Shown: piece by piece, positions 1 to 64,000 of the stretch | Numbering within the stretch: position 1 is the first letter of the stretch | How the letters are laid out: every line of letters starts with the position of its first letter | From: Dictyostelium discoideum | Lineage: Eukaryota | Reading direction: 5' to 3' | Assembly: GCA_000004695.1 (NCBI GenBank) | Contig: CM000152.2 | Location: forward strand, 1,248,001 to 1,312,000 | Length of the DNA stretch: 64,000 nucleotides | Notes under the pieces: generated by a model | What the model was told of the DNA's origin: nothing | Databases searched by the model: none | The model's input: the letters and a program-made list of their open reading frames with translations, nothing else | Position numbers and translations under genes: made by a program

Positions 1-50
1 TTTTTTTTCCAATTAATTTATACATCATTTTTAATAGTAAAATTTAAAAA

Positions 51-314
51 ATGGCAACTCCATCAAAATCTACAAAAATTTTAAAAAACAAAGAAATTAA
101 GATCATTGAAGAGAGAAGTAAAGAAAATGTAATCACTGATAAAGAGAATATGAGTTCAATGACACCTGGTTCAAAGAAAAATTGTATGAAAGAATATTTA
201 AAATCATCTTTATTAAATGATAATAAAAATAATCCACTAAAAGAAAATAATAATTTATTAAATCAATTAAATAATGCCACTAATAATAATAATAATAATG
301 AAATTAAAAAACAA

Positions 315-347
<33 letters not shown>

Positions 348-2768
348 AAACAACAAAAACAAAATTTACAAACAAACTCACAAAGACAAGAACAACCAAA
401 ATTTAAATCATTATTAGATAATGATGGTATATTTTTTGAACAATCAACATTAACTGAAAAAATATTAGCCAAAATGGTTAAAAGAAGAGGTTCAGTTTTA
501 ATCGATGATCCAGCCAAAATGAAAAGGGAGATGATTATCGAATCATCTACAATTATTCTTCAATCATTCTTTAGAATGATCCATCAAAGAAAAATATATC
601 AAAGAACAATTAAAGAAAACAAAGAGAGATTGGAAGCTGAACGCCTCGAAAAAGAGAGATTAGAAGCTGAACGCCTCGAAAAAGAGAAATTAGAAGCTGA
701 ACGTTTGGAAAAAGAGAAATTGGAAGCTGAACGTTTAGAAAAGGAGAGGTTAGAAGCTGAACGTTTTGAAAAAGAGAGATTAGAATCTGAACGTCTCGAA
801 AAAGAGAGATTAGAAGCTGAACGTCTCGAAAAAGAAAAATTAGAGGCTGAACGTTTGGAAAAAGAGAAATTAGAAGCTGAACGTCTCGAAAAAGAGAGAT
901 TGGAAGCTGAACGTCTCGAAAAAGAGAGATTAGAAGCTGAACGTCTCGAAAAAGAAAAATTAGAAGCTGAACGTTTAGAAAAAGAGAAATTAGAAGCTGA
1001 ACGTTTGGAAAAAGAGAAATTAGAAGCTGAACGTCTCGAAAAAGAGAGATTAGAGGCTGAACGTTTGGAAAAAGAGAAATTAGAAGCTGAACGTTTAGAA
1101 AAAGAGAGATTAGAAGCTGAACGTCTCGAAAAAGAAAAATTAGAAGCTGAACGTTTGGAAAAAGAAAGAATTGAAAATGAAATATTGGAAGCTGAACGTT
1201 TGGAAAGATTGGAAATGGAAAAAATTGAAATTGAAAGATTGGAAAAACAACGTTTACAAGAGGAACAAATCAAAGAAAAAGAAATGAAAAGATTAGAGAA
1301 AGAAAAAAGATTAGAGCACCAAAAGGAATTGGAAAGACTCGATAGAGAAAGAATAAGAGCCGAACGTTTGGAAAAAGAAAGATTGGAGGCTGAGCGCCTA
1401 GAAAAAGAGAGACTTGTAATAAAGAAATTAAAAAAAGAAAAAGAGATTCAATTAGAAAATGAAAGATTACAATCACTTAAACAAAAACAAAAACAAGAAG
1501 AAGAAGAAGAGGAAGAAGAAGAAGAAGAGGAAGAAGGAGAAGAAGAAGATGATGATGATGAAATTGAAGAAGAAGAAGAGGAAGAACAAAAATCAAATGT
1601 AGAAGAGGGAGAAGAAGAAGAAGAAGAAGAGGAAGAAGAAGATGATGATGAGATTAAACAAGAAGAAGAAGAAGAGGAAGAGGAAGAGGAAGATTCAATA
1701 ATAACTCCAAAAAATTCATCAATAATTAAAGAGGAGGTTACATCAGATATTGAAGAATTAGAAACTGATACATCATTTCAATATTCATCAGCCAACTCTT
1801 CAATGATGACTGCTGATCAAGATGAGGAAGAAGAGGATAAGGATGATAAAAAGAAGAATGAGTCATCAAAAGGTGTAACAAAAACTCATAAAGTTGATGA
1901 TCCAAAAGTATTATCAACAAAATCTTCAACTTTGGCAGCTACTTCCACAAGTAGACAATCTACATTACCAAAAACAACTATTACATCACCAATCAATTCA
2001 TCCTTTTCAAAGAAATCGCCAACTTTATCCACAACTGAAATTGATAGTAAATGGAAAGCAAAAATTGAGTCAATAAAATCAAAAACAACCACTGCATCAC
2101 CAACAACAACATCAACAAAAACTTCACCAACAACAACAACAAAAACAAAAACATCTCCAACAACAAATACATCACCAGTTTTAAAAAGTTCAACTGGTTT
2201 AATTTCAACCCCTCGTGTGATAATGACAAGATCAAAAACAGTTGCTCCACTTCCAGATAAGATTGGTTCTTCAGTTCTTTCAACAAAGAAAAGACCACTT
2301 CAATCTCCTGATACCCAATTGGAAGATCCAAATAAAGTCCAAAGGACCTCAACCAATTTGGCAGCATCAACTAACTTGGCAACAGCATCAATTGAAGAGA
2401 AAAGAAAAAAATTGATCGATTTACAAAATTTAAAGAAAAAAATTACAGAGAAAAGTGTAAATCCTACCACTACCACTACCACCACCAATACTACTCCCAC
2501 TAATAATACGACTACAAAGACAGTTTCTCCAATTCCATCACCAACTTTAACTTCATCAGTTGGCACCAAATCAAAATCTATTCCACCAATTAGTATCACA
2601 TCTAATGCTACAACAACTTCAAATAGATCAACTGCCAGCACACTTTCAACTGTAAAAAGACCAATTGTCAGAAAAACAGCAACAAATCCAAGCTTGGTTT
2701 CTTCAAAAGGTTCTCTCAAAGAACCAATTCCAAAGACTTCATCAACTTCAAAGAAATCAACAAAATAA
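51..2768 (+). CDS. Hypothetical IQ-motif / coiled-coil protein (905 aa): IQ-like motif [16 protein letters not shown], about 18 tandem decapeptide-pair repeats ([16 protein letters not shown]), poly-Glu/Asp acidic block, Ser/Thr/Pro-rich C-terminal half
   Basis: Single uninterrupted ORF from the ATG at 51 to the stop at 2766-2768. The repeat structure is visible in both DNA and protein. An A-rich leader precedes the ATG. No homolog recognised from memory. Confidence 0.55.
633..1172 (+). repeat. About 18 copies of a 30-bp tandem repeat (gagagattagaagctgaacgtctcgaaaaa and variants) encoding the [10 protein letters not shown] coiled-coil heptad array
   Basis: Direct reading: period 30 nt, with synonymous and K/R-switching variants (gagaga/gagaaa, ctcgaa/ttggaa). 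The reading frame is preserved throughout. Confidence 0.9.
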
Positions 2769-3131
2769 TTTTTTTAAAAAAAAAAAACAAAAAAAAAAAC
2801 AAAAAAAAAAAAAAAAAAAAAAAACATTGTTGCTTAAAATCTATATCTAATCTCAATTTTCTTATACCTATTCTTTTTTTATATAAACATAGTTAAAATT
2901 TGGCTTTTTCAACTAAAATTTAAATAAAATCATTATTTTTTAAAAATATCTTTTCATTTTAGATTTATTGGTTTTTTTTTTGTTATTTTATTTTTAAAGT
3001 GTTTTTTTTTTTTTTTTTTTCATTATTTTTCACTTTTTTTTCATTTTTTTTTTCATTAAATTAAAAAAATAAAAAAATCAATAATATATATATTACACAC
3101 CTTCGTTTCTTTTTTTTTTTTTATTTTATTT

Positions 3132-3172
<41 letters not shown>

Positions 3173-3220
3173 TTCTCAACTATAGGAATATAGGAATATA
3201 TATATATATATAAACAGAAA

Positions 3221-4764
<1,544 letters not shown>

Positions 4765-4778
4765 ATTGTTTTAATAAA

Positions 4779-4809
<31 letters not shown>

Positions 4810-4982
4810 AATAGTAAAATAGTAAATATACCCTATTTTATTTTATCTTTAAAAATATCTATGTTTTTATTATGTATCTATTTTATTGGTTTGTTTTAAA
4901 TTACATATATATATTTTAGAGAATGGTTTTTATTTTTTTATTATTTATTATTTATTATTTATTATTTATTTATTATTTTATT

Positions 4983-7900
4983 TTAATGATCAAAATTATC
5001 ACTGAATTTTTGGATATAACGTTTTGCAACACCAGAGAAAGCTAAACTAATTGGACTATCTGGATTACGTCTGGTTAAAGCAGTTGCAATAACTTTTAAT
5101 ATTAAAGAGAATTCTTTTAAAAGAGTCCAAAGATCACTTTCTTTAATTTTGTTATCTTCAATTAATGGTTTCTTTTGTGAGTGTTTATAAAAATCCAAAA
5201 GGTATGAATTAACTGGAGAACCATCGACATTACAATAAGGTAAGATACGAGTTGAGAAATAAGTATTCGAACCAAGGATATTTTTCAATTTCTTTAAATT
5301 TGAAACCTTGAAAATACCAGAAAGTAAATCACCAGTATTGAAATTTTCAGTGGATGGTTTTAACTTTTCAAAGTTTTCATTCCATTTGTTTGTAATTGTT
5401 GATGTTGTCGCTGTTGTTGTTGTTGTTGTTGTTTTTTGAGAGTCTTTTAAATCATTTGATGAAAATGGTAAGAAATCATTGGTAGACTTTAAATATTTCT
5501 TATAAACGTAAAGGTAGGTTGAAAATGTTTTTAATAATCTATCATTATGATTTTTTATAATTTTGTGGACAGTTGGTGGTAATGGAGGAAGTATTAAAAT
5601 TGAAGGTGATCTAACATAAATTGATGGAATATTTTGAACACAAAATAAGTATGAAAGGATATGAATAATGAAGTAATCACAATCCTTTTGATTGGTTGGT
5701 AAATTATCAAATACACCACCCTTTAACAATGAAACAAAAGTAAAGTTAAATGGTTCTAAATAACTGAGATGGGTGACAATACCACTAAAGTTATCCATTG
5801 GAACACAGTCTTTAGATAAATAAGTTTCTCTATACAAATAATCAATTGAAAAAAGGAATTGGAATTGAACTTGAAGTGGATTACCTAAAAAGAATGAATT
5901 ATTTAAAAGTGATTTTGTTGATTTCTTTAAAATTTGAACATCTAATATATCTTCAGAACTTAATTTTTTTAAGCTTGTAGTTGTAGGTGTTTTTGTGGTT
6001 GTTGTAGTTGCTGGTGTATTTTCAGTTGTTGTAGTTGTAGGTGTAGTTGCAGGTGTTGTTTTGGTTGATTCCGCTGTTTCTTCTTCGTCATCATCCCAAT
6101 TATCAGCAACAGTAATTTCTTTTTTATCATCATCATCATCCCAATTATCAGCAATAGTTTCTTTCTCTTTCTCTTTTTCTTTTTCTTTTTCTTTTTCTTT
6201 TTCTCTTTCTTTTTCATTTTCTTTAACTTGAACTTTATTTTCTTCATTTGATTTATTAGCTGAGCCATTGGTAGAATAATCATATCTACTAACTAAAGAT
6301 AAACATAATGATGGAGAGACAACTGAATTACCAATGATATTTGATAATCTTGAATTAAGTAATCTGTTTATTTTTTGTTTTGGTAAGCCTACGAAAATTA
6401 CATTACCATAGTTATCAAAACCACGTCTACCAGCTCTACCAGCACATTGTTTTGAGGTTAAAACATTTAGATAAGGGCTATCACCTAAAAATACAGAGGA
6501 TTTAGCGGGAGCGTTAACACCAACGGCAAGTGTTGAAGTTGCAAATACCACTTGAATCTTTTTACTTCTAAATAGATATTCAACATTTCTAAGATAGTTT
6601 TTATCACAACCACCATGATGTGCGGCAATACCTTGTGTTAAAGCAGGTGCAAGTGGATCTTTCTTTACCTTTTCATCTATATCTGATGATAATAAATTAC
6701 CAAATTGAGGTTTTAAATAATCTAAAGAGGCTCTTTTTGCTTTTAATCTCTCCAATTCCATCTTTTCTGGATCATTTGGTTCTAAATCAGCCAAAGCACG
6801 ACCTAATGATTTTTGGAATCTTTCAATGACTAGATCCAATTGTTTCTTCTCTTCAATGATATTTGGATTTGTATTTCTATGAGTGATATCATTATATACT
6901 CTTTGAGCCAATCTAGAACATAAACTACGATTGAATGAAAAGAAAAGAGCTGGTAAAAGATCTTGCTTTTGAAGTTCCAATACAATATTTGTAATTTCAG
7001 AGGCCCAATCAAATTTCAATGAATCATTATATTTTGGACTAGTTAAAGCTTTGACAACCAATTGTTTCTCTGTCATAGATGGTAAGTTTGTGTAGAATTG
7101 TTTCAATTCTGCCTGATAGATTTCTATGTGTTGTTTCTCTAAATTGAATTGTTTATTTGGAATATTTGCAAAGAATTTAACAGGATCCAAATGGTTTACT
7201 TTTTCATAACCAAGCTTTTCTTTCAAAACCTGATACATTTGAATTGCTTCACCAGCTATTAATTTCAAATCTGGTGATATATCAGAGAGACCAGTTTTCT
7301 TTTGATCTAAAGTTGCCATTGGATGTAATGGTTCAATGGTATAGGTTGGAAAGCTCTTATTATCTTTTGCAGGAGTTTGACAAAGGAAAAAGTTTTTCAA
7401 ATCATTGAAACGACTTTGATAATGAATCAATGATACTTTTCTATTTGGATCAATCTTTTTCAAAAAGTTATGAAAATCTGTTAAATTACCCAATGTGGCT
7501 GATAATGCTAAAAATGGAGCAGGATTGAAAACTAACAATCTCTCCCAAATGGCACCATCGACAGAGGAAGCAATTTGATGAACTTCATCAAAGATTATAT
7601 ATCTACAACGTTGAATAAAGTGAGTGTTCATAATGGAGAGGAATAAAATCTCTAAACATTGTGGAACTGTAATTAAGATTTGACAAGTTTCAATGTTTAA
7701 TCTAAAATCTCTTGTGAAAACACCTACCATTTTATGATTTGATGGTCTATGATTTATAGCTTGATAGTTCTTATCATATCTACCCAATACTTCTGCATAC
7801 ATTTGGTTGACCAATGCTTTTGTTGGACAAACGAAAACAACGATACCATCATTACTTTCTTTTAAAATTTGTTCAAAACAATAGAAAGAAATAAAAGTTT

Positions 7901-9357
7901 TACCACTTGATGTACTTGCACAAATTAAAGCTGATTCTCTTTTATCAACAATATCCAACAACTCTACTTGCCAAGCATCAGGTTTAAAATGTCTAACTCT
8001 TGAATCTTCAACTGAACCTGTATTTCTAATTAAAGTATCTGGAGAATGTTTCAATTGAAACTCGATTGAATTCTTTAATTGTTGATTACCAACATCAGAT
8101 TCATCCAATTTTGGTAGTTTCAATTTCCAATGATCATTGATAAAATTTGATAAATCTGATAAACCTATCAATGATTTTGAAATTGTATAAAAACGATTTG
8201 CAAAATCAATTTGTAATTTTGTTGATAAAATTTTAGATTTTTCAGTGATGAAAGATCTTAAATACTTTTGAATCATTTGATAAAATTGTGATTTTTCTTT
8301 AATACCCAATTCGAGTGAAGTTTCAATTTCTTTTTCTTCATACTCTGATAATTCAATATGTGTCTTAGTTTTCGATTGTTGTTTACGTTCTAATAGAATT
8401 GTTCTTTTCTTTTCTTCAATTAAATCTTCTTTTTGTTTCACCAAGAAATTAATTAAATGATCAAAATATTGTAAATACAATTCTGGTAATGAAGTTAATA
8501 AATCTAAATTATTTAAAAACTTTAAAAATGATTTTATTGATTTACAATCATCCAATTCTGATTCATATCTTTTTTTATCTTGATTTAATCTACTCTCCAA
8601 TAGTTTACCTATTTCACTCTTTGGTTTAATAGTTGATGAAGTTGTTGTTGAAGTTGTTGTTGTTGATGATGACGATGATGATGATGATTGTTTTTTATAA
8701 GATTTTTTTGAATCTTCTTTTTCTTTTTTAATTCTTTCTTTTTCCAACTCTTCTTTTGTTGGATTTAATTTATTGATAATTAAAATATTTCTTGGATCAT
8801 TTAAAGAGTCTGCATACTTTTTAAATGAGCCAACTGATTTATCCTCTGCACGTTGTTTATGTTTTTTAGTCTTAAAAGTGGTCTCTTTTAATTTGATACT
8901 GAATGCATCTGGTTCAATTGTACGTGTTGAATGAAAATGATAATTATCAATGAATCTTGTATTGATTGTTGATTCAGCATCTGGATAATTTTCACTTTGG
9001 AATGGTTTTAAATATTCATAAGCCTGTGGTGCAACTGATCTAATGAAATCATTCTCTACTAAATAGATACTATTATCAATTGAATTAATCTCTTTTGTTC
9101 TTCTTTCCATTTCTTGAATAATATCATTTAAATTATTATTTCTATCTTGAAAATTTGAAAATAATTCAAAATTATCAAATTCACCAATATCATAACCAAA
9201 ATCTTTTTTTACATTATTCCAAATTAATTTTGATTTAATTATAATTTCTTCACCAAATATATTATTTAATTCATTTAAATCTTTTGGTAATTTAATTTGA
9301 ATTTGAATTAAAATTTGATAAAATAATTTAAAATCTAAATAATCTAAATTTATATTT

Positions 9358-9403
<46 letters not shown>

Positions 9404-10539
9404 TACTACTACTACTACTATCACTAACTTGTTGTAAATATAATAAATTTTTATATGAAGCATTGTCTAAAAAATTTAAAACATTTTCATCAATTTTATA
9501 ACATGTTGGTAATATAAAACCTCTATCTCTAATTGATAATGATTCTAATAAAACTAAATAAATACAATAGATTCTATTTAAATTATTTGATATATCATTA
9601 TTGAACATTGTTGAAATAAGTAAATTAATTTCATTATCTCTATTTTCACTTTGTTGTTGATTAAATAAAATTTGATTTTGATCTTTAAAACTTAATTTAT
9701 CAGAATTAAAATTTTCAAATTCATTATTATAAAATGAATCAATTTGTTTGAAAAATTCTTTATTACAAAAGTATGGATAACCTCTTTGAAACATTGTTCC
9801 TTTTCCATAAATTATAGTTTCAATACATGAACCTTCAAATGAGATTGAATTAAATTCTACAACATAATCTAAAAATTTCATTGTTTTTAAAATAAATACC
9901 TCTTGAATATCAACTCGATAATATTTTTCAAATGATTCTTGTGCTGGAAATAAAACCAACATAAATGAAAACATATTCTCTAAAAGATATGATTCAATAC
10001 TACTAAAATCTTCCCACCATTTTGATTTAATTAATGTAAATTGAACATTTGAATTATTTAAAACATTTTTTTTATCATTATTAATATAATAATCAATACA
10101 AATTTTTCTAATTAATTTCTTTTTTAATTTTTAAAAAAAAAAATAAAAAAATTAAAAGTATTAATATTAGTAAAAAGTTTGAAAAAAAATTATAATTTCT
10201 AATTACTAATTATTAATTACTTACTAATGTATTATTTTTATAAAAATATTGATTTTCATCAATAAAAAATATTTGAAATTTTGTTTTTCTATTTAAAACA
10301 TTTGCAATAAAAGATTCGAAATAATGAAAGAATAAAATTGATTGACATTTATCTGTTGATAATAATTGTTTATCTTTTATTTTATGTGATGAAATATTAA
10401 ATGTTGAAAATAGATATAAAATTAAAGAATCACCATCAATAAGAAATGGTTCATCTGCTCCAAAATCTGATAAAACATTAAATGTTTTTGTTGGAAATAA
10501 TAAATCACCTAACATTAATTTTTTTTCAATATTTTCCAT
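4983..10539 (-). CDS. DDX60-like / Ski2-family superfamily-2 DExH helicase, about 1816 aa; complement(join(4983..10118,10225..10539))
   Basis: Helicase motif I ALICASTSSGKTF, motif II IIFDEVHQI, motif III LSATLGN, C-terminal domain motifs GIAAHHGG and FATSTLAVGVNAPAKSSVF, and motif VI QCAGRAGRRGFD. The helicase core sits in the middle of a very large protein, as in DDX60. The frame upstream of the annotated Met at 9974 is open to 10118 with an AG acceptor at 10119-10120. The ORF 10213-10539 starts at an ATG and ends on a perfect GTAAGT donor at 10219-10224, in phase 0, giving a 106-nt intron. A KEKE repeat and a poly-Asn stretch are present. Confidence 0.75.
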
Positions 10540-10615
10540 TGTAAAAATTATTTGTATATTATTATTATTATTATTTTTAAAAAAAAAAAAAAAAAACTTA
10601 TTTTTTACAGTGAAA

Positions 10616-10647
<32 letters not shown>

Positions 10648-10941
10648 TTGTGTATAATATTTTGAAAAATAAAAAATAAAAAAAAAATAAAAAAAAAAAT
10701 TTTATTTAATAGGTTTAGGGAATCTGTATTTTTACAAATTTGGTTTTTTCCAATAATTGAACAAAACATTTTAATTTTAAAAAATCCAAATTTGGTTACC
10801 TATGTTTAATTTAAAAAATTTAAACATAATTTAACGAATAAAAATAAAAATTAAATTTTAAAAAAAAAAAAACATCGATTTAATTTTTTTAAATCTAAAA
10901 TATATATTTTTATTTTTATTTATTTATTTATTTATTTATTT

Positions 10942-11964
10942 TTAATTAGTTGTTGTTGATTTTAAATTTGATTTTAAAATCATTTCATTTAATTGAATTG
11001 ATTTTAAATGATTATTACCATATACTAAAACTGAATGATTATAAGAATTTGTATAACATTGATTAATAAATTTTAATAAATTTTTAATATCAGAATTTAA
11101 TTTATCAATATCAAGATCTTGTTTATTTTGATTTTGTAATTTTAATTGATTGAATTGATTTCTTTGTTTAATTAATGATAATAGATATTTCTCATTAATT
11201 CTACCTAAATGGTAATAACAATCAACCAATTCACCAGATGTTGAAGATTTGAAAATCGATTCAACATGTCTGGTTAACTCTTTATAATGTTGAATTGATT
11301 GAACCAAGTAATCGAAATTATTGTAAACCAAAGACAACTTTTCAAAAGTTTTCGATAACTTTATATGATAAATTAACCAACATTGATGATTCAAATTCAA
11401 TCTTGACAATACATCTCTTTCAAATTTTAATAATCTTTTTAAAATATTCTCAATTATTGGCATCTCCTGATCAGCAGTTGACAAATTAACATCATTGAAT
11501 AACAATTGCTCACTATTGATAAACTCTTTAAATTCATTGATTCCTGCTAAAATCAATACCAATTCTGGATCCTTATTTCTCTTATTTTGTTTCTTTTTAT
11601 TGAATTCACAAGTGTTACTTGTATTTGAACATTTCCAATTCTCTTGTAATTTCTTTGTATCTTTATTAAAATAAATTTCTGGTGAAATAAATTCAACACC
11701 ATCATTACAATGGAAACAATAAATTGATGATAAATATCTTTCATCCTCTGTTGAATCACTACATCTTGAACATTTACATAAAAAGTTTTTACTATTATAT
11801 AATATTTTTTGTCTTTCAATTGTTGGTAATAATAAATCAACATATGAATCAACAATTTCTTCATCTTTTTCAATTTTTTTACATGCTCTCATTTCTAAAT
11901 TTTTATCTATAAAAAAAAAAAAAAAAAAAAAAGGAGAAATTTTTTATAAAAAATTAGTAATAAT

Positions 11965-11998
<34 letters not shown>

Positions 11999-12744
11999 AA
12001 TCCCCTTTGAACTATACCTTTAATTGTAAAAAATATATTTGGTTCACAAGAATGATTTAATAAAGCTGGTTTATAGAAATAACCATTTGAAATTGGTTTA
12101 CGATTAAAGTCATTTGAAAGACCAGAGAATGAATTAATATAGATTGAAGAAATTATTTGTAAAAACTCATCTTTATTAAAGATTGCTAATAATGATGGAT
12201 CAGAATTCTCTTGTTGTAATTGATTGATAAATTGTTGGAAATTAATATCATACTTTTCAATGAATGATTTATTAATTTCAATGAATTTCTCTAATTGATT
12301 TGAAAGTTTACCAACTGTTTCTTGATATTTATCACTTTCAATCTTATTTCTAATCATTATTCTCAATGCCAATAAACATGTTGATACATCACATTCATTC
12401 TTTATTGATGATTCAATCAATTTATTAATGAATGAACATTCCAATTGATGTGTCATATCATTTGAACAAATTTCTGAACAAAACCACATATTACATCCAA
12501 ATTTACATTGAATTGATTTATTATTTGTTTGTTGTGGTTGTTGGGATGGTTGTTGTACTTGTTCAACTTCCGATTGTTTACAACATAAGAAACAGTAATC
12601 TTTGTTCATATGAAATTCTAATGGAATTGATGCAAATGATTCTTCTGGGAATAATAATTCTCCAACTTTAATTTCATTTGTAGCTACAACAAAATTTCCT
12701 CTTTCATCATTATTATTTACTAATTTACATTTATCTGTAATCAT
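10942..12744 (-). CDS. SMYD-family SET + MYND zinc-finger lysine methyltransferase, about 563 aa; complement(join(10942..11906,12018..12744))
   Basis: SET N-region GNFVVATNEIKVGELL. MYND finger CFLCC...CKFGCNMWFCSEICSNDMTHQLEC. NHSCEPN motif followed by a GTATAG donor in phase 1. An aatatAG acceptor is followed by the SET-C region EEIVDSYVDLLLPTIERQKIL and post-SET cysteines FLCKCSRC. The intron is 111 nt. Confidence 0.72.
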
Positions 12745-13225
12745 TTTTTTGATTATTGTTGGAAATTAGAAAAAAAAAAAATAAAAAAAAATAAAAAAAA
12801 AAAAATTTTCGTTCGTTTTTTTTTTTTTTTATTTTTTTTTTTATTTTTACCTTTCCTTTTTTTTTTTTTTTTTTTTACCACACACACGTCATTATTTATT
12901 TTTATTTTTTATTTTTTATTTTTTGTTTTTATTTTTTTTATTTTTTTTTTTTTAAGTAAATTACAGGGTGTTACTATTTTTATTTTTACTATAAATTTGG
13001 TTTTTTTTTTGTTTTGTTTTTATTTTATTTTTTACTATTTTTTTTTTTTTTTTTTGTGAATTTTCAAATTAAAAAAAGATTTTTATTTTTAATTTTTTTT
13101 TTTTTTATTTTTAATTTTTTTTTTTTTTTAATTTTTTAAAAATTTTTTTTTTTTTTTTTTCCTTTTTTTTTTTTTATTCAAAATTTTATAGGTTTATAAA
13201 TATATATATAAAGAAAATAAAAAAA

Positions 13226-13756
13226 ATGAACGGTCAAGGAAAGTATGTAGGATTTGGAAATGAAAAATCATCATCAGATTCACCATTTCCAGAATTACGT
13301 TCCAATTGGAGGGAACTCATTTATTTAAGATCTTGGCAAGCATCAGGTTTTGTTACAGTTTTATATTATTTCAGCTTTTTAGTTGGATTAATGTATTTCA
13401 TTCAAAACATTGTATTATTCACTAGAGACCTTGGTGCAGGTGGTTTCTTCCTTGGTTTACTCTATGGTACTTTGTATTTCATTAGTTTTATTTTAGCCGC
13501 TCGTATCGTTTCAGAAATCGTTTTATCAATTTTCGATATTAGAGATAACATTTACAGAATTTCAGCAAGCTCTGGTCCATCCATTGTTTCAAGTGGTCCA
13601 TCAACTTCATCATATCAAGGTTCATACCAACAACCAACTTATCAACCACCACAACCATCCCAACAACAACAACAACCATCCCAACAACAATCTTACCAAC
13701 AATCATCTTCAACTGAATTCCCAAAATACCAAGAACCATATCAAGGTAACCTTTAA
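13226..13756 (+). CDS. Hypothetical small membrane protein (176 aa): two predicted TM helices followed by a Q/P/Y/S-rich low-complexity tail
   Basis: ATG at 13226 with an A-rich leader. Hydrophobic segments FVTVLYYFSFLVGLMYFIQNIVLF and GGFFLGLLYGTLYFISFILAARIVSEIVLSIF. The tail reads SYQGSYQQPTYQPPQPSQQQQQPSQQQSYQQ. No family recognised. Confidence 0.5.
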   Translation: MNGQGKYVGFGNEKSSSDSPFPELRSNWRELIYLRSWQASGFVTVLYYFSFLVGLMYFIQNIVLFTRDLGAGGFFLGLLYGTLYFISFILAARIVSEIVLSIFDIRDNIYRISASSGPSIVSSGPSTSSYQGSYQQPTYQPPQPSQQQQQPSQQQSYQQSSSTEFPKYQEPYQGNL

Positions 13757-13827
13757 ATAATTTTTTATTTATTTAAAAATCAAGACCAAATGAAAATAAA
13801 AAAAAAAATAAAAAAAAATTAAAACAA

Positions 13828-13860
<33 letters not shown>

Positions 13861-14148
13861 AATTGTTTTGTAAGACTTAATTTTTTATTATTATTTTATT
13901 TTATTTTATTTTATTTTTTTCTTTTCTTGGTGTGAAAATTATTTAAAAATAATAATAATAATAATATTGATAATAATAATAATTATGTGATCAAATTTGA
14001 TGGATTTTATTTTAAGATATTTTTTTTTTTTTTTTTTTTTTTTCTTTGGTTGCAAATCTATGGAGAGAAAGCTGGTTTGTTAAGAATATTTATTAAAAAA
14101 TGGTATAAAATAAATTAGTATTATTTTATTTTATTATTTTATTTTTTT

Positions 14149-14283
14149 TTAAAAAAAAAAAAAATTACAATTTGGTTTTTTTTTTGGTTGCGTAACCAAG
14201 GGTGCGGGGGGAGCAACTGCTGGCTTTGGAATTGTAGCCCTCATATTGTTAGAATTTGTTACACCATTTCCTGCAAAATTCAT
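14149..14283 (-). CDS. Small ORF copy 1 (44 aa) MNFAGNGVTNSNNMRATIPKPAVAPPAPLVTQPKKKPNCNFFFF. Member of a 3-copy local paralogue family. Coding status unproven.
   Basis: ATG..TAA ORF lying in a moderately GC-enriched island within an AT desert. Shares the GNG and P(K)P-A-A-P motifs and DNA similarity with the copies at 14788-14895 and 15361-15495. Confidence 0.25.
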   Translation of the reverse strand: MNFAGNGVTNSNNMRATIPKPAVAPPAPLVTQPKKKPNCNFFFF

Positions 14284-14618
14284 TTTTTTTTTTTATTTCT
14301 ATTGTTTGTTGTTTTTATTAAAAAAATTATAATTAAATTAGAAAAATAAAAAAAATTTTTCACTCAAAATAATAAAAATATTGACCAAAAAAAAAAAATA
14401 AAAAAAAAAAAAGAAAAAAAATATCTAAAAAAAAAAAAAATCTAAAATATCTTTTTGTTGTGATCCTTACAGGATATTGGAAAAAAAAATATTCATACGA
14501 AATTTTTTTTTTTATTTTTTTATTTTTTTATTTTTTTATATTTTTATTTTTTTATATTTTTTGTTTTTAATTTTTTTTTTTTTCTTTAAACTTTGTCAAC
14601 ATTTATTTGACCAAATAT

Positions 14619-14649
<31 letters not shown>

Positions 14650-14787
14650 TGAATTAATAAATATATTTTTTTGAATTTGTAATTTCTTATAAGGCAAATT
14701 TTTTTGGATCTTTTGAAATTGATAATTAAATTTTTTAAATTTTAGTGATTGTTAAATAATTATTTTTTAGAATTTGTTTTTTTATTA

Positions 14788-14895
14788 TCAATTATAAAAC
14801 TTACCAATTGTAATTACACCATTTGGAGGTGAAATTTTTTTATTGCCACCATTTCCTTGGTGATGAAGATTTGGGGAAATTTTTATTTTTAACAT
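14788..14895 (-). CDS. Small ORF copy 2 (35 aa) MLKIKISPNLHHQGNGGNKKISPPNGVITIGKFYN. Contains a GGTAAGT donor-like site near its 3' end.
   Basis: ATG..TGA ORF. The DNA segment ggaaatggtggcaataaaaaaatttcacctcc resembles the copy-3 segment ggaggaaatagtaataaaaatcaaatc, and aaatggtgtaa is shared with copy 1. Confidence 0.2.
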   Translation of the reverse strand: MLKIKISPNLHHQGNGGNKKISPPNGVITIGKFYN

Positions 14896-14939
14896 TTTAT
14901 TTTAATTGATTATGGAAGTATATTTTTGTGTTTCAAGAA

Positions 14940-14975
<36 letters not shown>

Positions 14976-15360
14976 TTTTTTTATGTTTACAAAAAAAATA
15001 AAAATATAAAAATTAAAAAAAAAAAAAAAAAAAATCTAAAAATATCTAGGTTTGTATAAAATACCAAAAATTTTAATCAAAAAAAAAAAAATATTGGTTT
15101 TTTGATTTATTTTAATTTTTAATAGACATGTTTAAGCTGTGAAATTATCACCATTATCTATTATTATTATCATTATTATTATTGTTATTATTATAATTAT
15201 TATAGATTAAATAGAAAAACTTTTTTTAATTTATTTAAATATTTAATAAATGTGAAACACCTTTTGGTATTTGTTTAGATTGTAAAACTAGGACTTCCCT
15301 CTATTAAAAAAAAAAAAAAAAAAAATTAATAAATGATCTAATTAATTACTATTCCACTTT

Positions 15361-15495
15361 TTATTTTAAAGATTGGTTGATATACAAACTTCCTGGTTTT
15401 GGTGCTGCTGCTGGTGGAGTGGGTTTAAAAAAGATTTGATTTTTATTACTATTTCCTCCTGGACAGATTGCAGTGGATGGCAGAGTGAAAGTCAT
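15361..15495 (-). CDS. Small ORF copy 3 (44 aa) MTFTLPSTAICPGGNSNKNQIFFKPTPPAAAPKPGSLYINQSLK
   Basis: ATG..TAA ORF. PTPPAAAPKPGSLYINQ aligns with copy-1 IPKPAVAPPAPLVTQ. Confidence 0.25.
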   Translation of the reverse strand: MTFTLPSTAICPGGNSNKNQIFFKPTPPAAAPKPGSLYINQSLK

Positions 15496-15610
15496 TGTTG
15501 AGAAATAAAAAAGTAATGATGATGGGAATGAAATAAAAAAAAAAAAAAAAATTAAAAAAAATAAGAGTTATTATTGTGTGGGATGAAAAAAAAAAATAAA
15601 AAAAAAAAAA

Positions 15611-15644
<34 letters not shown>

Positions 15645-16353
15645 TCTGAAAATATCTTTTTTATTTGTACATTTGCACTTTTTTTAAAAAAATATTTTCA
15701 TTTTTATTTTATTTTTTTTTATTTTCCATTTATATTTATTTTATTGTTTTTTTAAAAAAAAAGATAATTGATTGGATATAATTAAAATAATTAAATAGTT
15801 ACCTCTCTTATTTTTAATTATTATTATTATTTTTTTTTAATTTTTAAATCCAAATAAATGAATTGAATCTGGATTATTATAGGTTTTTTTTCTTTTTAAT
15901 AATTAAATTAGAAATAAAAAAAAAAAAAATATATTTATATATACCGATTCAGTCAAATAAATTATATTATTTTATTTTATTTATTTTTTATTCAAAATAA
16001 TCTATTTTTTTTAAATAAAATATATTCCCTCTCCTTTTTCCTCAAAATATAAAACAATTACAAAAAATGAATAATAATTAAATTCTAAAAATGAAATTTT
16101 TGATTAAAAAAATAAATAAATAAAATAAAAATAAAAATAAAAATTGATGATTAAAATAAGTTTTTATTCTTTTTTTATTTATTTGAAAAGGTGACACATT
16201 TATTATTTTTTAATTTTTTTAATTTTTTCAAAAAAAAAAAAATAAAAAAAAAAAAAAAAAAAAAAAATTGAAAAAAAAAGAATAAAAATATTTATTTTGT
16301 CATTGGCAATACCAATAATATAACTTTTCATAAAACAAGTTTTATCTCTAAAA

Positions 16354-16486
16354 ATGTGGATTTCCAAAACCAGTAAACCTAATGGATTATTTTTATTTTT
16401 TAGGCCAATATTAAGAAACCCATATTTTGTACTTGAAAAACAAAATACAAATTATTTAATCACAGGTAACATTACCTTCAATAATT

Positions 16487-16520
<34 letters not shown>

Positions 16521-17280
16521 TTTACTTATTTTTTAAAAAAAAAACAATTTTCCTAACTAATAATTTTTTTAAAAAAAAAAGATAAAAGATTTTTACCAAA
16601 AGAATTTTTTTCAAATAAAAATTTTCAATCAAGTATTATTAAAAATAAAAATGATGATGATTATGATTATGATAGTAATAATAATGAAAAATCAATAAAG
16701 AATTTTTTTAAAACATTAAAAGATAAAGATATTAAAGGTGCTTTCAAGGATTTCAAAGAGAAACAAGCTTCAATCACATTAGGTTTCAAAGAGAATAAAG
16801 AAGAATTTGCAAATTTACAAAAAATGCATGACCAAAAACCATTACCACCATTAAATGAAAATGATAAAAAAGCAATGGAACAATTTGGTTTACCAGGTAA
16901 TGATATAATGGTACCATTTATATCATTAACAAATAATGGAAATAATAATAACAATAATAATAATAATAATAACAATAATAATATGATGGGACCAAGACAA
17001 TATAGTTTTTTAACCAAATTGTGGGTTCGTATTATTCCATATGTACCAGTATCATGGTTATTAAGACCAAATGAATCTTATAGAATCCTTTCAACCATTG
17101 ACCCATTAGAACCAACTTTAATATCAACCTCTTCAAATTTTAAAGATATTCAACATCATTGGAACCTTATCGATAAAGAACTCTATAATAGTTTAAAGGT
17201 CTTACCAACAACCTTTGAGAAAAATCATCGTTTAGATTCTTTCTTAAATATTAAACTTCATTCTTTTCCAACTCGTCCTG

Positions 17281-17291
<11 letters not shown>
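16354..17291 (+). CDS. Hypothetical protein with an N-terminal mitochondrial-type presequence (about 273 aa); join(16354..16465,16582..17291)
   Basis: Exon 1 MWISKTSKPNGLFLFFRPILRNPYFVLEKQNTNYLIT is basic, hydroxylated and without acidic residues. It ends on a GTAACA donor at 16466 in phase 1. An aaaaAG acceptor lies at 16580-16581, giving a 116-nt intron. Exon 2 reads through the annotated ORF 16824-17291 in frame (KRFLPKEFF...MHDQKPLPPLNENDKKAMEQFGLPGNDIMVPF...(N)n...WVRIIPYVPVSWLLRPNESYRIL). Confidence 0.5.
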
Positions 17292-17323
<32 letters not shown>

Positions 17324-17393
17324 ATAGTTTTTTTTTATTTTTAAATAATAAATTTATTATTATTATTATTATTATTGTTTTTTTTTTTAAATT

Positions 17394-18777
17394 TTAAGAT
17401 GCCTCTGGAGAATCGAATAGTTTTTTACATTCATCTTCCATAAAATCTTTATAAACTTCGAATCTATGATTTAAGGATTTTTCAGTATGAATTTTTAGAT
17501 AGGAACCCAAGCCACCATCTCTACTACTTGAACCATATACAACTCTTTTAACTCTACTATGAACTAGAGCCATTGAGCACATTATGCAGGGCTCTTTAGT
17601 TATAAATAAATGAAAGTTTGTCGCTAAATATTGTCCAAGATTTACAAAACTTAAAATATTACATTCTTCTTTTTCTTCTTTTTCTTCTTTTTCTTCTTTT
17701 TCTTTTTCTTCATCATTATCATTACAAATTTCATTTTCATTTTTATTTTCATTTTTATTTTCATTTTCGTTTCGATTTTCAAATTGTTTCTCTTTTTCAA
17801 ATTTTTTTTGTTCTTTCATTTGTTTTTTAATATCATCAACTTGTTCAGTTGATAATTTATTGGTTATTGTCATTATACAATGAGAAATGATTGGTGAAAT
17901 ATATTGAGTCTCTGAGATTTCAGGTGTTTCGTCCACTGATATTCTATTGGTTTGATCATATGATGTTGCAACGATTTTATTAGTATTTGGGTCAATTAAA
18001 ACTGCACCAATTCCTTTATGACCTCTCTTTTTACCAATCTCAGCTTGCTCAATAGCTAATGACATATACTTTCTCATTTCTAATAATGTTTCATCTTTTA
18101 CATTTGATATTAATGGTGTTGAACTATTATTATTATTAATATTATTATTATTATTATTATTATAAAGATGGTTAGTACAAAACAATATGAATAAAAAAAA
18201 AAAAAAAAGAAAATAATAAAAAAATAAAAAAATCATACAAAATATGAGCTCTAAATACACATGGCCAAATATTATAATTCCAATCCTCCCATATTTCATA
18301 AAGCAAAGGTGGATATTTTGGTACTTTTTCAATTGAAACTATAAAATCATTACTTTTTATAAATTTAATAATTCCTTTTTGTTCATTTGATAATGATTGA
18401 TATTCACTATCATCATCATTACCTATAAATTTAATTTCACCCAACTCTTTATCATATTCAACATTCTCTAATATAATCTTTAAATTCTTAAATCTAGATT
18501 CACCACAAATTAATAATTGTAATAAATTACCTGTTTGTGATGATTGTTTTGTTGAATTTTTTGAAACTTTATTATCTTTTTCTACTTCTTCTTCTTCCTC
18601 TTCTTTATGTTTATCTTTTTCTTTATCACCATCAACAATTGTAGTTGATGGTGGAGGTGGTGATGGTTTCTTTTTTATTTTCTTTAAATGATTAAATTCA
18701 GAGGTGAAATCATCATTAATAATGTGTGATAATGTTTTTATATGTTTATTTGCTGTTTGTGCTAATATATCAATCAC
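17394..18777 (-). CDS. tRNA-specific adenosine-34 deaminase non-catalytic subunit (Tad3/ADAT3-like); complement(join(17394..18123,18239..18777)). The true 5' end is probably in an upstream exon.
   Basis: CDA-fold zinc motifs H-C-I (ISHCIMT, with the catalytic Glu replaced as in Tad3/ADAT3) and TKEPCIMCSMALVHSRVKRVVYG. The flanks LLEMRKYMSLAIEQAEIGKKRGHKGIGAVLIDPNTNKIVATSYD and LGSYLKIHTEKSLNHRFEVYKDF are collinear with the human ADAT3 deaminase domain. The two overlapping ORFs 18172-18777 and 17394-18332 are joined by a GTATGA donor at 18233-18238 and an aataatAG acceptor at 18124-18125, giving a 115-nt intron in phase 2. The 18239-18777 exon has no in-frame ATG. The track's start codon there is GTG, and the frame is open upstream to about 18845. 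Confidence 0.7.
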
Positions 18778-18872
18778 ATATATATTATCTAATAATATTA
18801 TTAAAGAAGTGAGAATTAGAACTTGAGATGTTTTTTTTTTAATCTTTTAATTTTTTAATTTTTTTTTTTTTT

Positions 18873-19160
18873 TTACAAACCTAAAACCAAACCATATTCC
18901 TCAAAATCGTCCAAAACTGGTTTAACTTGAGTTTTTATTCTTTTTAAAAATTCATTTTCTTCTTCGGTGAATTTTGGTGTTTCAACTTTATTTTTATTAT
19001 TTTTACTGGTGTTTACTTTCTTTTGTTTATTTGATTCTTTTTTATTATTTTCACTTTTATTTATATTATTATTATCATCAATTATTTTAGTATTAATATC
19101 TAAATTAGTTTCTGATTGTTGTGTCATTTCATTATGATCTCTTTTATGAATACTACGCAT
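18873..19160 (-). CDS. 95-aa ORF MRSIHKRDHNEMTQQ...FEEYGLVLGL. Either a small basic protein or the first coding exon of the downstream Tad3-like gene.
   Basis: Genuine ATG at 19158-19160. Lys/Asn-rich. Its 3' end (ggtttgtaa) lies 95 nt upstream of the open frame of the Tad3-like exon. Only weak GTTTGT/GTTTGG donors are available. Confidence 0.3.
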   Translation of the reverse strand: MRSIHKRDHNEMTQQSETNLDINTKIIDDNNNINKSENNKKESNKQKKVNTSKNNKNKVETPKFTEEENEFLKRIKTQVKPVLDDFEEYGLVLGL

Positions 19161-19359
19161 AGTTATTTGTATACATTAAAAAAAAAAAAAAAAAAAAAAT
19201 AATAAAAAAAAAGTTATAAGAACGAGAAATGAAAAATTAAAAAATTAAAAAAAACGTTTGGGAAATTTTTTTTTTATGTTTTTTTTTTTTTTTGACCCAC
19301 AATTTTTGGTGTATATATTTATTTATTAAAGGAAAATCTTAATTTTATTTTATTTTTGG

Positions 19360-19390
<31 letters not shown>

Positions 19391-19447
19391 TAAGAATTGA
19401 AAAAAAAAAAGAATTGAAAAAAAGAAAAAAAAAAAAAAAAATTATTA

Positions 19448-20800
19448 TTATTTCATAGATTTTGGTACAGATTTTTTATAATATGGTATTGAATTTGATT
19501 CTTTTAATCTTCTATAAGCTTCTCTAATATGTCTTGGACGAATTGGTCCAGTTTCTCTCCATTCTTCCATGATTGATCTTGCCAATTCAACTATTTCACC
19601 AACGAAAACCTTTGCAATACCACCCATAACAATTGCAGAGGTTTGATTTACAGGTGCAGATAAAACTGATTGCATAACTTTTTTAATATTTGCACGTTGA
19701 AATGATGATCTTTTATAATATTCGAATCTAGTTTGTTGATCTTCTGAAAAATGTTTAATCAATGTATTCATTTGAGTATTCTCTCTAACTTGCATTTCTG
19801 AAAGATTGAATGTTGATTCATCATCGTCATCATCATTACCCTCACCTTCTGATGAATCAGAGTCTGAATCAGAGTCAGAATCAGAATCAGAATCAGAGTC
19901 AGAATCATCTGAATCCGATTCGTCAGAATCCGAATCATCAGAGTCTTCATCAGAATCTTCATCACTACCACTACCACTTCCATCTTCATCGTCATCGTCT
20001 GATTGTAATCTACCTCTATTTTTATTTTTTTGAAATATTTTTTTTCTTTTTCTATTACTTTTTTCAAAATCTGAATCACTTTCACTTTCTTCATCTTCAT
20101 CTTCATCCTCATCTTCTTCATCATTATTATTATTGTTATTTTTCTTTTTATTTTTTGAATTATTATCATCGTCATCATCATCCTCATCTTCATCATCATC
20201 GTTATCAGCACTTTCATCATCTTCAGATTGTTCTATTTTTTTTGAAGTTTTATTTACTGTTGGTTTTTTATTAGCCGATGCTGTTGAAGGTGTTGATATA
20301 CGTTGTTTCTTTGTTGATTGTGAAGGTGATGGTAAATCTAAAATACTTGGTGTACTTGGTTGACTATTAGATGTTGATGTAGATGATGTTGAGGTTGTTG
20401 CTGTTGTGGTGGTTGTGGTTGCTGTTGTTGGTGGTGGTGGTGTACCTAATGGAGGTGCAACTGTTGTAACTGATTGTTGTGCTGCTAATTGTTTCTTTGT
20501 TAATTTCTTTGGTTTTTGTTCTTTTGTATCTTTTTGATCTTTTGGTTCTTTAGGAGTTGCAGGTGTTTTCTTTTCTTTTGATACCTTTGGTTCTTTTGAT
20601 TCTTTTGATTGTTTTGGTTGTTTTGGTTCTTTAGTTTGTTTTGGTTCTTTTGGTTGTTTTGGTTCTTTAGTTTTTGTTACTTTTGGTTCTTTAGGTGTAG
20701 TTGTTTTCTTTTCTTTATTCTCTTTAGCTTTTGGTGTTTTCTTTTCTTTACCAGTTGATCCTGGTGAAGCTATATCCATCATTGGTTGTGATTCTGACAT
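19448..20800 (-). CDS. taf11: TFIID subunit TAF11 (TAFII28) with a long N-terminal K/E/P-rich and D/S-rich acidic extension (450 aa)
   Basis: C-terminal histone-fold region FSEDQQTRFEYYKRSSFQRANIKKVMQSVL...AIVMGGIAKVFVGEIVELARSIMEEWRETGPIRPRHIREAYRRLK matches human TAF11 (FSEEQLNRYEMYRRSAF...ISKVFVGEVVEEALDV...REAVRRLK). ATG at 20798-20800. Confidence 0.8.
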   Translation of the reverse strand: MSESQPMMDIASPGSTGKEKKTPKAKENKEKKTTTPKEPKVTKTKEPKQPKEPKQTKEPKQPKQSKESKEPKVSKEKKTPATPKEPKDQKDTKEQKPKKLTKKQLAAQQSVTTVAPPLGTPPPPTTATTTTTTATTSTSSTSTSNSQPSTPSILDLPSPSQSTKKQRISTPSTASANKKPTVNKTSKKIEQSEDDESADNDDDEDEDDDDDDNNSKNKKKNNNNNNDEEDEDEDEDEESESDSDFEKSNRKRKKIFQKNKNRGRLQSDDDDEDGSGSGSDEDSDEDSDDSDSDESDSDDSDSDSDSDSDSDSDSDSSEGEGNDDDDDESTFNLSEMQVRENTQMNTLIKHFSEDQQTRFEYYKRSSFQRANIKKVMQSVLSAPVNQTSAIVMGGIAKVFVGEIVELARSIMEEWRETGPIRPRHIREAYRRLKESNSIPYYKKSVPKSMK

Positions 20801-21373
20801 CTTTTTTTTAAAAATTTATATATATTTACTTATTTATTTATTTAAATTCAAACTCATTTATACAAATACAAAGTTTGAAAATAATTAAAAAAAAATGAAA
20901 AAAATAAAAAAAAAAAAATAAAAAAATTTTGGGTGTGAAAATGAAAATTAAAAAAAAATAAAAAAATAAAAAAAATTATGGTATTTATTAATTACAACTA
21001 GTTTTATTTATTTTAAATAATTTTTGTTTTAAATTAAGTAGTTTTTTTTTTTTTTTTTTGTTTCAAATACAATTTTCTTTTTATTTATTTTTTTTAATAA
21101 AATTTTTATATTAAAAAAAAAAAAAATTTAATTTAAAAAGAGTATTTGAATTTTAATCTAGGAAAAATTTGTGAAATTAAATAATAACTTTATATTTAAT
21201 TCGTTATCTGAAATTTTTCCAAAAAAAAAATAAAACAAAAATTATTATTAAAATAGATAAGAAACTAAAAAAAGTAATTAAAAAAAAAAAAAAAAAAATA
21301 ACAAACTATAAAAAAAAAAAAGGAAAAAAATAATAAATATTATTTTATTATTTTTATTAATTTAACACATAGA

Positions 21374-25426
<4,053 letters not shown>

Positions 25427-26785
25427 TTGACAAGTATATTCTTTTTTTTAATCTTTTTTTTTTTTTAATCTTTTTTTTTTTTTTTTTTTTTTTGGATAAA
25501 AAAAAAAAAAATTAAATATTGAAAAAAAGAAAAAGAAGAAAAAAAAAAAAAAAAACAATTTAGTATAAGTGATACACTATTATTTATAAATACCACAAAT
25601 ACAGAAAATTGGTTTTTTATTTTTTTATTTATTTCTTTTTTTTTATTTGTGTGTGTTTTTAATCGATTTATGTTACTGAAAAAAAAATAGAAAAAAAAAT
25701 TTTTTTTGAAAAACAAAAAAAAAAAAAAATGAAAATAAATAAAAAAAAAAATAACTAACTATCGTGAGAGCTTAAAATTTTTTAAAATAAAATAAAATAA
25801 AATAAATATTAAGTTAAAAAAAGGAAAAAAAAGAAAAGAAAGGGAAATTTTGACCAACAACCTTTTTTGGTTTTTTTTTTTTTTTTTTTTCTTTTTTTTT
25901 TCTTTTAACTTATTATTTTTTTTTTTTTTTTTTTTTTATTTTTTTTTTTCTTTTTATTTTTAAAATTTATTTTTAAAATTTATTTTTATTTTTTTTTTTT
26001 TTTTTTTTTTTTTTTTCCCAAATGGAAATAATTAAAAATAAAATTTAAACAAATCAAAAAATAAAAAAAATTCTTTTTTTGGTATTGAAATAATAATTTT
26101 TATTATTACAAACTTAATTTAAATTAATTAATTAATTTTAAATCACACTTTATAATTGTTAACTATTTTTATTATTATTTTTTTATAATTTTTGGTTTTA
26201 TCTTAAAAATAAAATAACCAAACGTAATGTAATAGATAATCTGATTATTAATATATTTGCAAAGAAAAAAAAAAAAAATCAAAACTATTTAAATGAGTTA
26301 TTTGAAAATTATCTCTTTTTTTTTTTTTTTAATTTGTTTTAATTTATTTTTCATTTTGAAATTTTTTGATTAACTTTGAATTCAAGTTTTTTTTTTTTTT
26401 TTTCCCAAAAATAAACAATCTAATAATAAAAATAAAAATAAAACTACAATTACATATTTAAAGATGAAGAAGAAACTACAACAAATGATGCCAACTATAA
26501 TATACATGTAGCATATGATTCAGGTAGGAATGTGTTGCTCAAACTCATTAATTAAATCAACACCAAGTAATACTCTCCGCTTAACATCAAAAACAAAATA
26601 AAATAGAAAATTTTTTTTTTATTTTTTTTTTTTTAATTTTTTTTTATTTTTTTTTTATTTTTTTTTTTTTTTTTAAATTAAATTTTTTTAATGAACATCA
26701 AAAATTTTTTTTTTTTTTTCAATCAATTTTTTTTTTTTTTCATAAAATTTTTACACACACATATATATTTATATAAATTACAAAA

Positions 26786-27953
26786 ATGTCACGTAGTGGA
26801 ACAGCAGGTTATGATATGAGTATTATTTTCTCACCACAAGGAAAATTATACCAAATTGAATATGCATTCAAAGCAATTAAAACTGGTGGTTTAACATCAG
26901 TTGGAATTCGTGGTAAAGATTGCGTTGTTGTAGCAACTCAAAAGAAAATCCCAGACAAGTTAATTGACCCAAAATCTGTCACATCACTCTATAAATTAAC
27001 AGATTATATTGGTTGTGTTCAAACTGGTATTGTTCGTAAGTATTTATAAATAAAAATATTCATTATTATTATTATTATTATTAATTACTAACATTATAAT
27101 AATAATAATAACAATAATATAACAATGATAATGATAATAATGATAATGATAATAATGATAATAATGATAATAATGATAATAATGATAATAATAATAATAA
27201 TAATATTAATGATAATGATGATAATGATGATAATATTAATAAATGATGATAAAATTCAATAGCGGATTCAAAATCACAAGCAAGTAGAGCAATTCAAGAA
27301 TGTGCAACATTCCATCATAAATTTGGTTACCAAATTCCACCAAACGTTTTAGCAAAGAGAATGGCTGATATTGCTCAACTTTCAACACAACACGCTTCAG
27401 CACGTCCATTAGGTGTTGGTATGTGTTTCATTACTACTACTACTACTACTATATAGGTGTGTAAATTAATTATAAATTAAAATTAACATTTCTTTTTTTT
27501 TTTTTTATTTTTTTTTTTTTTTTTAAAAAAATCAATAGCTATGATTCTTATTGGTATTGATGATGAATTAGGTCCACAACTTTTCAAAGTAGATCCAGCT
27601 GGTGTTTTTACAGGTTATAAAGCAACTGCTGCTGGTGAAAAAGAACAAGAATCAACAAATTTCCTCGAGAAAAAGTTTAAATCTAATCCACAATTATCAA
27701 AAGATGAAACCATTCAAGTAAGTTTAATAGTAGTAATAATAATAATAATAATTAAAATTGAAAGGAATTTACTAATACTTTTAAATTATTTTTTTAAAAG
27801 ATGGCAATTTCAACATTACAAAGTGTACTTGGAGCAGATCTTAAATCATCAGATTTAGAGATTGGTATTTGTACAATGGATAATAGAAAGTTTGTTATTA
27901 TGACTGATGAAGATATTGATAGTCAATTAACTAAATTAGCTGAAAGAGATTAA
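26786..27953 (+). CDS. psmA6: 20S proteasome subunit alpha type-6 (PSMA6 / yeast Scl1 class), about 245 aa; join(26786..27035,27263..27418,27539..27717,27801..27953)
   Basis: [66 protein letters not shown]...[103 protein letters not shown]...[28 protein letters not shown]...LAERD is collinear with human PSMA6. Donors are GTAAGT, GTATGT and GTAAGT, and all introns end in ...tag/...aag. Confidence 0.9.
27113..27240 (+). repeat. Minisatellite (aatgataat / gataataatgataat)n in intron 1 of psmA6
   Basis: Direct reading of tgataatgataataatgataatgataataatgataataatgataataatgataataatgataataat. Confidence 0.85.
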
Positions 27954-28261
27954 AGAAGAATAAATTAAATTAATGAAATAACATAAATTAATTGTGATAG
28001 TATATAATATATTAATAAAAAAAAAAAAATAAAAATAAAAAAAAAAAATAGAAAATAAAAAATAAAAAAATAAAAAACAACAATAATAATAAATCAGTTT
28101 ACTGTAAATAGATTATAAATTTTATACTTTCAATGATTAAAAAAAAAAAAAAACCTATATTTTTTATTTAAATGTTTATTTATTTATTTATTTGTTTATT
28201 TGATACTATATGTTATTATTGTTTTTTTTTATTTTTATTTTTTTTTATTTTTTTTATTTAT

Positions 28262-30082
28262 TTACATAGCACCATATTTTGGACCACCACCACCTTCTGG
28301 TACAGTGAAATCTATATTTTGAGTTGGATCTTTAATATCACAAGTTTTACAATGTAAACAGAATACACTATTTCTAACTAATTCTTTTTCACCTTTTTCA
28401 CCTTCAACCCATTCATAGACACCAGCGGGACAGAATCTACCTTCTGGACCATCGTAAATATCACGATTTACTTTTTTAGCTACTTCCATATCTCTAACCT
28501 TTAAGTGAATTGGTTGATTTTCTTCATGATTTGTACCAGATCTCATGACGGAGGTCATAAGATCAAAAGTGATTTGGCCATCTGGTTTCTTGTATTCAAT
28601 CTTTTTACATTCGGCAGCAGGTTTTAAACGTTCATTATCAGGTTTACCATTACTAAGAGTCCATGGAGTATGACCACGGAAAATATACATTTCCAAAGCA
28701 CCATAAATTAATCCTGGTATAGTACCCCAATGAAGACTTGGACGATAGTTTCTAACTTCTCTTAATTCTTTCCAAACCCAAGATTTCTTTAATTCTTCAG
28801 GATATTCATTAATTAATAATGGTTCAACTGATGGTTTATCTTGCTCTTGTTCTTGTTCTTTTTCTTGTTGAGAAATTAATTGTGGAAAAGCAGCTTCAGC
28901 AGCCAAGATACCAGTTTTCATTGCATAATGTGAACCTTTAACTTTTGGTACATGAACGAAACCTGCAGTACAACCAACTAAAGCACCACCTGGGAAAACA
29001 AGTTTTGGAATTGATTGGAAACCACCTTCATTGATGGTTCTAGCACCATATTGAATACATGTACCACCCTCTAACATATCCTTTACCATTGGATGTAATT
29101 TAAGTTTTTGAAATTCTTGATATGGATTTAAGTATGGATTTGAATAATCTAAACCAACGACTAAACCTAAATTAACAGTATTATTCTCTGCATGATAAAT
29201 AAAACTACCACCTAATAACTCATCACTCAATGGATAGCCCAATGTATGAATTACCAAACCTTGTTGATGTTTCTCTGGTTTAATTTCCCATGTTTCTTTA
29301 ATACCCAAACCAAAGGTTTGTGGTTCACATTCATCACGTAAATTGAATTTTTCAAATAAACCTTTAGTTAAACTACCTCTACACCCCTCGGCGAATATTG
29401 TTAATCTTGCATTCAACTCCATACCTCTAGTGAAATTGGAGGTCAATGAACCATCTTTAGCAATACCCATATCGTTGGTTGCAATGCCTCTGACAGCACC
29501 ATTATCGTGGTATAACACCTCTGATGCTGCAAAACTTGGATAAACCTCAACACCCATTGACTCTGCTTGTTCACCTAACCATCTGACAACATTACCTAAA
29601 CTAATGATATAGTTACCCTCGTTATGCATTAATCTTGGTGTTGGTAATCTTAATGATCTATTCTCTGTTAGAAAGTAGAATTTATCTTGTTTCACTTCGG
29701 TTATCAATGGTGCACCTTTCTCTTTCCAATCTGGTATTAATTCATTCAATGCTTTTGGATCCATTACTGCACCTGATAATATATGTGAACCAACTTCTGA
29801 ACCTTTCTCAACAACACATACTCTTAAATCTTTACCTGCTTTCTCTGATAATTGTTTTAATCTAATTGCTGTTGATAAACCTGATGGTCCTGCACCAACA
29901 ATAACAACATCAAATTGATCTGAATCTCTTGGTGGTAATTCTTGTTCACTTGAAAAAAATCTAATTGATGAATAAATTGATTTCATATTTTGATGATTTT
30001 TTCCAAATAAAAATTTATTTGATGATGATAATGAAACATTTTTGGTAATATTTTTACCAATTAATGAAAATGATTTTAACAT
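28262..30082 (-). CDS. etfdh: Electron-transfer flavoprotein:ubiquinone oxidoreductase (ETF-QO / ETFDH), mitochondrial, 606 aa, single exon
   Basis: FAD dinucleotide-binding site FDVVIVGAGPSGLSTAIRL. C-terminal 4Fe-4S ferredoxin-type cluster CPAGVYEWVEGEKGEKELVRNSVFCLHCKTCDIKDP ending in GGPKYGAM. N-terminal presequence-like MLKSFSLIGKNITKNVSLSSSNKFLFGKNHQNMKSIYSSIRFF. ATG at 30080-30082. Confidence 0.9.
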   Translation of the reverse strand: MLKSFSLIGKNITKNVSLSSSNKFLFGKNHQNMKSIYSSIRFFSSEQELPPRDSDQFDVVIVGAGPSGLSTAIRLKQLSEKAGKDLRVCVVEKGSEVGSHILSGAVMDPKALNELIPDWKEKGAPLITEVKQDKFYFLTENRSLRLPTPRLMHNEGNYIISLGNVVRWLGEQAESMGVEVYPSFAASEVLYHDNGAVRGIATNDMGIAKDGSLTSNFTRGMELNARLTIFAEGCRGSLTKGLFEKFNLRDECEPQTFGLGIKETWEIKPEKHQQGLVIHTLGYPLSDELLGGSFIYHAENNTVNLGLVVGLDYSNPYLNPYQEFQKLKLHPMVKDMLEGGTCIQYGARTINEGGFQSIPKLVFPGGALVGCTAGFVHVPKVKGSHYAMKTGILAAEAAFPQLISQQEKEQEQEQDKPSVEPLLINEYPEELKKSWVWKELREVRNYRPSLHWGTIPGLIYGALEMYIFRGHTPWTLSNGKPDNERLKPAAECKKIEYKKPDGQITFDLMTSVMRSGTNHEENQPIHLKVRDMEVAKKVNRDIYDGPEGRFCPAGVYEWVEGEKGEKELVRNSVFCLHCKTCDIKDPTQNIDFTVPEGGGGPKYGAM

Positions 30083-30473
30083 TATTTAATTATTTTATAT
30101 TATATAATATGTTAACCCAAACACACTAAATAAAAATAAATAAAATAAAAAATAAATAAATAAAAAATTAAAAAATTAAAAAATTAAAAAAAAAAAAAAA
30201 ATAAAAAAAAAAAAAAAAAAAATGAAAATTGAAAAAAATAAAAAAATAAAAAAAAAAAAATAAAAATTAATTTATCCGAAAATGAACTCATTCTAAATAT
30301 TTCAAGCTGGAAATTTCCGGAAAAATAAAAAAAAAAAAAAAAAAGTTATTTATATAATCAATTATTATTATTTGAAAAGAAAAAAAAAAAAAAAATCATT
30401 TTAATTTTTTTTTTTTTTATTTGGTTAGTTTTTTTATTTATTTGTTTTTTTTTCTTATTTTTTTATTTATTTT

Positions 30474-32509
30474 TTAATACGTAAATAAACTAATATAACC
30501 ATCATCACCACCACTAACTACCATATCAGAACTTGAAGAAATATCAAAGAAATTAATTGGAGTACCTGGAAAAGGTTTATGTTCTAAAGTTTTAATTAAT
30601 GGTTGTGATGAACTGATATCCCAAAGTCTAACACAACCATCATCAGCAGAGGTTGCAAAGAAATCACCATTTTTTGACCATTGAGCATGAGTTACAATCT
30701 TTGAGGCTGGATTATAGTTTGAATCATAAATTTTATGTCTTAATTCGTGAAGTGGTTTCTTACTATTTCTAGCATCAAATACGAATGAACAATTTACCGT
30801 ACCAGATAAAGAGATATAATTTGCACAAGGACTATAACAACAAATGTTTACATCCAATTGACCGGTTTTAATAGTGACTGCACGTACAGTGGTTCTAATA
30901 TCATAGACGCAAATTGATTGATTGATATCATTTGAAGCTGAGGCCACGACATCATGATTCCTAGGATTCCAAGCCACCGATGAAACATCTTTCTCTTGAA
31001 CGAATAGATTTAAATAACGATCGGGTTTATTGATATCAATGATTGTTACGAAACCTTTAACTGGTTCATCAGTGATCGAACCGATACCACCTGCAATCTT
31101 ATCGCAATTCTTACCATAACCAAAGGACAAATCAGTGACAGCACATGGCCAAGACGCCATATCTTGACTATTATTGACATTGATATAATCTTGACTTGTG
31201 TAATTGTATAGGTAGATTGACTTATCTTGAAAGCCGCCAACCGCCAAATCCAAATAACGATGCAACGATAACCTCAAGCAAGGACTATGATTCTCGTGTT
31301 CAAAATAGCCCAACACCTCACCCCCGTCAACTGACCACACTGTAATAGTGCCGTCCTTACTGGCAGTGATAACTCTATAGCCATCCAATGAAAAATGACC
31401 CTCGTTACATTGCTTTGATTGGAATTTCAAATGTTGAATCGACTGATTGCCGTAATCGTAGAGGAAGGCATTACTTGAGCCCTTTGAAAGTGCCAGAATC
31501 TTTTTAGATTTATTAGTTGGGTCGAATTTAACATCCAATATATTCTCACCACCAGATCCAAACATATCAATCTTATTCATTCTGTTCGCAATTGTCTTTA
31601 TGATTCTACTCTGATTATATTTAATTCCATTGACACAAGCATTTGCCTTTCTCCCCAACTCATCACCGATCATTATCTGCTCAAATTGTTTTTGATTTAT
31701 ATCTCGTTGTTGAATCTGTCTCAATTTCTCTTGATTCAAGTCATAGTTAATATCAAGTCGTTTATTATTATTTACATCCCTTTCGAATGGATTCATTGAT
31801 TCACCATCGATACCAATCGATGCATCAACTCTACCACTCAATCTCTTATTTCTATTAACTAATCTTGAATCTTTTTTCATCTCTTTTAAATCTGTAAAAT
31901 ATCGAATTATATCAATCGGTGCTCTACCTGGTAACTGTTTACAAAGTCTATTCAATAATCCTAATCTATACCTTAACCCAATTGCACTATTTGTAATTAT
32001 CCTCTTTTCAACATCTGTCATTGGATAATGTAATTGTTTAAATCCTTCATAATTATTATCATTTTTCAACGTTATTCTACTTCTAATTGATAAATATGGT
32101 TTAATCATAGTACCACTTTTTATTAAATAATTTCTATCAAGTCTAAATTAATTATAATAATAAAATAATAAAATAATAAAATTTAAATATATAAATTTTT
32201 TTTTTTTTTTTTTTTTTCTTTTTTTTTTTAACAAACTTACAATTTCGTTTTATCATTACTACGAATATTTGTTGATTTAATTATATTCATTTTTAATTTA
32301 TTTAATTCTTTATTATTTGTAATTGATTTAATTTTCATTGGATCATTTTGTGGAAATCCAAATAATTGTCTATAATTTGCAATTGTTTGTGAAAGATAAT
32401 TTAATTTCGATATTTCTGATTTCTATATTATTATTATTGTTGTTGGTGTTGTTGGTGTTGGTGTTGTTGTAGTTTTAGTTTTAGTTTATATTAGTAAATG
32501 GAAATGTAT

Positions 32510-32548
<39 letters not shown>

Positions 32549-33169
32549 ATTTATATATTCTTACATCTTCTAAACAATCATCTTCTTCATGAATATTATC
32601 AATTTGATCAAATTGTGATGACATATATAATAATGAATCTTTATATAATTGATCATGCCTTGAAAATAGATGAGTATATTCCCTTGGAAATGGTATGAAA
32701 ACTTTCAATTTGGGCATCCTCTTTTTAATTTTACTTTTACTATTACTATTACTATTGCCATTACTATGACTATTATCGCTACTTGTATAATTATTATTAT
32801 TATTATTATTTATGCCATTTGATGTTATTTTATTGTTGTTATTTTGAAAATCCTTTTCATTTAAAGAATATTCTGTCATAATATAATTGTTTAATGCAAA
32901 TGTATCATTTCTAAATTAATTTCAAATCATGTATCACAGGGTTAGAAAATAATAATGCTAATAATAATGCTAATAATAATAATAACAATAATATTAATGA
33001 TATAACTTACGAGTTTAATAGGGAATTTATCTTTTTAAACTTAGAAAGAAAGTTAGTTCTTGAAATTGTAGGGCAAATTTTATTTGTTGATGTCGATGAT
33101 GATGATGATGATGATGATGTTGTTGTTGTTGTTGTTGTCGTTGTCGCTGGTGTTGTTGTTGTAGTGTGC

Positions 33170-33235
<66 letters not shown>

Positions 33236-33388
33236 AGAAGTTGTTGTTGTTGCTGTTGAAGTAACTGTTGATTTATATGCTGCTGAAGTTGTGGTGATTT
33301 TTGTTGTTGTGGAAGTTTGGTAAGAGTTGTTTTTTGTTTTTTTGTTGGTTGTTGTGATGTTTGTTGAACAGAGTTTGATGATGATGAC

Positions 33389-33433
<45 letters not shown>

Positions 33434-33570
33434 TGTTGGTGGTTGTGGTGGTGATGGTGGTGTTGTTGAGGAGTTTGTGTTTGCTGTGGTGGTTGAGAAA
33501 TTGTTGGTTGTGATTGGAGATGGGATTGAATTGTTGTTTGTTTAAGTTGTTGTTGGTTGGTTGTGTTCAT
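30474..33570 (-). CDS. WD40-repeat protein with a long Q/H/S/T/N-rich N-terminal region, about 918 aa; complement(join(30474..32142,32241..32422,32565..32910,33011..33570))
   Basis: Four ORF-track segments (33007-33570, 32481-32879, an unlisted 32241-32422 exon, and 30474-32108) connect in frame. The 33005-33010 GTAAGT donor in phase 2 pairs with the ttagAA acceptor at 32911-32912. The 32559-32564 GTAAGA donor in phase 0 pairs with the atatAG acceptor at 32423-32424. The 32235-32240 GTAAGT donor in phase 2 pairs with the aatttAG acceptor at 32143-32144; an alternative gatAG acceptor lies at 32134-32135. The C-terminal half carries at least 6 WD repeats (TASKDGTITVWSVDGG..., ATSADDGCVRLWDISSS..., VSGGDDGYISLFTY). 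Confidence 0.65.
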
Positions 33571-33639
33571 TTTATCTTATAAAATTATATTTTATTATTA
33601 TTTATATTGTGTTTATTTTTTAGTTTTAATTTATTTACA

Positions 33640-33694
<55 letters not shown>

Positions 33695-33842
33695 TTTTAT
33701 AATTTATCGATTCTCCATTGAATTCACTAACACGAAACTGAAAAATAAAAAAAAAATAAAAAATAAAATTTAAAAAAATAAAAAAAAAAAGGATTTATTC
33801 TAAATAATTTTTCCCGCCTTTTATTGTGAGCAAAGATCTTTT

Positions 33843-33873
<31 letters not shown>

Positions 33874-34090
33874 CATATATTGCATATTCTGGCTAAGGTT
33901 AAATTTAATCGATAAGCATATTTAAGATCTAAAAAAATACAAAAAAAACAATGTTTTAGATTTATTGGACTTGTTTTTTTTTTTTTTTTTTAAAAATATA
34001 TTTACCTTTTTTGAACTAATTAATTACTTGGAGTAAATTTAAAAATATATATTTAATTGCTCCTTGGGTGATTTCAGAAAAAAAAAATTA

Positions 34091-34132
<42 letters not shown>

Positions 34133-34369
34133 TATTAATATTCACATGTATTAAAAAAAAATAAAAAAAAAATGAAAATAAAAAAAATTTAAATTTAAAT
34201 TTAAACACCTCATTACAAATTAAAAAAAGTTATAAAAAAAAAAAAAATAATAATAAAGACGATTTTCCTATTATTAATAACAAAAATATTGATTTTAAAA
34301 ATGAAAACTAATAATAATAACAATAATAATAATAGTATTAATAATATTGCAAATAATAAAAATATTAAA

Positions 34370-34484
<115 letters not shown>

Positions 34485-34700
34485 TTGAAATTTATAATGA
34501 AAAATTATTTTTTTCCATTTGGAGAAATATTGTTATAAATAGAAAAATAATTGACTATATACATGGTTATAATTTAAATAAAGAAAAACTCTTTTTTCGA
34601 ATATGGAGAAATGTTTATCTTCGTAAATTTATATTTTCTTTAAATCAAACACAACTTCAGCAAGATCAAGAATTTGAACTTTATGAGTAAAAAAATAAAC

Positions 34701-34731
<31 letters not shown>

Positions 34732-35258
34732 TAATAATAATAATTTTTGGATAAATATTAACATTAATTAATAGTGTTTCCAACTTTTCATAAATTTTTT
34801 TTGATACTGAAAATATTTCAATATTAATCCTAATGTTTCAACATATTTATTATTATTATTTTATTTTATTTTATTTATTTATTTATTTATTTATAAAAGG
34901 TTACAAATAATATCCTCATAAAAATTGGAATTATTGAAATAACTAATTAAAGAAGTTCAGTGAAAATAAAAATAAAAATAAAAATAAAAATAAAAATAAA
35001 AAATAAAAAATAAAAACAGAATTTTAAAATAAAAAAATAAATATAAAATAAAATTTAAGAATAATAATAATAATAATAATAATAAAGTTTTTACAATAAA
35101 AATGTATTAAATAAATAAGAATTCAAATCAAGACTCATTTTCAAAGTAAATTCCTTTCTATATTTAAAAAAAAAATGAAAAATAAAAAAAAAAAAAAAAA
35201 AATTTTTGGATTTTTATCCAAAAATTTCAAATAAATTGTTGCAACCCAATTTTTTTTT

Positions 35259-35296
<38 letters not shown>

Positions 35297-35398
35297 CATA
35301 TATTGCAACCCACTTCAAAATTTTTTTTTTTTTTTTATTTTTCATTAATTTTTGTATTTATATATTTATTTATTTATATAAATAAACTACACATTATA

Positions 35399-35526
35399 AT
35401 GTCTGTAACTTTAAGTATGTTTTTTTTTTTAATTAATTAATTTCTAAAATAGATTTCTTCTTTTTTTTATTATTAAATTTTTGTCCTAAGAATGAAAAAA
35501 AAAAAAAAAAAAAAAAATAAAGATAT

Positions 35527-35562
<36 letters not shown>

Positions 35563-37516
35563 ATTATTTTTTTATTAACAATAATTTTTATTTTTTATTT
35601 TTTTTTTTAAAATAATTAAAATTATATATTATTATATTTAAATATATTTAAATTCAATCAACTTAAATAATTATATATAATTAAAAAAAAATGATCAAAT
35701 TTAATATTTTAAAACCAATTGAAATTGAAAAATTAAAGAAAATATTATTGCACCAACACCAGCAACTACTCGTGGTAAATCAGTAGCAATTAATGGTGAC
35801 CCAAAGGGTGAAAATATTGTATATGCAAGTGGTAGCAGTATTATTATTAGAAATGTAAAGAATCCAATGGTAGCAGATATTTACTATGAACATCCATGTC
35901 AAACCACTGTTGCAAAGTATGCACCAAGTGGTAATTATATTGCAAGTGGTGATGTTCAAGGTAATTTACGTATTTGGGATACATTACAAAAGGAACATAT
36001 CTTAAAAGCAACTTACAAAGTATTGAATGGTGCAATCCTTGATATTGCATGGACATCAGATAATCAACGTTTAGTTGTAGTTGGTGATGGTAAAGAGAGA
36101 TTTGGTGCAGCCATCCTTTGGGATAGTGGTTCATCATGTGGTGAAATCACTGGTCACTCAAAGATGATTCTCTCTTGTGACATTAAATCAACTCGTCCAT
36201 TCAGAGCCGCCACTGGTAGTGAAGATTTTGCAGTCAATTGGTTCGAAGGTCCACCATTCAAATTCCAAAAGAATATTGCCGCCGGTGATTTCACTCGTTT
36301 CGTAAATTGTGTTAGATTCTCACCAGATGGAAACAAATTAGTAACTGTTGGTGCCGATAAGAAAGCCTTTGTTTATGATGGTAAAACCGGTGAGAAATTA
36401 ATTGAACTTAACCCAGCCCAACAACATACTGGTGGTATTTATGGTTGCAGTTGGTCCGCTGATAACAATCGTGTTCTTACCGCCTCTGCCGATAAATCCT
36501 GTAAAATTTGGGATACCACCACTGGTCAATGTATAAATAGCTTCACCTTTGGTAGTGATGTTAATGATCAACAATTGGGTTGCCTCTGGTTTGGTGATTC
36601 TTTACTCTCTGTAAATTTAGCTGGTGAAATCTCAACACTCAATTTGGACGATGTTGCCAAACCATCACGTGTCATCAAAGGTCACAATAAATTAGTTGGT
36701 ACTATTGCTTTCGATAAAAACGCTGGTTCACTCTATTCCGCCTCTTATGATGCTTCACTCTTACAATGGGATCTTTCAACTGGTCTCGCCACCAATTTCA
36801 CTGGTCCAGCTCACAAGAATCAAATTACCTCAATTAAAATCAATGGTGATCAACTCATTACTTGCGCTATGGATGATAGTGTTAAAATCTCAAGTATCTC
36901 TAAAAAAACCTATGGTGAAAGTATTGGTGTAGATAGTCCAGCTCAAGCTGTTGCTTTCTCTGGTGATGTTGTCGTTGCTGTCTCAATGAAAACCATTTAT
37001 GTCATTAAAGGTGGTAAAATCGTTTCACAAACTGCTGCCACTTGGGAACCAACCTCTGTTGCCATCAATGATACTGAAGTTTCAGTCGGTGGTAAAGATA
37101 ACAAGATTCACGTTTTCACTCTCAGTGGTAACAATTTAACTGCCAGTCATACTTTAGATAATCATCGTGGTGCTATTACCGATCTTTCATACTCACCATG
37201 TGGTAAATATTTAGCTTCAGGTTGTTCAAATCGTGAAGTTATCGTTTGGAGTGGTAAAGAAGCCAAATCTAAAGGTTGGGTTAACCATACCGCTCGTATT
37301 AATGCTGTCGCTTGGTCTAATGATTCTAAATTTGTTGCCTCTGCTTCACTCGATTCTCAAATTTACATTTGGAATGTTGAAAATCCAACCGCTTCACCAG
37401 TTCAAGTTAAAAACTCTCATTTAGGTGGTGTCAATGATGTTATTTATGGTTCAAACAATGAAATTTTCTCTGCAGGTAATGAAGGTGCTATTAAAATTTG
37501 GAATGTATCAAATTAA
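35399..37516 (+). CDS. aip1: Actin-interacting protein 1 (AIP1 / WDR1), 597 aa; join(35399..35414,35739..37516)
   Basis: A 16-nt first exon ATGTCTGTAACTTTAA with a GTATGT donor at 35415, then a 324-nt intron and an attaaAG acceptor at 35737-35738. The spliced N-terminus [57 protein letters not shown] aligns with human WDR1 ([34 protein letters not shown]). The rest ([34 protein letters not shown]..., 14 WD blades) matches WDR1 throughout. The total of 597 aa agrees with my recollection of Dictyostelium Aip1. Confidence 0.9.
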
Positions 37517-37621
37517 AAAAAAATTTTAAAATAAAAAAAAAATAAAAAAAAAATAAAACACATATAATAAATTAATTGTACAACAAAAACCCCAACCAAT
37601 ATAAATAAAGATTTTATTTTA

Positions 37622-40868
<3,247 letters not shown>

Positions 40869-41086
40869 TTTTTTTTCTTTTTTTTTTTTTTCTTTTCTTT
40901 TTAGAAGATTTTATAAACGAGGTAATAAATAAAAATAATCTATTTTTTTTTTTTTTTTTTTTAAAAAAAGTTCGTTTTTTAAGTTTTTTTATTTTTTATT
41001 ATTTTTTGTTTTTTTTTTTTTAATATCACAAAAACGAAGAGTATTTTTTACTGAATTTTTTTTTTTTTATTTTTTTATTTTAAAAA

Positions 41087-41795
41087 ATGGATAATAATAA
41101 TAGTTTTGATTTGTTTAATTTATTTAAGGATGTTGATAATTTAACTATTATTAAATCAAAAGAAGGTGAAGAAAAGATAACAACTCAATTTATACCACCA
41201 AATCATTTTATTCCTTCACATGATGGTTTAATTTTAAAAAATGATGCAACAGCAATAGAATTTCCAGATGAATTACCTCCAAATTCATTAGATTGTTCAG
41301 TATTTTTAAGAAAATTTATGGGTTGTCATTGTAAATATATAATATTATATATTTTTTTTTATATTGTTTAGAAAAAAAAAAAAAAAAAAAAAAAAAAATA
41401 TTTAACATAATTTTTTATTAGCACCAAGTGGATTTTTACAAGGATTATATATGTATGGTGAAAATAGGTGTAAACAAGAAGATCAAAATTTATACAATTG
41501 CTATCAAATTCAATTTTCCTCTTCAAGAGAATCTAGAAATAATAAAATGGATGAAATTTTAAAGAAAAAAATTGAAAAAGAGAATGAATTTTATAAAGAT
41601 CATGTTTGGAAAAGAAGAACACCATTGCTATTTAAAACACATAAAGAAAGAGAACAAGAAAATTATTTAAATGATAAAATTTTAAAATCAAATGTAGATA
41701 ATCAATTATTTGGATATAGTAAAGAATTATTTGAATTTTTATCAGATGAAAAAAATTCAAATAGAATCTCTGAAATTAAAATTTACCAAGTTTAA
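41087..41795 (+). CDS. Twin Cx9C (CHCH-domain) protein, about 205 aa; join(41087..41330,41422..41795)
   Basis: C-x9-C (CSVFLRKFMGC), a 17-residue spacer, then C-x9-C (CKQEDQNLYNC). The pair is split by an intron with a GTAAAT donor at 41331 (phase 1) and an attAG acceptor at 41420-41421, 91 nt long. Typical of mitochondrial IMS Mia40 substrates. The C-terminal half is K/E-rich. Confidence 0.55.
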
Positions 41796-42735
41796 AATTT
41801 ATTATTATTATTTTTTTTTTTTTTTTTTGGTTTTTATTTTTTTTATTTTGTTTTTATTTTGTTTTATTTTTTTTTTTTTTTTTCTAAACAATAATAAAAT
41901 AATAATTATTTAATTTTTTTAATTTTAAAATAATAAAAGAATAATAATAATTTAATTTAATTTAATTTTTTTTTTTTCTTGTTTAGAAATTTAATAAAAA
42001 ATAAAAAAAAAAAAAAATGTAAAAACAAATTTTTTTTTTTTGATTACTAATTATACATGTACCAAATAAAGGAATTATTATTTTTTTTTAAAAAAAAAAA
42101 CAAAAAAAAAAAAAAAGATATGAAAAAAAAAATAATTTAATTTAAAAAAATAAAAAAAAAAAAATAAAAAAAATAAAAATTTTTTTTTTTTATTTTTTTA
42201 AAAATTAAAATTTCACTGTGCGCGAGTGTCATTGTTAAGAGAGTTTTGTGGTTTTTTAATTTTTTTTTTTAATTAGTTACCACACACACAAATTCAAACA
42301 CGTACACATCATAAAATTTTTTTTTTTTAAAAAAAAAAACTTAATGATAGCTTTAAAAAAATAATAATAATAATAAAAATAATAATAATAATACAAGGAA
42401 ACCAATAATATTAAAATTGTATCATTAACACAAACTTGTCAATTTTAATACATACACATACACACATAATATTTAATACAAAAAACATTTTATTTATTAA
42501 TTAATTAATTTATTTATTTTTTTATCTTTTAAAGGAATAATAAATATAAAAAAAAAAAAAAAATAAAAAAAAAAAAAAAAAAGGTTAAAAAAAAAAAAAA
42601 GATTCATAAAAACTTTTTTTCTTTATATATTTTTCAAAAACGAGACGTCTTATAAATAAATCTTCAACCGATTTGGTTGATGATCAAGGTAGAAATAGAG
42701 GTTTTTTACAACAACCATCAGATATCCTAACAGAA

Positions 42736-43623
42736 ATGTCAAAATATTTTAAATATATATCTGAAAAAGGTATTACAAATTTAGCAAATTATCATTACTC
42801 TGGTGTTGATAATTCATTTTGTGGTAATAAATTTTTAAAACATTGGTGGAATTATTGCGTTAATTTCACCCCACTTTGGTTGGCGTAAGTTTTTTAAATT
42901 ATTAGCAAATATAATAATAATATCATACATATGTAAAATATTATCCATTCAACTTTAATCAATTATTAATAATTTATTAAAAGACCAAATATTATAACAT
43001 TAGTAGGTTTATTATGTAATATTGGAATGTATTTGATTATGTATGTTCATTGTCCAACATTAACCGAAGAAGCTCCAAGATGGTGTTATTTTGCTGTTGC
43101 ATTTTTAATTTTTGCCTATCAAACATTGGATAATGTTGATGGTAAACAAGCAAGAAAAACAAAATCATCCTCACCATTGGGTGAATTATTTGACCATGTT
43201 TGTGATGCTTTAAGTGTTGCTGTAAGTAAAAAATAAAAATTAATAAAAAATAATAAAAAAATAAAAAATAAATATAGATTTATTAATTGTAATTAATTCA
43301 TTTAGATGTTTGCAATTGTAATGTCAGCAACATTAAGAATTGGACCATATTGGACATTTTTTAGTTTTATAGTTGGAATGTGGCCATTCTATTTAGCACA
43401 TTGGGAGGAATATCATGCAGGTATTTTGGTGATGGGTGAATTTAATGGTCCAACCGAAGCTCAAGTTTTATTCATGATCATTGAAATCATTACAGGTATT
43501 TTTGGTTCCGATATTTGGACATATGGCACTTCAACTACAGTTGGTAAGATTGCAACTGTTTTCGTTTCAATTGGTGCTGTTGTAACATGTTTACAAAAGT
43601 ATATATTATTTATTTATTTTTTG

Positions 43624-43662
<39 letters not shown>

Positions 43663-43672
43663 TTGCTTATTT

Positions 43673-43761
<89 letters not shown>

Positions 43762-44064
43762 CTTTTATATAGCTTTACAAATACATATAAATTAGAGAAT
43801 AGAATGACATTTGGTAAATGTTTATTACAATTAACTCCAATTTGTTTATTCACTGCATTAATTGTTATTTGGGCATCAGTATCAAATTTAATAACAGAAC
43901 AACCACACCTTTTCATTATGACACTTGGTATCTTATTTGGATACATTCAATCTAGATATATCACTCAAAGAGTTTGTCATGATGATTGTTCTTTATTCTA
44001 CCCAATTTTCGTTCCAATCATCATTGTAGTTTTAAATTCAATTTTGGCTTCTTCAGAGTAAATA

Positions 44065-44133
<69 letters not shown>

Positions 44134-44456
44134 AAAGTAATTCTTTTAAATACTAACATTACCTACAACATCATAATTAATATTAATTTAGTGTTCATTT
44201 GGTTAGTGAAACTGTTGCACTTTGGATTTTATTCTCAATTGCATGTGCTCAATTTTTATTATTTTCATACTTTACCACTCAACAATTGTGTGACCACTTG
44301 AAGATTAAAGTATTTACAATTCCATATCCATCGAATAGTGGTATTGGTCCTTCCCAAGAGTATGAAAATTCACTTTTATCTCAAATGGAGGAGGGTTCAA
44401 GTTCCATCGGTAATAGTACTGATGATATTAATCCAAGTGAAATTGAAGAAATTTAG
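42736..44456 (+). CDS. Choline/ethanolamine phosphotransferase (CDP-alcohol phosphatidyltransferase family, CEPT1/CHPT1-like), about 409 aa; join(42736..42884,42984..43221,43306..43598,43773..44057,44192..44456)
   Basis: CDP-OH-P motif [28 protein letters not shown]. Collinear with human CEPT1 ([10 protein letters not shown]..., YQTLD..., [47 protein letters not shown]). Donors are GTAAGT, GTAAGT, GTATAT and GTAAAT. Phases verified. The first in-frame ATG is at 42736. The frame is open upstream to 42610 without an ATG, so a further 5' exon is possible. Confidence 0.85.
43625..43761 (+). repeat. Homopolymer pair inside CEPT intron 3: A36 followed by T87
   Basis: Direct reading of a(36) gattgcttatttaa t(87). 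Confidence 0.9.
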
Positions 44457-44766
44457 AAAAAAAAAAAAAAAAAAAAAAACTAAATCGATATATTAATATA
44501 TAAACTTAGTAACAATAAAATCAAAAACCATAAAAATATACATCCAAACCGATAAAAAAAAAAAATAATAATAATTTTAAAAACATAATAAATAGAAAAA
44601 AAAAAAAAAGAGTAATTACTTTTTTATTTTTAAAAAACAAAACTCCCATTATTTTAAAGTTTATTAAAAATTTTGGATCATTTATTACAATATTTAATAA
44701 TTAAAAGAGACAGTTGTTGGTTGGTTTCTGAAGAACTTTTTTTTTTTTTTTATCCAAACTTTTCCA

Positions 44767-45364
44767 TTAATTTCCAGTGGATTCTTTCATAAATGTAATT
44801 AATGATTTTATTACAAATATTATATTTATATTTTTCTCTTTTAAAATTGATAGATTTGGTTCAATATATAATTTTGATTTATTTTGAAGTAATTTTATAT
44901 TTAAAATTGAAAGATGATGAATATGGTTATTTTTATTATTAATAATATTTAAAAATTGATCATTTATTGGTAAATGTTTATTTAAAGATTGTTCAATATT
45001 TAAATCAAATACCCATAAATCTTTTAAAGAGTTTGAATTTGAAATTGAATAAATTATAGAATTTATAAATAAAATTAATTTAAAATCAATTGAAAATTGT
45101 TTAGAGTTTAAAATTACTTGTAATATTAAAACATTTTTTAAATTTAATGAATATTCAATTAAATAATTTATATTTGAAATTACAAATTGTTTATCATTTT
45201 CAATAAAGTAACATAACCTTGTAAAATCAAATTGCGAAATTAAATTATTTACAACAGATGTAGGTAATGATGATAGTGAAATATTTAAATTATAAATCAT
45301 ATAATTTAATATTGAATAATTTGATGATTTAAAAATTCTAATTAACTCATTTTTATCTATTGAT

Positions 45365-45447
<83 letters not shown>

Positions 45448-45459
45448 TGAATGGTTTCG

Positions 45460-45552
<93 letters not shown>

Positions 45553-47484
45553 TTGTTGAAATATTAAAACATCTTGATATATATCTTTTATTTCACCAAT
45601 TGAAGGATATATTGGTTGTGTTAAGATTATATGATAACAATTAATTTGATTAAAAACATGATGATATTTTGATACAAATTTAATATGACCTTTTGAATTG
45701 ATATCTCCTCTAGAAAGTTCAAATAAATAATTTATTTTGAAAAAAACATATTTTGAAATTGATTGTGTAATTTCATTTATTGGATTCAATTCATAATTTA
45801 CAAAATATTGAAAAATTTGAAAATGATCAAAGGTAGGATACTCTTTAGATAAATAACTTTCACATCTATCGTTTCTAATATTTTCTAATAAGATTTTTGT
45901 TTTTGGTTTAACTTTTTCCATTAAATATTTTACAATATCAAAATAACCATTAAGAATTGAACTTTGAAATAAAGGTTGGCAAAATGAGTTGTGATTTGAT
46001 TTTGAAACTTTTTCATATAATTTAATTGAATTTAAATCCCCAAAGAATGCTTTTTTACAACTTCTAAAATGTAAATCCATAGAGGCAATTTTTGAACAAT
46101 AACGATTATCACTAACTAGATATTCTAAAATTTCATATTTAGTTTCATAACATTCTATTGGCATTTCCCATTTTATAAGAATTTCTTTTGGAGAATTTTT
46201 TAAAAAATAATTCAAATACTCTAAATCAAATGACATTAAACAACAATATTCTGCAACTCTATTAAATAATAATAAAACTTTTGATATATTATTGAACAGA
46301 AATTCAAGTTCATTTTCAATTAAATATTTAAAATCTTGAAATGATGGTATGAATCTTTTATTTAGAGCAAGTAGTTTGATCATATTATTATTATAATTTA
46401 AATTTTCAAAGGAAATATTATTAAATGTACCACTAAAATTATTAAAATATTCAAGTTTTGATAGATTTGCAACTTTAATATCCTCGCCCAATCTAATTAA
46501 TTCAAATTGATAATTTGACCAAAGAAATTGAAATATTTCCATATTGAAATCAAATTGTTTTAATGGACTTAAAAACAAATTATTTGAACCTATAATTGAA
46601 ACTCTTTCAAATTGGCTATTTTGAATTTTATTAATAGATGGTATCTTTAAATCATTTAAATTATCTTTATTGAATGAATTTTTAAAAAAGCTTATTTCTT
46701 TATTATTATCTACTAAATATTTAGCCAATTCCATATTTGAATAATTAATTGCCAAACTTGATAAAAATAAATAACTATTTATTTGTGAAGAAAATAAAAA
46801 TGGTTTCAATTGAATAAAATAAATTAACAATTGAGTATATTTCATTTTTAATAACCATATTACTAATTCTAAACATTTTTTTAAATCTAAATTACTTTCA
46901 TCATAAAGACAATCATCATAATAATTTAAAAGTGAAATGAAAATTTCCAAATTTCCACCACTATTGAATATTGTTGTTTCTTGAAAGTAAATTGTTTTTT
47001 GAAAAATACCACCACTATCAATTGTTGTTGGTAATTTAAATTGGTTTTTTAATAGAAAATCATAAATTTCAAAATTACCACCTGATGCTGCATATAATAA
47101 TAGAAATTTATTATATTTTCTAAAATGATTTTTACATTGTTTAAAAATTAACTCAAATCTTTTAAATCCCAATTCTTTATATTTTAATAATGTTTTAATA
47201 TCCATTTCTGTTAAATTATTAAATGCATTATAATACCAATATTTTGATTTATCATTTTTAACAACTTTAAAATAATGATCAACATAACTATCAAATATAT
47301 TAAACATTCCATTTGATAACATTATTTCAATTGTTAAATCACTTGTTTTATATGAATTTAAAATTTTATCATAATTTAAATATGATTTATCAATACTAAA
47401 TTGTAAATCTTGATATTTTACATAATAAAAAATTAAATTAAATAAATAATTATTATTAAAAACTTTTTTATATAAATAATACAT
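44767..47484 (-). CDS. Hypothetical Dictyostelium-type protein (about 905 aa) with ankyrin-like repeat signatures and an internal contiguous poly-Gln/poly-Asn tract
   Basis: Single ORF. The first true ATG is at 47482-47484; the track's upstream M is TTG. Ankyrin-like segments LLLYAASGGNFEIYDFLLKN and SGGNLEIFISLL. A Q33-N29 block is encoded by adjacent (TTG)n and (ATT)n on the + strand at 45360-45550. Confidence 0.5.
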
Positions 47485-47783
47485 TTTCAAAATAATATTA
47501 ATAAAATAAAAAAAAAAAAAAAAAAATAATAAAAAAAAAAAAAACCAAAAAAAAAAAAAAAAAAATCATGATATTTTATGAAAAAAGAAGAAAAATATTT
47601 ATTTTTCTTCTTTTTTTCATATTTTTTTCTTTTTTTCTTTTTTTGATTTTTATCTATTTTTTTTATTTTGAGGTAAAGATAATTTATAGCAAAATAAAAA
47701 ATAATAAAAAATATTTATTCAAGACTTGTACAACATAATATATTTATTTTTTTATTTTTTTTTTTTTTAAAAAATTAAAAACT

Positions 47784-49232
47784 TTATTTAAATAAATTTA
47801 AATTATAATGATCATTTATAAAAGTTGATAATTGATTAAAATAAAAAATAAAAGCAAATTCAGGTACCATTTCACTTAATAATATATTAAACCAAATCCA
47901 TTTTTCAATTCCACCTCTTTTATAAAGATTAAAACAATAATTGAAATTGAAAATATTTGAATCAACTTTTTTAGATTTAATCAATTTTTCATAATAAATT
48001 GAAAATAATCTTTTTTCATTCTCTCTTCTAAATTCAATTGAACAATTACTAATTATAAATTGAGAAATATCAGAGAATGGACAACCAATACCAACTTCTG
48101 AATAATCTAAAAAGTAAATTTGGCCATCTTTTTTAATTTGATTTTTCTTTATTTCATCACCTTCTTTTCCGACTATAGTGGTGGTAGTAATTGGTATCAT
48201 AATATTACCAGCATGAAAATCACCATGTACCATTGTAAATGGTGTATTGGGTTGATTTATATCAACTCTCTTTTGAAATGATTCCCATTTTATAAAAGAT
48301 TGAAAATATTCATTTACAACCAATTTATATAGATCAACATGTTCTAATTTATTCTCTTTTGATAATTTTTCAATTAATGGTAATGTACTCTTTTCCCAAG
48401 TATTATTTAATTTAATTTCAAAATAATTAATATATTTCTCTTTTCCAATACCATTATAATAATCTAAATTTTTTAACCATGATAAATCATTATTTGAATT
48501 CTCTTGTTGTTGTTGTTGTTGTTGTTGTTGTTGAGATAAAATCTCTTTATCTCTCCAAAAATCAATATGAAGTTTTGAAGTTTCAATAAAACAATTTTCA
48601 ACAATCCATGAAATATCATATCCACTAATATCAACACCATCTGGTATTCCCCAACATTGATTACCCATAGCTAATGATCCTAAAATATATGATGATGTTG
48701 ATAATGATGATGATGATGTTGACGATGGTTTTGGAGATGAAATATCTTGTAAAATCATTGAGAATGAGCCACAATATGTTTTATTTGAATAATAAACTAT
48801 TGGTATAAAAGGATATTTCATTTTATTATTATTATTATTATTTGATAATAAGGATGAAAGATGATATTGATAGAAATCAGCTTCTCTTGATTGTGAATGT
48901 TCAATAGAGAATTTAATTCTATCAAATGATTCAATTACTGATTTCATTATTACAGTTTCTGGAAAAACTTTAAAATTACCACATTCTCTTTTTTGTTTTT
49001 TCCATTTTAATTGAATTCTTTGAATTGATGAATTTAAACCACCATTTAATGATTTCTCTTCAACACTAAAATCAATAACCTCTCCCTCGTATCTACTATT
49101 AAAAATTGATTGAATAAATTCTAATGTTAACTCATTACCATATATAACAGATTGTTGTAACCCAATTGACCTCCTTATCTTTCTATAAATTCTTCCAAAA
49201 TAATATTCATTATAAACTTTTAATGTATCCAT
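47784..49232 (-). CDS. EcKinase/CHK (choline/aminoglycoside phosphotransferase-like, APH fold) kinase-like domain protein, 482 aa
   Basis: Brenner-type catalytic motif MVHGDFHAGNIMI and cation-binding DYSEVGIGCPFSDI (a DxxxxG variant of DFG/DxE). Matches the EcKL/DUF1679 family, which is expanded in amoebae and insects. ATG at 49230-49232. Confidence 0.6.
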   Translation of the reverse strand: MDTLKVYNEYYFGRIYRKIRRSIGLQQSVIYGNELTLEFIQSIFNSRYEGEVIDFSVEEKSLNGGLNSSIQRIQLKWKKQKRECGNFKVFPETVIMKSVIESFDRIKFSIEHSQSREADFYQYHLSSLLSNNNNNNKMKYPFIPIVYYSNKTYCGSFSMILQDISSPKPSSTSSSSLSTSSYILGSLAMGNQCWGIPDGVDISGYDISWIVENCFIETSKLHIDFWRDKEILSQQQQQQQQQQENSNNDLSWLKNLDYYNGIGKEKYINYFEIKLNNTWEKSTLPLIEKLSKENKLEHVDLYKLVVNEYFQSFIKWESFQKRVDINQPNTPFTMVHGDFHAGNIMIPITTTTIVGKEGDEIKKNQIKKDGQIYFLDYSEVGIGCPFSDISQFIISNCSIEFRRENEKRLFSIYYEKLIKSKKVDSNIFNFNYCFNLYKRGGIEKWIWFNILLSEMVPEFAFIFYFNQLSTFINDHYNLNLFK

Positions 49233-49333
49233 TTAAATATTTTTTTTTTTTGATGTCTTACGCTAAATTTTTTTTTTTTTTTGAAAAAATAAAAATAGAA
49301 AAAAAAAAAAAAAAAAAAAAAAAGAGGATTTGG

Positions 49334-49370
<37 letters not shown>

Positions 49371-49683
49371 GAGAATAAAGATTTAAAAAAAAAAAAAAAA
49401 TATTAATTTTCATTTTCAATCAAATAAAAAAGTCAATTTTTTAATAGGTAATAATTAAAAATAGTAACCAAAAAAGAAATAAAAAAAAAAAAGTCATAAC
49501 AAAAAAAGATACCAAACCTCTCAACATAAGATTTTTTTTTTTTTTGAGGAATTGAAAAATCCTGGCAATTTCGAAAAATAGAAAAAAAAAAAAAACAAAA
49601 AAAATAAATTTTAAAATTATTGACAATGGACCAGTAATAATAATAAATAATTTGCCTGTTTGATGATTGTTTTTTTTATTTTT

Positions 49684-49724
<41 letters not shown>

Positions 49725-49915
49725 CATTACAAATTTCTCTCTCTCAGTAATTTTATTTACGCAAAAATAAAACATAATAATTATTTTTTTTTCTTAACAA
49801 ATTTTTACATGTTTAACAAAATATTTATAATAACTTTTTTTTTTTAAAACAAATTTTTACACTATGCAAAAATAAAACAAAAGGTAATATTTATTGAATT
49901 TTAATTTTTTATTAT

Positions 49916-49968
<53 letters not shown>

Positions 49969-50013
49969 CTATTATCAGTTAATTTTTTAGTTTTTTATTT
50001 TTATTTTATATTC

Positions 50014-50112
<99 letters not shown>

Positions 50113-50187
50113 TTTTAACATTCTTTAAATTTCAAAAAGAAAAAAAAAAAAAAAAAAAAAAAAGATTACTAATAAATTATTTTAAAA

Positions 50188-51957
50188 TTATGTTTCGACA
50201 TGATTATTAGAAGAACTATGGTGATGATGTTTCCAAGGGAAATGGAAATGGTGATGCTCATGATCACCTTCACTTTTATGATGTTGATGATTGTGATCAC
50301 CTTCTTTTGGTGAACCAAATAATTTAGCGATTGAATGTCTTCTGAAATGATTAAAGAAACCTTTCTTTCTCTCTTTTTCAGGTGAGGTAGAAAGTGGTGG
50401 AGAAATTGAACCATGACTGTCACCTATACTACCACTTGGACTATGTTTCTTCTTTGGTGTACCAATTTTGTGGAGATGACCATGAGGAAGATCAGAAGAT
50501 TGTGACAAAGGACCACTACCAGAACTTAATTCCAAAGCATTTAATTCAACAGGATGGGAAGCAGCTCTTGGCATATTAACCAAATCTGGATTACTTAAAT
50601 TTTTATTCTTCAATTCTAAAGAGGAGGATGATTTATTTAAAGAGGAAGGCTTTATATTCTTTTGTAATGGACTGTTGACAACATTACCATGATTATAATG
50701 TTCAGGAGAGGAAGGTCTTGAACTATCTGGTGAGGGAGTATTTGAAGAAGCTGGTGACATTGATTCACGATATCTATCTTCACATGGAGTCAAACCATGA
50801 AGTAAATGAGAGACTATATAATTGTTTTTCTTTGCTTGTTTGAATACTTTATGTTCCAATAGTTTGGAGGCATTTGGTCTTTTTGAAGGCTCTTTTTGGA
50901 GACACTTATCGACCAAATCCTTGTAGAGATGACTACAGACACCTTTATCCTCTTCCTCTTGAAGTGATGGTGAATTGCCAAATAATAAATTCATAAATAC
51001 TTTTGATGGAGGTAAATCGTAACCTGGTGGTTTTCCTCTGATCAATTCTATTGCAGTGATTCCAAATGACCATATATCAACGCCTTGATTATAGCCACGT
51101 TCTGATATGATTTCAGGTGCCATCCAACAAGGTGTACCAACGATAGTTTTTCTACTACAACATGTATTCTTTTCAAACATTGCACTAACACCGAAATCTG
51201 CCAACTCAATTGCACCATCTTCACCAATTAAAATATTATCACTCTTTAAATCTCTATGAATTCTTTGATGAGAATGAAGGTATTCCAAACCTTTCAATAG
51301 TGATTTCAATACAGTTACTGCCAACACCTCTGGGATACCATCTGGATATTTAAATTTCATAATGTCAGCTAATGAACCACCACCTAAATAATCCATAACC
51401 AACCAAAGTTGATTATTCTCCAAGAAAGAGGTATGATAATGAATGAGGTTTGGATGATTATTACCATTCATTACTTTAACTTCCTTTATAACATCCTTTA
51501 CAAATTGTGGATCCATTTTATCCAATTCCACTACTTTGATTGCAACATTCTCTTTCAATGGTATACAATAGGCTTTGAAAACTCTACCCTCTGTACCTTC
51601 ACCAATTGGTTCTATTAAATTGTATTGATTGGCTTGAGATGGATAATCTGATATAGTTTTAATTTGTTGAAGTTCTCTAATAATTGATTCTCTTCTTTCA
51701 TTAGAGATAACTTCTGAAATATGACTTGGTAATTTCTTTTTTTCTCCTATTGGTTCTTTACCATTGCCACCACCACTACTATTCATTAATTCCTCTTCTC
51801 TTGATGATGAATCAGAATCACTATCTGGTAAATCATGATGATTGGCATGTTCTATTCTATTATGTTGTGCACAAACATAATTATTATTATTATTACTATT
51901 ATTAATTTCCATTTTAAGTTTAAATGATACTTTTTTTTTTTTTTTTAATAACTTCAT
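50188..51957 (-). CDS. STE20-family Ser/Thr kinase of the OSR1/SPAK (fray) type with a His-rich C-terminus, 589 aa. The physiological start is possibly the second ATG at 51912.
   Basis: EPIGEGTEGRVFKAYCIPLKENVAIKVV, HRDLKSDNILIGEDGAIELADFGVS, GTPCWMAPEI and GYNQGVDIWSFGITAIEL. Resembles OSR1/STK39. The C-terminus HHKSEGDHEHHHFHFPWKHHHH. The first ATG is preceded by an A-rich leader. The second ATG has the better aaaATGg context. Confidence 0.8.
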   Translation of the reverse strand: MKLLKKKKKVSFKLKMEINNSNNNNNYVCAQHNRIEHANHHDLPDSDSDSSSREEELMNSSGGGNGKEPIGEKKKLPSHISEVISNERRESIIRELQQIKTISDYPSQANQYNLIEPIGEGTEGRVFKAYCIPLKENVAIKVVELDKMDPQFVKDVIKEVKVMNGNNHPNLIHYHTSFLENNQLWLVMDYLGGGSLADIMKFKYPDGIPEVLAVTVLKSLLKGLEYLHSHQRIHRDLKSDNILIGEDGAIELADFGVSAMFEKNTCCSRKTIVGTPCWMAPEIISERGYNQGVDIWSFGITAIELIRGKPPGYDLPPSKVFMNLLFGNSPSLQEEEDKGVCSHLYKDLVDKCLQKEPSKRPNASKLLEHKVFKQAKKNNYIVSHLLHGLTPCEDRYRESMSPASSNTPSPDSSRPSSPEHYNHGNVVNSPLQKNIKPSSLNKSSSSLELKNKNLSNPDLVNMPRAASHPVELNALELSSGSGPLSQSSDLPHGHLHKIGTPKKKHSPSGSIGDSHGSISPPLSTSPEKERKKGFFNHFRRHSIAKLFGSPKEGDHNHQHHKSEGDHEHHHFHFPWKHHHHSSSNNHVET

Positions 51958-52799
51958 TTTTATGTATTATTTTATTTTATTTTTTTAACACAAAAAAAAA
52001 AAAAATAGGAAAAGGAAAAGGGAAAGAAAAAGAGAAAAAAAAAAAAAAAATAGGGAATAGGGAATGAATTAATAAAAAAAAAAAAAAAAAAAAGTTTAAA
52101 ATAATAACATTAATATTACAGATAATTTAATACAATAGTATAAGAAAAAGAAGAAATTAGTGTAAGTATAATTGGATTAAATTTAAAACGGCTAAATTTT
52201 TTTTTTTTTTTTTTTTCCAAATTGGATTTTTATTTGCCAATTTTAAAAAATAAAATAATAATTAAATAAATAAAATTATAATAATTACCTTTTTTTTTAA
52301 AGTATCGTCAAATTTTATAATTTATCTGTATCTTGAAAAAAAATTTGTTTTTTAATTTTTTTTACTCTTTTGTGTGTAGAAGCTATATTATTATTATTAT
52401 TATTATTACTGTATTATAAGTAATTGCTGACACAAAATATTTTTAAAATAAAATTGTGCGTGGGTGTTGAAATATATATTGGTTTATATATATTTTATTT
52501 ATATGGTGATATTTTTTTATTTTTTTACTATATATATATAATTGCGTTGTTGGGTACTACTAGTATTTAAACTTTAACATTGAATATTTGATTATTCCTA
52601 GTGTTACTATTATTTATATTTTATATTTTATTGTATTATTAGTGGTGGTTCACTTTAATATTTGAAACCAATGTAATCTTTTTATTATTAATTGAATCTA
52701 AGGCTTTTAATATAAAATCAAAAACCAAATAAATAAATAAATAAAAACCCTTCGGGGATATTATAATGAGATGAATGTAAATTTAATATAATGTATAAA

Positions 52800-52850
52800 G
52801 TGTGGGTGTTGTGGTGTGTGTGTGTGTGTGTTTTTTTTTAGTGTGGGTTT
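52800..52850. promoter_or_regulatory. GT-rich G-box / CA-element-like sequence (tgtgggtgttgtggtgtgtgtgtgtgtgtg ... gtgtgggtt). Candidate GBF-type binding site.
   Basis: GT-rich G/C-containing tracts are rare in this genome and match the half-site character (GTGTGGG) of Dictyostelium G-box binding factor elements. Lies in a 3.2-kb intergenic region upstream of the STE20 kinase on the minus strand. Confidence 0.35.
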
Positions 52851-52985
52851 TTTTTCTTTTTTTTTTTTTTTTTATTTTACTAAAATTATTGCTACGGAAT
52901 TACTAATAATTTTTTTTTTTTTTTTTTTTTTAATTAATTTTATTAAGATTTTGATGATTCGTAATTATGGAAAAACTGTTTTTGG

Positions 52986-53032
<47 letters not shown>

Positions 53033-53811
53033 ATTAAAATAATTTATGTTTTGAAAAATATATAATTTGAAAAGTTTTGTTTATGTTGGTTTAATAATTT
53101 TATAAATTATTGTTAAAAATAGATGAAATGTTTGTTATAGTGTCAAATTTATTATCATGACTTGTTTATCTATATTATTTTATTTTTTTTATAAACGAGT
53201 ACTATAAAGGTTGAAAAATTATATACATAAAGAAATATTTATATATATTAAAAAAAAAAAAAGAAATTATTAATATTAGTTCTTTTGGTAACAATGAAAA
53301 TAAAAATAAATGGAAAAGTATTTTTTTTTTTTTTTAAATAAAAACAAAAAAAAAAAAAAAAAATAAAAATTTATTTTAATTTATTTAAATTTATTTTTTT
53401 TATTATTTTAAAAAAAAGTTATAAATATAATCTCGAAAAAACCCTATATTTAAACCAACTTTTTGAGACAAAAAAAAAAATAAAATTTTAAAAAAAATAA
53501 AAAAAAAAAAAAAAAAATTATTATAATAACAAAATGTTTTTTTTTTATTTATTTTATTTTATTTAATTTTATTTTATTTTATTTTATTTATAAAAACACA
53601 AAAAAATAAAAAATAAAAAATAAAATAAAATATAAAAAAAATGTAAATTTATATGAGATAAAAAAATTTAATATAATATAAAATATAACATAATTGTTTA
53701 CTTTTTTTGTACAACATTAATAATAAATTATATGTGAAGAAAAAAAAAAAAAATTATAATTTGGTCTTTTTTTTTTTTTTTTTTTTATAAAAAAAGTCTG
53801 AAATTGACACA

Positions 53812-53847
<36 letters not shown>

Positions 53848-54056
53848 AATAAAAATAAAAACCAATATTCGGGGTTATTTGAAAAATTTTGTGATGATGA
53901 TGGTTAAATGGTGGTGTGATACTTGAGCCATATATACAAACTTTTTTTTTTTTTTTTTTTTTTTTTATTATTTTTTGAGATTCTAGAATTAATAAAACGT
54001 TTGTGATTTATTTGATTGATAGTTTTTTTATTATTTTATTTTATTATTTTATTTTA

Positions 54057-54097
<41 letters not shown>

Positions 54098-54548
54098 CTA
54101 CAAAGAAATAAACTGTACAAGGGTGTTACAAAAATTAAAAAACTAAAATAAAAAAAAATAATAAAAAAAATGAAAAAAAAAAAAAAAAAAAAAGAATCCC
54201 GAAAAAGCTTCGTTAATTTTTTGAAAAATTTTCTTTTAATAAAAAAAAAAAAAATGAAAAAAAGAAATATAGCACCATAATTTTTTTTTTTTTGCCAAAT
54301 CAAAAAAGGAAACAAAATCGGCTCACCATAATACTGTCAGTAGTGGCCAAATCTATATTTATTTTTTTTATTTTTATTTTTTTTTTTAAATTTTAGTAAA
54401 ATCAAAAGAAAAAAAAAAAAAAAAAGAAAAAAGAAAAAATAAAAAAAATAAAAATAAACTGTAAAAAAAAAGAAGAGTTATTTTTATTTCAAAATAAGAA
54501 GAGTTAGCATTATGTGAAAGCTTGATCAAAAATAGGTAATGCATTGTT

Positions 54549-54585
<37 letters not shown>

Positions 54586-54679
54586 GTTTAATTTTAGAAA
54601 ATTAAAAATTAAAAATAAAAAAAAAAAAAAAAATAATTATTATAAACCATATGGTTGTTTTTACCAAAAGTTTTTTTTT

Positions 54680-54711
<32 letters not shown>

Positions 54712-54742
54712 TATAAAATATCAATTTAAAAATATTTTCCAG

Positions 54743-55056
54743 TAACGTTCAGAGAAAGAATTAAAATATTCGAAAATGATTTTGTAACGTTGCATTTTTT
54801 TTTTTTTAATTTTTTTTTCCACCCCTTTTCCCAAATATTTTTTTGGGCAACCCAAAGTTAAATATTGATTTTTTATTTTACACAGTAACGTAATTTCTTT
54901 GTAATGAATTACATTTTAAAAAAAAAAAAAACTTATTAATTTAGGTTTTGTAACGTTGAATTTTTTTTTTTTTTTTTTTTTTAAAACGTTATAAAAAGGA
55001 ATTTTTTTTTTCAAAGTGTTTCATTAAAAAAAAAAAAACAAAAACAATAACGTTGC
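54743..55056. promoter_or_regulatory. Cluster of six ACGT-core motifs, mostly GTAACGTT: tttgtaacgttg x2, cagtaacgt x2, aataacgttg, aaaacgtta. They lie 65-380 bp upstream of the His-rich protein gene.
   Basis: Direct reading at 54743-54750, 54784-54791, 54896-54903, 54950-54957, 54984-54991 and 55047-55056. The CpG-containing palindromic core AACGTT is otherwise almost absent from the window. Confidence 0.4.
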
Positions 55057-55120
55057 TAAATAAAAAATAAAAAAAAAAAGTATATAATAAATAATATATC
55101 AAAATTAATAATTAAAAATA

Positions 55121-55711
55121 ATGGAAAATCAAAAACAATCAGAATCAAATAATATTGATAACAACAACAATTCATCATCATCATCACCATCATCTCCAGT
55201 ATTTAAAACAATTTTTGAAAATTTGCCAAGTGATGTAAAGGAAAGAAAACAATACATTTACCAAATTAAAAAAGCTCTTAAAGATGAAAAAAGAAAATTA
55301 AAAGAATCAAAACCTGAAAAGTATGCTAAACATTGCAAGCGTGAAAAACATGAAAGTCATCATTTCCATGGTCTCCACTTCCATCCAGAGCATCAATTCG
55401 GAGGACACCACTTTGGTGGTCATCATCACCATCATGGTGGTCATCATCATCATGGTCATCATCATGGCCATCACCATGGTGGTCATCACGGACATCATTT
55501 CGAAGGTCGTCACGGTCATTCTCAAGATATTCAAGGTTGTAGTACTCCAAATAAAATTAACCTTTTAAATAAAAAAAAACAAGTTTTAATTGCTAAAACC
55601 CAACTCCTTGAAGCAAAAATAGCCACATTGAGTGAAATCAACCAAAATAAAACTAGCACACCACCACCAACTTCAATTGAATCAGTTGTTGGAACTTTTA
55701 GTCAAATGTAA
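55121..55711 (+). CDS. Histidine-rich protein (196 aa): (G/H)-repeat block HHFHGLHFHPEHQFGGHHFGGHHHHHGGHHHHGHHHGHHHGGHHGHHFEGRHGH flanked by Lys-rich helical regions
   Basis: Single ORF with a good aaaATGg start. The sequence composition suggests a metal-binding His/Gly repeat, but no function is known. Confidence 0.5.
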   Translation: MENQKQSESNNIDNNNNSSSSSPSSPVFKTIFENLPSDVKERKQYIYQIKKALKDEKRKLKESKPEKYAKHCKREKHESHHFHGLHFHPEHQFGGHHFGGHHHHHGGHHHHGHHHGHHHGGHHGHHFEGRHGHSQDIQGCSTPNKINLLNKKKQVLIAKTQLLEAKIATLSEINQNKTSTPPPTSIESVVGTFSQM

Positions 55712-56619
55712 TAAAAATATTAATTTTGGATTTTTTTTTCCTTTTTAATTAAACTTAAAAATAAATAAAATAAAATTTAGAATTATTTCAAAATATCAGT
55801 TTTTTTTTTTTTTATCTTTTTTTAATATATTAACTTTTCTGAATCTGTATGTTCATATAAAATTTTTTTTTCTCTAAACCTTTTTCGACTTATTTTAATT
55901 TCATTTTTCTTTTTTTTTTTTTTTTTTTTTTTTATTAAAAATATTACTTTATGAAAATCCAGTAGATTAATAAAAAAAGAATTGGATTTTATTTTTTATT
56001 TTTTTTATTTTTTTATTTATTTATATATTTTTATTTAAATTTTACAATTTCAGAATGTTATTAATATTTTTTTTTTTTAATTTTTTTTAAATTTTTTTTA
56101 TACATTTAAAATTAAAAAATAGATTGATTGATACAAGTTTTTGTTCCATTCTTTTAAAATTTAAGTAAACACACATTTTTTGTTTTTAATAAATTACTAA
56201 ATGTATGTTTACTTAAGTTTTAAAAAAACGATTTTATTTTTTAATTTAATTTTATTTTTTTGTAAAGTTTAAAAAAAAAAAAAATTTTTTTTTTTTCAAT
56301 TTAATTTATAGGATATAACAATTAAAAACTATCAGAAATAAATAAAGATGAAAAATGTAAAAGTAATCTTTTATTTAGTGGTCATTACTCTTATCATTCC
56401 AGTCAACACTTTGTAGGTCATTTTAGTCATCTTATCCATCACAATCATCACCATATCCAACAACTCAATCCATCTAAAACATCAAATAAATAAATAAATA
56501 AATAAATAAATAAACCTTTAAAATATTTTAATGTTTCTTTTTTTTATTTTATTTTATTTTATTTAATTTTATTCTTTTAAAATAAAAAAAAACAAATAAA
56601 AATAATTATTTTATTATTT

Positions 56620-57131
56620 TTAAGTTAAATCAGATAGTTTAACTCCTCTTGGTTCAAGTTTTAATGATAAAGAGAATAAACCTTCATCACTCATTGGAAC
56701 AAAAGAATGGGCAGGTCTTGGTATGATATGAGCTTGATGGGATGGATCAAACGATTTTCTTTTAAAGAGAGAAGAAGAAGGTTGATGATAAATCAAAGAA
56801 GATGACGATTGTGACGATGATGATGATGATGGTTGTTGATTAATGATTTGATTACTTTGACTAGAGATATTATTGATTGTACTTGGTGAAGTACTACCAC
56901 TATTACCATTTTGTGGTGAATTATTAGCAGATCTTGGTGTATTTAAACCATTAGATTTCAAAAGTGAGCCTGAAGTTGGTGATAATGGATTAATACTATG
57001 AATATTTGATGTTGATACACTCTTTCTTCTATTCTTTGTAAATTGTTGGCCTTTAACTAAAAATAATAATTCTTCAGAAATTATAGAAGAAGTATTGGAT
57101 GATGATGTTACAAAACTACCACTACCATTAC

Positions 57132-57175
<44 letters not shown>

Positions 57176-58088
57176 GTATTATCTAATTCACTTGATAAAC
57201 TAAAACTATCACTACCATTACTCTTTTTAATATCTTCTTCACTTGAATTAATTTCACTTGTTGTAACAGCCGATGTTGTAATTATGGTTGGTAGTGAATT
57301 ATTATTATTATAATTATTATTATCATTAACTGATGATACGATTGGTGAGCTACAATTACCACTACCACTACTACTATTTCTACTATTACAATTATTATTA
57401 TTATTAACTCTTGGTAAAGTTGGAGAACCAGCACAACCAAGATCAGATGAATCAGTCATACCATTTTCAGTAGTTTCAACGGATGCTTGTTTTATTGGTG
57501 ATGAAGAGGAAGATGATGATGTTTCTTTTCTTGGTGAACTTAATAAATTTGATGATAAATTTGATTCTAAAATCTTTTCAAAAGTACCCATATTATTGTT
57601 ACTATTATTACTATTGCTATTATTTTGATTTTGATCAATATTACAACCTATACCATAGTTTGTTAATAAATTTAAAGAGATTGGAGTAATTAATTGTTTA
57701 GTTTTTAATGGTAAATATTTTTCACTTTGACTTCTTTCCATTTTAATTGGACTAACTGTATTACTACTATCACCACTACTATTACCATTTTCATTATTAC
57801 CAACACCACTGTTATTATTATTATTACTATTGTTATTAATTAAAGTTGTTTTTGTTGTTGATACTGATGAAGAAAGACCACCAATATTAAAATAATCGAA
57901 ATTAACTTTTTTAGGTGAAGACCAAGTATTGAATGAATATTTTCTAATTGGTTTCTCTTGATCCTCTAAAGTGAAACTTCTATACAAAAGGTCATGTTGC
58001 GAACTCTTTTTCTCTAATGGTATTTTCTTTGTTGATTCAAATTCTGGAATTGAAAATATATTCTTTAAATCTCTTGTATTTGAATTAT

Positions 58089-58145
<57 letters not shown>

Positions 58146-58296
58146 GTGTTGTTGTTTTTATTGAATCATCAGATTTTGGTTGATCAGTTAAAGGTTCTTT
58201 GATTTCATTATCTGTTGAAGATGAAAGTGATGGTAAAATAACTGCTTCAATTTGTGATCTTGGTGATAATAATCCATACATTGATGGACTAATATC

Positions 58297-58338
<42 letters not shown>

Positions 58339-59272
58339 TTTATTAATTGATACTTGTGGTACAGGGGTTCTAGTATTAGTTGTAGTTGTTGAAGAACTAG
58401 TATTAACGGAATTGGTAGTAATACTTGTATTAGAGGAAGTTACAGTTGTACTTGTAGTAGTATTATGGTGATGACGTGGTTGTTGTTGTTGTGGTTGTGG
58501 TTGTGGTTGTGGTGGTTGTTGAATTGGTTCACCAAAAATATTTGAATTTGGAGTTAAAATTAAAGTTAATCTTGGATCGGCATTTAAAAGATAAGCAGTT
58601 TTTTGAAAATTTTGAATTTGTTTAATACAATTATACATTAATTTCAATTTATTTAAATTCAAAGACCAACTATCTTCATTGATACCACAATAATCAGTAT
58701 TACCCTCTTGAATAAAGGTCATATCTGATAGAATTAAACCCAAGAAAGGTATACATGGAGTTGTAATGGTTTTTAATTCATTTCTATAGTTTTTAAAATT
58801 TTCATCACTTTCCATCAACTTTTCTAAATCTGATAATGTTTTTTGATGAGTTTTTGGTAATATCTTTTTTGTCCATTTTAAACGAGTTATTGAGGAATGA
58901 CTTATACCAGCATAGATGGCCATCAATGAATTATAGTTATGTAGCTCGTGTAAGTTTTTAGCAATCTTTATGAATCTTGCCATAACTTTACAACGATCTT
59001 TTAATTTCTCTTCATTTAAAATGGTTTGAATTACATTCATAGAGATCTCATTGAATCTATTGATTAACTTTATAATATTTGGTGCTTTATCCTTTAAATG
59101 TGGTTTACCCCATGCTCCATTCATTAACTCTTGAGTTTCAATACAAATAAAAATTGAAAAATCAATTGCTGTCAATGATTTTGCAATCTCTTTTGCTGGT
59201 GCATCCATAATTGATAAAAATATATCACTACTACTCCATGTCGATGATCTTGGTCTAGTTTGTACCCAAAAT

Positions 59273-59338
<66 letters not shown>

Positions 59339-59899
59339 CCACTACTATTTACTGAAGAGAATGAAGTTGAATTTGAATTTGAAATATTATTACCATTATT
59401 AAATGAAATTGAAGGTGAAGATATAATTGAAGCATGACTTGATGGTTGTTGTTGTTGTTGATTATGATTACCACCAATACTTGAACTTCTATTATGAGTA
59501 CGAGATGGTTTATGTGATGATGATGATGGTTGTTGTTGGTTTTGAGTTAAATGTAAATCATATTCAGTCTCATAAGTATTACTTGAAGTATTCTCTAATG
59601 ATGTTAAACTTAATACACTATCATTAGTTTGTTGTGGACTAAATCTTCTATTTTGAGTTGGTGAAGATGGTGGTGATGGTGTTGAAGATGATTGATATTG
59701 TTTTTGCATTAAATCAAATTCAAATCCTGTTGATTTCAATGATGTTGATAAAAATGTTTTAATCTTTAATGTTGCTTTCTTATTTAAATATTTCTTTTCA
59801 ATTAATTCTGCATTTGTTAAACTAATTTTTTTAATTTCTTCATTTTCATTAATATTATTTTCGTCATTTATATTATCATTACCATCATCATCATCATCA

Positions 59900-59937
<38 letters not shown>

Positions 59938-61050
59938 GTTTTCTATATTATCATTTTCTTTTTCTTTATCTTTTATATCTTCAAGTTTATTATTATTATT
60001 ATCTTGATTACCGCTATTATTATTATTATTATTATTATTATTTTCACAATTTTCATTATTATTTTCAATATTTTCAAGTTCGATTTCATTATTTTCTTTT
60101 TTATTTACATTATTATTATTATTATTATTTTCATTTTCATTTTCAGTTTCATTAATTGGATTTAAATCTAAACATCTTTCAGTGATTTTTGTTTCTAATA
60201 AATAAATTAATTGATTTCTTAATTCAAATATTTTACCATACAAATATGAATTATGAGTATTCTTTATATCCACTACAAAATCTTTAAACTCCGATGCAAA
60301 TGTATAATCACAAAGTTGTGATATATTATAATCTTTTAACCAACATTTAATAATACTACAAATTCTTAATTGAATTTGAGGTGATTCCGATTTAAATCTA
60401 TAATTTATAAATTTTTTGAAAAAAAAAAATATATATATATTAGTAATTTTAAAAACAAAAATAATATTAAATATTTCTTGGGGGAGAATAGGATACTTAC
60501 AAAGAAATTAATTCATTTAAAATATCTCTTGATGAAAATATACATTCATAAGTTGTAAAAAATGATTTAAATAAAATTGAATCATCAGAAGATTCTGAAA
60601 TTAATTTTAAAAGCATTTTTTTTAAACTATATAATAGAATCACTCTCTTTTGTTTCTCCTCTTCAATACCATCAATAATTGATTGTGGTATATGTCTAAC
60701 TGATGATGATAATGATGTTATTGGTGCTGATGATGTTGTTGTATTTGAAGATGATGATGAGGTTGATGTTGTTGTTGTTGTTACAGTTGATGAATTATTA
60801 TTATTGTTGTTTGTTCCATCTAGTTTTTGTAAATGTAATTGCAATTGTATTAAATCTCTACTTTGTTGTTCTTCCAATAATAATTGTTGTTGTTGTTGAT
60901 GATGTTGTTTTTCATCAACACCTAAACCAGTACCAGAACTTCTTAAAACTTGAACCAATCTTTCAAATGGATTACCATTGAAATTCATTGACTGATCCCA
61001 TTTTGGAATTGCAACTGTATATCTTTTATGCCTGTTATTAGTTGAAAAAC

Positions 61051-61095
<45 letters not shown>

Positions 61096-61724
61096 TATTA
61101 TTATTACTATTATTATTATTATTATTTTGTGATGATGGTTGTGATGTTATTACAGGTGATTGAGTGATTGGTGTCGTAAATACTGACGATGATGACATTG
61201 ATAAAGAATTTGATGATGGTGATTGTACAAGTGTATTTTGATGATTGTTTTGAACATGTTGATTATTCGTTAATATTGATGATGTACCTGATGTTGTTTC
61301 AATATTTATTCCGCTATCTATTGAATAATCTGTTTCATTATCTTCATCATTATTATTACTATTATTACTATTATTATTATTATTATTATTAATATTATTA
61401 TTATTATTATTATTATCATTATTATCATTATTGGTATTATTATTATTATTTTCAAATGGATTAATTTGAGTATGATTTGAAGATGGAGTTGTAGAAATTG
61501 TAGTTAAGAAAGATTCACTAGTTTGTCTATCAATACGTGGTGGTGTTACATTACCAGATAATAAAATATTACTACCATTACTGCTACTATTACTACGTGG
61601 TGATTTTGGTAATCTAATATTCTCATTCAATTGTGTCGCCATTAATTGTATTTTTTTAATAGTTTCTTCTCTTTCCATCTCTTTATTTCTAATTGTATTA
61701 TTTGGTGTAATTGTATTATCAATA

Positions 61725-61756
<32 letters not shown>

Positions 61757-62619
61757 TCTATTTCTTTGAGTATTAATTACAGCGGATGTTGTTAAACTAT
61801 GATTATGTGCATGATGAGTATTACCACTATGATTATTATTACTATTATTATGTTGGTGGTGGTGATGATGTTGTTGTTGTTGCTGTTGTTGTTGTTGTAA
61901 ACTATCTTTATCACTAAATGAATAAGAAGTTGATAATAAATTTGGAGAAGAAGTGAATTGTTGTTGATTTTGTTGATTTTGAATTGATGGTTGATTAGAA
62001 CCTAATGAACCACCATTACCAAGTGATTGTGAATCAATTTTAAAATCCTCTTCTGAAATTGGATCATCTTTATTCTTTCTTGATAATAATCTAACGAAAA
62101 TACTACCTCTATTCTTCTTTTTCTCTTGTGCTGATAATACATTACTATTAACTGATCCTGTTCCAAGTATAGTTCTATTGTTATTGTTATTGCTATTATT
62201 TACATGTAAACTATCATCCATTGATATATTTGATGATATACTATTTGAACTTGAATTTAATGGATTATTAGAAACTGTTGCTGTATTTGTTGTAGTTGTT
62301 GTTGCTGCTGTATTTATTGGCTCGTGTTGTGTTGGGTCAATTGGTGTTGTAATTTTCATTGACTTTCTTGATGCTTTTGATATTAATGTATTTATTGAAA
62401 GTTTATCTTTTTTCTCTGATTTTGATCTTGGTCTATTTATTGTACTATTACTATTATTATTATTATTATTACTTTCAAATGTTTTATTATTGGCAGCACT
62501 TGTAGTACTTATTGAGAAAGATACAGTTGATGCATTACTATATGTTGAATTAATACTACTATTTGAATCCTGTCTTGTTAAAGTTGGGACCACTATTTCT
62601 TTTTCATGATTTGATTCAC

Positions 62620-62704
<85 letters not shown>

Positions 62705-62875
62705 TTCACTATTTTCACAAGCAACATCTGTACTATTATTATCTGCACCATTTGTTACAACAGCGTCCTGTTGATTATGATTTTTTGATGAGGACTTTGT
62801 TTTAAATGGATTGAATAGTCTAGATTTATGCTTTTCTTTAGTACCATCCTTTTCTGCATGTCCATGGCCATCCAT
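56620..62875 (-). CDS. Ras guanine-nucleotide exchange factor (RasGEF_N/REM + CDC25-homology catalytic domain), about 2050 aa; complement(join(56620..60397,60501..62875))
   Basis: CDC25-homology domain: ...VMARFIKIAKNLHELHNYNSLMAIYAGISHSSITRLKWT...TTPCIPFLGLILSDMTFIQEGNTDY. The REM domain (...SDDSILFKSFFTTYECIFSSRDILNELIS / L FKSESPQIQLRICSIIKCWLKDYNISQL) is split by an intron with a GTAAGT donor at 60495-60500 (phase 2) and a tatAG acceptor at 60398-60399, 103 nt long. Enormous N/Q/S/T low-complexity regions are present. Confidence 0.8.
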
Positions 62876-62942
62876 TTTTTGTAAATTTTTTTTTTTTTTT
62901 TTTTTTTTTAATTTTTTTTTAATTTTTTTTTTGTGATTATTT

Positions 62943-63002
<60 letters not shown>

Positions 63003-63089
63003 TAATTATTTTTTTTAATTGAGTCAAATTGAAATATAAAATCAATGAAATTTTCAAAAAATATATTTGATTTTTTTTATTATTGATTT

Positions 63090-63128
<39 letters not shown>

Positions 63129-63227
63129 AAAATGTTTTGTTTAACAAATTTTAGATTTTTATTTTTCCCACTATCTTTAATACAATATAATATTTTACAA
63201 AAAATAAAAATCTAATTTTATTTTATA

Positions 63228-63290
63228 TGTGGATGTGTTGTGTGTGTGGGTCTGAGTTGAATTTAAAGGGAGGGGGTAGGTGTGAGATGT
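63228..63290. promoter_or_regulatory. GT-rich G-box-like element (tgtggatgtgttgtgtgtgtggg) plus a G-rich block (aagggagggggtaggtgtgagatg), about 350-420 bp upstream of the RasGEF start codon on the minus strand
   Basis: Same sequence class as the element at 52800-52850. Conspicuously G-rich in an AT-rich background. Confidence 0.35.
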
Positions 63291-64000
63291 TGATTGAATG
63301 AATTAATTAATAAATAAATAAATAAATAAATAAATAAATATCTAATAGTTTCTAATAAAAAACTATTTTAACTGTTTTGATTGGTTGTGGGTTTTTTTTT
63401 TTTTTTTGATGGTACAATTACAATAGGTTTATTATTTTAAATTGATACTATTGGTATTTTGATATTTTATTTTTATTTTATTTTTATTTTATTATTTTTT
63501 TTATTTTTTTTGACTGATTTTTTTTTTTTTATTTTATTTTTTTTTTTTTTTGATGATTTTTATTATTATTAATATACTACTACTTATTACTATTACAGCT
63601 TTGAAAAAAATATTTTGAAAACCACAAACAATGCAATATTTTACTTTGAATTTATTTGAATTGATTTTATGACTATTAATTATTATTTTTATTGTAAAAA
63701 ATTGTTGTTGTGGACGATTGAAAAAAATAAAAAAAATAAAAAATTTTAAAAAAAAAAAAAAAAAAAAAAAGAAATTGAAATTTTTTTTTTTTTTTTATTT
63801 GAAAAGTGGAGAAATCTAAAAATAAAAAAATAAAAAAAAGAATTAATATTTTTTAAATAATTATTAAAAAAACTTGAAAATGAAACTTAATAAATCCATG
63901 ATAGATATTATTAAAAAAAAAATATATAGCTTTATTTATTTTTAAAAAAGAAAAATAAAATAATTTAAAAATAAGAAAAAAAGTTTTTTTTAATCGAATA

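Follow-up and report, generated by a model that had tools for sequence, protein, structure and literature searches.

A probable DDX60-family helicase gene of two exons in Dictyostelium discoideum and its relation to animal and kinetoplastid DDX60

DDX60 proteins constitute a sub-branch of their own within the Ski2-like helicases (PMC4833184). Interferon induces the vertebrate members, DDX60 and DDX60L, which restrict certain viruses (PMC4833184, PMC9724679). The kinetoplastid member, kDDX60, was described bound to the 43S pre-initiation complex of Trypanosoma cruzi, with RecA, winged-helix and ratchet domains, two cassettes, and kinetoplastid-specific insertions such as an A-site insert that touches the initiator tRNA (PMC7773551). 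Its contacts with the 43S complex are made mostly via these insertions, which, according to the authors, the mammalian homologue does not have (PMC7773551).

The window analysed here, 64,000 nt of the Dictyostelium discoideum genome (contig CM000152.2), contains a gene that is read, with a probability of about 0.85, as the single DDX60 orthologue of the genus Dictyostelium, belonging to this distinct branch of Ski2-like DExH RNA helicases and encoding 1816 amino acids in two minus-strand exons, as follows:

10539-10225, minus strand: exon 1, 315 nt, ATG and 104 further codons, residues 1-105
10224-10119, minus strand: intron 1, 106 nt, GTAAGT...AG, 8.5% GC, phase 0
10118-4983, minus strand: exon 2, 5136 nt, residues 106-1816 and the TAA stop (4983-4985)

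Within the predicted protein, the following domains and motifs were located:

10005..10488, minus strand: PIN-like_DDX60 domain, residues 18-143, interrupted by the intron (Pfam PF23002, hhalign, BLASTP)
7479..7970, minus strand: RecA1/DEAD, residues 822-985 (Pfam DEAD, E 4.7e-20)
7896-7904, minus strand: motif I, GKT, residue 844
7578-7589, minus strand: motif II, DEVH, residue 949
7494-7502, minus strand: motif III, SAT, residue 978
6420..6629, minus strand: conserved part of RecA2/Helicase_C, residues 1269-1338 (Pfam Helicase_C, E 7.5e-8)
6609-6620, minus strand: HHGG, residue 1272
6420-6449, minus strand: motif VI, QCAGRAGRRG, residue 1329
5934..6251, minus strand: low-complexity, predicted-disordered linker, residues 1395-1500
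6132-6149 and 6087-6104, minus strand: DNWDDD motifs in the linker, from sequence
4986..5957, minus strand: C-terminal winged-helix and helical (ratchet-like) region, residues 1493-1816

The original prediction had placed the series GKT...DEVH...SAT...HHGG...QCAGRAGRRG at the centre of a protein with roughly 1800 amino acids, and all of these motifs are present in the 1816-residue model, in which the ATPase/helicase motifs are intact as judged from sequence. Motifs I, II, III and VI were verified by position; for Ia, IV and V, matching stretches were picked out by eye in the translation. Between the PIN-like_DDX60 domain and RecA1 lie approximately 650 poorly conserved, partly low-complexity residues; RecA2 carries helical insertions and is followed by the disordered, acidic and Thr-rich linker and then by the winged-helix and helical C-terminal region. 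The region after RecA2 aligns with DDX60 C-termini by BLASTP (70-89 bits) and with the post-RecA2 regions of Mtr4, Ski2 and kDDX60 by Foldseek, and it ends in the family motif VNSYLLDFYKH, present in 76 of the 147 family representatives. The WHD_DDX60 family (PF26076), which is missing from the Pfam copy used and is unreported there even on bona fide DDX60, has precomputed matches on three orthologues, weak or faint on both of those whose loci were looked up.

At the N-terminus, the PF23002 match is marginal on the model (27.2 bits against a cut-off of 27, passing by 0.2 bits) and reaches 28.3 bits on the orthologue from D. firmibasis and 36.1 bits on that from Polysphondylium violaceum. Alignment with vole DDX60 by hhalign gave a probability of 92.5% (E 4.8e-7) over residues 17-114, and BLASTP of the N-terminal block against the N-termini of full-length homologues gave E values of 3.6e-4 to 2.8e-8. 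The family-conserved residues D25, E30, IDGDSL 34-39, Q66, E75 and R109 are kept, and the conserved D25/D35/D37/E75 cluster raises the possibility that the PIN-like domain may be an active nuclease. An AF2 model of the N-terminal 340 residues (pLDDT 40.8) was too poor to judge a PIN-like fold.

Animal DDX60 and DDX60L (human DDX60, 1712 aa) have the order PIN-like_DDX60, long middle region, DEAD, Helicase_C and C-terminal helical region in common with the Dictyostelium protein, with the helicase core at an equal relative position. Identity is 33-35% over approximately 650 core residues and 23-28% in the N- and C-terminal blocks, and the C-terminal motif LNxYxxDF(Y/F)KH is common to both. The Dictyostelium protein differs in its poly-Asn, poly-Ser/Thr and (EK)n inserts, and PF26167, which is found on vertebrate DDX60 fragments, is unrecorded on the dictyostelid orthologues. 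The closest solved relative by both sequence and fold is kDDX60 (PDB 7ASE/7ASK; 24% identity in Foldseek), although at 2174 aa it is longer than the 1816 aa found here and only RecA1 and RecA2 align by sequence.

Assignment to DDX60 rather than to Ski2, Mtr4, Brr2 or SUV3, as had been proposed from the motifs and architecture, was borne out by sequence scores, by the best named relatives and by collinearity over the full length. In a phmmer search of the PDB the best match was T. cruzi kDDX60 (E 3.6e-70, 240 bits), compared with at most 102 bits for FRH and Mtr4, 86 for Brr2 and 84 for Ski2. The top named matches to a helicase-core profile were all DDX60, from a cnidarian, birds, mammals and insects, and the profile also matched homologues in fungi, rotifers, green algae, Cercozoa, a cryptophyte and microsporidia. 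An exhaustive profile search returned 885 representatives at E<=1e-30, the best 150 of which are mostly 1600-1900 aa long with the core starting from about residue 700-800; full-length DDX60 proteins of Ptychodera (hemichordate), Branchiostoma (lancelet) and a stick insect were among the best matches. Three collinear BLASTP blocks were obtained against Ptychodera, Branchiostoma, insect, fungal and Protostelium proteins, bona fide DDX60 shows an identical Pfam order, and the next family after DDX60 in the protein search was Ski2, at 74 bits. An AF2 model of residues 745-1816 (pLDDT 74.3, pTM 0.72) predicts a core of Ski2-like fold, with kDDX60 as the top Foldseek match (E 1e-22), followed by Mtr4, FRH and Ski2 over approximately 1000 columns.

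Three dictyostelid orthologues were identified, and only one copy was seen per Dictyostelium species:

KAM9989440.1, D. cf. discoideum: 1807 aa, identity 95% (full-length alignment) and 92% (local BLASTP)
RB653_004446, D. firmibasis: 1781 aa, identity 80% (full-length alignment) and 79% (local BLASTP)
CYY_002813, P. violaceum: 1641 aa, identity 48% (full-length alignment) and 43% (local BLASTP)

All three are collinear with the model and have the same start (ME..) and exon 1/2 junction, with low-complexity tracts of varying length, and the P. violaceum orthologue has an extra second intron and is without the acidic linker. Their database names are only ‘hypothetical protein’ or ‘DEAD/DEAH box helicase’. 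Across the whole coding sequence, differences from D. firmibasis number 235, 147 and 448 at codon positions 1, 2 and 3, and the DDX60-type gene is evolving under purifying selection. Downstream of the gene, both in D. firmibasis and in the window, there is a WD40 gene on the opposite strand, an instance of conserved synteny.

An alternative reading of function is that the helicase acts in innate immunity, in nucleic-acid sensing or against viruses, as a forerunner of the interferon-induced function of vertebrate DDX60, and the original prediction had considered the gene to be of interest for the evolution of nucleic-acid-sensing immunity. The interferon response and antiviral activity of the vertebrate proteins favour such a function, as do the solid assignment to the family and the fusion, in cnidarians and brachiopods, of DDX60 modules with TRADD-N immune adaptors (PMC8195603). 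However, the family is eukaryote-wide, being found also in fungi, algae, kinetoplastids, cercozoans, cryptophytes and many amoebozoans, so that its presence in an amoeba says little about immunity; the proposed relevance is unsupported. To our knowledge, amoebae have no interferon system, and the regulation that defines vertebrate DDX60 genes therefore cannot apply. A single-copy gene under purifying selection and in conserved synteny also does not fit the pattern of a defence gene that evolves fast and has expanded. In kinetoplastids, the family member is a 43S component that matters for fitness (PMC7773551), and in mice interferon induction does not require DDX60 (PMC4833184). This immune reading is considered distinctly unlikely, and a dedicated immune-sensing role for the amoeba protein is less likely than a substrate in the translation machinery or mRNPs.

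It is very improbable that the gene model itself is wrong, i.e. that exon 1 is non-coding or derives from another transcript and that translation starts at Met154 (9974) or elsewhere. The minus-strand ORF 4983..9974 (1663 aa) had been proposed to start internally, downstream of a 105-codon ATG exon that ends on GTAAGT and is separated from the ORF frame by 106 nt, and this sequence arrangement was reproduced, with Met154 lying inside exon 2. The frame above 9974 had been given as open for 48 more codons; this holds for the part past the AG acceptor, the frame being open for 52 codons in total, to the TAA at 10133-10131. The consensus donor (10224-10219) directly abuts exon 1, the intron ends in ...AAAAAAG, and joining both exons in phase 0 yields 1816 codons with zero internal stops. 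The GC content is 18% in exon 1 and 16% at the start of exon 2, compared with 8.5% in the intron, and the 400 nt upstream of exon 1 (9.5% GC) contain long A/T runs typical of intergenic DNA.

Homology and conservation likewise place exon 1 in the gene. Most of the PIN-like_DDX60 domain's conserved core (D25, E30, F32, IDGDSL 34-39, Q66, E75) lies in exon 1, homology to animal and fungal DDX60 N-termini starts at residues 15-21 and continues across the junction, and both the PF23002 match and the hhalign match to vole DDX60 cross it. In exon 1, differences from D. firmibasis number 9, 5 and 21 at codon positions 1, 2 and 3, and this excess at third positions indicates coding constraint. An intron is found at the matching position in D. 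firmibasis (L002 6319-6757) and P. violaceum (L001 3370-3449), the position being common to the three species but not the length (106 nt here, 439 nt and 80 nt, respectively). The three orthologue protein models join the exons alike at this junction (...YKNNTL before it, KLIRK... after it), although these are themselves computational predictions and PF23002 is at threshold on the D. discoideum model. The splice junction is predicted from consensus signals together with homology and conservation. The protein collection searched contained neither the model of 1816 aa nor the ORF of 1663 aa. The exon, which had been called previously unjoined, is so only in the raw ORF track; sister-species annotations already have the exons joined.

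That the protein is instead an amoeba Ski2 or Mtr4 orthologue, i.e. an exosome cofactor with long lineage-specific extensions, is barely plausible. Ski2, Mtr4 and FRH do have in common with it the DExH core motifs and the RecA1-RecA2-WH-helical-bundle fold (Foldseek E 1e-21 to 1e-16, approximately 1000 columns), and some database entries tag relatives as ‘Ski2p’ or ‘SKI2 subfamily’. However, this identity is contradicted by their sequence scores (84-102 bits, less than half that of kDDX60), by the unrelated N-terminal 800 residues, and by N- and C-terminal blocks that match DDX60 proteins, while a true Ski2 (P0004) aligns with the two RecA cores only. The arch/KOW insertion (arch, PF13234), DSHCT (PF08148) and the Ski2 N-terminal domain (PF17911) are absent from the model in a Pfam search at E<=0.1 and present on Ski2 P0004. 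A Brr2/ASCC3/Slh1-type or SUV3-type helicase is of negligible likelihood and contradicted by the Pfam, PDB sequence and fold searches, as Brr2, ASCC3 and Slh1 do occur among the PDB matches but at no more than 86 bits and confined to RecA2, Brr2 is outranked by Mtr4 and Ski2 in the search by fold, the Pfam scan of the model found one DEAD/Helicase_C pair with no second helicase cassette or Sec63 domain, and SUV3 has no Pfam family on the model and no chain in the 56 PDB sequence matches at E<=0.001.

For a DDX60 helicase of this family and fold, the four core domains would be expected to close round single-stranded RNA, ATP hydrolysis would drive 3'-to-5' translocation or RNP remodelling, as in Mtr4, Ski2 and Hel308, and the N- and C-terminal regions would serve in targeting. 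More weakly, the substrate may be the translation machinery or mRNPs (40S/43S-associated), in line with kDDX60 and with the suggested action of human DDX60 on IRES-driven translation. Given that the 43S contacts of kDDX60 are mostly via kinetoplastid-specific insertions, the transfer of its role to the amoeba protein is uncertain.

The linker at residues 1395-1500 contains an (EK)n run, two ‘ADNWDDD’ motifs and a Thr-rich tract, with AF2 pLDDT below 50 for residues 1427-1488. Its two DNWDDD motifs resemble the eIF3b-binding motif of eIF3j, in which Trp52 of the N-terminal acidic motif D50-N51-W52-D53 enters the RRM pocket of eIF3b. An eIF3j Pfam match in the linker was sub-threshold. Similar acidic-Trp motifs are seen repeatedly in the tails of many DDX60 homologues from fungi, protists and invertebrates. 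The motif of the Dictyostelium protein is situated in the linker between domains, that of Ptychodera and Branchiostoma DDX60 at the very N-terminus. A speculative and unlikely possibility is that the DNWDDD motifs are functional mimics of the eIF3j motif, that DDX60 helicases would dock on eIF3/43S eukaryote-wide and that the ancestral job of the ‘antiviral’ DDX60 would have been translation-initiation control. If true, Dictyostelium would be a tractable test system for DDX60 control of translation initiation, to which the eIF3j-like motif is one concrete link.

The DDX60 call is correct but ordinary, in that the family is found across the eukaryotes and an equivalent gene model already exists in sister species. 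Its practical value is in providing the right start, exon structure and family label for a large helicase gene whose relatives carry the database labels ‘hypothetical protein’, ‘DEAD/DEAH box helicase’ and even ‘Ski2p’. The analysis confirms that DDX60 is an old, widely retained eukaryotic helicase rather than a vertebrate immune invention, which moves the question from when immunity acquired DDX60 to what its housekeeping role is, and a single-copy DDX60 in a genetically tractable amoeba could help to define that role.

The window is very AT-rich, with coding sequence at approximately 25-32% GC, spacers at 10-15% GC and homopolymer tracts, and the helicase gene model comprises the following features:

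4983..9974, minus strand: long open reading frame, 1663 aa
10539-10225, minus strand: exon 1, with an ATG at 10539 and 105 codons running directly into GTAAGT at 10224
10224-10119, minus strand: intron, 106 nt, 8.5% GC, with an A/T-rich tract and AG at the 3' end

The frame 5' of the ATG at 9974 contains 52 open codons, ending at a TAA at 10133-10131, and an acceptor AG at 10120-10119 leaves 48 open codons between the acceptor and this ATG. The exon sequence flanking the intron is 16-18% GC, and the joined exons (10539-10225 and 10118-4983) form 1816 codons with no stop, in which the helicase motifs fall at GKT 844, DEVH 949, SAT 978, HHGG 1272 and QCAGRAGRRG 1329. The sequence features described in the original prediction were all present where it had placed them.

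The exon join is supported by four lines of comparative evidence, the comparison models being predictions themselves. Firstly, the orthologue models of Dictyostelium cf. discoideum (1807 aa), D. firmibasis (1781 aa) and Polysphondylium violaceum (1641 aa) all start 'ME...' and contain the junction '...YKN(N/S)(T/S/N)L|(K/R)LIRK...', which lies in sequence conserved across the four species. Secondly, an intron lies at exactly the same position in the two mapped loci, where it is 439 nt (D. firmibasis) and 80 nt (P. violaceum) long, i.e. the position is conserved across species and the sequence and length are not. Thirdly, comparison with D. firmibasis gave 9, 5 and 21 differences at codon positions 1, 2 and 3 of exon 1, and 235, 147 and 448 across the whole coding sequence, a pattern indicative of translated, constrained sequence. 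Fourthly, the match to Pfam PIN-like_DDX60 covers residues 18-143, straight across the junction at residue 105/106, which was also crossed by the alignment of a dictyostelid N-terminal profile to vole DDX60 residues 21-107 (probability 92.5%). On these junctions, intron positions, codon bias and N-terminal homology, the original inference of the 5' exon was correct. Its description as 'previously unjoined' holds for the raw list of open reading frames only, as the NCBI models of the three relatives already include the exon. Neither the 1816-aa model nor the 1663-aa open reading frame was present in an exact look-up against a collection of 15 billion proteins.

Among 87 family members, the most conserved N-terminal residues were D25, E30, F32, I34-D35-G36-D37-S38-L39, Q66 and E75, encoded by exon 1, and R109, encoded by exon 2. 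As exon 1 holds all of these residues but R109, the ATG at 9974 is internal, as originally proposed. Acidic residues occupied position 25 in 86% of the 87 N-termini, position 35 in 79% (with His in 15%), position 37 in 95% and position 75 in 94%, although positions 34-39 were used to select these sequences and conservation there is inflated. The acidic cluster of the PIN-like domain (residues 25-75; 10225-10488, minus strand) is a putative nuclease site. For residues 1-340, an AlphaFold2 model from only 7 sequences had a pLDDT of 40.8, too poor for a fold search, and its alternating strands and helices were not counted as evidence. The N-terminal alignment, used as the query of a word-indexed search, gave no matches, known orthologues being likewise missed, and no literature jointly naming 'DDX60' and 'PIN-like' was found.

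The poorly conserved middle region contains a poly-Ser/poly-Asn tract at residues ~340-360 (9000-9100 region, minus strand) and a poly-Ser/Thr tract at ~583-600 (8230-8290 region). The length of these tracts differs between D. discoideum-like species, and in D. firmibasis and P. violaceum they are shorter or missing; they are a typical case of homopolymer expansion in Dictyostelium. Small antisense or overlapping open reading frames inside the gene (e.g. 5969-6283 and 5995-6231) were rejected as low-complexity artefacts through an (EK)n run and a Thr-rich tract. A pseudogene reading was ruled out by the intact frame and the third-position excess of differences. A second short intron is present in P. 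violaceum (3606-3677 of its locus, L001) near the codon matching Met154, where the window gene has none.

The closest proteins to the 1816-aa model were from Dictyostelium species, the best being D. cf. discoideum (92% identity locally, 95% over the full-length alignment). Among PDB sequences, the best match was kDDX60, the helicase of the Trypanosoma cruzi 43S complex (7ASE/7ASK; E 3.6e-70, 240 bits), followed by FRH/Mtr4 (91-102 bits), Brr2 (86), Ski2 (84) and Hel308 (55), with no SUV3 chain among the matches. A helicase-core profile recovered 167 proteins, in which all informative names were DDX60 (cnidarian, birds, mammals and insects) and further homologues came from Penicillium, Lentinula, a rotifer, green algae, a cercozoan, a cryptophyte and a microsporidian. 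When residues 660-1816 were run through an exhaustive HMM search, 885 cluster representatives scored at E<=1e-30, the top 150 being mostly 1600-1900 aa with the core starting near residue 700-800. These matches included the dictyostelids Acytostelium (two paralogues), Synstelium (three), Tieghemostelium and Cavenderia, as well as Protostelium, Phalansterium, Mortierella, Rhizophagus, an ascomycete and full-length DDX60 from Ptychodera, Branchiostoma and a stick insect. The DDX60-like paralogues of Acytostelium subglobosum (P0125/P0129) and Synstelium polycarpum (P0126/P0127/P0130) include some with very long C-terminal extensions (2183-3275 aa).

In BLASTP, full-length homologues aligned with the model in three collinear blocks, at the N-terminus (15-143), in the core (716-1369) and at the C-terminus (1498-1816), whereas genuine Ski2 aligned over the two RecA cores only. 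The Pfam order of the model (PIN-like_DDX60, DEAD, Helicase_C) is that of bona fide DDX60, and the scan found neither the arch, DSHCT and Ski2-N domains that mark Ski2/Mtr4 nor the Sec63 domains that mark Brr2. An AlphaFold2 model of residues 745-1816 (30 sequences; pLDDT 74.3, pTM 0.72), with disordered stretches at 1427-1488 and 1651-1719, ranked kDDX60 first in a Foldseek search of the PDB (E 1e-22, 24% identity), then Mtr4, FRH and Ski2 (~1000 columns), then Hel308, the Pol-theta helicase domain and Brr2. Assignments to Ski2/Mtr4, Brr2/ASCC3 and SUV3 were rejected on PDB scores, Pfam content, BLASTP blocks and fold ranking. From the kDDX60 match, the named core-profile matches, the collinear blocks and the shared Pfam order, the protein is identified at the sequence level as a DDX60-family orthologue, in agreement with the original call, and the suggested HMM and BLAST comparison placed DDX60 ahead of the weaker Ski2/Mtr4.

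The fold matches indicate that the C-terminal two-fifths of the protein has the Ski2-like RecA1-RecA2-winged-helix-helical-bundle arrangement, and hence a predicted Ski2-like core fold; the core ATPase/helicase motifs are all intact. By analogy with Ski2-like and Hel308 enzymes, RNA would be threaded through the ring of four core domains, its 3'-to-5' movement being driven by ATP hydrolysis, while kDDX60 points, more weakly, to the translation apparatus as a possible target. In the 43S complex, kDDX60 binds the head and body of the 40S subunit, eIF3c and eIF5, largely through kinetoplastid-specific insertions, and is needed for parasite fitness (PMC7773551).

The disordered linker of the model carries an (EK)n run and, after it, an acidic-Trp motif:

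6087-6149, minus strand: two 'ADNWDDD' repeats, residues 1429-1449, in the disordered linker that joins RecA2 to the winged-helix region

DNWDDD occurs at residues 1429 and 1444, and there are three repeats in D. cf. discoideum, two in D. firmibasis and none in P. violaceum. Of 118 full-length family representatives, 21 had a strict form of the motif (0.34 expected from shuffling) and 41 a relaxed form (2.3 expected), the shuffles being of whole sequences and underestimating chance matches in acidic tails. In other representatives the motif lies mostly in C-terminal tails (the names looked up were fungal), and in Ptychodera and Branchiostoma DDX60 it lies at the very N-terminus rather than in the linker. 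The linker motif matches D50-N51-W52-D53, the core of the acidic motif at the N-terminus of eIF3j, in which Trp52 enters a pocket of the eIF3b RRM (PMC2824034). The Pfam eIF3j model scored 17.0 bits on the linker and 21.7 on that of D. cf. discoideum (P0001), below the cut-off of 28.9, and phmmer searches of the PDB with 41-aa and 23-aa linker peptides returned no eIF3j chain. The likeness to eIF3j, drawn from residue identities and a sub-threshold match, is a lead and not a finding.

Immediately upstream of the helicase gene are two adjacent open reading frames of 266 and 316 aa (10942-12744, minus strand), which probably form a single gene interrupted by a short intron. The first has a Cys-rich stretch and a sub-threshold SET-domain match (21.2 bits, cut-off 22.4); D. 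firmibasis has a 576-aa gene at the matching position. A WD40-repeat gene (3875-~4760, plus strand) runs towards the helicase gene's 3' end in convergent orientation and is broken around 4270-4500 by an intron of extreme AT content that a naive scan reads as poly-Ile. This neighbour is also present in D. firmibasis (11987-13352 of locus L002). A tRNA scan of the window found none.

The significance proposed for nucleic-acid-sensing immunity was not borne out. One DDX60 copy was seen per Dictyostelium-genus species and the gene is under purifying selection; neither these observations nor the shared WD40 neighbour points to a gene for defence. Interferon inducibility belongs to a layer of regulation found in vertebrates. 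In the mouse, induction of interferon does not require DDX60, and DDX60 was already recognised as a separate Ski2-like sub-branch conserved beyond mammals (PMC4833184). Outside vertebrates, immune use is hinted at only in some invertebrates, where DDX60 modules are fused to TRADD-N adaptors (PMC8195603). The accessible portions of the literature naming DDX60 and Dictyostelium yielded no discussion of this gene. A DDX60 gene in an amoeba is expected given the wide family distribution found here, and it adds one member to a family already known and widespread; the linker motif is a modest lead, open to testing, on what the DDX60 family did ancestrally.

Follow-up and report, generated by a model that had tools for sequence, protein, structure and literature searches.

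Three tandem, probably protein-coding micro-genes of a predicted common two-exon architecture in an A+T-rich stretch of Dictyostelium discoideum chromosome 3

What are three small islands of elevated GC, evenly spaced and each opening with an ATG on the same strand, doing in an otherwise extremely A+T-rich stretch of DNA: are they genes, do they code for peptides, or are they the remains of something else? The locus is on chromosome 3 of Dictyostelium discoideum AX4, and the window, as used here, is the entire stretch of 64,000 nucleotides that was analyzed. An earlier note on this DNA had pointed to three ATG-initiated ORFs on the minus strand, at 14149-14283, 14788-14895 and 15361-15495, and both these coordinates and the respective lengths, 44, 35 and 44 aa, are exact in the ORF listing of the window. 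Its description of GC-elevated islands some 600 bp apart in an AT desert also holds, with the exons of what we call genes 1, 2 and 3 having a GC of 0.41, 0.30 and 0.42, respectively, the surrounding intergenic stretch (13757-16345) having a GC of 0.149 overall and of 0.112 when the exons are left out, and the ATG-to-ATG spacing being 612 and 600 bp. The neighbor gene, at 13226-13756, is DDB_G0278831.

As to the suggestion that genes this small had been missed by annotation, it does not stand, as the three loci are already annotated genes and have not been overlooked: they are the same loci as the hypothetical genes DDB_G0278833, DDB_G0278835 and DDB_G0278837 of dictyBase/GenBank. ORF1 is an exact match to DDB_G0278833 (Q54XN4, 44 aa), and ORF3, over its first 36 residues, agrees with DDB_G0278837 (57 aa), the only match of the gene 3 profile, both being present in protein databases. 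Judged by the order of the identifiers alone, ORF2 is probably DDB_G0278835, an identifier that stands beside the other two in expression tables; searches of the protein collections did not turn up a gene 2 protein. The deposited models do not handle the three as a family. DDB_G0278833 is deposited as an unspliced product of 44 aa, the intron proposed below being absent from the model, and DDB_G0278837 is deposited with a donor, an acceptor and an exon 2 frame other than those of our short model, the frame being one that fails in D. citrinum. Full-text searches found no paper that discusses the three identifiers in its main text, and they are not mentioned in the supplements of two studies, one of GtaC ChIP/RNA-seq and one of cell-type RNA-seq. 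Look-ups of the encoding contigs of the two deposited proteins were without match, and a search of the collection for exact copies of ten peptide models, spliced or alternative, gave no cDNA-derived confirmation (0/10 present).

The three gene identifiers are transcribed, and they are down-regulated in a co-ordinated fashion on starvation and on bacteria, as seen in published RNA-seq tables, which report read counts on gene models, not strand or junctions. DDB_G0278833 has an average expression (AveExpr) of 6.49 and a logFC of -1.58 on K. pneumoniae, DDB_G0278835 an AveExpr of 4.28 and a logFC of -0.99 on K. pneumoniae and of -2.04 on M. marinum, and DDB_G0278837 an AveExpr of 7.30 and a logFC of -2.46 on B. 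subtilis, with significant changes for each of the three (PMC7078664, Tables S1 and S2). In another dataset, the three identifiers are among the differentially expressed genes and appear together in the suspension_DOWN sheet, in the same columns (PMC4403905, Additional file 7).

Structures of these genes were deduced by comparison with D. discoideum strains, D. cf. discoideum and D. citrinum (five other genomes; six orthologous loci). In this comparison, each island appears to be exon 1 of a two-exon gene, followed by an intron in phase 1, 77-135 nt long, and by an exon 2 of 4-8 codons that ends with F-x-x-stop (Table 1). The GT and AG boundaries are conserved and in phase 1 in all copies, the junctions being deduced from conservation alone, and the spliced ORFs of all three genes are intact in 7/7 sequences, the length of exon 1 being 1 mod 3 throughout and that of exon 2 being 2 mod 3, with introns free to vary in length. 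The stop codons that delimited the ORFs of the earlier note fall inside these introns, and so the ORF ends as first drawn are probably not real C-termini.

Table 1. Predicted features of the three genes, in window coordinates.
Feature	Position	Strand	Details
Gene 1 upstream element AGATATTTTAGATT	14439..14452	-	Followed by oligo-dT run; first base ~169 nt upstream of ATG
Palindrome ATCCT-N3-AGGAT	14463..14475		Just upstream of gene 1 element; from alignment and upstream sequences
Gene 1 exon 1	14169..14283	-	115 nt; encodes MNFAGNGVTNSNNMRATIPKPAVAPPAPLVTQPKKKPN plus first base of next codon; ORF listing, DDB_G0278833 match
Gene 1 intron (predicted)	14072..14168	-	97 nt; GTAATT...CCAG; 91% A+T; phase 1
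Gene 1 exon 2	14058..14071	-	Encodes (S)FSP and stop codon; conserved block
Gene 2 upstream element AGATATTTTTAGATT	15033..15047	-	Followed by oligo-dT run; ~152 nt upstream of ATG
Gene 2 exon 1	14805..14895	-	91 nt; encodes MLKIKISPNLHHQGNGGNKKISPPNGVITI plus first base of next codon; ORF listing
Gene 2 intron (predicted)	14710..14804	-	95 nt; GTAAGT...AAAG; phase 1
Gene 2 exon 2	14687..14709	-	Encodes (D)PKKFAL and stop codon; conserved
Gene 3 upstream element AGATATTTTCAGATT	15643..15657	-	Followed by oligo-dT run; ~162 nt upstream of ATG
Gene 3 exon 1	15390..15495	-	106 nt, short model; database model extends to 15386
Gene 3 intron, short model (predicted)	15301..15389	-	89 nt; GTTTGT...ATAG; phase 1
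Gene 3 intron, database model	15299-15385	-	GTATAT...AGAG
Gene 3 exon 2, short model	15275..15300	-	Encodes (K)GSPSFTI and stop codon
Gene 3 exon 2, database model	15235..15298	-	Encodes ...(L)EVLVLQSKQIPKGVSHLLNI and stop codon; 57 aa in total

Overall, we think it likely that the locus carries three tandem, same-strand, paralogous protein-coding micro-genes, DDB_G0278833, probably DDB_G0278835, and DDB_G0278837. With this, the proposal of small tandem peptide genes on the minus strand survives in substance, backed by conservation of ORFs, starts, stops and splice sites in six other genome copies, by indels in multiples of three and by RNA-seq, while the ORFs as originally delimited are probably not the true coding sequences. 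Each micro-gene would be a transcription unit of its own, made up, in this order, of an AGAT-N6-AGAT element, an oligo-dT run, an exon 1 of 91-115 nt, an A+T-rich phase-1 intron of about 90 nt and an exon 2 of 4-8 codons; the element would drive common regulation, and the peptides would be translated and act inside vegetative cells via their conserved core.

The most serious challenge to this reading is that the islands are transcribed but their RNAs are non-coding, or the ORFs not functionally translated, with RNA or DNA elements accounting for the conservation and the open frames being incidental. We consider this unlikely, given the pattern of substitutions and gaps. The ATG frame is the sole one of the six frames to be stop-free in 18/18 copies, each of the other five being interrupted in at least one copy. 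Gap runs in the exons are in multiples of three in 8/8 cases, versus 15/56 (27%) in introns and upstream DNA, and start, stop and splice signals are either kept or replaced in frame. A run of ten A residues in the coding sequence of gene 1 is of constant length, while non-coding A/T runs vary, and when substitutions from AX4 to D. citrinum were permuted, only 3.3% of the trials remained without a premature stop. No matches were found in Rfam at gathering thresholds for the whole window, nor did a tRNA scan produce a match; a search of 13760-16350 at E up to 1 gave a single weak Rfam match, to a plant-virus element, taken as chance. What gives the non-coding possibility some weight is that selection is weak over most of each ORF. 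Whole-gene dN/dS is 0.41-0.56 versus D. citrinum and 0.7-0.9 versus closer genomes, compared to approximately 0.1 for the neighboring DUF4282 gene; outside the core dN/dS approaches 1 (0.8-1.0), and nucleotide identity of the exons overall is no higher than that of the introns, suggesting that most of each peptide is barely constrained. The 50 nt downstream of the short stop of gene 3 are conserved nearly perfectly at the nucleotide level within the D. discoideum group, and no homologues outside the clade were found among 5.8 and 1.8 billion proteins. Changes in the core, on the other hand, are many when synonymous and few when non-synonymous (dN/dS of 0.15-0.3 versus D. citrinum, a value biased downward by the core having been picked after viewing the alignment), and as dS is as high in the core (0.53) as in the rest (0.56), coding constraint, rather than a conserved DNA element, is indicated. 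Thus, the G-N-G/S-N core, chosen post hoc, appears to be under purifying selection, and the Pro-rich remainder appears almost neutral. The good alignment of the introns is due to their low complexity; the idea that they host snoRNAs was discarded on inspection of the sequence, as they are 85-91% A+T, without C or D boxes.

A second alternative retains the coding capacity but not the splicing, taking the genes as single exons of 44, 35 and 44 codons, as they had first been delimited. The deposited form of DDB_G0278833 agrees with this, reading through the proposed intron to ...CNFFFF and a stop. However, without splicing, genes 1 and 2 would have C-termini that enter T-runs and differ wildly between genomes (GKFYN versus GKFILIIKKQILKNNYLT, for example), while GTAAGT, GTAAT or GT is found at a constant phase in every copy and a short conserved block downstream always closes the frame; DDB_G0278837, moreover, is already modeled with an intron. 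We therefore regard unspliced genes as very unlikely. For gene 1, exon 1 is intact in 7/7 sequences, being 115, 112 or 103 nt long and always 1 mod 3; the intron keeps GTAAT in all genomes at lengths of 89-111 nt that are not multiples of three, the unspliced C-termini being erratic; and exon 2 ends, before the stop codon, in SFSP, SGFSL, TGFQP or SGFTP, with an in-frame 3-nt indel and a constant position of the stop. These patterns suggest that DDB_G0278833 has an intron missing from its annotation and ends in another C-terminus than the deposited one. They also account for what had been taken for a fourth, degenerate copy at 14048-14075, which turns out to be the predicted exon 2 of gene 1, conserved (14071-14058), plus the start of its 3' end. 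Similar observations can be made for gene 2, whose exon 1 is intact in all genomes (the D. citrinum ATG being in frame, 12 nt further upstream), whose intron has an invariant GTAAGT in all genomes at lengths of 81-98 nt, and whose exon 2 ends in DPKKFAL, NPKFTI or NPIKFTI and a stop, the latter kept in one orthologue (L003) that has an in-frame deletion of 3 nt.

Gene 3, whose exon 1 is intact in all genomes, presents a more complex case. One feature that speaks for the unspliced form is its ending, GSLYINQSLK, identical in four genomes. Four combinations of donors and acceptors were compared, and the short model is the only one whose ending is consistent across the six genomes (KGSPSFTI, KGSANFTI, KGSPNFTI or KSGANFSS, followed by the stop), while the database model has a consistent ending in five, the D. 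citrinum junction codon being TGA, with a 5-nt deletion downstream. The short model requires a weak-looking donor, GTTTGT/GTTGGT; a GTTTGT donor is also predicted in one intron of a neighboring gene, and when the introns of the window were surveyed ab initio to calibrate donor usage, only six candidates emerged, too few for statistics, a GTTTGT donor being unique to one of them. The second exon of DDB_G0278837 possibly differs, then, from that of the database model.

How are the three genes related? The earlier note had found them similar in both peptide and DNA, and this holds in part. Similarity between genes 1 and 3 is significant, even if weak (hhalign P=0.0026 over 30 columns, the observed score being reached in 6/1000 column shuffles, P 0.006), while peptide similarity of gene 2 to either gene 1 or gene 3 is not significant by hhalign or by column shuffles. 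Local alignment of the copies at the DNA level is marginal (95-186/3000 shuffles), but an in-frame DNA core, AGGAAATGGTG / GGAAATAGT, coding for G-N-G/S, is common to all three, and its offset is equal in genes 2 and 3. Also in common are the strand, the spacing, the exon sizes, the phase-1 intron and the F-x-x-stop ending. Paralogy of gene 2 is thus proposed from this architecture and the short in-frame core, not from significant peptide similarity. One further common feature is the AGAT-N6-AGAT pattern, of which there are four matches in the 64 kb, three of them at these genes, with 0.73 expected. It precedes nearly every copy, by 139-184 nt, and is conserved in the orthologues; for gene 2, all of them have it, L004 in duplicate and L003 in inverted form. 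We propose this pattern as a candidate promoter or regulatory element. Next to the element of gene 1, the palindrome has a conserved stem and a spacer that differs between genomes.

It may also be asked whether the islands are exons of one larger gene, given an automated model in strain L006 (6914-7400, 118 aa) that carries gene 3 through an (AAT)n repeat. This is highly improbable: each island has a conserved ATG, an upstream element of its own and a conserved stop, the spacers of 500 nt far exceed the predicted introns (89-97 nt) and are poorly conserved, their microsatellites are variable in length or absent in D. citrinum, and the 118-aa model was not reproduced with a single intron. Least credible is the alternative of the earlier note, that the islands are what is left, after decay, of a mobile element or short dispersed repeat, suggested by three similar units in a row and by plus-strand frames, Gly/Ala-rich, that are partly open in AX4: these frames have stops in other strains, with the ATG frame alone preserved; in six other assemblies, the units are syntenic single copies with the same genes on either side; no further copy is found in the 64-kb window or the six 10-kb loci, tblastn of 18 peptides against the window giving noise-level matches only, apart from the cluster itself; no Pfam or transposon-like matches are seen; and frame-specific selection signals do not fit neutral decay.

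The products predicted for the three micro-genes are of 37-43 residues (57 for the database model of gene 3), strongly basic with a pI of 10-11.3, rich in Pro, Asn, Gly and Lys, without a signal peptide or a hydrophobic segment, and probably without a fixed structure. Their plan consists of the conserved core, G-N-G/S-N with neighboring residues, a fast-evolving Pro-rich spacer and a short conserved C-terminus, F-x-x. Predicted peptides that would be diagnostic of translation and of the junctions contain FAGNGVTNSNNMR, ISPPNGVITIDPK or NQIFFKPTPPAAAPKPGK. In profile searches of 5.8 billion proteins, genes 1 and 3 each match their own D. discoideum entry only, and gene 2 has no match; no Pfam-A family is found for four peptide models at E up to 10. 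An exhaustive phmmer search with DDB_G0278837 against 1.84 billion representatives returned only the protein itself and P0009, which is 638 aa long and carries the SVAPAGDSYSNQTFSKT repeat ten times, a match judged a compositional or repeat artefact.

In conclusion, the three genes themselves are already known, and novelty is low; the value of these observations is practical, not conceptual. They present an example of how tiny ORFs in the AT deserts of Dictyostelium can be validated via closely related genomes, they provide the middle gene with a spliced model, and they link three hypothetical genes as a co-regulated family, along with a candidate for a cis-element that all three have in common. 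Should the peptides be functional, they would be easy targets, as a 1.5-kb deletion removes all three, and an addition to the short list of characterized amoeba micropeptides. More speculatively, and with considerable doubt on our part, the genes may be a micropeptide family that is restricted to one clade and diverges rapidly, in which the G-N-G/S-N core and the F-x-x C-terminus have a specific function in growing amoebae and which is switched off as a whole, via AGAT-N6-AGAT, on bacteria or starvation. If true, this would make them an unrecognized class of small growth-state regulators in Dictyostelium, and young genes evolving by tandem duplication.

Among known systems, the class I non-coding RNAs of Dictyostelium feature an upstream DUSE motif, a conserved 11-nt motif, CCTTACAGCAA, and a terminal stem. 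A candidate of this class, at CCTTACAG on the plus strand (14465-14472), was rejected, as the motif is within the palindrome of variable spacer and is not conserved in the orthologues; a DUSE-like CCCA[CT]AA is absent about 60 nt upstream on that strand, and there is no Rfam match either. Precursors of the fungal lipopeptide pheromones of the a-factor type, 36-38 aa long, without a signal peptide and defined by a C-terminal CAAX box, are similar in size, in lacking a signal peptide and in being encoded by several tandem or duplicated genes. However, the Dictyostelium peptides end in SFSP, KFAL or SFTI and have no CAAX box, and Cys at position -4 is found in no orthologue of the three genes. 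Another comparison is with the proline-rich cationic antimicrobial peptides of the apidaecin, drosocin and Bac7 type, which are likewise short, strongly basic, Pro-rich and probably unstructured; Dictyostelium feeds on bacteria, and the transcripts of the three genes respond to these. The likeness is one of composition only, as the Dictyostelium peptides have neither a signal peptide nor a pro-region, their Pro-rich part is the least conserved, and bacteria repress rather than induce the genes. Finally, tandem arrays of small-ORF (micropeptide) genes that are fast-evolving and limited to one lineage have been described in animals, plants and yeasts. While the Dictyostelium genes differ from these in being spliced and in residing in ordinary annotated models, not within annotated lncRNAs, they share with them a length below 100 codons, homologues in a narrow clade only, tandem duplication, and a high dN/dS along with a short conserved motif.

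The three small ORFs opened by ATG that an earlier note had described from the sequence alone are real, and they sit in a 2.59-kb intergenic stretch of a window of very high A+T content. On one side this stretch is bounded by a plus-strand ORF that matches the Dictyostelium discoideum AX4 DUF4282 protein DDB_G0278831 exactly, and on the other by the following plus-strand gene. Their elevated GC is also confirmed (0.30-0.42, versus 0.11 in the remaining intergenic DNA), the ATG-to-ATG distances are 612 and 600 bp, and a repeat search, its output dominated by homopolymer-like matches, recovers a unit of an A-run plus ATCTAAAATAT recurring every ~590 bp. Two minus-strand neighbors on the upstream side, a 1663-aa ORF whose orthologue in one D. 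cf. discoideum locus (L004) carries DEAD, Helicase_C and DDX60-type domains, and a two-exon gene whose orthologue in a second D. discoideum assembly has a weak SET-domain match, are ordinary flanking genes.

Features of the locus, in window coordinates
Feature	Position	Strand	ORF length	Sequence, or predicted spliced product in AX4
Flanking genes	within 4983-12744	minus		
DDB_G0278831 (DUF4282)	13226-13756	plus		
Gene 1 exon 2	14071-14058	minus		
Gene 1 ORF	14149-14283	minus	44 aa	MNFAGNGVTNSNNMRATIPKPAVAPPAPLVTQPKKKPNSFSP
Palindrome	14463-14475			ATCCTTACAGGAT
Gene 2 ORF	14788-14895	minus	35 aa	MLKIKISPNLHHQGNGGNKKISPPNGVITIDPKKFAL
Positions matching inverted L003 elements	15033-15047, 15643-15657			
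Microsatellite	15140-15210			(AAT)n / (ATT)n
Conserved stretch past the short-model stop of gene 3	15235-15275	minus		CAAATACCAAAAGGTGTTTCACATTTATTAAATATTTAA
Gene 3 ORF	15361-15495	minus	44 aa	MTFTLPSTAICPGGNSNKNQIFFKPTPPAAAPKPGKGSPSFTI
Spacer	~15700-16270			
Conserved block in spacer	near 16025-16045	minus		GAGGAAAAAGGAGAGGGAAT
Next plus-strand gene	starts near 16350	plus		
Inferred intron, neighboring gene	~18790-18872	minus		between ORF pieces 18873-19160 and 18172-18777

As to the idea that such genes escaped annotation, it is not borne out, as these are catalogued hypothetical genes, present in expression tables. ORF1 matches hypothetical protein DDB_G0278833 (Q54XN4) residue for residue, and the sole match in a profile search with gene 3 is DDB_G0278837 (57 aa, MTFTLPSTAICPGGNSNKNQIFFKPTPPAAAPKPGSLEVLVLQSKQIPKGVSHLLNI), deposited with two exons, the first of them ORF3. 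For gene 2 the protein collections, which seem not to include proteins so short, give no match; we take gene 2 to be DDB_G0278835, an identifier that by order falls between those of genes 1 and 3 and adjoins them in a pair of RNA-seq supplements. All three identifiers are expressed in these published tables, which give neither strand nor junctions: DDB_G0278833 (AveExpr 6.49) has a logFC of -1.58 on K. pneumoniae (adj.P 3e-9), DDB_G0278835 (AveExpr 4.28) of -0.99 on K. pneumoniae and -2.04 on M. marinum (adj.P 2e-7), and DDB_G0278837 (AveExpr 7.30) of -2.46 on B. subtilis (adj.P 1e-15; Lamrabet et al., 2020, PMC7078664, Tables S1 and S2). The three are also listed consecutively, with the same columns, in the suspension_DOWN sheet of Rosengarten et al. 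(2015, PMC4403905, Additional file 7), indicating joint down-regulation in starvation with cAMP pulses. These values show genes that are transcribed in growing cells and repressed together, the outcome that the earlier note's own check for transcripts over the region asked for.

The gene structure emerges from genome comparison. With the DUF4282 neighbor as an anchor, orthologous 10-kb loci were fetched from six other assemblies, the second D. discoideum assembly (L001, identical over the aligned interval), two D. discoideum strains (L005, L006), two D. cf. discoideum (L003, L004), and D. citrinum (L002), and the entire intergenic region was aligned. Downstream of every island come, in order, a conserved GT, 77-135 nt rich in A+T (the inferred intron), an AG, and a brief conserved block ending the frame. 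The donor is GTAAGT without exception in gene 2 and GTAAT in gene 1; gene 3 has GTTTGT or GTATAT. With the introns removed, no ORF of the three genes is broken in any of the seven sequences. The length of exon 1 is 1 mod 3 throughout (gene 1, 115/112/103 nt; gene 2, 91/103 nt; gene 3, 106/109/112 nt), that of exon 2 is always 2 mod 3, and intron lengths follow no multiple-of-3 rule. Reading through without splicing gives erratic C-termini between genomes for genes 1 and 2, suggesting that the deposited single-exon model of DDB_G0278833 reads into the intron (its end, CNFFFF before the stop) and probably needs correction. The proposed degenerate fourth copy at 14048-14075 is instead gene 1 exon 2 plus the beginning of the gene 1 3' end; it shares only GGTTGC with the island, and every genome retains it, with its stop in place and an indel of 3 nt that stays in frame. 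Of the spacer separating gene 3 from the following plus-strand gene, ~600 bp is absent in D. citrinum; in the D. discoideum group this spacer carries small conserved GC-containing blocks (one is in the table). (AAT)n / (ATT)n microsatellites 3' of genes 3 and 1 (also at 6930-7110 in L006 and near the gene 1 3' side in L003) differ greatly in length between strains, one reaching ~230 nt in L006, and D. citrinum has neither. In L006 an automatically predicted gene of 118 aa (6914-7400, minus strand) crosses this repeat.

For gene 3, two models are defensible from the alignment. The database model (donor TT|GTATAT, acceptor AGAG|G) has a 21-residue tail consistent in five genomes, and in D. citrinum it meets a TGA at the junction, then a 5-nt deletion downstream. 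The short model (donor A|GTTTGT, acceptor the first AG) works in all six genomes, with KGSPSFTI, KGSANFTI, KGSPNFTI or KSGANFSS before the stop; it has phase 1 and the F-x-x ending of genes 1 and 2, and under it a Ser codon switches from AGT to TCT and the stop codon from TAA to TGA. The donor of this model is weak-looking. The sole frame-compatible intron candidate at one place in a neighboring gene starts with GTTTGT and ends with TATTAG, so this donor may be in use in the genome. The ~50 nt past the short-model stop are nearly substitution-free among D. discoideum and D. cf. discoideum, better conserved than the gene 3 coding exon; under the database model they are coding, and otherwise they would form a 3'-UTR element beside the AATAAA signal.

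A protein-coding nature of these frames is supported by several patterns. Of the six frames, the ATG frame alone is stop-free in all 18 copies; the Gly/Ala-rich plus-strand frames, raised earlier as an alternative, are broken by stops in other strains. Internal gap runs are divisible by three in 8/8 cases within exons versus 15/56 in introns and upstream DNA, 8/8 being expected ~3 times in 100,000 at the non-coding rate, and when AX4-to-D. citrinum substitutions are randomly redistributed, all three frames stay stop-free in only 3.3% of trials. Concatenated dN/dS is 0.41-0.56 versus D. citrinum and 0.7-0.9 versus closer genomes, compared with ~0.1 for the DUF4282 gene; by this measure the three peptides are fast evolving, and exon nucleotide identity is not above that of the low-complexity introns. 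Constraint centers on a core (gene 1 residues 1-14, gene 2 GNGGNKKISPPNG, gene 3 CPGGNSNKNQI), with dN/dS of 0.15-0.3 versus D. citrinum and 0.8-1.0 outside it, a low core dN that is partly built in, as the core was chosen after inspecting the alignment. The dS is equal in the core (0.53) and the remainder (0.56), and this ordinary synonymous rate argues for conservation at the protein level.

Among the three copies, peptide similarity reaches significance solely between gene 1 and gene 3 (6/1000 column shuffles; P=0.0026 by hhalign across 30 columns); that of gene 2 to either is not significant, and DNA-level scores are marginal. All three share strand, spacing, exon sizes, intron phase, the F-x-x-stop ending, and an in-frame core GGA AAT GGT/AGT, at identical offsets in genes 2 and 3. 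Tandem duplication is the best explanation, with weaker support for gene 2 than originally worded. They also share an upstream element. The plus-strand motif AATCT-N4-5-TATCT (AGATATTTT(N)AGATT on the gene strand, then oligo-dT) occurs four times in 64 kb versus 0.73 expected by chance, three times near the three ATGs (138-156 nt by the nearest end, 152-169 nt by the first base), and nearly all of the 18 orthologous copies keep the element 139-184 nt 5' of the ATG. In L003 alone, the AGATATTTTTAGAT element is inverted (ATCTAAAAATATCT) at the usual place, ~170 nt ahead of the gene 2 ATG and ~153 nt ahead of that of gene 3, with the direct orientation kept upstream of gene 1. Retention with flexible orientation fits a putative binding site for a factor more readily than a core element of the TATA type. 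In L004 the gene 2 element and its flank (CAAACCAAGATATTTTTAGATTTTTATTTCC...) are tandemly duplicated over 79 bp, and the gene 3 5' leader (TTTCATTCCC..ATAATTACTTTTTTTATTTC) is duplicated too. Directly upstream of the gene 1 element lies a palindrome whose 5-bp arms are conserved in nearly all genomes (L006 lacks one base of one arm) and whose spacer of 3-4 nt is variable. The palindrome might serve as a binding site or fold into a hairpin. Its likeness to the class I RNA motif CCTTACAG is superficial, this motif not being conserved between genomes.

In conclusion, the earlier reading of small peptide genes was right in substance. The loci were already known as hypothetical genes in expression tables; added here are the two-exon structure, a probable model correction for DDB_G0278833 and a possible one for DDB_G0278837, the family relationship, the common upstream element, and the selection pattern. 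The peptides have 37-43 residues, a pI of 10-11.3, at most one acidic residue, and are enriched in Pro, Lys, Asn, and Gly. Reading of the three sequences reveals no hydrophobic N-terminus or transmembrane stretch, there is no CAAX box, a Pfam search gave no match, and no homologues beyond the D. discoideum/citrinum group were found in the protein collections searched. Our best guess is that they would be unstructured peptides of the growth phase that work inside the cell by way of the conserved core. Their likeness to Pro-rich antimicrobial peptides is one of composition only: the products of genes 1-3 lack a signal peptide, and expression of the genes drops on bacteria.

Follow-up and report, generated by a model that had tools for sequence, protein, structure and literature searches.

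The minus-strand locus 19160-17394 very probably represents one ordinary three-exon ADAT3/Tad3 gene, to judge from the 64-kb Dictyostelium discoideum window, that is, the whole stretch of DNA analysed here, within which all gene coordinates are numbered and refer to the minus strand. ADAT3/Tad3 is the non-catalytic partner in the eukaryotic tRNA A34 deaminase, which converts the wobble adenosine to inosine. The gene is conventional and of a kind already annotated in related dictyostelids. Comparative colinearity shows its structure, and its assignment to the family and the state of its motifs are shown as well.

Structure of the ADAT3 locus

The initial annotation had described a principal N-terminal exon without an in-frame ATG and, 95 nt upstream, an ATG-started ORF of 95 aa as its possible first exon. 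Both were found. The frame of the second ORF, which carries the Tad3 N-domain, stays open between 18846 and the donor at 18238 and contains no Met codon, the earliest start available to the ORF lister being the GTG at 18777; the upstream ORF spans 19160-18873 on the minus strand and lies 95 nt upstream of this GTG. An in-frame stop is located five codons upstream of the ATG at 19160, with the frame open from 19175. Four other dictyostelids conserve, at the protein level, the exon without ATG as well as the ORF ahead of it, so that the pattern is not a product of chance.

In the proposed model, exon 1 (19160-18881) begins with the start codon and encodes a disordered tail, which is followed by the first conserved part of the ADAT3 N-domain; the spliceosome would remove a 92-nt phase-1 intron of the U2 type (18880-18789) delimited by AG/GTTTGT (the slash marking the splice boundary) and the TTATTAG acceptor, with TTCTAAT as its putative branch site. 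The product of the spliced model has 519 aa and would combine an N-terminal tRNA-binding domain with a C-terminal deaminase fold (Table 1). Exon 1 encodes a low-complexity N-terminal tail followed by the conserved ...EEENEFLKRIKTQVKPVLDDFEEYGLVL segment, and its N-terminus MRSxHKRDHxEMTQ is kept in the alignment of the orthologs. Exon 2 (18239-18788), from which an in-frame ATG is absent, codes for the ADAT3 N-domain. Intron 2 (18238-18124) is canonical: all four orthologs share it at this position, where their donors are GTATGG, GTATGT, GTAAGT and GTATGT, and the residues HIFSTPL at its junction are largely invariant among them. The neighbouring genes TAFII28 and ETF-QO are common to the D. 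discoideum locus and D. purpureum. An exact look-up of the spliced models A and B, the 95-aa ORF, the truncated Met start and the neighbouring TAF11 in the protein collection gave no match.

Table 1. Features of the ADAT3 locus (positions in the window) and its dictyostelid orthologs
Feature	Positions	Strand	Description
Exon 1	18881..19160	minus	ATG 19160; 93 codons and first base of codon 94
Intron 1	18789..18880	minus	92 nt, phase 1, GT-AG, 86% A+T
Exon 2	18239..18788	minus	last 2 bases of codon 94 to aa 276 and 2 bases of codon 277
Intron 2	18124..18238	minus	115 nt, phase 2, TT/GTATGA...AATAG/T; TACTAAC 18177-18171
Exon 3	17394..18123	minus	last base of codon 277 to aa 519 and TAA stop 17396-17394; deaminase-fold domain
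5' splice site GTTTGT	18875..18880	minus	exonic AG before; off-consensus at +3 and +4
Potentially competing GTAAAA	18871..18876	minus	4 nt downstream of GTTTGT; conserved in three species
Putative branch site TTCTAAT	18815..18821	minus	branch A 18816, 27 nt before acceptor G
3' splice site AG, TTATTAG/AT	18789..18790	minus	conserved in three species
K80-P-V-L83, start of ADAT3 N-domain	18912..18923	minus	inside exon 1
H358-C359-I360	17874..17882	minus	zinc-ligand His; Ile at catalytic Glu position
P455-C456-I-M-C459	17577..17591	minus	two zinc-ligand Cys; invariant; aligns to mouse ADAT3 PCVMC
E/K/N-rich low-complexity insert, about aa 376-431	17661..17828	minus	between H-C-I helix and PCxxC; ADAT3-specific loop
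D. purpureum ortholog DICPUDRAFT_77728			intron 1 precisely lost; intron 2 kept
P. violaceum ortholog CYY_000945			GTATGT intron 1 donor; Ser at pseudo-catalytic position; intron 2 kept
D. cf. discoideum ortholog ACTFIY_005474			intron 1 donor GTTTGT; intron 2 kept
D. citrinum ortholog ACTFIU_004925			intron 1 donor GTTTGT; intron 2 kept

Splice signals of intron 1

Every GT and AG was taken as a junction candidate and scored by phase. As had been stated in the initial annotation, the only donors that leave the required one base are atg/GTTTGG at 18892 and tag/GTTTGT at 18880; of these, GTTTGT is the donor and GTTTGG is not. The better-looking GTAAAA at 18876 leaves two bases instead of one and is in frame with none of the acceptors. 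The attattAG acceptor described previously (ATTATTAG) was confirmed, with the AG located at 18790-18789 instead of about 18796, and therefore exon 2 begins at 18788. Further in-phase AGs are present at 18823/22, 18763/62 and 18754/53.

The donor carries T at +3 and +4 and matches at -2, -1, +1, +2, +5 and +6; it mismatches both GTAAGT and GTATGT at +3, and GTAAGT also at +4. Intron 1 is a weak member of the U2-type GT-AG class and does not belong to another class. A U12-type intron was considered and rejected, GTTTGTAA together with the branch TTCTAAT fitting neither the /RTATCCTT donor nor the TCCTTAAC branch. The intron displays GT...AG and a putative branch motif at a distance from the AG that falls within 15-40 nt (GTTTGT...TTCTAAT...27 nt...TTATTAG), and its length is near the D. 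discoideum median intron of 104 bp. TTCTAAT is a putative branch site that fits wCTAAy, the commonest branch motif reported for D. discoideum introns (PMC2483917). The stretch TTCTAATTCT is identical in the D. discoideum window and D. citrinum, D. cf. discoideum being one base off (TTTTAATTCT); the motif is conserved in this three-species comparison within an intron that is otherwise rich in indels.

Splicing according to the model fuses ...GLVL to D-NIYVIDIL..., and the predicted sequence at the joint of exons 1 and 2 is ...GGTTTGGTTTTAG/ATAATATATATGTG... (also written ...GAATATGGTTTGGTTTTAG/ATAATATATATGTGATTG...). We infer that intron 1 is removed from the mature mRNA, since the spliced model is colinear with the D. 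purpureum gene, which lacks this intron. The spliced-junction 27-mer had no match in metagenome contigs, and high-identity transcript-derived proteins for the locus were not present in the protein collection.

A is found at +3 in nine or ten of the ten other dictyostelid donors examined, a sample too small for a frequency, and our literature search yielded no figures for the +3 nucleotide frequency in Dictyostelium donors. An ab initio intron survey of the window was far too noisy with short ORFs and was rerun with ORFs of at least 100 codons, which gave one other clean intron, GTAAGTAA at 10224. Annotated neighbour genes in L001-L003 were solved with the donors GTAACA, GTAATT and GTAGGT, the last of which is ambiguous with GTTCAT. 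The same hexamer, GUUUGU, is known from the introns of Entamoeba, also an amoebozoan, where 88-90% of the introns carry it as the genome-wide consensus and U1 has changed to match (ACAAAC); according to the authors, the hexamer is capable of good pairing with the U6 ACAGA box (bioRxiv 10.1101/2022.06.08.495308). In contrast to this consensus, GTTTGT in Dictyostelium intron 1 is a single exception.

Orthologs and alternative readings of the two ORFs

The initial annotation had pointed to D. purpureum and other dictyostelids for comparison. In D. purpureum, aa 1-263 are encoded by one uninterrupted ORF from which intron 1 is absent, and relative to the spliced model no residue is gained or lost at the junction. 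The spliced protein aligns without gaps across EEYGLVL/DNIYVIDIL with the annotated orthologs of D. cf. discoideum, D. citrinum, D. purpureum and P. violaceum, and dictyostelid orthologs share 46-93% identity over the full length. These ortholog gene models are themselves predictions; the continuous ORF of D. purpureum is independent of any splice prediction. In P. violaceum, the corresponding codon is interrupted in the same phase by an intron with the canonical donor A/GTATGT. The TTTTAG/GTTTGTAAAAAAAAA donor of the window recurs unchanged in D. cf. discoideum (L001) and in D. citrinum (L003), where it is used by the public annotations. Against D. cf. discoideum, exon 1 has eight of its nine substitutions at third codon positions, and the length of every indel is a multiple of three. 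In intron 1 the indels measure 1, 2, 6 and 16 nt and the substitutions are evenly spread without codon bias. By this measure of sequence change, exon 1 evolves as coding DNA and intron 1 does not. It is of minor evolutionary interest that this one intron position occurs in three states: P. violaceum has a canonical intron there, the D. discoideum/citrinum clade has an intron whose donor is weakened to GTTTGT, and D. purpureum has lost the intron precisely. Precise intron loss in the latter species has been documented in 202 cases (PMC4683709); DICPUDRAFT_77728 is absent from the listing in the supplements of that study.

Given a second ORF without ATG, which the ORF lister begins at GTG, and in-phase donors that are all off-consensus, the locus might be read as two genes, one for the 95-aa protein (19160-18873) and one for a Tad3-like protein with a non-AUG start such as GTG 18777. 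We regard this as extremely improbable, as both parts form one continuous ORF in D. purpureum, all four orthologs are colinear over the junction, the KPVL start of the ADAT3 N-domain sits in the upstream ORF, and the intervening segment, which keeps a branch motif, changes in the manner of non-coding sequence. A sequencing or assembly indel, concealing a gene that uses the GTAAAA donor at 18876 or has no intron, would account for the more familiar donor lying one base out of frame, and error-prone homopolymer runs are close by; however, three independent assemblies, each of a different taxon, agree over all 31 nt of TATGGTTTGGTTTTAGGTTTGTAAAAAAAAA, the segment between the ORFs has stops in the frame of exon 1, and the GTTTGT junction gives the D. 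purpureum protein exactly, which leaves an indel scarcely credible. Of the three explanations offered in the initial annotation, the non-consensus donor is strongly supported by the comparative data, and the indel and the separate genes with a non-AUG start are rejected because of the single ORF in D. purpureum, the GTTTGT identical in three assemblies and the conserved N-domain residues in exon 1. The same colinear ORF and the same residues support the upstream ORF as the first exon.

It is very unlikely that the two exons are joined by another junction, although each option is in phase with the open frame. Donor 18880 combined with the AG at 18823/22 would give a 59-nt intron and 11 extra residues, its combination with 18763/62 or 18754/53 would lose residues, and donor 18892 would lose GLVL; only 18880/18790 is gap-free against the D. 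purpureum ORF and the exon ends of P. violaceum. In the segment 18822-18791, an indel of 2 nt separates the window from D. cf. discoideum and one of 6 nt separates it from D. citrinum, and the segment is therefore not coding; the branch motif also lies within it.

With the AG/GTTTGT junction preferred, the GTAAAA that follows it may be considered as a tandem donor. Its use, with the predicted junction ...TTTTAGGTTT/ATAATAT..., would direct the reading frame into Leu-Gly-Leu-stop, and retention of intron 1 would lead to the 95-aa ORF, so that either event, at an appreciable rate, would yield a premature-stop mRNA tuning ADAT3 levels. This is unlikely, although three species share GTTTGTAAAA, which includes both GTs, and P. 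violaceum shows GTATGTAATT. Dictyostelid introns are A/T-rich and typically have a run of A behind the donor, so that the second GT may be there by accident. Moreover, AG/GTTTGT is expected to form more U1 pairs (-2, -1, +1, +2, +5, +6) than TT/GTAAAA (+1 to +4), a comparison based on the canonical U1 5' end. That the conserved donor pair 4 nt apart, or frequent retention of the weakly defined intron 1, acts as an unproductive-splicing switch for ADAT3 dosage in the D. discoideum/citrinum clade appears distinctly unlikely; if true, such a switch would set tRNA inosine levels through ADAT3 dosage.

The encoded protein and known tRNA deaminases

The C-terminal deaminase-fold domain matches PF14437 (1.1e-14) and PF00383 (3.3e-10) in Pfam. 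In the PDB profile search, the 519-aa product matched mouse ADAT3 (8.5e-35, the top match), T. brucei ADAT3 (2.5e-20) and yeast Tad3 (1.3e-13), followed by ADAT2 (9.4e-8) and Tad2 (5.3e-6). Foldseek was run with the AlphaFold model of the ortholog P0001, which is 93% identical to the window protein and of moderate quality (pLDDT 62); ADAT3/Tad3 chains came out on top with about 455 columns, mouse ADAT3 first at 2e-18, compared with about 237 columns for TadA and ADAT2. By these sequence matches, the product is closer to ADAT3/Tad3 than to ADAT2/Tad2/TadA. The latter proteins share the deaminase fold and the zinc motifs with the Dictyostelium C-terminal domain, but they keep the catalytic H-A-E, are devoid of the ADAT3 N-domain and are more weakly similar by many orders of magnitude.

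An ADAT3-specific N-terminal domain precedes the deaminase domain, as indicated by the alignment and the ortholog model. The N-region shares the motifs KPVL, HLKRIKK, LQLLLC and VPKxPP...WP with distant ADAT3 homologs. The first of these reads KPVL, RPIL or QPVL in the dictyostelid orthologs P0003-P0004 as well as in the more distant P0005, P0006 and P0009, is lacking in the plant homologs P0007 and P0008, and is confidently folded in the P0001 model (pLDDT about 80). Its counterpart in mouse ADAT3 is presumably residues 25-33. These residues pack on ADAT3-C, and the N-domains of ADAT3 differ in detail between lineages (PMC8216470).

The replacement of the catalytic Glu by Ile (H-C-I), noted in the initial annotation, was recovered by multiple alignment of ADAT3 homologs, with PCIMC following. 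MAFFT misaligned an E. coli TadA sequence near HAE, and this row was left out for the Glu position. His358 is invariant, and the residue at H+2 is I, V, A or S in the homologs P0003-P0009, never E; the mouse equivalents of H358 and I360 are H223 and V225 (PMC8216470). A PDB search with a 67-aa fragment around H-C-I returned only chance HIV-protease matches. The deaminase fold keeps the zinc ligands H358, C456 and C459, Ile360 replacing the proton-shuttling Glu, and together with the ADAT3 profile matches the H-C-I motif supports the assignment as an inactive Tad3/ADAT3-type subunit.

Mouse/human ADAT3 (PDB 7NZ7/7NZ8 chain B; PMC8216470) has the same two-domain layout of a tRNA-binding N-domain and a deaminase fold. 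The mouse protein likewise keeps the zinc ligands H...PCxxC, has a hydrophobic residue in place of the catalytic Glu and carries a specific loop between the zinc motifs, which was removed for crystallisation (PMC8216470). The E/K/N-rich loop of Dictyostelium is much longer, differs in length between orthologs and has a pLDDT below 50 in the P0001 model. Unlike mouse ADAT3, the Dictyostelium protein has a low-complexity N-terminal extension of about 60 residues. Its C-terminal tail ...KLFDSPEAS, with D514 and E517 near the end and a pLDDT below 50 for the last residues, aligns to mouse ...RQLDP and ends in ...DSPEAS compared with ...DPDP and its penultimate Asp in mouse, where D348 is the acidic fourth ligand capping the zinc pocket. 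Yeast Tad3p (PDB 7BV5 chains C/D) and T. brucei ADAT3 (PDB 8AW3 chain 3; PMC9643335) follow the same architecture and inactive-subunit logic, and their sequence and fold matches are significant, but weaker than those of mammalian ADAT3.

Heterodimerisation and absent catalysis are extrapolated from the complexes of mouse, yeast and trypanosome. On this analogy, the product should be an inactive subunit that positions tRNA for its catalytic partner, an ADAT2/Tad2 whose gene would lie in another part of the genome. In agreement with the earlier observation that the 64-kb window contains no Tad2/ADAT2 gene, tblastn of the window with TadA and the gene's own deaminase core returned this locus only, and PCxxC in an open frame occurs in the window only at 17591.

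The role of ADAT3 as the inactive partner of the essential wobble A-to-I tRNA deaminase is already well established in other eukaryotes. The coincidence of the weakened hexamer GTTTGT with the Entamoeba consensus donor is of minor evolutionary interest. The value of the finding lies mainly in annotation: an ATG-less exon and an adjoining small ATG ORF resolve into one conventional ADAT3 gene, which gene finders requiring GTA donors would split or truncate.

Gene model and exon junctions

The ADAT3/Tad3 gene is distributed over three minus-strand frames (table below). As the initial annotation had observed, the main exon lacks an in-frame ATG and an ATG-initiated ORF lies upstream of it; the frame of that ATG is closed by a stop five codons upstream. 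All GT and AG sites between 18960 and 18740 were enumerated with their phases. In agreement with the earlier reading, only two donors in this interval, GTTTGG 18892 and GTTTGT 18880, leave the single base required by the second frame, while GTAAAA 18876 leaves two bases over and no acceptor fits it. Acceptor AGs in phase are found there at 18823/22, 18790/89, 18763/62 and 18754/53; the ATTATTAG acceptor, previously placed at about 18796, ends at 18789. The spliced three-exon model (model A) encodes 519 aa.

Features of the ADAT3 locus and other genes of the window
Feature	Position	Strand	Remark
95-codon ORF	ATG 19160 to TAA 18875-18873	minus	ORF listing
Second frame, Met-free	open 18846 to past 18239	minus	sole ORF-lister start GTG 18777
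Third frame	~18123 to stop 17396-17394	minus	ORF listing
Model A exon 1	19160-18881	minus	phase enumeration
Model A exon 2	18788-18239	minus	phase enumeration
Model A exon 3	18123-17394	minus	phase enumeration
Tandem GTAAAA	18871-18876	minus	candidate unproductive alternative 5' splice site, 4 nt downstream of GTTTGT
TTCTAAT	18821-18815	minus	putative branch site, 27 nt from acceptor; fits wCTAAy
TAFII28/TAF11 histone-fold protein	19448-20800	minus	PF04719, 5.8e-36
Protein kinase	21374-25426
ETF-ubiquinone oxidoreductase (ETF-QO)	28262-30082
WD40 protein	30474-32108
DUF4282 protein	13226-13756
SET-domain ORF	11944-12744		weak

Full-length annotated orthologs were retrieved by protein-collection search from four taxa, D. 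cf. discoideum (P0001), D. citrinum (P0002), D. purpureum (P0003) and Polysphondylium violaceum (P0004). Model A aligned colinearly and gap-free across the junction with 4/4 of these proteins (EEYGLVL-D-NIYVIDILAQTANKHIK in the window, EEFNLVL-E-NVYIIEIEPQSANKHIK in D. purpureum, EENGLIL-T-NIFTAYIQPKKANIFIK in P. violaceum), and the exon-1 N-terminus M..KRD[HY].EMT was also kept. Each of the four proteins was mapped back to its own genomic DNA. Residues 1-263 of the D. purpureum protein derive from one unbroken ORF with no intron at the junction site, so that the contiguity of both parts and the exact junction residues are independent of splice prediction. P. violaceum carries a 69-nt intron at the identical codon and phase with a canonical donor (A/GTATGT...TATAG/CA; slashes mark splice sites), and the donor in D. 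cf. discoideum and D. citrinum is identical to that of the window (TTTTAG/GTTTGTAAAAAAAAA) and is used by the public annotations of both. The TAFII28/TAF11 and ETF-QO genes flank the D. purpureum ortholog as well, a synteny that agrees with orthology.

The initial annotation had preferred the upstream ORF as exon 1, joined through a non-consensus donor, and had proposed a comparison with the D. purpureum locus. The fusion of both ORFs in one ORF there indicates a single gene, and the preferred reading is supported by ortholog colinearity and the shared GTTTGT donor. The two alternatives considered with it, an indel in the sequence and separate genes with a non-AUG start of Tad3, are rejected. 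An alternative 59-nt intron is ruled out, as a 2-nt indel between 18822 and 18791 would then fall in coding DNA.

Exon 1 also contributes to the ADAT3 N-domain. The [KRQ]-P-[VI]-L motif opening this domain was located by homolog alignment in exon 1 (K80-L83, 18923-18912); it is seen in the orthologs P0003-P0004 and the distant homologs P0005, P0006 and P0009, and is not kept in the plant homologs P0007 and P0008. Since the first beta-strand, NIYVIDI, is encoded by exon 2, intron 1 interrupts a conserved domain. Residues 62-84, encoded by exon 1, reach a pLDDT of ~80 in the AlphaFold model of ortholog P0001 (93% identical). We take residues 25-33 of mouse ADAT3 to be the equivalent of the exon-1 KPVL segment. 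These far N-terminal mouse residues pack against the C-terminal domain (PMC8216470).

Intron 1 and its donor

The donor of intron 1 is off-consensus, yet the intron is a normal GT-AG intron of no different class, and U12 motifs are absent from it. By the general rules of U1:5'ss pairing, AG/GTTTGT would pair with a canonical U1 5' end at -2, -1, +1, +2, +5 and +6, and TT/GTAAAA only at +1 to +4. GTTTGT is the consensus donor of Entamoeba, and its good pairing with the U6 ACAGA box has been pointed out (bioRxiv 10.1101/2022.06.08.495308). No published +3 frequencies for Dictyostelium donors were found in the literature. In a small sample of other dictyostelid donors (n=10: intron 2 in five taxa, P. 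violaceum intron 1, the intron at window 10224 and three neighbouring genes in L001-L003), A occupies +3 in 9 or 10. The local consensus-donor example is a clean canonical 106-nt intron on the minus strand (10119-10224, 92% A+T, tta/GTAAGTAA ... AAAAAAG), which links ORFs 10701-10216 and 10130-4986.

The tandem GTAAAA is kept in D. cf. discoideum and D. citrinum, and splicing from it is predicted to yield Leu-Gly-Leu-stop. Regulated unproductive use of this donor, or intron retention, is the sole mildly novel possibility at the locus, and we consider it very improbable.

A three-way DNA alignment of the window, D. cf. discoideum and D. citrinum was scored for substitutions per codon position. 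In exon 1, 8/9 substitutions relative to D. cf. discoideum fall in third positions and all indels are 3, 6 or 9 nt, whereas intron 1 has indels of 1, 2, 6 and 16 nt and substitutions without codon-position bias. Within intron 1, TTCTAATTCT is the same in the window and D. citrinum, with one base changed in D. cf. discoideum. The motif wCTAAy is the commonest branch motif reported for D. discoideum introns (PMC2483917). As P. violaceum and the discoideum/citrinum clade share an intron at the same site, intron 1 predates the Dictyostelium/Polysphondylium violaceum split. Its donor changed from a GTATGT-like form to GTTTGT in the discoideum/citrinum clade, and D. purpureum has deleted the intron precisely, an ordinary event given the 202 precise losses reported for this species (PMC4683709).

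Intron 2 measures 115 nt in the window (18124-18238); its counterparts in D. cf. discoideum (L001 3921-4219) and D. citrinum (L003 3942-4284) are longer, at about 300 and about 345 nt, and expanded (ATT)n/(AAT)n microsatellites account for nearly all of the difference. Near the 5' part of intron 2 is a TACTAAC-like motif, which in the window lies 48 nt ahead of the AG.

Neighbouring genes

The TAF11 neighbour upstream has a very long, low-complexity N-terminal region rich in Ser/Asp/Glu and Lys/Pro. Its stop lies only ~290 nt from the ADAT3 ATG, and the ADAT3 promoter must therefore be very short. The gap between the ADAT3 gene and a convergent 155-aa ORF (16824-17291) with no Pfam match contains, right after the ADAT3 stop, a (TTTA)n microsatellite of ~10 units (minus-strand reading, about 17281-17330). 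ARAGORN detected no tRNA genes in the window. Exact window protein sequences, the single-exon TAF11 included, were absent from a collection of 15 billion proteins, in which sister-species proteins occur at 83-93% identity.

Identity and expected role of the product

Pfam assigns the product a deaminase zinc-binding region (PF14437, 1.1e-14; PF00383, 3.3e-10). A profile of five dictyostelid proteins matched, among PDB sequences, mouse ADAT3 (8.5e-35), T. brucei ADAT3 (2.5e-20) and yeast Tad3 (1.3e-13), and on the catalytic side ADAT2 (9.4e-8) and Tad2 (5.3e-6). Foldseek with the ortholog model placed ADAT3/Tad3 chains on top (2e-18 to 7e-11, ~455 columns aligned), while TadA and ADAT2 aligned over only ~237 columns, corresponding to the C-domain alone. 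The zinc ligand H358 is invariant in the homolog alignment. At H358+2, the catalytic-Glu position of TadA and ADAT2, dictyostelids have Ile and other ADAT3 homologs Val, Ile or Ala; P. violaceum has Ser (S-H-C-S-M in P0004), so the residue replacing Glu varies even among dictyostelids. The corresponding residues of mouse ADAT3 are H223 and V225, and its C289 and C292 match P455-C456-I-M-C459 of the window (PMC8216470; PDB alignment). A long E/K/N-rich insert at about aa 376-431 sits where the ADAT3-specific loop is. Each species has its own loop length, suggesting an insert that is disordered and evolves rapidly. The loop of D. cf. discoideum P0001 contains a His7 tract together with additional acidic repeats around aa 393-399.

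The motif state and the ADAT3/Tad3 matches bear out the earlier proposal that H-C-I marks an inactive Tad3-type subunit. As also noted before for Tad2/ADAT2, no second deaminase gene occurs within the 64-kb window; the ADAT2 partner must be elsewhere, the usual arrangement. Judged from these sequence comparisons, the locus is an unexceptional ADAT3 gene in which one splice donor is weak yet conserved, and annotated orthologs of this layout already exist. Its pre-mRNA would lose two short A/T-rich U2-type introns, with AG/GTTTGT used for intron 1. By analogy to the structures solved for mouse, yeast and T. brucei, the 519-aa product would bind tRNA via its N-domain, and its inactive deaminase fold would dimerise with ADAT2, which deaminates A34 (PMC8216470, PMC9643335).

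Follow-up and report, generated by a model that had tools for sequence, protein, structure and literature searches.

In a 64-kb stretch of Dictyostelium discoideum DNA (the window), six short ACGT-containing motifs lie crowded upstream of an open reading frame (ORF) for a histidine-rich protein. A first-pass annotation took them for a dedicated inducible promoter, perhaps one answering to metals or stress. The question raised by this locus is whether the cluster has a regulatory role at all and, if so, which kind of factor would act on it and under what circumstances. Comparison of the sequence with orthologous and paralogous promoters indicates, with a probability of about 80%, that these motifs make up a real and conserved cis-regulatory module, whose basis is an orphan palindromic element. 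The value of the locus lies in the unusually clean definition of this element and in an apparently unannotated ORF under selection that seems to be missing from the AX4 protein set.

Clustering of the TAACGT sites

The window has a G+C content of about 20%; its intergenic DNA is of the poly(dA/dT) kind and its ORFs are rich in Asn and Gln. The ORF at 13226–13753 matches AX4 DDB_G0278831 exactly, and an Aip1 (WD40) gene is found at 35867, which identifies the window as D. discoideum AX4 or a strain almost identical to it.

A motif count on the sequence located six TAACGT sites between −378 and −68 relative to the ATG at 55121. Five of them start on the forward strand at 54743, 54785, 54886, 54951 and 55048, while the remaining one occupies 54986–54991 on the reverse strand; this site, the fifth in order (aaaacgttat), is the same TAACGT word read from the opposite strand. 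All six motifs of the first-pass annotation are present, but the cluster reaches farther than the 320 bp from the ATG within which they had been said to lie. The two identical 12-mers that had been reported (tttgtaacgttg, at 54781 and 54947) and the shared cagtaacgt (at 54740 and 54883) were also recovered. The motif proposed at that stage, GTAACGTT, describes just three of the six sites and fails as their shared core, which is TAACGT in all six and TAACGTT in five.

Outside the cluster TAACGT occurs twice in the 64 kb. Six of the eight copies in the window thus lie inside 311 bp (p ~5e-10 under uniform placement of sites), and the window's other intergenic sequence (25,111 bases) contains none. 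Between 54700 and 55120, six of the seven CpG dinucleotides are inside the motif. It is clear that the clustering of the six sites is far beyond chance. The shorter word AACGTT is not rare window-wide (25 matches), and 12 of its matches come from a 30-bp coding tandem repeat at 621–1169 and the degenerate continuation of that repeat to about 1370, which is unrelated to the promoter cluster.

Definition of the motif

In an unbiased ranking of 6-mers, for which five family promoters were set against the intergenic background of the window, TAACGT came first, with 29 occurrences versus 0.05 expected and with copies in all five promoters. It was followed by GTAACG, AACGTT and ATAACG, and both CCACCC and CCCACC ranked within the top dozen. 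Over nine family promoters, amounting to 4.4 kb, AACGTT was found 34 times versus 0.6 expected. A matrix compiled from 27 sites of six promoters shows R at −5 (24/27), an invariant TAACGT, and then T (24/27), A (12/27) and Y (22/27). The element is a 10-bp palindrome, RTAACGTTAY, of which nine of the 27 sites are perfect copies (TAACGTTA), and each ACGT in the six compiled promoters lies inside or abuts a site.

The palindrome suggests a dimeric factor placed on two inverted TAAC half-sites around the central CG. All six D. discoideum sites depart from the perfect palindrome, and TAACGTT may therefore also be read by a monomer. Helical phasing was considered and rejected, the spacings of 42, 101, 65, 33 and 64 bp not being conserved between species. 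A literature search combining Dictyostelium with AACGTT, TAACG or TAACGTTA returned primers and generic oligonucleotides only.

Conservation of the promoter in orthologues

Orthologues of the ORF are present in D. firmibasis (P0003, locus L001), in D. dimigraforme (P0002, L002) and, as P0001, in an assembly labelled D. discoideum (L003), collinear with the window and about 90% identical to it at the DNA level. All six sites are kept in the collinear assembly, and D. firmibasis has six and D. dimigraforme five sites of the TAACGT type, often as the full palindrome TAACGTTA; these species are closely related to one another and do not count as independent samples. The elements of the promoter are collected in the table.

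Table. Elements of the promoter and coding region in the window, with their forward-strand coordinates
Element	Position	Strand	Remark
Site 1, GTAACGTTCA (RTAACGTT core)	54742–54751	+	Intact in the collinear assembly
TTCAGAGAA, TTCNNNGAA (STAT/GAS-like) element	54748–54756		Overlaps the 3′ end of site 1
Site 2, GTAACGTTGC	54784–54793	+	Aligns with TTAACGTTACA in D. firmibasis and D. dimigraforme; intact in the collinear assembly
C-rich box CCACCCCTTTTCCC, CCCACC-type (GBF/CAE-like or DimB-like)	54819–54832		Conserved beside site 2
Site 3, GTAACGTAAT, hybrid half-sites TAAC|GTAA	54885–54894	+	Positionally conserved
Inverted repeat TGTAAT-GA-ATTACA	54900–54913		Directly downstream of site 3
Site 4, GTAACGTTGA	54950–54959	+	TAACGTT retained in the collinear assembly
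Site 5, AAAACGTTAT on + (ATAACGTTTT on −)	54983–54992	−	Intact in the collinear assembly
TATA-like box TATAAAAAGG, then oligo(dT) run	54990–55012	+	Putative core promoter, read from sequence
Site 6, ATAACGTTGC	55047–55056	+	Proximal, −71 from the ATG
ORF, 196 aa	55121–55711	+	Orthologues, dN/dS, structure model
His/Gly-rich tract, residues 79–135	55355–55525	+	29 His and 14 Gly of 57 residues

The dS values separating the window ORF from its D. firmibasis and D. dimigraforme orthologues are 0.65–0.80, close to saturation, so unconstrained sites between these species and that of the window have largely turned over, and their upstream regions are unalignable except in A/T runs. At least three sites are positionally conserved with respect to both species. 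The conserved positions are a site together with the CCCACC-type box, a composite of TAACGTAATTT followed by TGTAAT, and a proximal site, which lies 66–87 bp before the start codon in each of the four His-rich promoters and is the full palindrome TAACGTTA in the collinear assembly. The first of these corresponds to site 2, upstream of the C-box, whose counterpart is CCCACCC in D. firmibasis and CCACCCCC in D. dimigraforme; over the family promoters as a whole, CCCACC or CCACCC was counted eight times versus 0.6 expected. Site 3 reads ATAACGTAAT in D. firmibasis, GTAACGTAAT in the collinear assembly and AACGTTACGTAAT in D. dimigraforme, where the perfect palindrome TTACGTAA is contained in it or overlaps it. 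Of the inverted repeat that follows, the TGTAAT arm is kept at an equal offset in all three genomes and the second arm is not conserved.

The core TAACGTT of site 4 is kept in the collinear assembly despite an indel that alters its 5′ flank; the alignment yielded no positional counterpart of this site in D. firmibasis or D. dimigraforme. Site 5 is fused to the TATA-like box, and a site abutting the TATA box is seen likewise in the promoter of the D. dimigraforme paralogue described below. Since a second TATA-like stretch lies at 55080–55092, the assignment of a putative transcription start site is uncertain. The STAT/GAS-like TTCNNNGAA element occurs once in each of the four His-rich promoters, and the family promoters together hold five versus 0.6 expected; the other three His-rich promoters each have a single TTCAAAGAA, at 5632 in the collinear assembly L003, 3694 in L001 and 3704 in L002.

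The genes flanking the ORF in the window differ from those in D. firmibasis and D. dimigraforme, the His-rich gene alone being common, and the ORF and roughly 0.4–0.5 kb of promoter have therefore stayed together through rearrangement. An assembly named 'D. cf. discoideum' (L007) carries a decayed copy with a stop at codon 3 and several frameshifts, among which assembly errors are possible, and the spacer upstream of this pseudogenised copy contains no site. This copy serves as a natural control, and its siteless spacer is consistent with sites that persist only as long as the gene works.

The histidine-rich gene and its product

Pairwise dN/dS among the orthologues of 55121–55711 is 0.21–0.31, and these low values identify the ORF as a real gene under purifying selection. 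Its product consists of a conserved N-terminal basic helix, a disordered His/Gly tract and a C-terminal helix with heptad leucines. AlphaFold predicted helices at residues 39–62 and 142–176 (pLDDT about 90) and disorder at residues 67–140, with a pTM of 0.23, and the model thus amounts to two isolated helices and disordered chain. The His/Gly-rich character of the product, already recognized in the first-pass annotation, is evident from the composition of the tract, which differs in length between species and is missing in the paralogue.

The 196-aa product matched no Pfam family, and a search of 1.8 billion representatives returned as its relatives a handful of uncharacterised Dictyostelium proteins; homology to a known metal-binding family was not found. 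An AX4 protein for 55121–55711 is not in the searched database, though its AX4 neighbours and the paralogue are present, and the sole AX4 homologue found in that protein database is the paralogue itself, DDB_G0277209. The gene appears to be unannotated in the D. discoideum reference and is missing from published tables because it is without an AX4 protein entry.

The paralogue DDB_G0277209

DDB_G0277209, found by profile search, is a protein of 124 aa that shares with the His-rich product the N-terminal motif LPxDxKERKQYI...LKDEKRKLK and the C-terminal helix LNKKKQ...KTQLIESKI. Its promoter was compared in five genomes, namely L004, L008, L011, D. citrinum (L010) and D. dimigraforme (L009), each of which has two to four sites. 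A distal TAACGTTA is present in all five promoters. On its upstream side L004 and L008 have a CCCACC box, and related C-rich words take this place in L009, L010 and L011; the D. dimigraforme and D. citrinum promoters have two additional sites each. The proximal part repeats the arrangement at the TATA-like box of the His-rich promoter, with the layout TATAAAAGG, T-run and AACGTTAC(C/A)AACA in an order common to all five. Because the six sites of the His-rich promoter are conserved across species and recur in its sister gene, they are very probably transcription factor binding sites, and the earlier suggestion that the motifs are non-random and mark a dedicated, regulated promoter is upheld by their conservation in orthologous and paralogous promoters alike.

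Published RNA-seq values for DDB_G0277209 are 0.30, 0, 0.87 and 0.97 at 0, 4, 8 and 12 h of development and 6.7, 5.7 and 24.7 at 16, 20 and 24 h (PMC6198379, Supplementary file 5). By cell type they are 46.3 in the cup, 0.74 in spores, 1.16 in the stalk and 0.82 in vegetative cells, and the cell-type table holds two further values of 20.7 and 7.7 (PMC6198379). The paralogue is a late, cup-enriched gene, silent in growth and rising from 16 h. Factors enriched in the cup include srfA, mybE, bzpH, a cudA-like gene, an NF-X1 gene and bzpD (PMC6198379). DDB_G0277209 is absent from the DIF-1-induced, MybE/DimB-dependent genes of a single-time-point microarray (Table S1 of PMC2845816) and from those supplements of the cdl1a- study that were searched, and it is therefore linked to no known cup pathway; it is also absent from the SpaA targets and from the life-cycle proteome.

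Proposed action of the module

On the reading preferred here, the six motifs would be bound by one sequence-specific transcription factor, and together with the C-rich box and, in the His-rich gene, the TTCNNNGAA element they would form a promoter/enhancer module. Sites of varied quality spread over about 300 bp, one of them by the TATA box and another some 70 bp short of the start codon, could make transcription cooperative and switch-like. With the paralogue taken as a guide, the output would be off in growth and on late, during culmination or in cup or anterior-like cells, and the odds are about even that the His-rich gene itself is late and possibly of the cup type. The gene family served by the module would be restricted to D. 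discoideum and its close relatives.

Candidate binding factors

Two classes of factor can be proposed for RTAACGTTAY, bZIP proteins (e.g. the cup-enriched BzpH and BzpD) and Myb-type proteins (MybE-like), and as candidates they are about equally likely. Known ACGT palindromes of bZIP proteins include the CRE TGACGTCA, the PAR/E4BP4 site RTTAYGTAAY and the plant 'T-box' AACGTT, and the RTTAYGTAAY layout with its R/Y flanks is one that bZIP sites of 10 bp typically have. Dictyostelium has roughly 19 bZIPs, one of which might accordingly dimerise on TAAC|GTTA as a variant of TGAC|GTCA (CRE) or TTAC|GTAA (PAR), an assignment that we put forward tentatively. RTAACGTTAY does have an ACGT centre with dyad-symmetric flanks, and it agrees with bZIP palindromes in T at ±4, A at ±2 and R/Y at ±5. 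Furthermore, site 3 is a TAAC|GTAA hybrid in three genomes, with the perfect TTACGTAA overlapping it in D. dimigraforme, and both bzpH and bzpD are cup-enriched. The difference lies in the A at ±3: we know of no bZIP that prefers this base, and TAAC is to our knowledge not a described half-site. The half-site found here matches none of the described bZIP classes (TGAC, TTAC, TTGC and CCAC), and the family promoters contain no CRE and a single PAR site, while an adjacent CACGTGG is found in D. firmibasis and D. dimigraforme only. The mapped sites of the Dictyostelium bZIP DimB also argue against a bZIP, being C-rich and without ACGT (PMC2845816), and DimB as the ACGT binder was ruled out on this ground.

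A module bound by MybE or a related Myb, like those of ecmA(O) and mrrA that act in anterior-like, cup and basal-disc cells, with a C-rich DimB-type site nearby, is possible but doubtful. TAAC is the canonical Myb core. The sites of ecmA/ecmO and mrrA resemble those described here in having inverted AAC/GTT halves and a C-rich partner nearby in AT-rich developmental promoters. The MybE consensus in PMC2845816, AAC(a/t)GTT, was derived from one site of mrrA and two of ecmA (with reference to Fukuzawa 2006 and Tsujioka 2007), and its inverted halves are equivalent to those of the family element; just three sites underlie this consensus. In ecmO, at most about 100 nt separate the MybE from the DimB sites (PMC2845816), and in the present promoters a CCCACC box accompanies the sites, DimB binding CCCCAC in pspA. 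The gene mrrA, which is expressed in cups and basal disc, has an essential Myb site, and mybE- cells lose its lower-cup expression; the paralogue described above is likewise cup-enriched, and mybE is the most cup-enriched factor (903 TPM, 8.4-fold; PMC6198379).

Counts in the family promoters argue against MybE. Its consensus AAC[AT]GTT occurs once in 4.4 kb (0.8 expected) versus 34 copies of AACGTT, and the extra central base is found in none of the 27 compiled sites. Unlike the MybE sites, the family element is a 10-bp palindrome without a central base and is reiterated five to six times. The canonical Myb word YAACKG, with three occurrences versus 2.0 expected, is not enriched, the sites having T rather than G at position 6. 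[quoted passage not shown]

The probability left by the bZIP and Myb proposals falls to another or a novel factor. A further reading, which we consider rather unlikely, is that RTAACGTTAY is the site of a factor with an undescribed specificity that would govern a small, recent culmination or cup-cell regulon of the group-4 Dictyostelia. In its boldest version, included in the same estimate, the family's own products may bind RTAACGTTAY as dimers and autoregulate, each product having a basic helix in its N-terminal part and, in its C-terminal part, a helix with heptad leucines; the His/Gly tract that joins the helices in one member could then sense metal or pH.

Metal or stress response and absence of function

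The first-pass annotation proposed a metal- or stress-responsive unit, in which stress from Zn, Cu, Ni or another source would induce, through the ACGT motifs, a His-rich peptide that binds metal. Such a His-rich composition is typical of metal-binding sequences, and the disordered tract of the product, with its 29 His, is indeed His-rich and of low complexity. Several observations nevertheless make this explanation improbable. The paralogue has the identical motif architecture without any His/Gly tract, and the motif is therefore not tied to the tract; moreover, the expression of the paralogue is developmental and cell-type-specific. Metal-response consensus sequences, together with the heat-shock element, were used to scan the nine family promoters: the MTF-1 MRE, Zap1 ZRE, plant ZDRE, CuRE, Aft1 site and HSE were all absent, and the only stress words were two stray AGGGG. 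The literature search gave no connection of AACGTT with metal or stress in Dictyostelium. With the amino-acid composition of the product as its sole ground, the metal or stress explanation is unsupported, and late development is a more likely context for the module than metal stress.

A cluster without regulatory function, arisen by local duplication, from a decayed mobile element or by chance in AT-rich DNA, is very improbable, and the cross-species data already contradict it. The identical 12-mers and the 9-mer common to two sites could come from small duplications and AT-rich DNA is repetitive, but the sites are kept in other species and in the paralogue amid unrelated flanks, 25 kb of comparable intergenic DNA contain no TAACGT, the core of site 4 survives an indel, and no Rfam family or tRNA was found in the region.

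Relation to known regulatory systems

As a conserved module on RTAACGTTAY, the promoter also recalls the GBF CA-rich elements or G-boxes of post-aggregative and prespore promoters such as those of cotC and pspA, and the DimB 'S' site CCCCAC of pspA (PMC3253789), with which it shares a CCCACC-type box in an AT-rich promoter. In the GBF and DimB systems, as here, the C-rich box is paired with a second, cell-type-determining element. The likeness is limited to the accessory box and does not extend to the TAACGTT sites, and the exact DimB words are absent.

Few Dictyostelium cis-elements are defined well enough for target prediction, and the consensus sequences published for MybE and DimB are scarcely enriched in the target sets of these two factors (PMC2845816). 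RTAACGTTAY is sharply defined, with a near-zero background in AT-rich intergenic DNA. It would be a practical bait for its factor, with GTAACGTTAC as a multimerisable probe, and the region could serve as a compact promoter for late, possibly cup-specific, expression.

Homotypic clusters of transcription-factor sites are a general concept in developmental enhancers, where several sites lie within ~300 bp and individual sites turn over while their number is maintained, as is the case here. As a type of regulatory region, the promoter is an ordinary eukaryotic one in which factor sites are reiterated.

Genomic setting and annotation of the His-rich gene

In D. discoideum the His-rich gene is flanked by a protein kinase on one side and by a large RasGEF gene on the other; in D. 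firmibasis and D. dimigraforme it adjoins triose-phosphate isomerase, and the gene and its promoter have therefore been relocated as one unit. In the 'D. cf. discoideum' assembly GCA_054859205.1 the orthologue is a pseudogene, beginning ME* and carrying several frameshifts and stops, among which assembly errors at homopolymer runs are possible; all TAACGT/AACGTT sites in the spacer of about 0.3 kb upstream are lost, and the protein annotated there, P0004 (120 aa), represents a fragment of this pseudogene.

No AX4 protein matching the conserved, selected 196-aa ORF 55121-55711 was found in a collection of 5.8 billion proteins, in which the AX4 proteins of its neighbours and its paralogue are present, and the ORF appears to be unannotated in the D. 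discoideum reference genome. In the relative of about 90% identity, the gene model P0001 (262 aa) runs through a spurious intron. Left uninterrupted, the ORF is 198 aa long and has the same terminus, GTFSQM, as in the window.

Coordinates of features at the D. discoideum window and related loci
Feature	Locus	Coordinates	Position
30-bp tandem repeat, 18 copies, consensus AAAGAGAGATTAGAAGCTGAACGTCTCGAA	window	621-1169	inside ORF 51-2768
G/T-rich stretch, gtgtgggtgttgtggtgtgtgtgtgtgtgtg...agtgtgggtt	window	52795-52850	
Inverted repeat TGTAAT-GA-ATTACA	window	54900-54913	immediately 3' of site 3
Compared flank of His-rich gene	window	55711-56620	
Distal GTAACGTT site plus CACGTGG	L001 (D. firmibasis)	3632-3647	CACGTGG directly after the site
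Distal GTAACGTT site plus CACGTGG	L002 (D. dimigraforme)	3650-3665	CACGTGG directly after the site
Compared flank of His-rich gene, with triose-phosphate isomerase	L001	5095-5973	
Compared flank of His-rich gene, with triose-phosphate isomerase	L002	5049-5911	
Gene model P0001	L003	6001-7533	
Orthologous pseudogene	L007 ('D. cf. discoideum')	2699-3351	
(AAAT)n microsatellite	L004	4893-4999	between proximal TAACGTTAC site and ATG

Elements near the promoter and other occurrences of the motif

The CACGTGG of D. firmibasis and D. dimigraforme, an E-box or G-box, is missing next to the distal site in D. discoideum. The TGTAAT arm of the inverted repeat, which recalls homeodomain half-sites, is kept at equal offset in other species, while the second arm is not. 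A spacer of 3.1 kb separates the kinase gene (50188-51957, minus strand) from the His-rich gene; the G/T-rich stretch within it is similar to GBF-type G-boxes and may be part of the divergent kinase promoter.

The 30-bp tandem repeat, which continues degenerately to about 1370 and codes for a 10-residue protein repeat, supplies 12 of the window's 25 AACGTT matches and has no relation to the motif of the promoter.

At L004, a promoter locus of the paralogue DDB_G0277209, the long microsatellite lies in the 5' leader. Because it intervenes, the proximal site stands at -142 from the ATG there, compared with -51 to -54 in other species.
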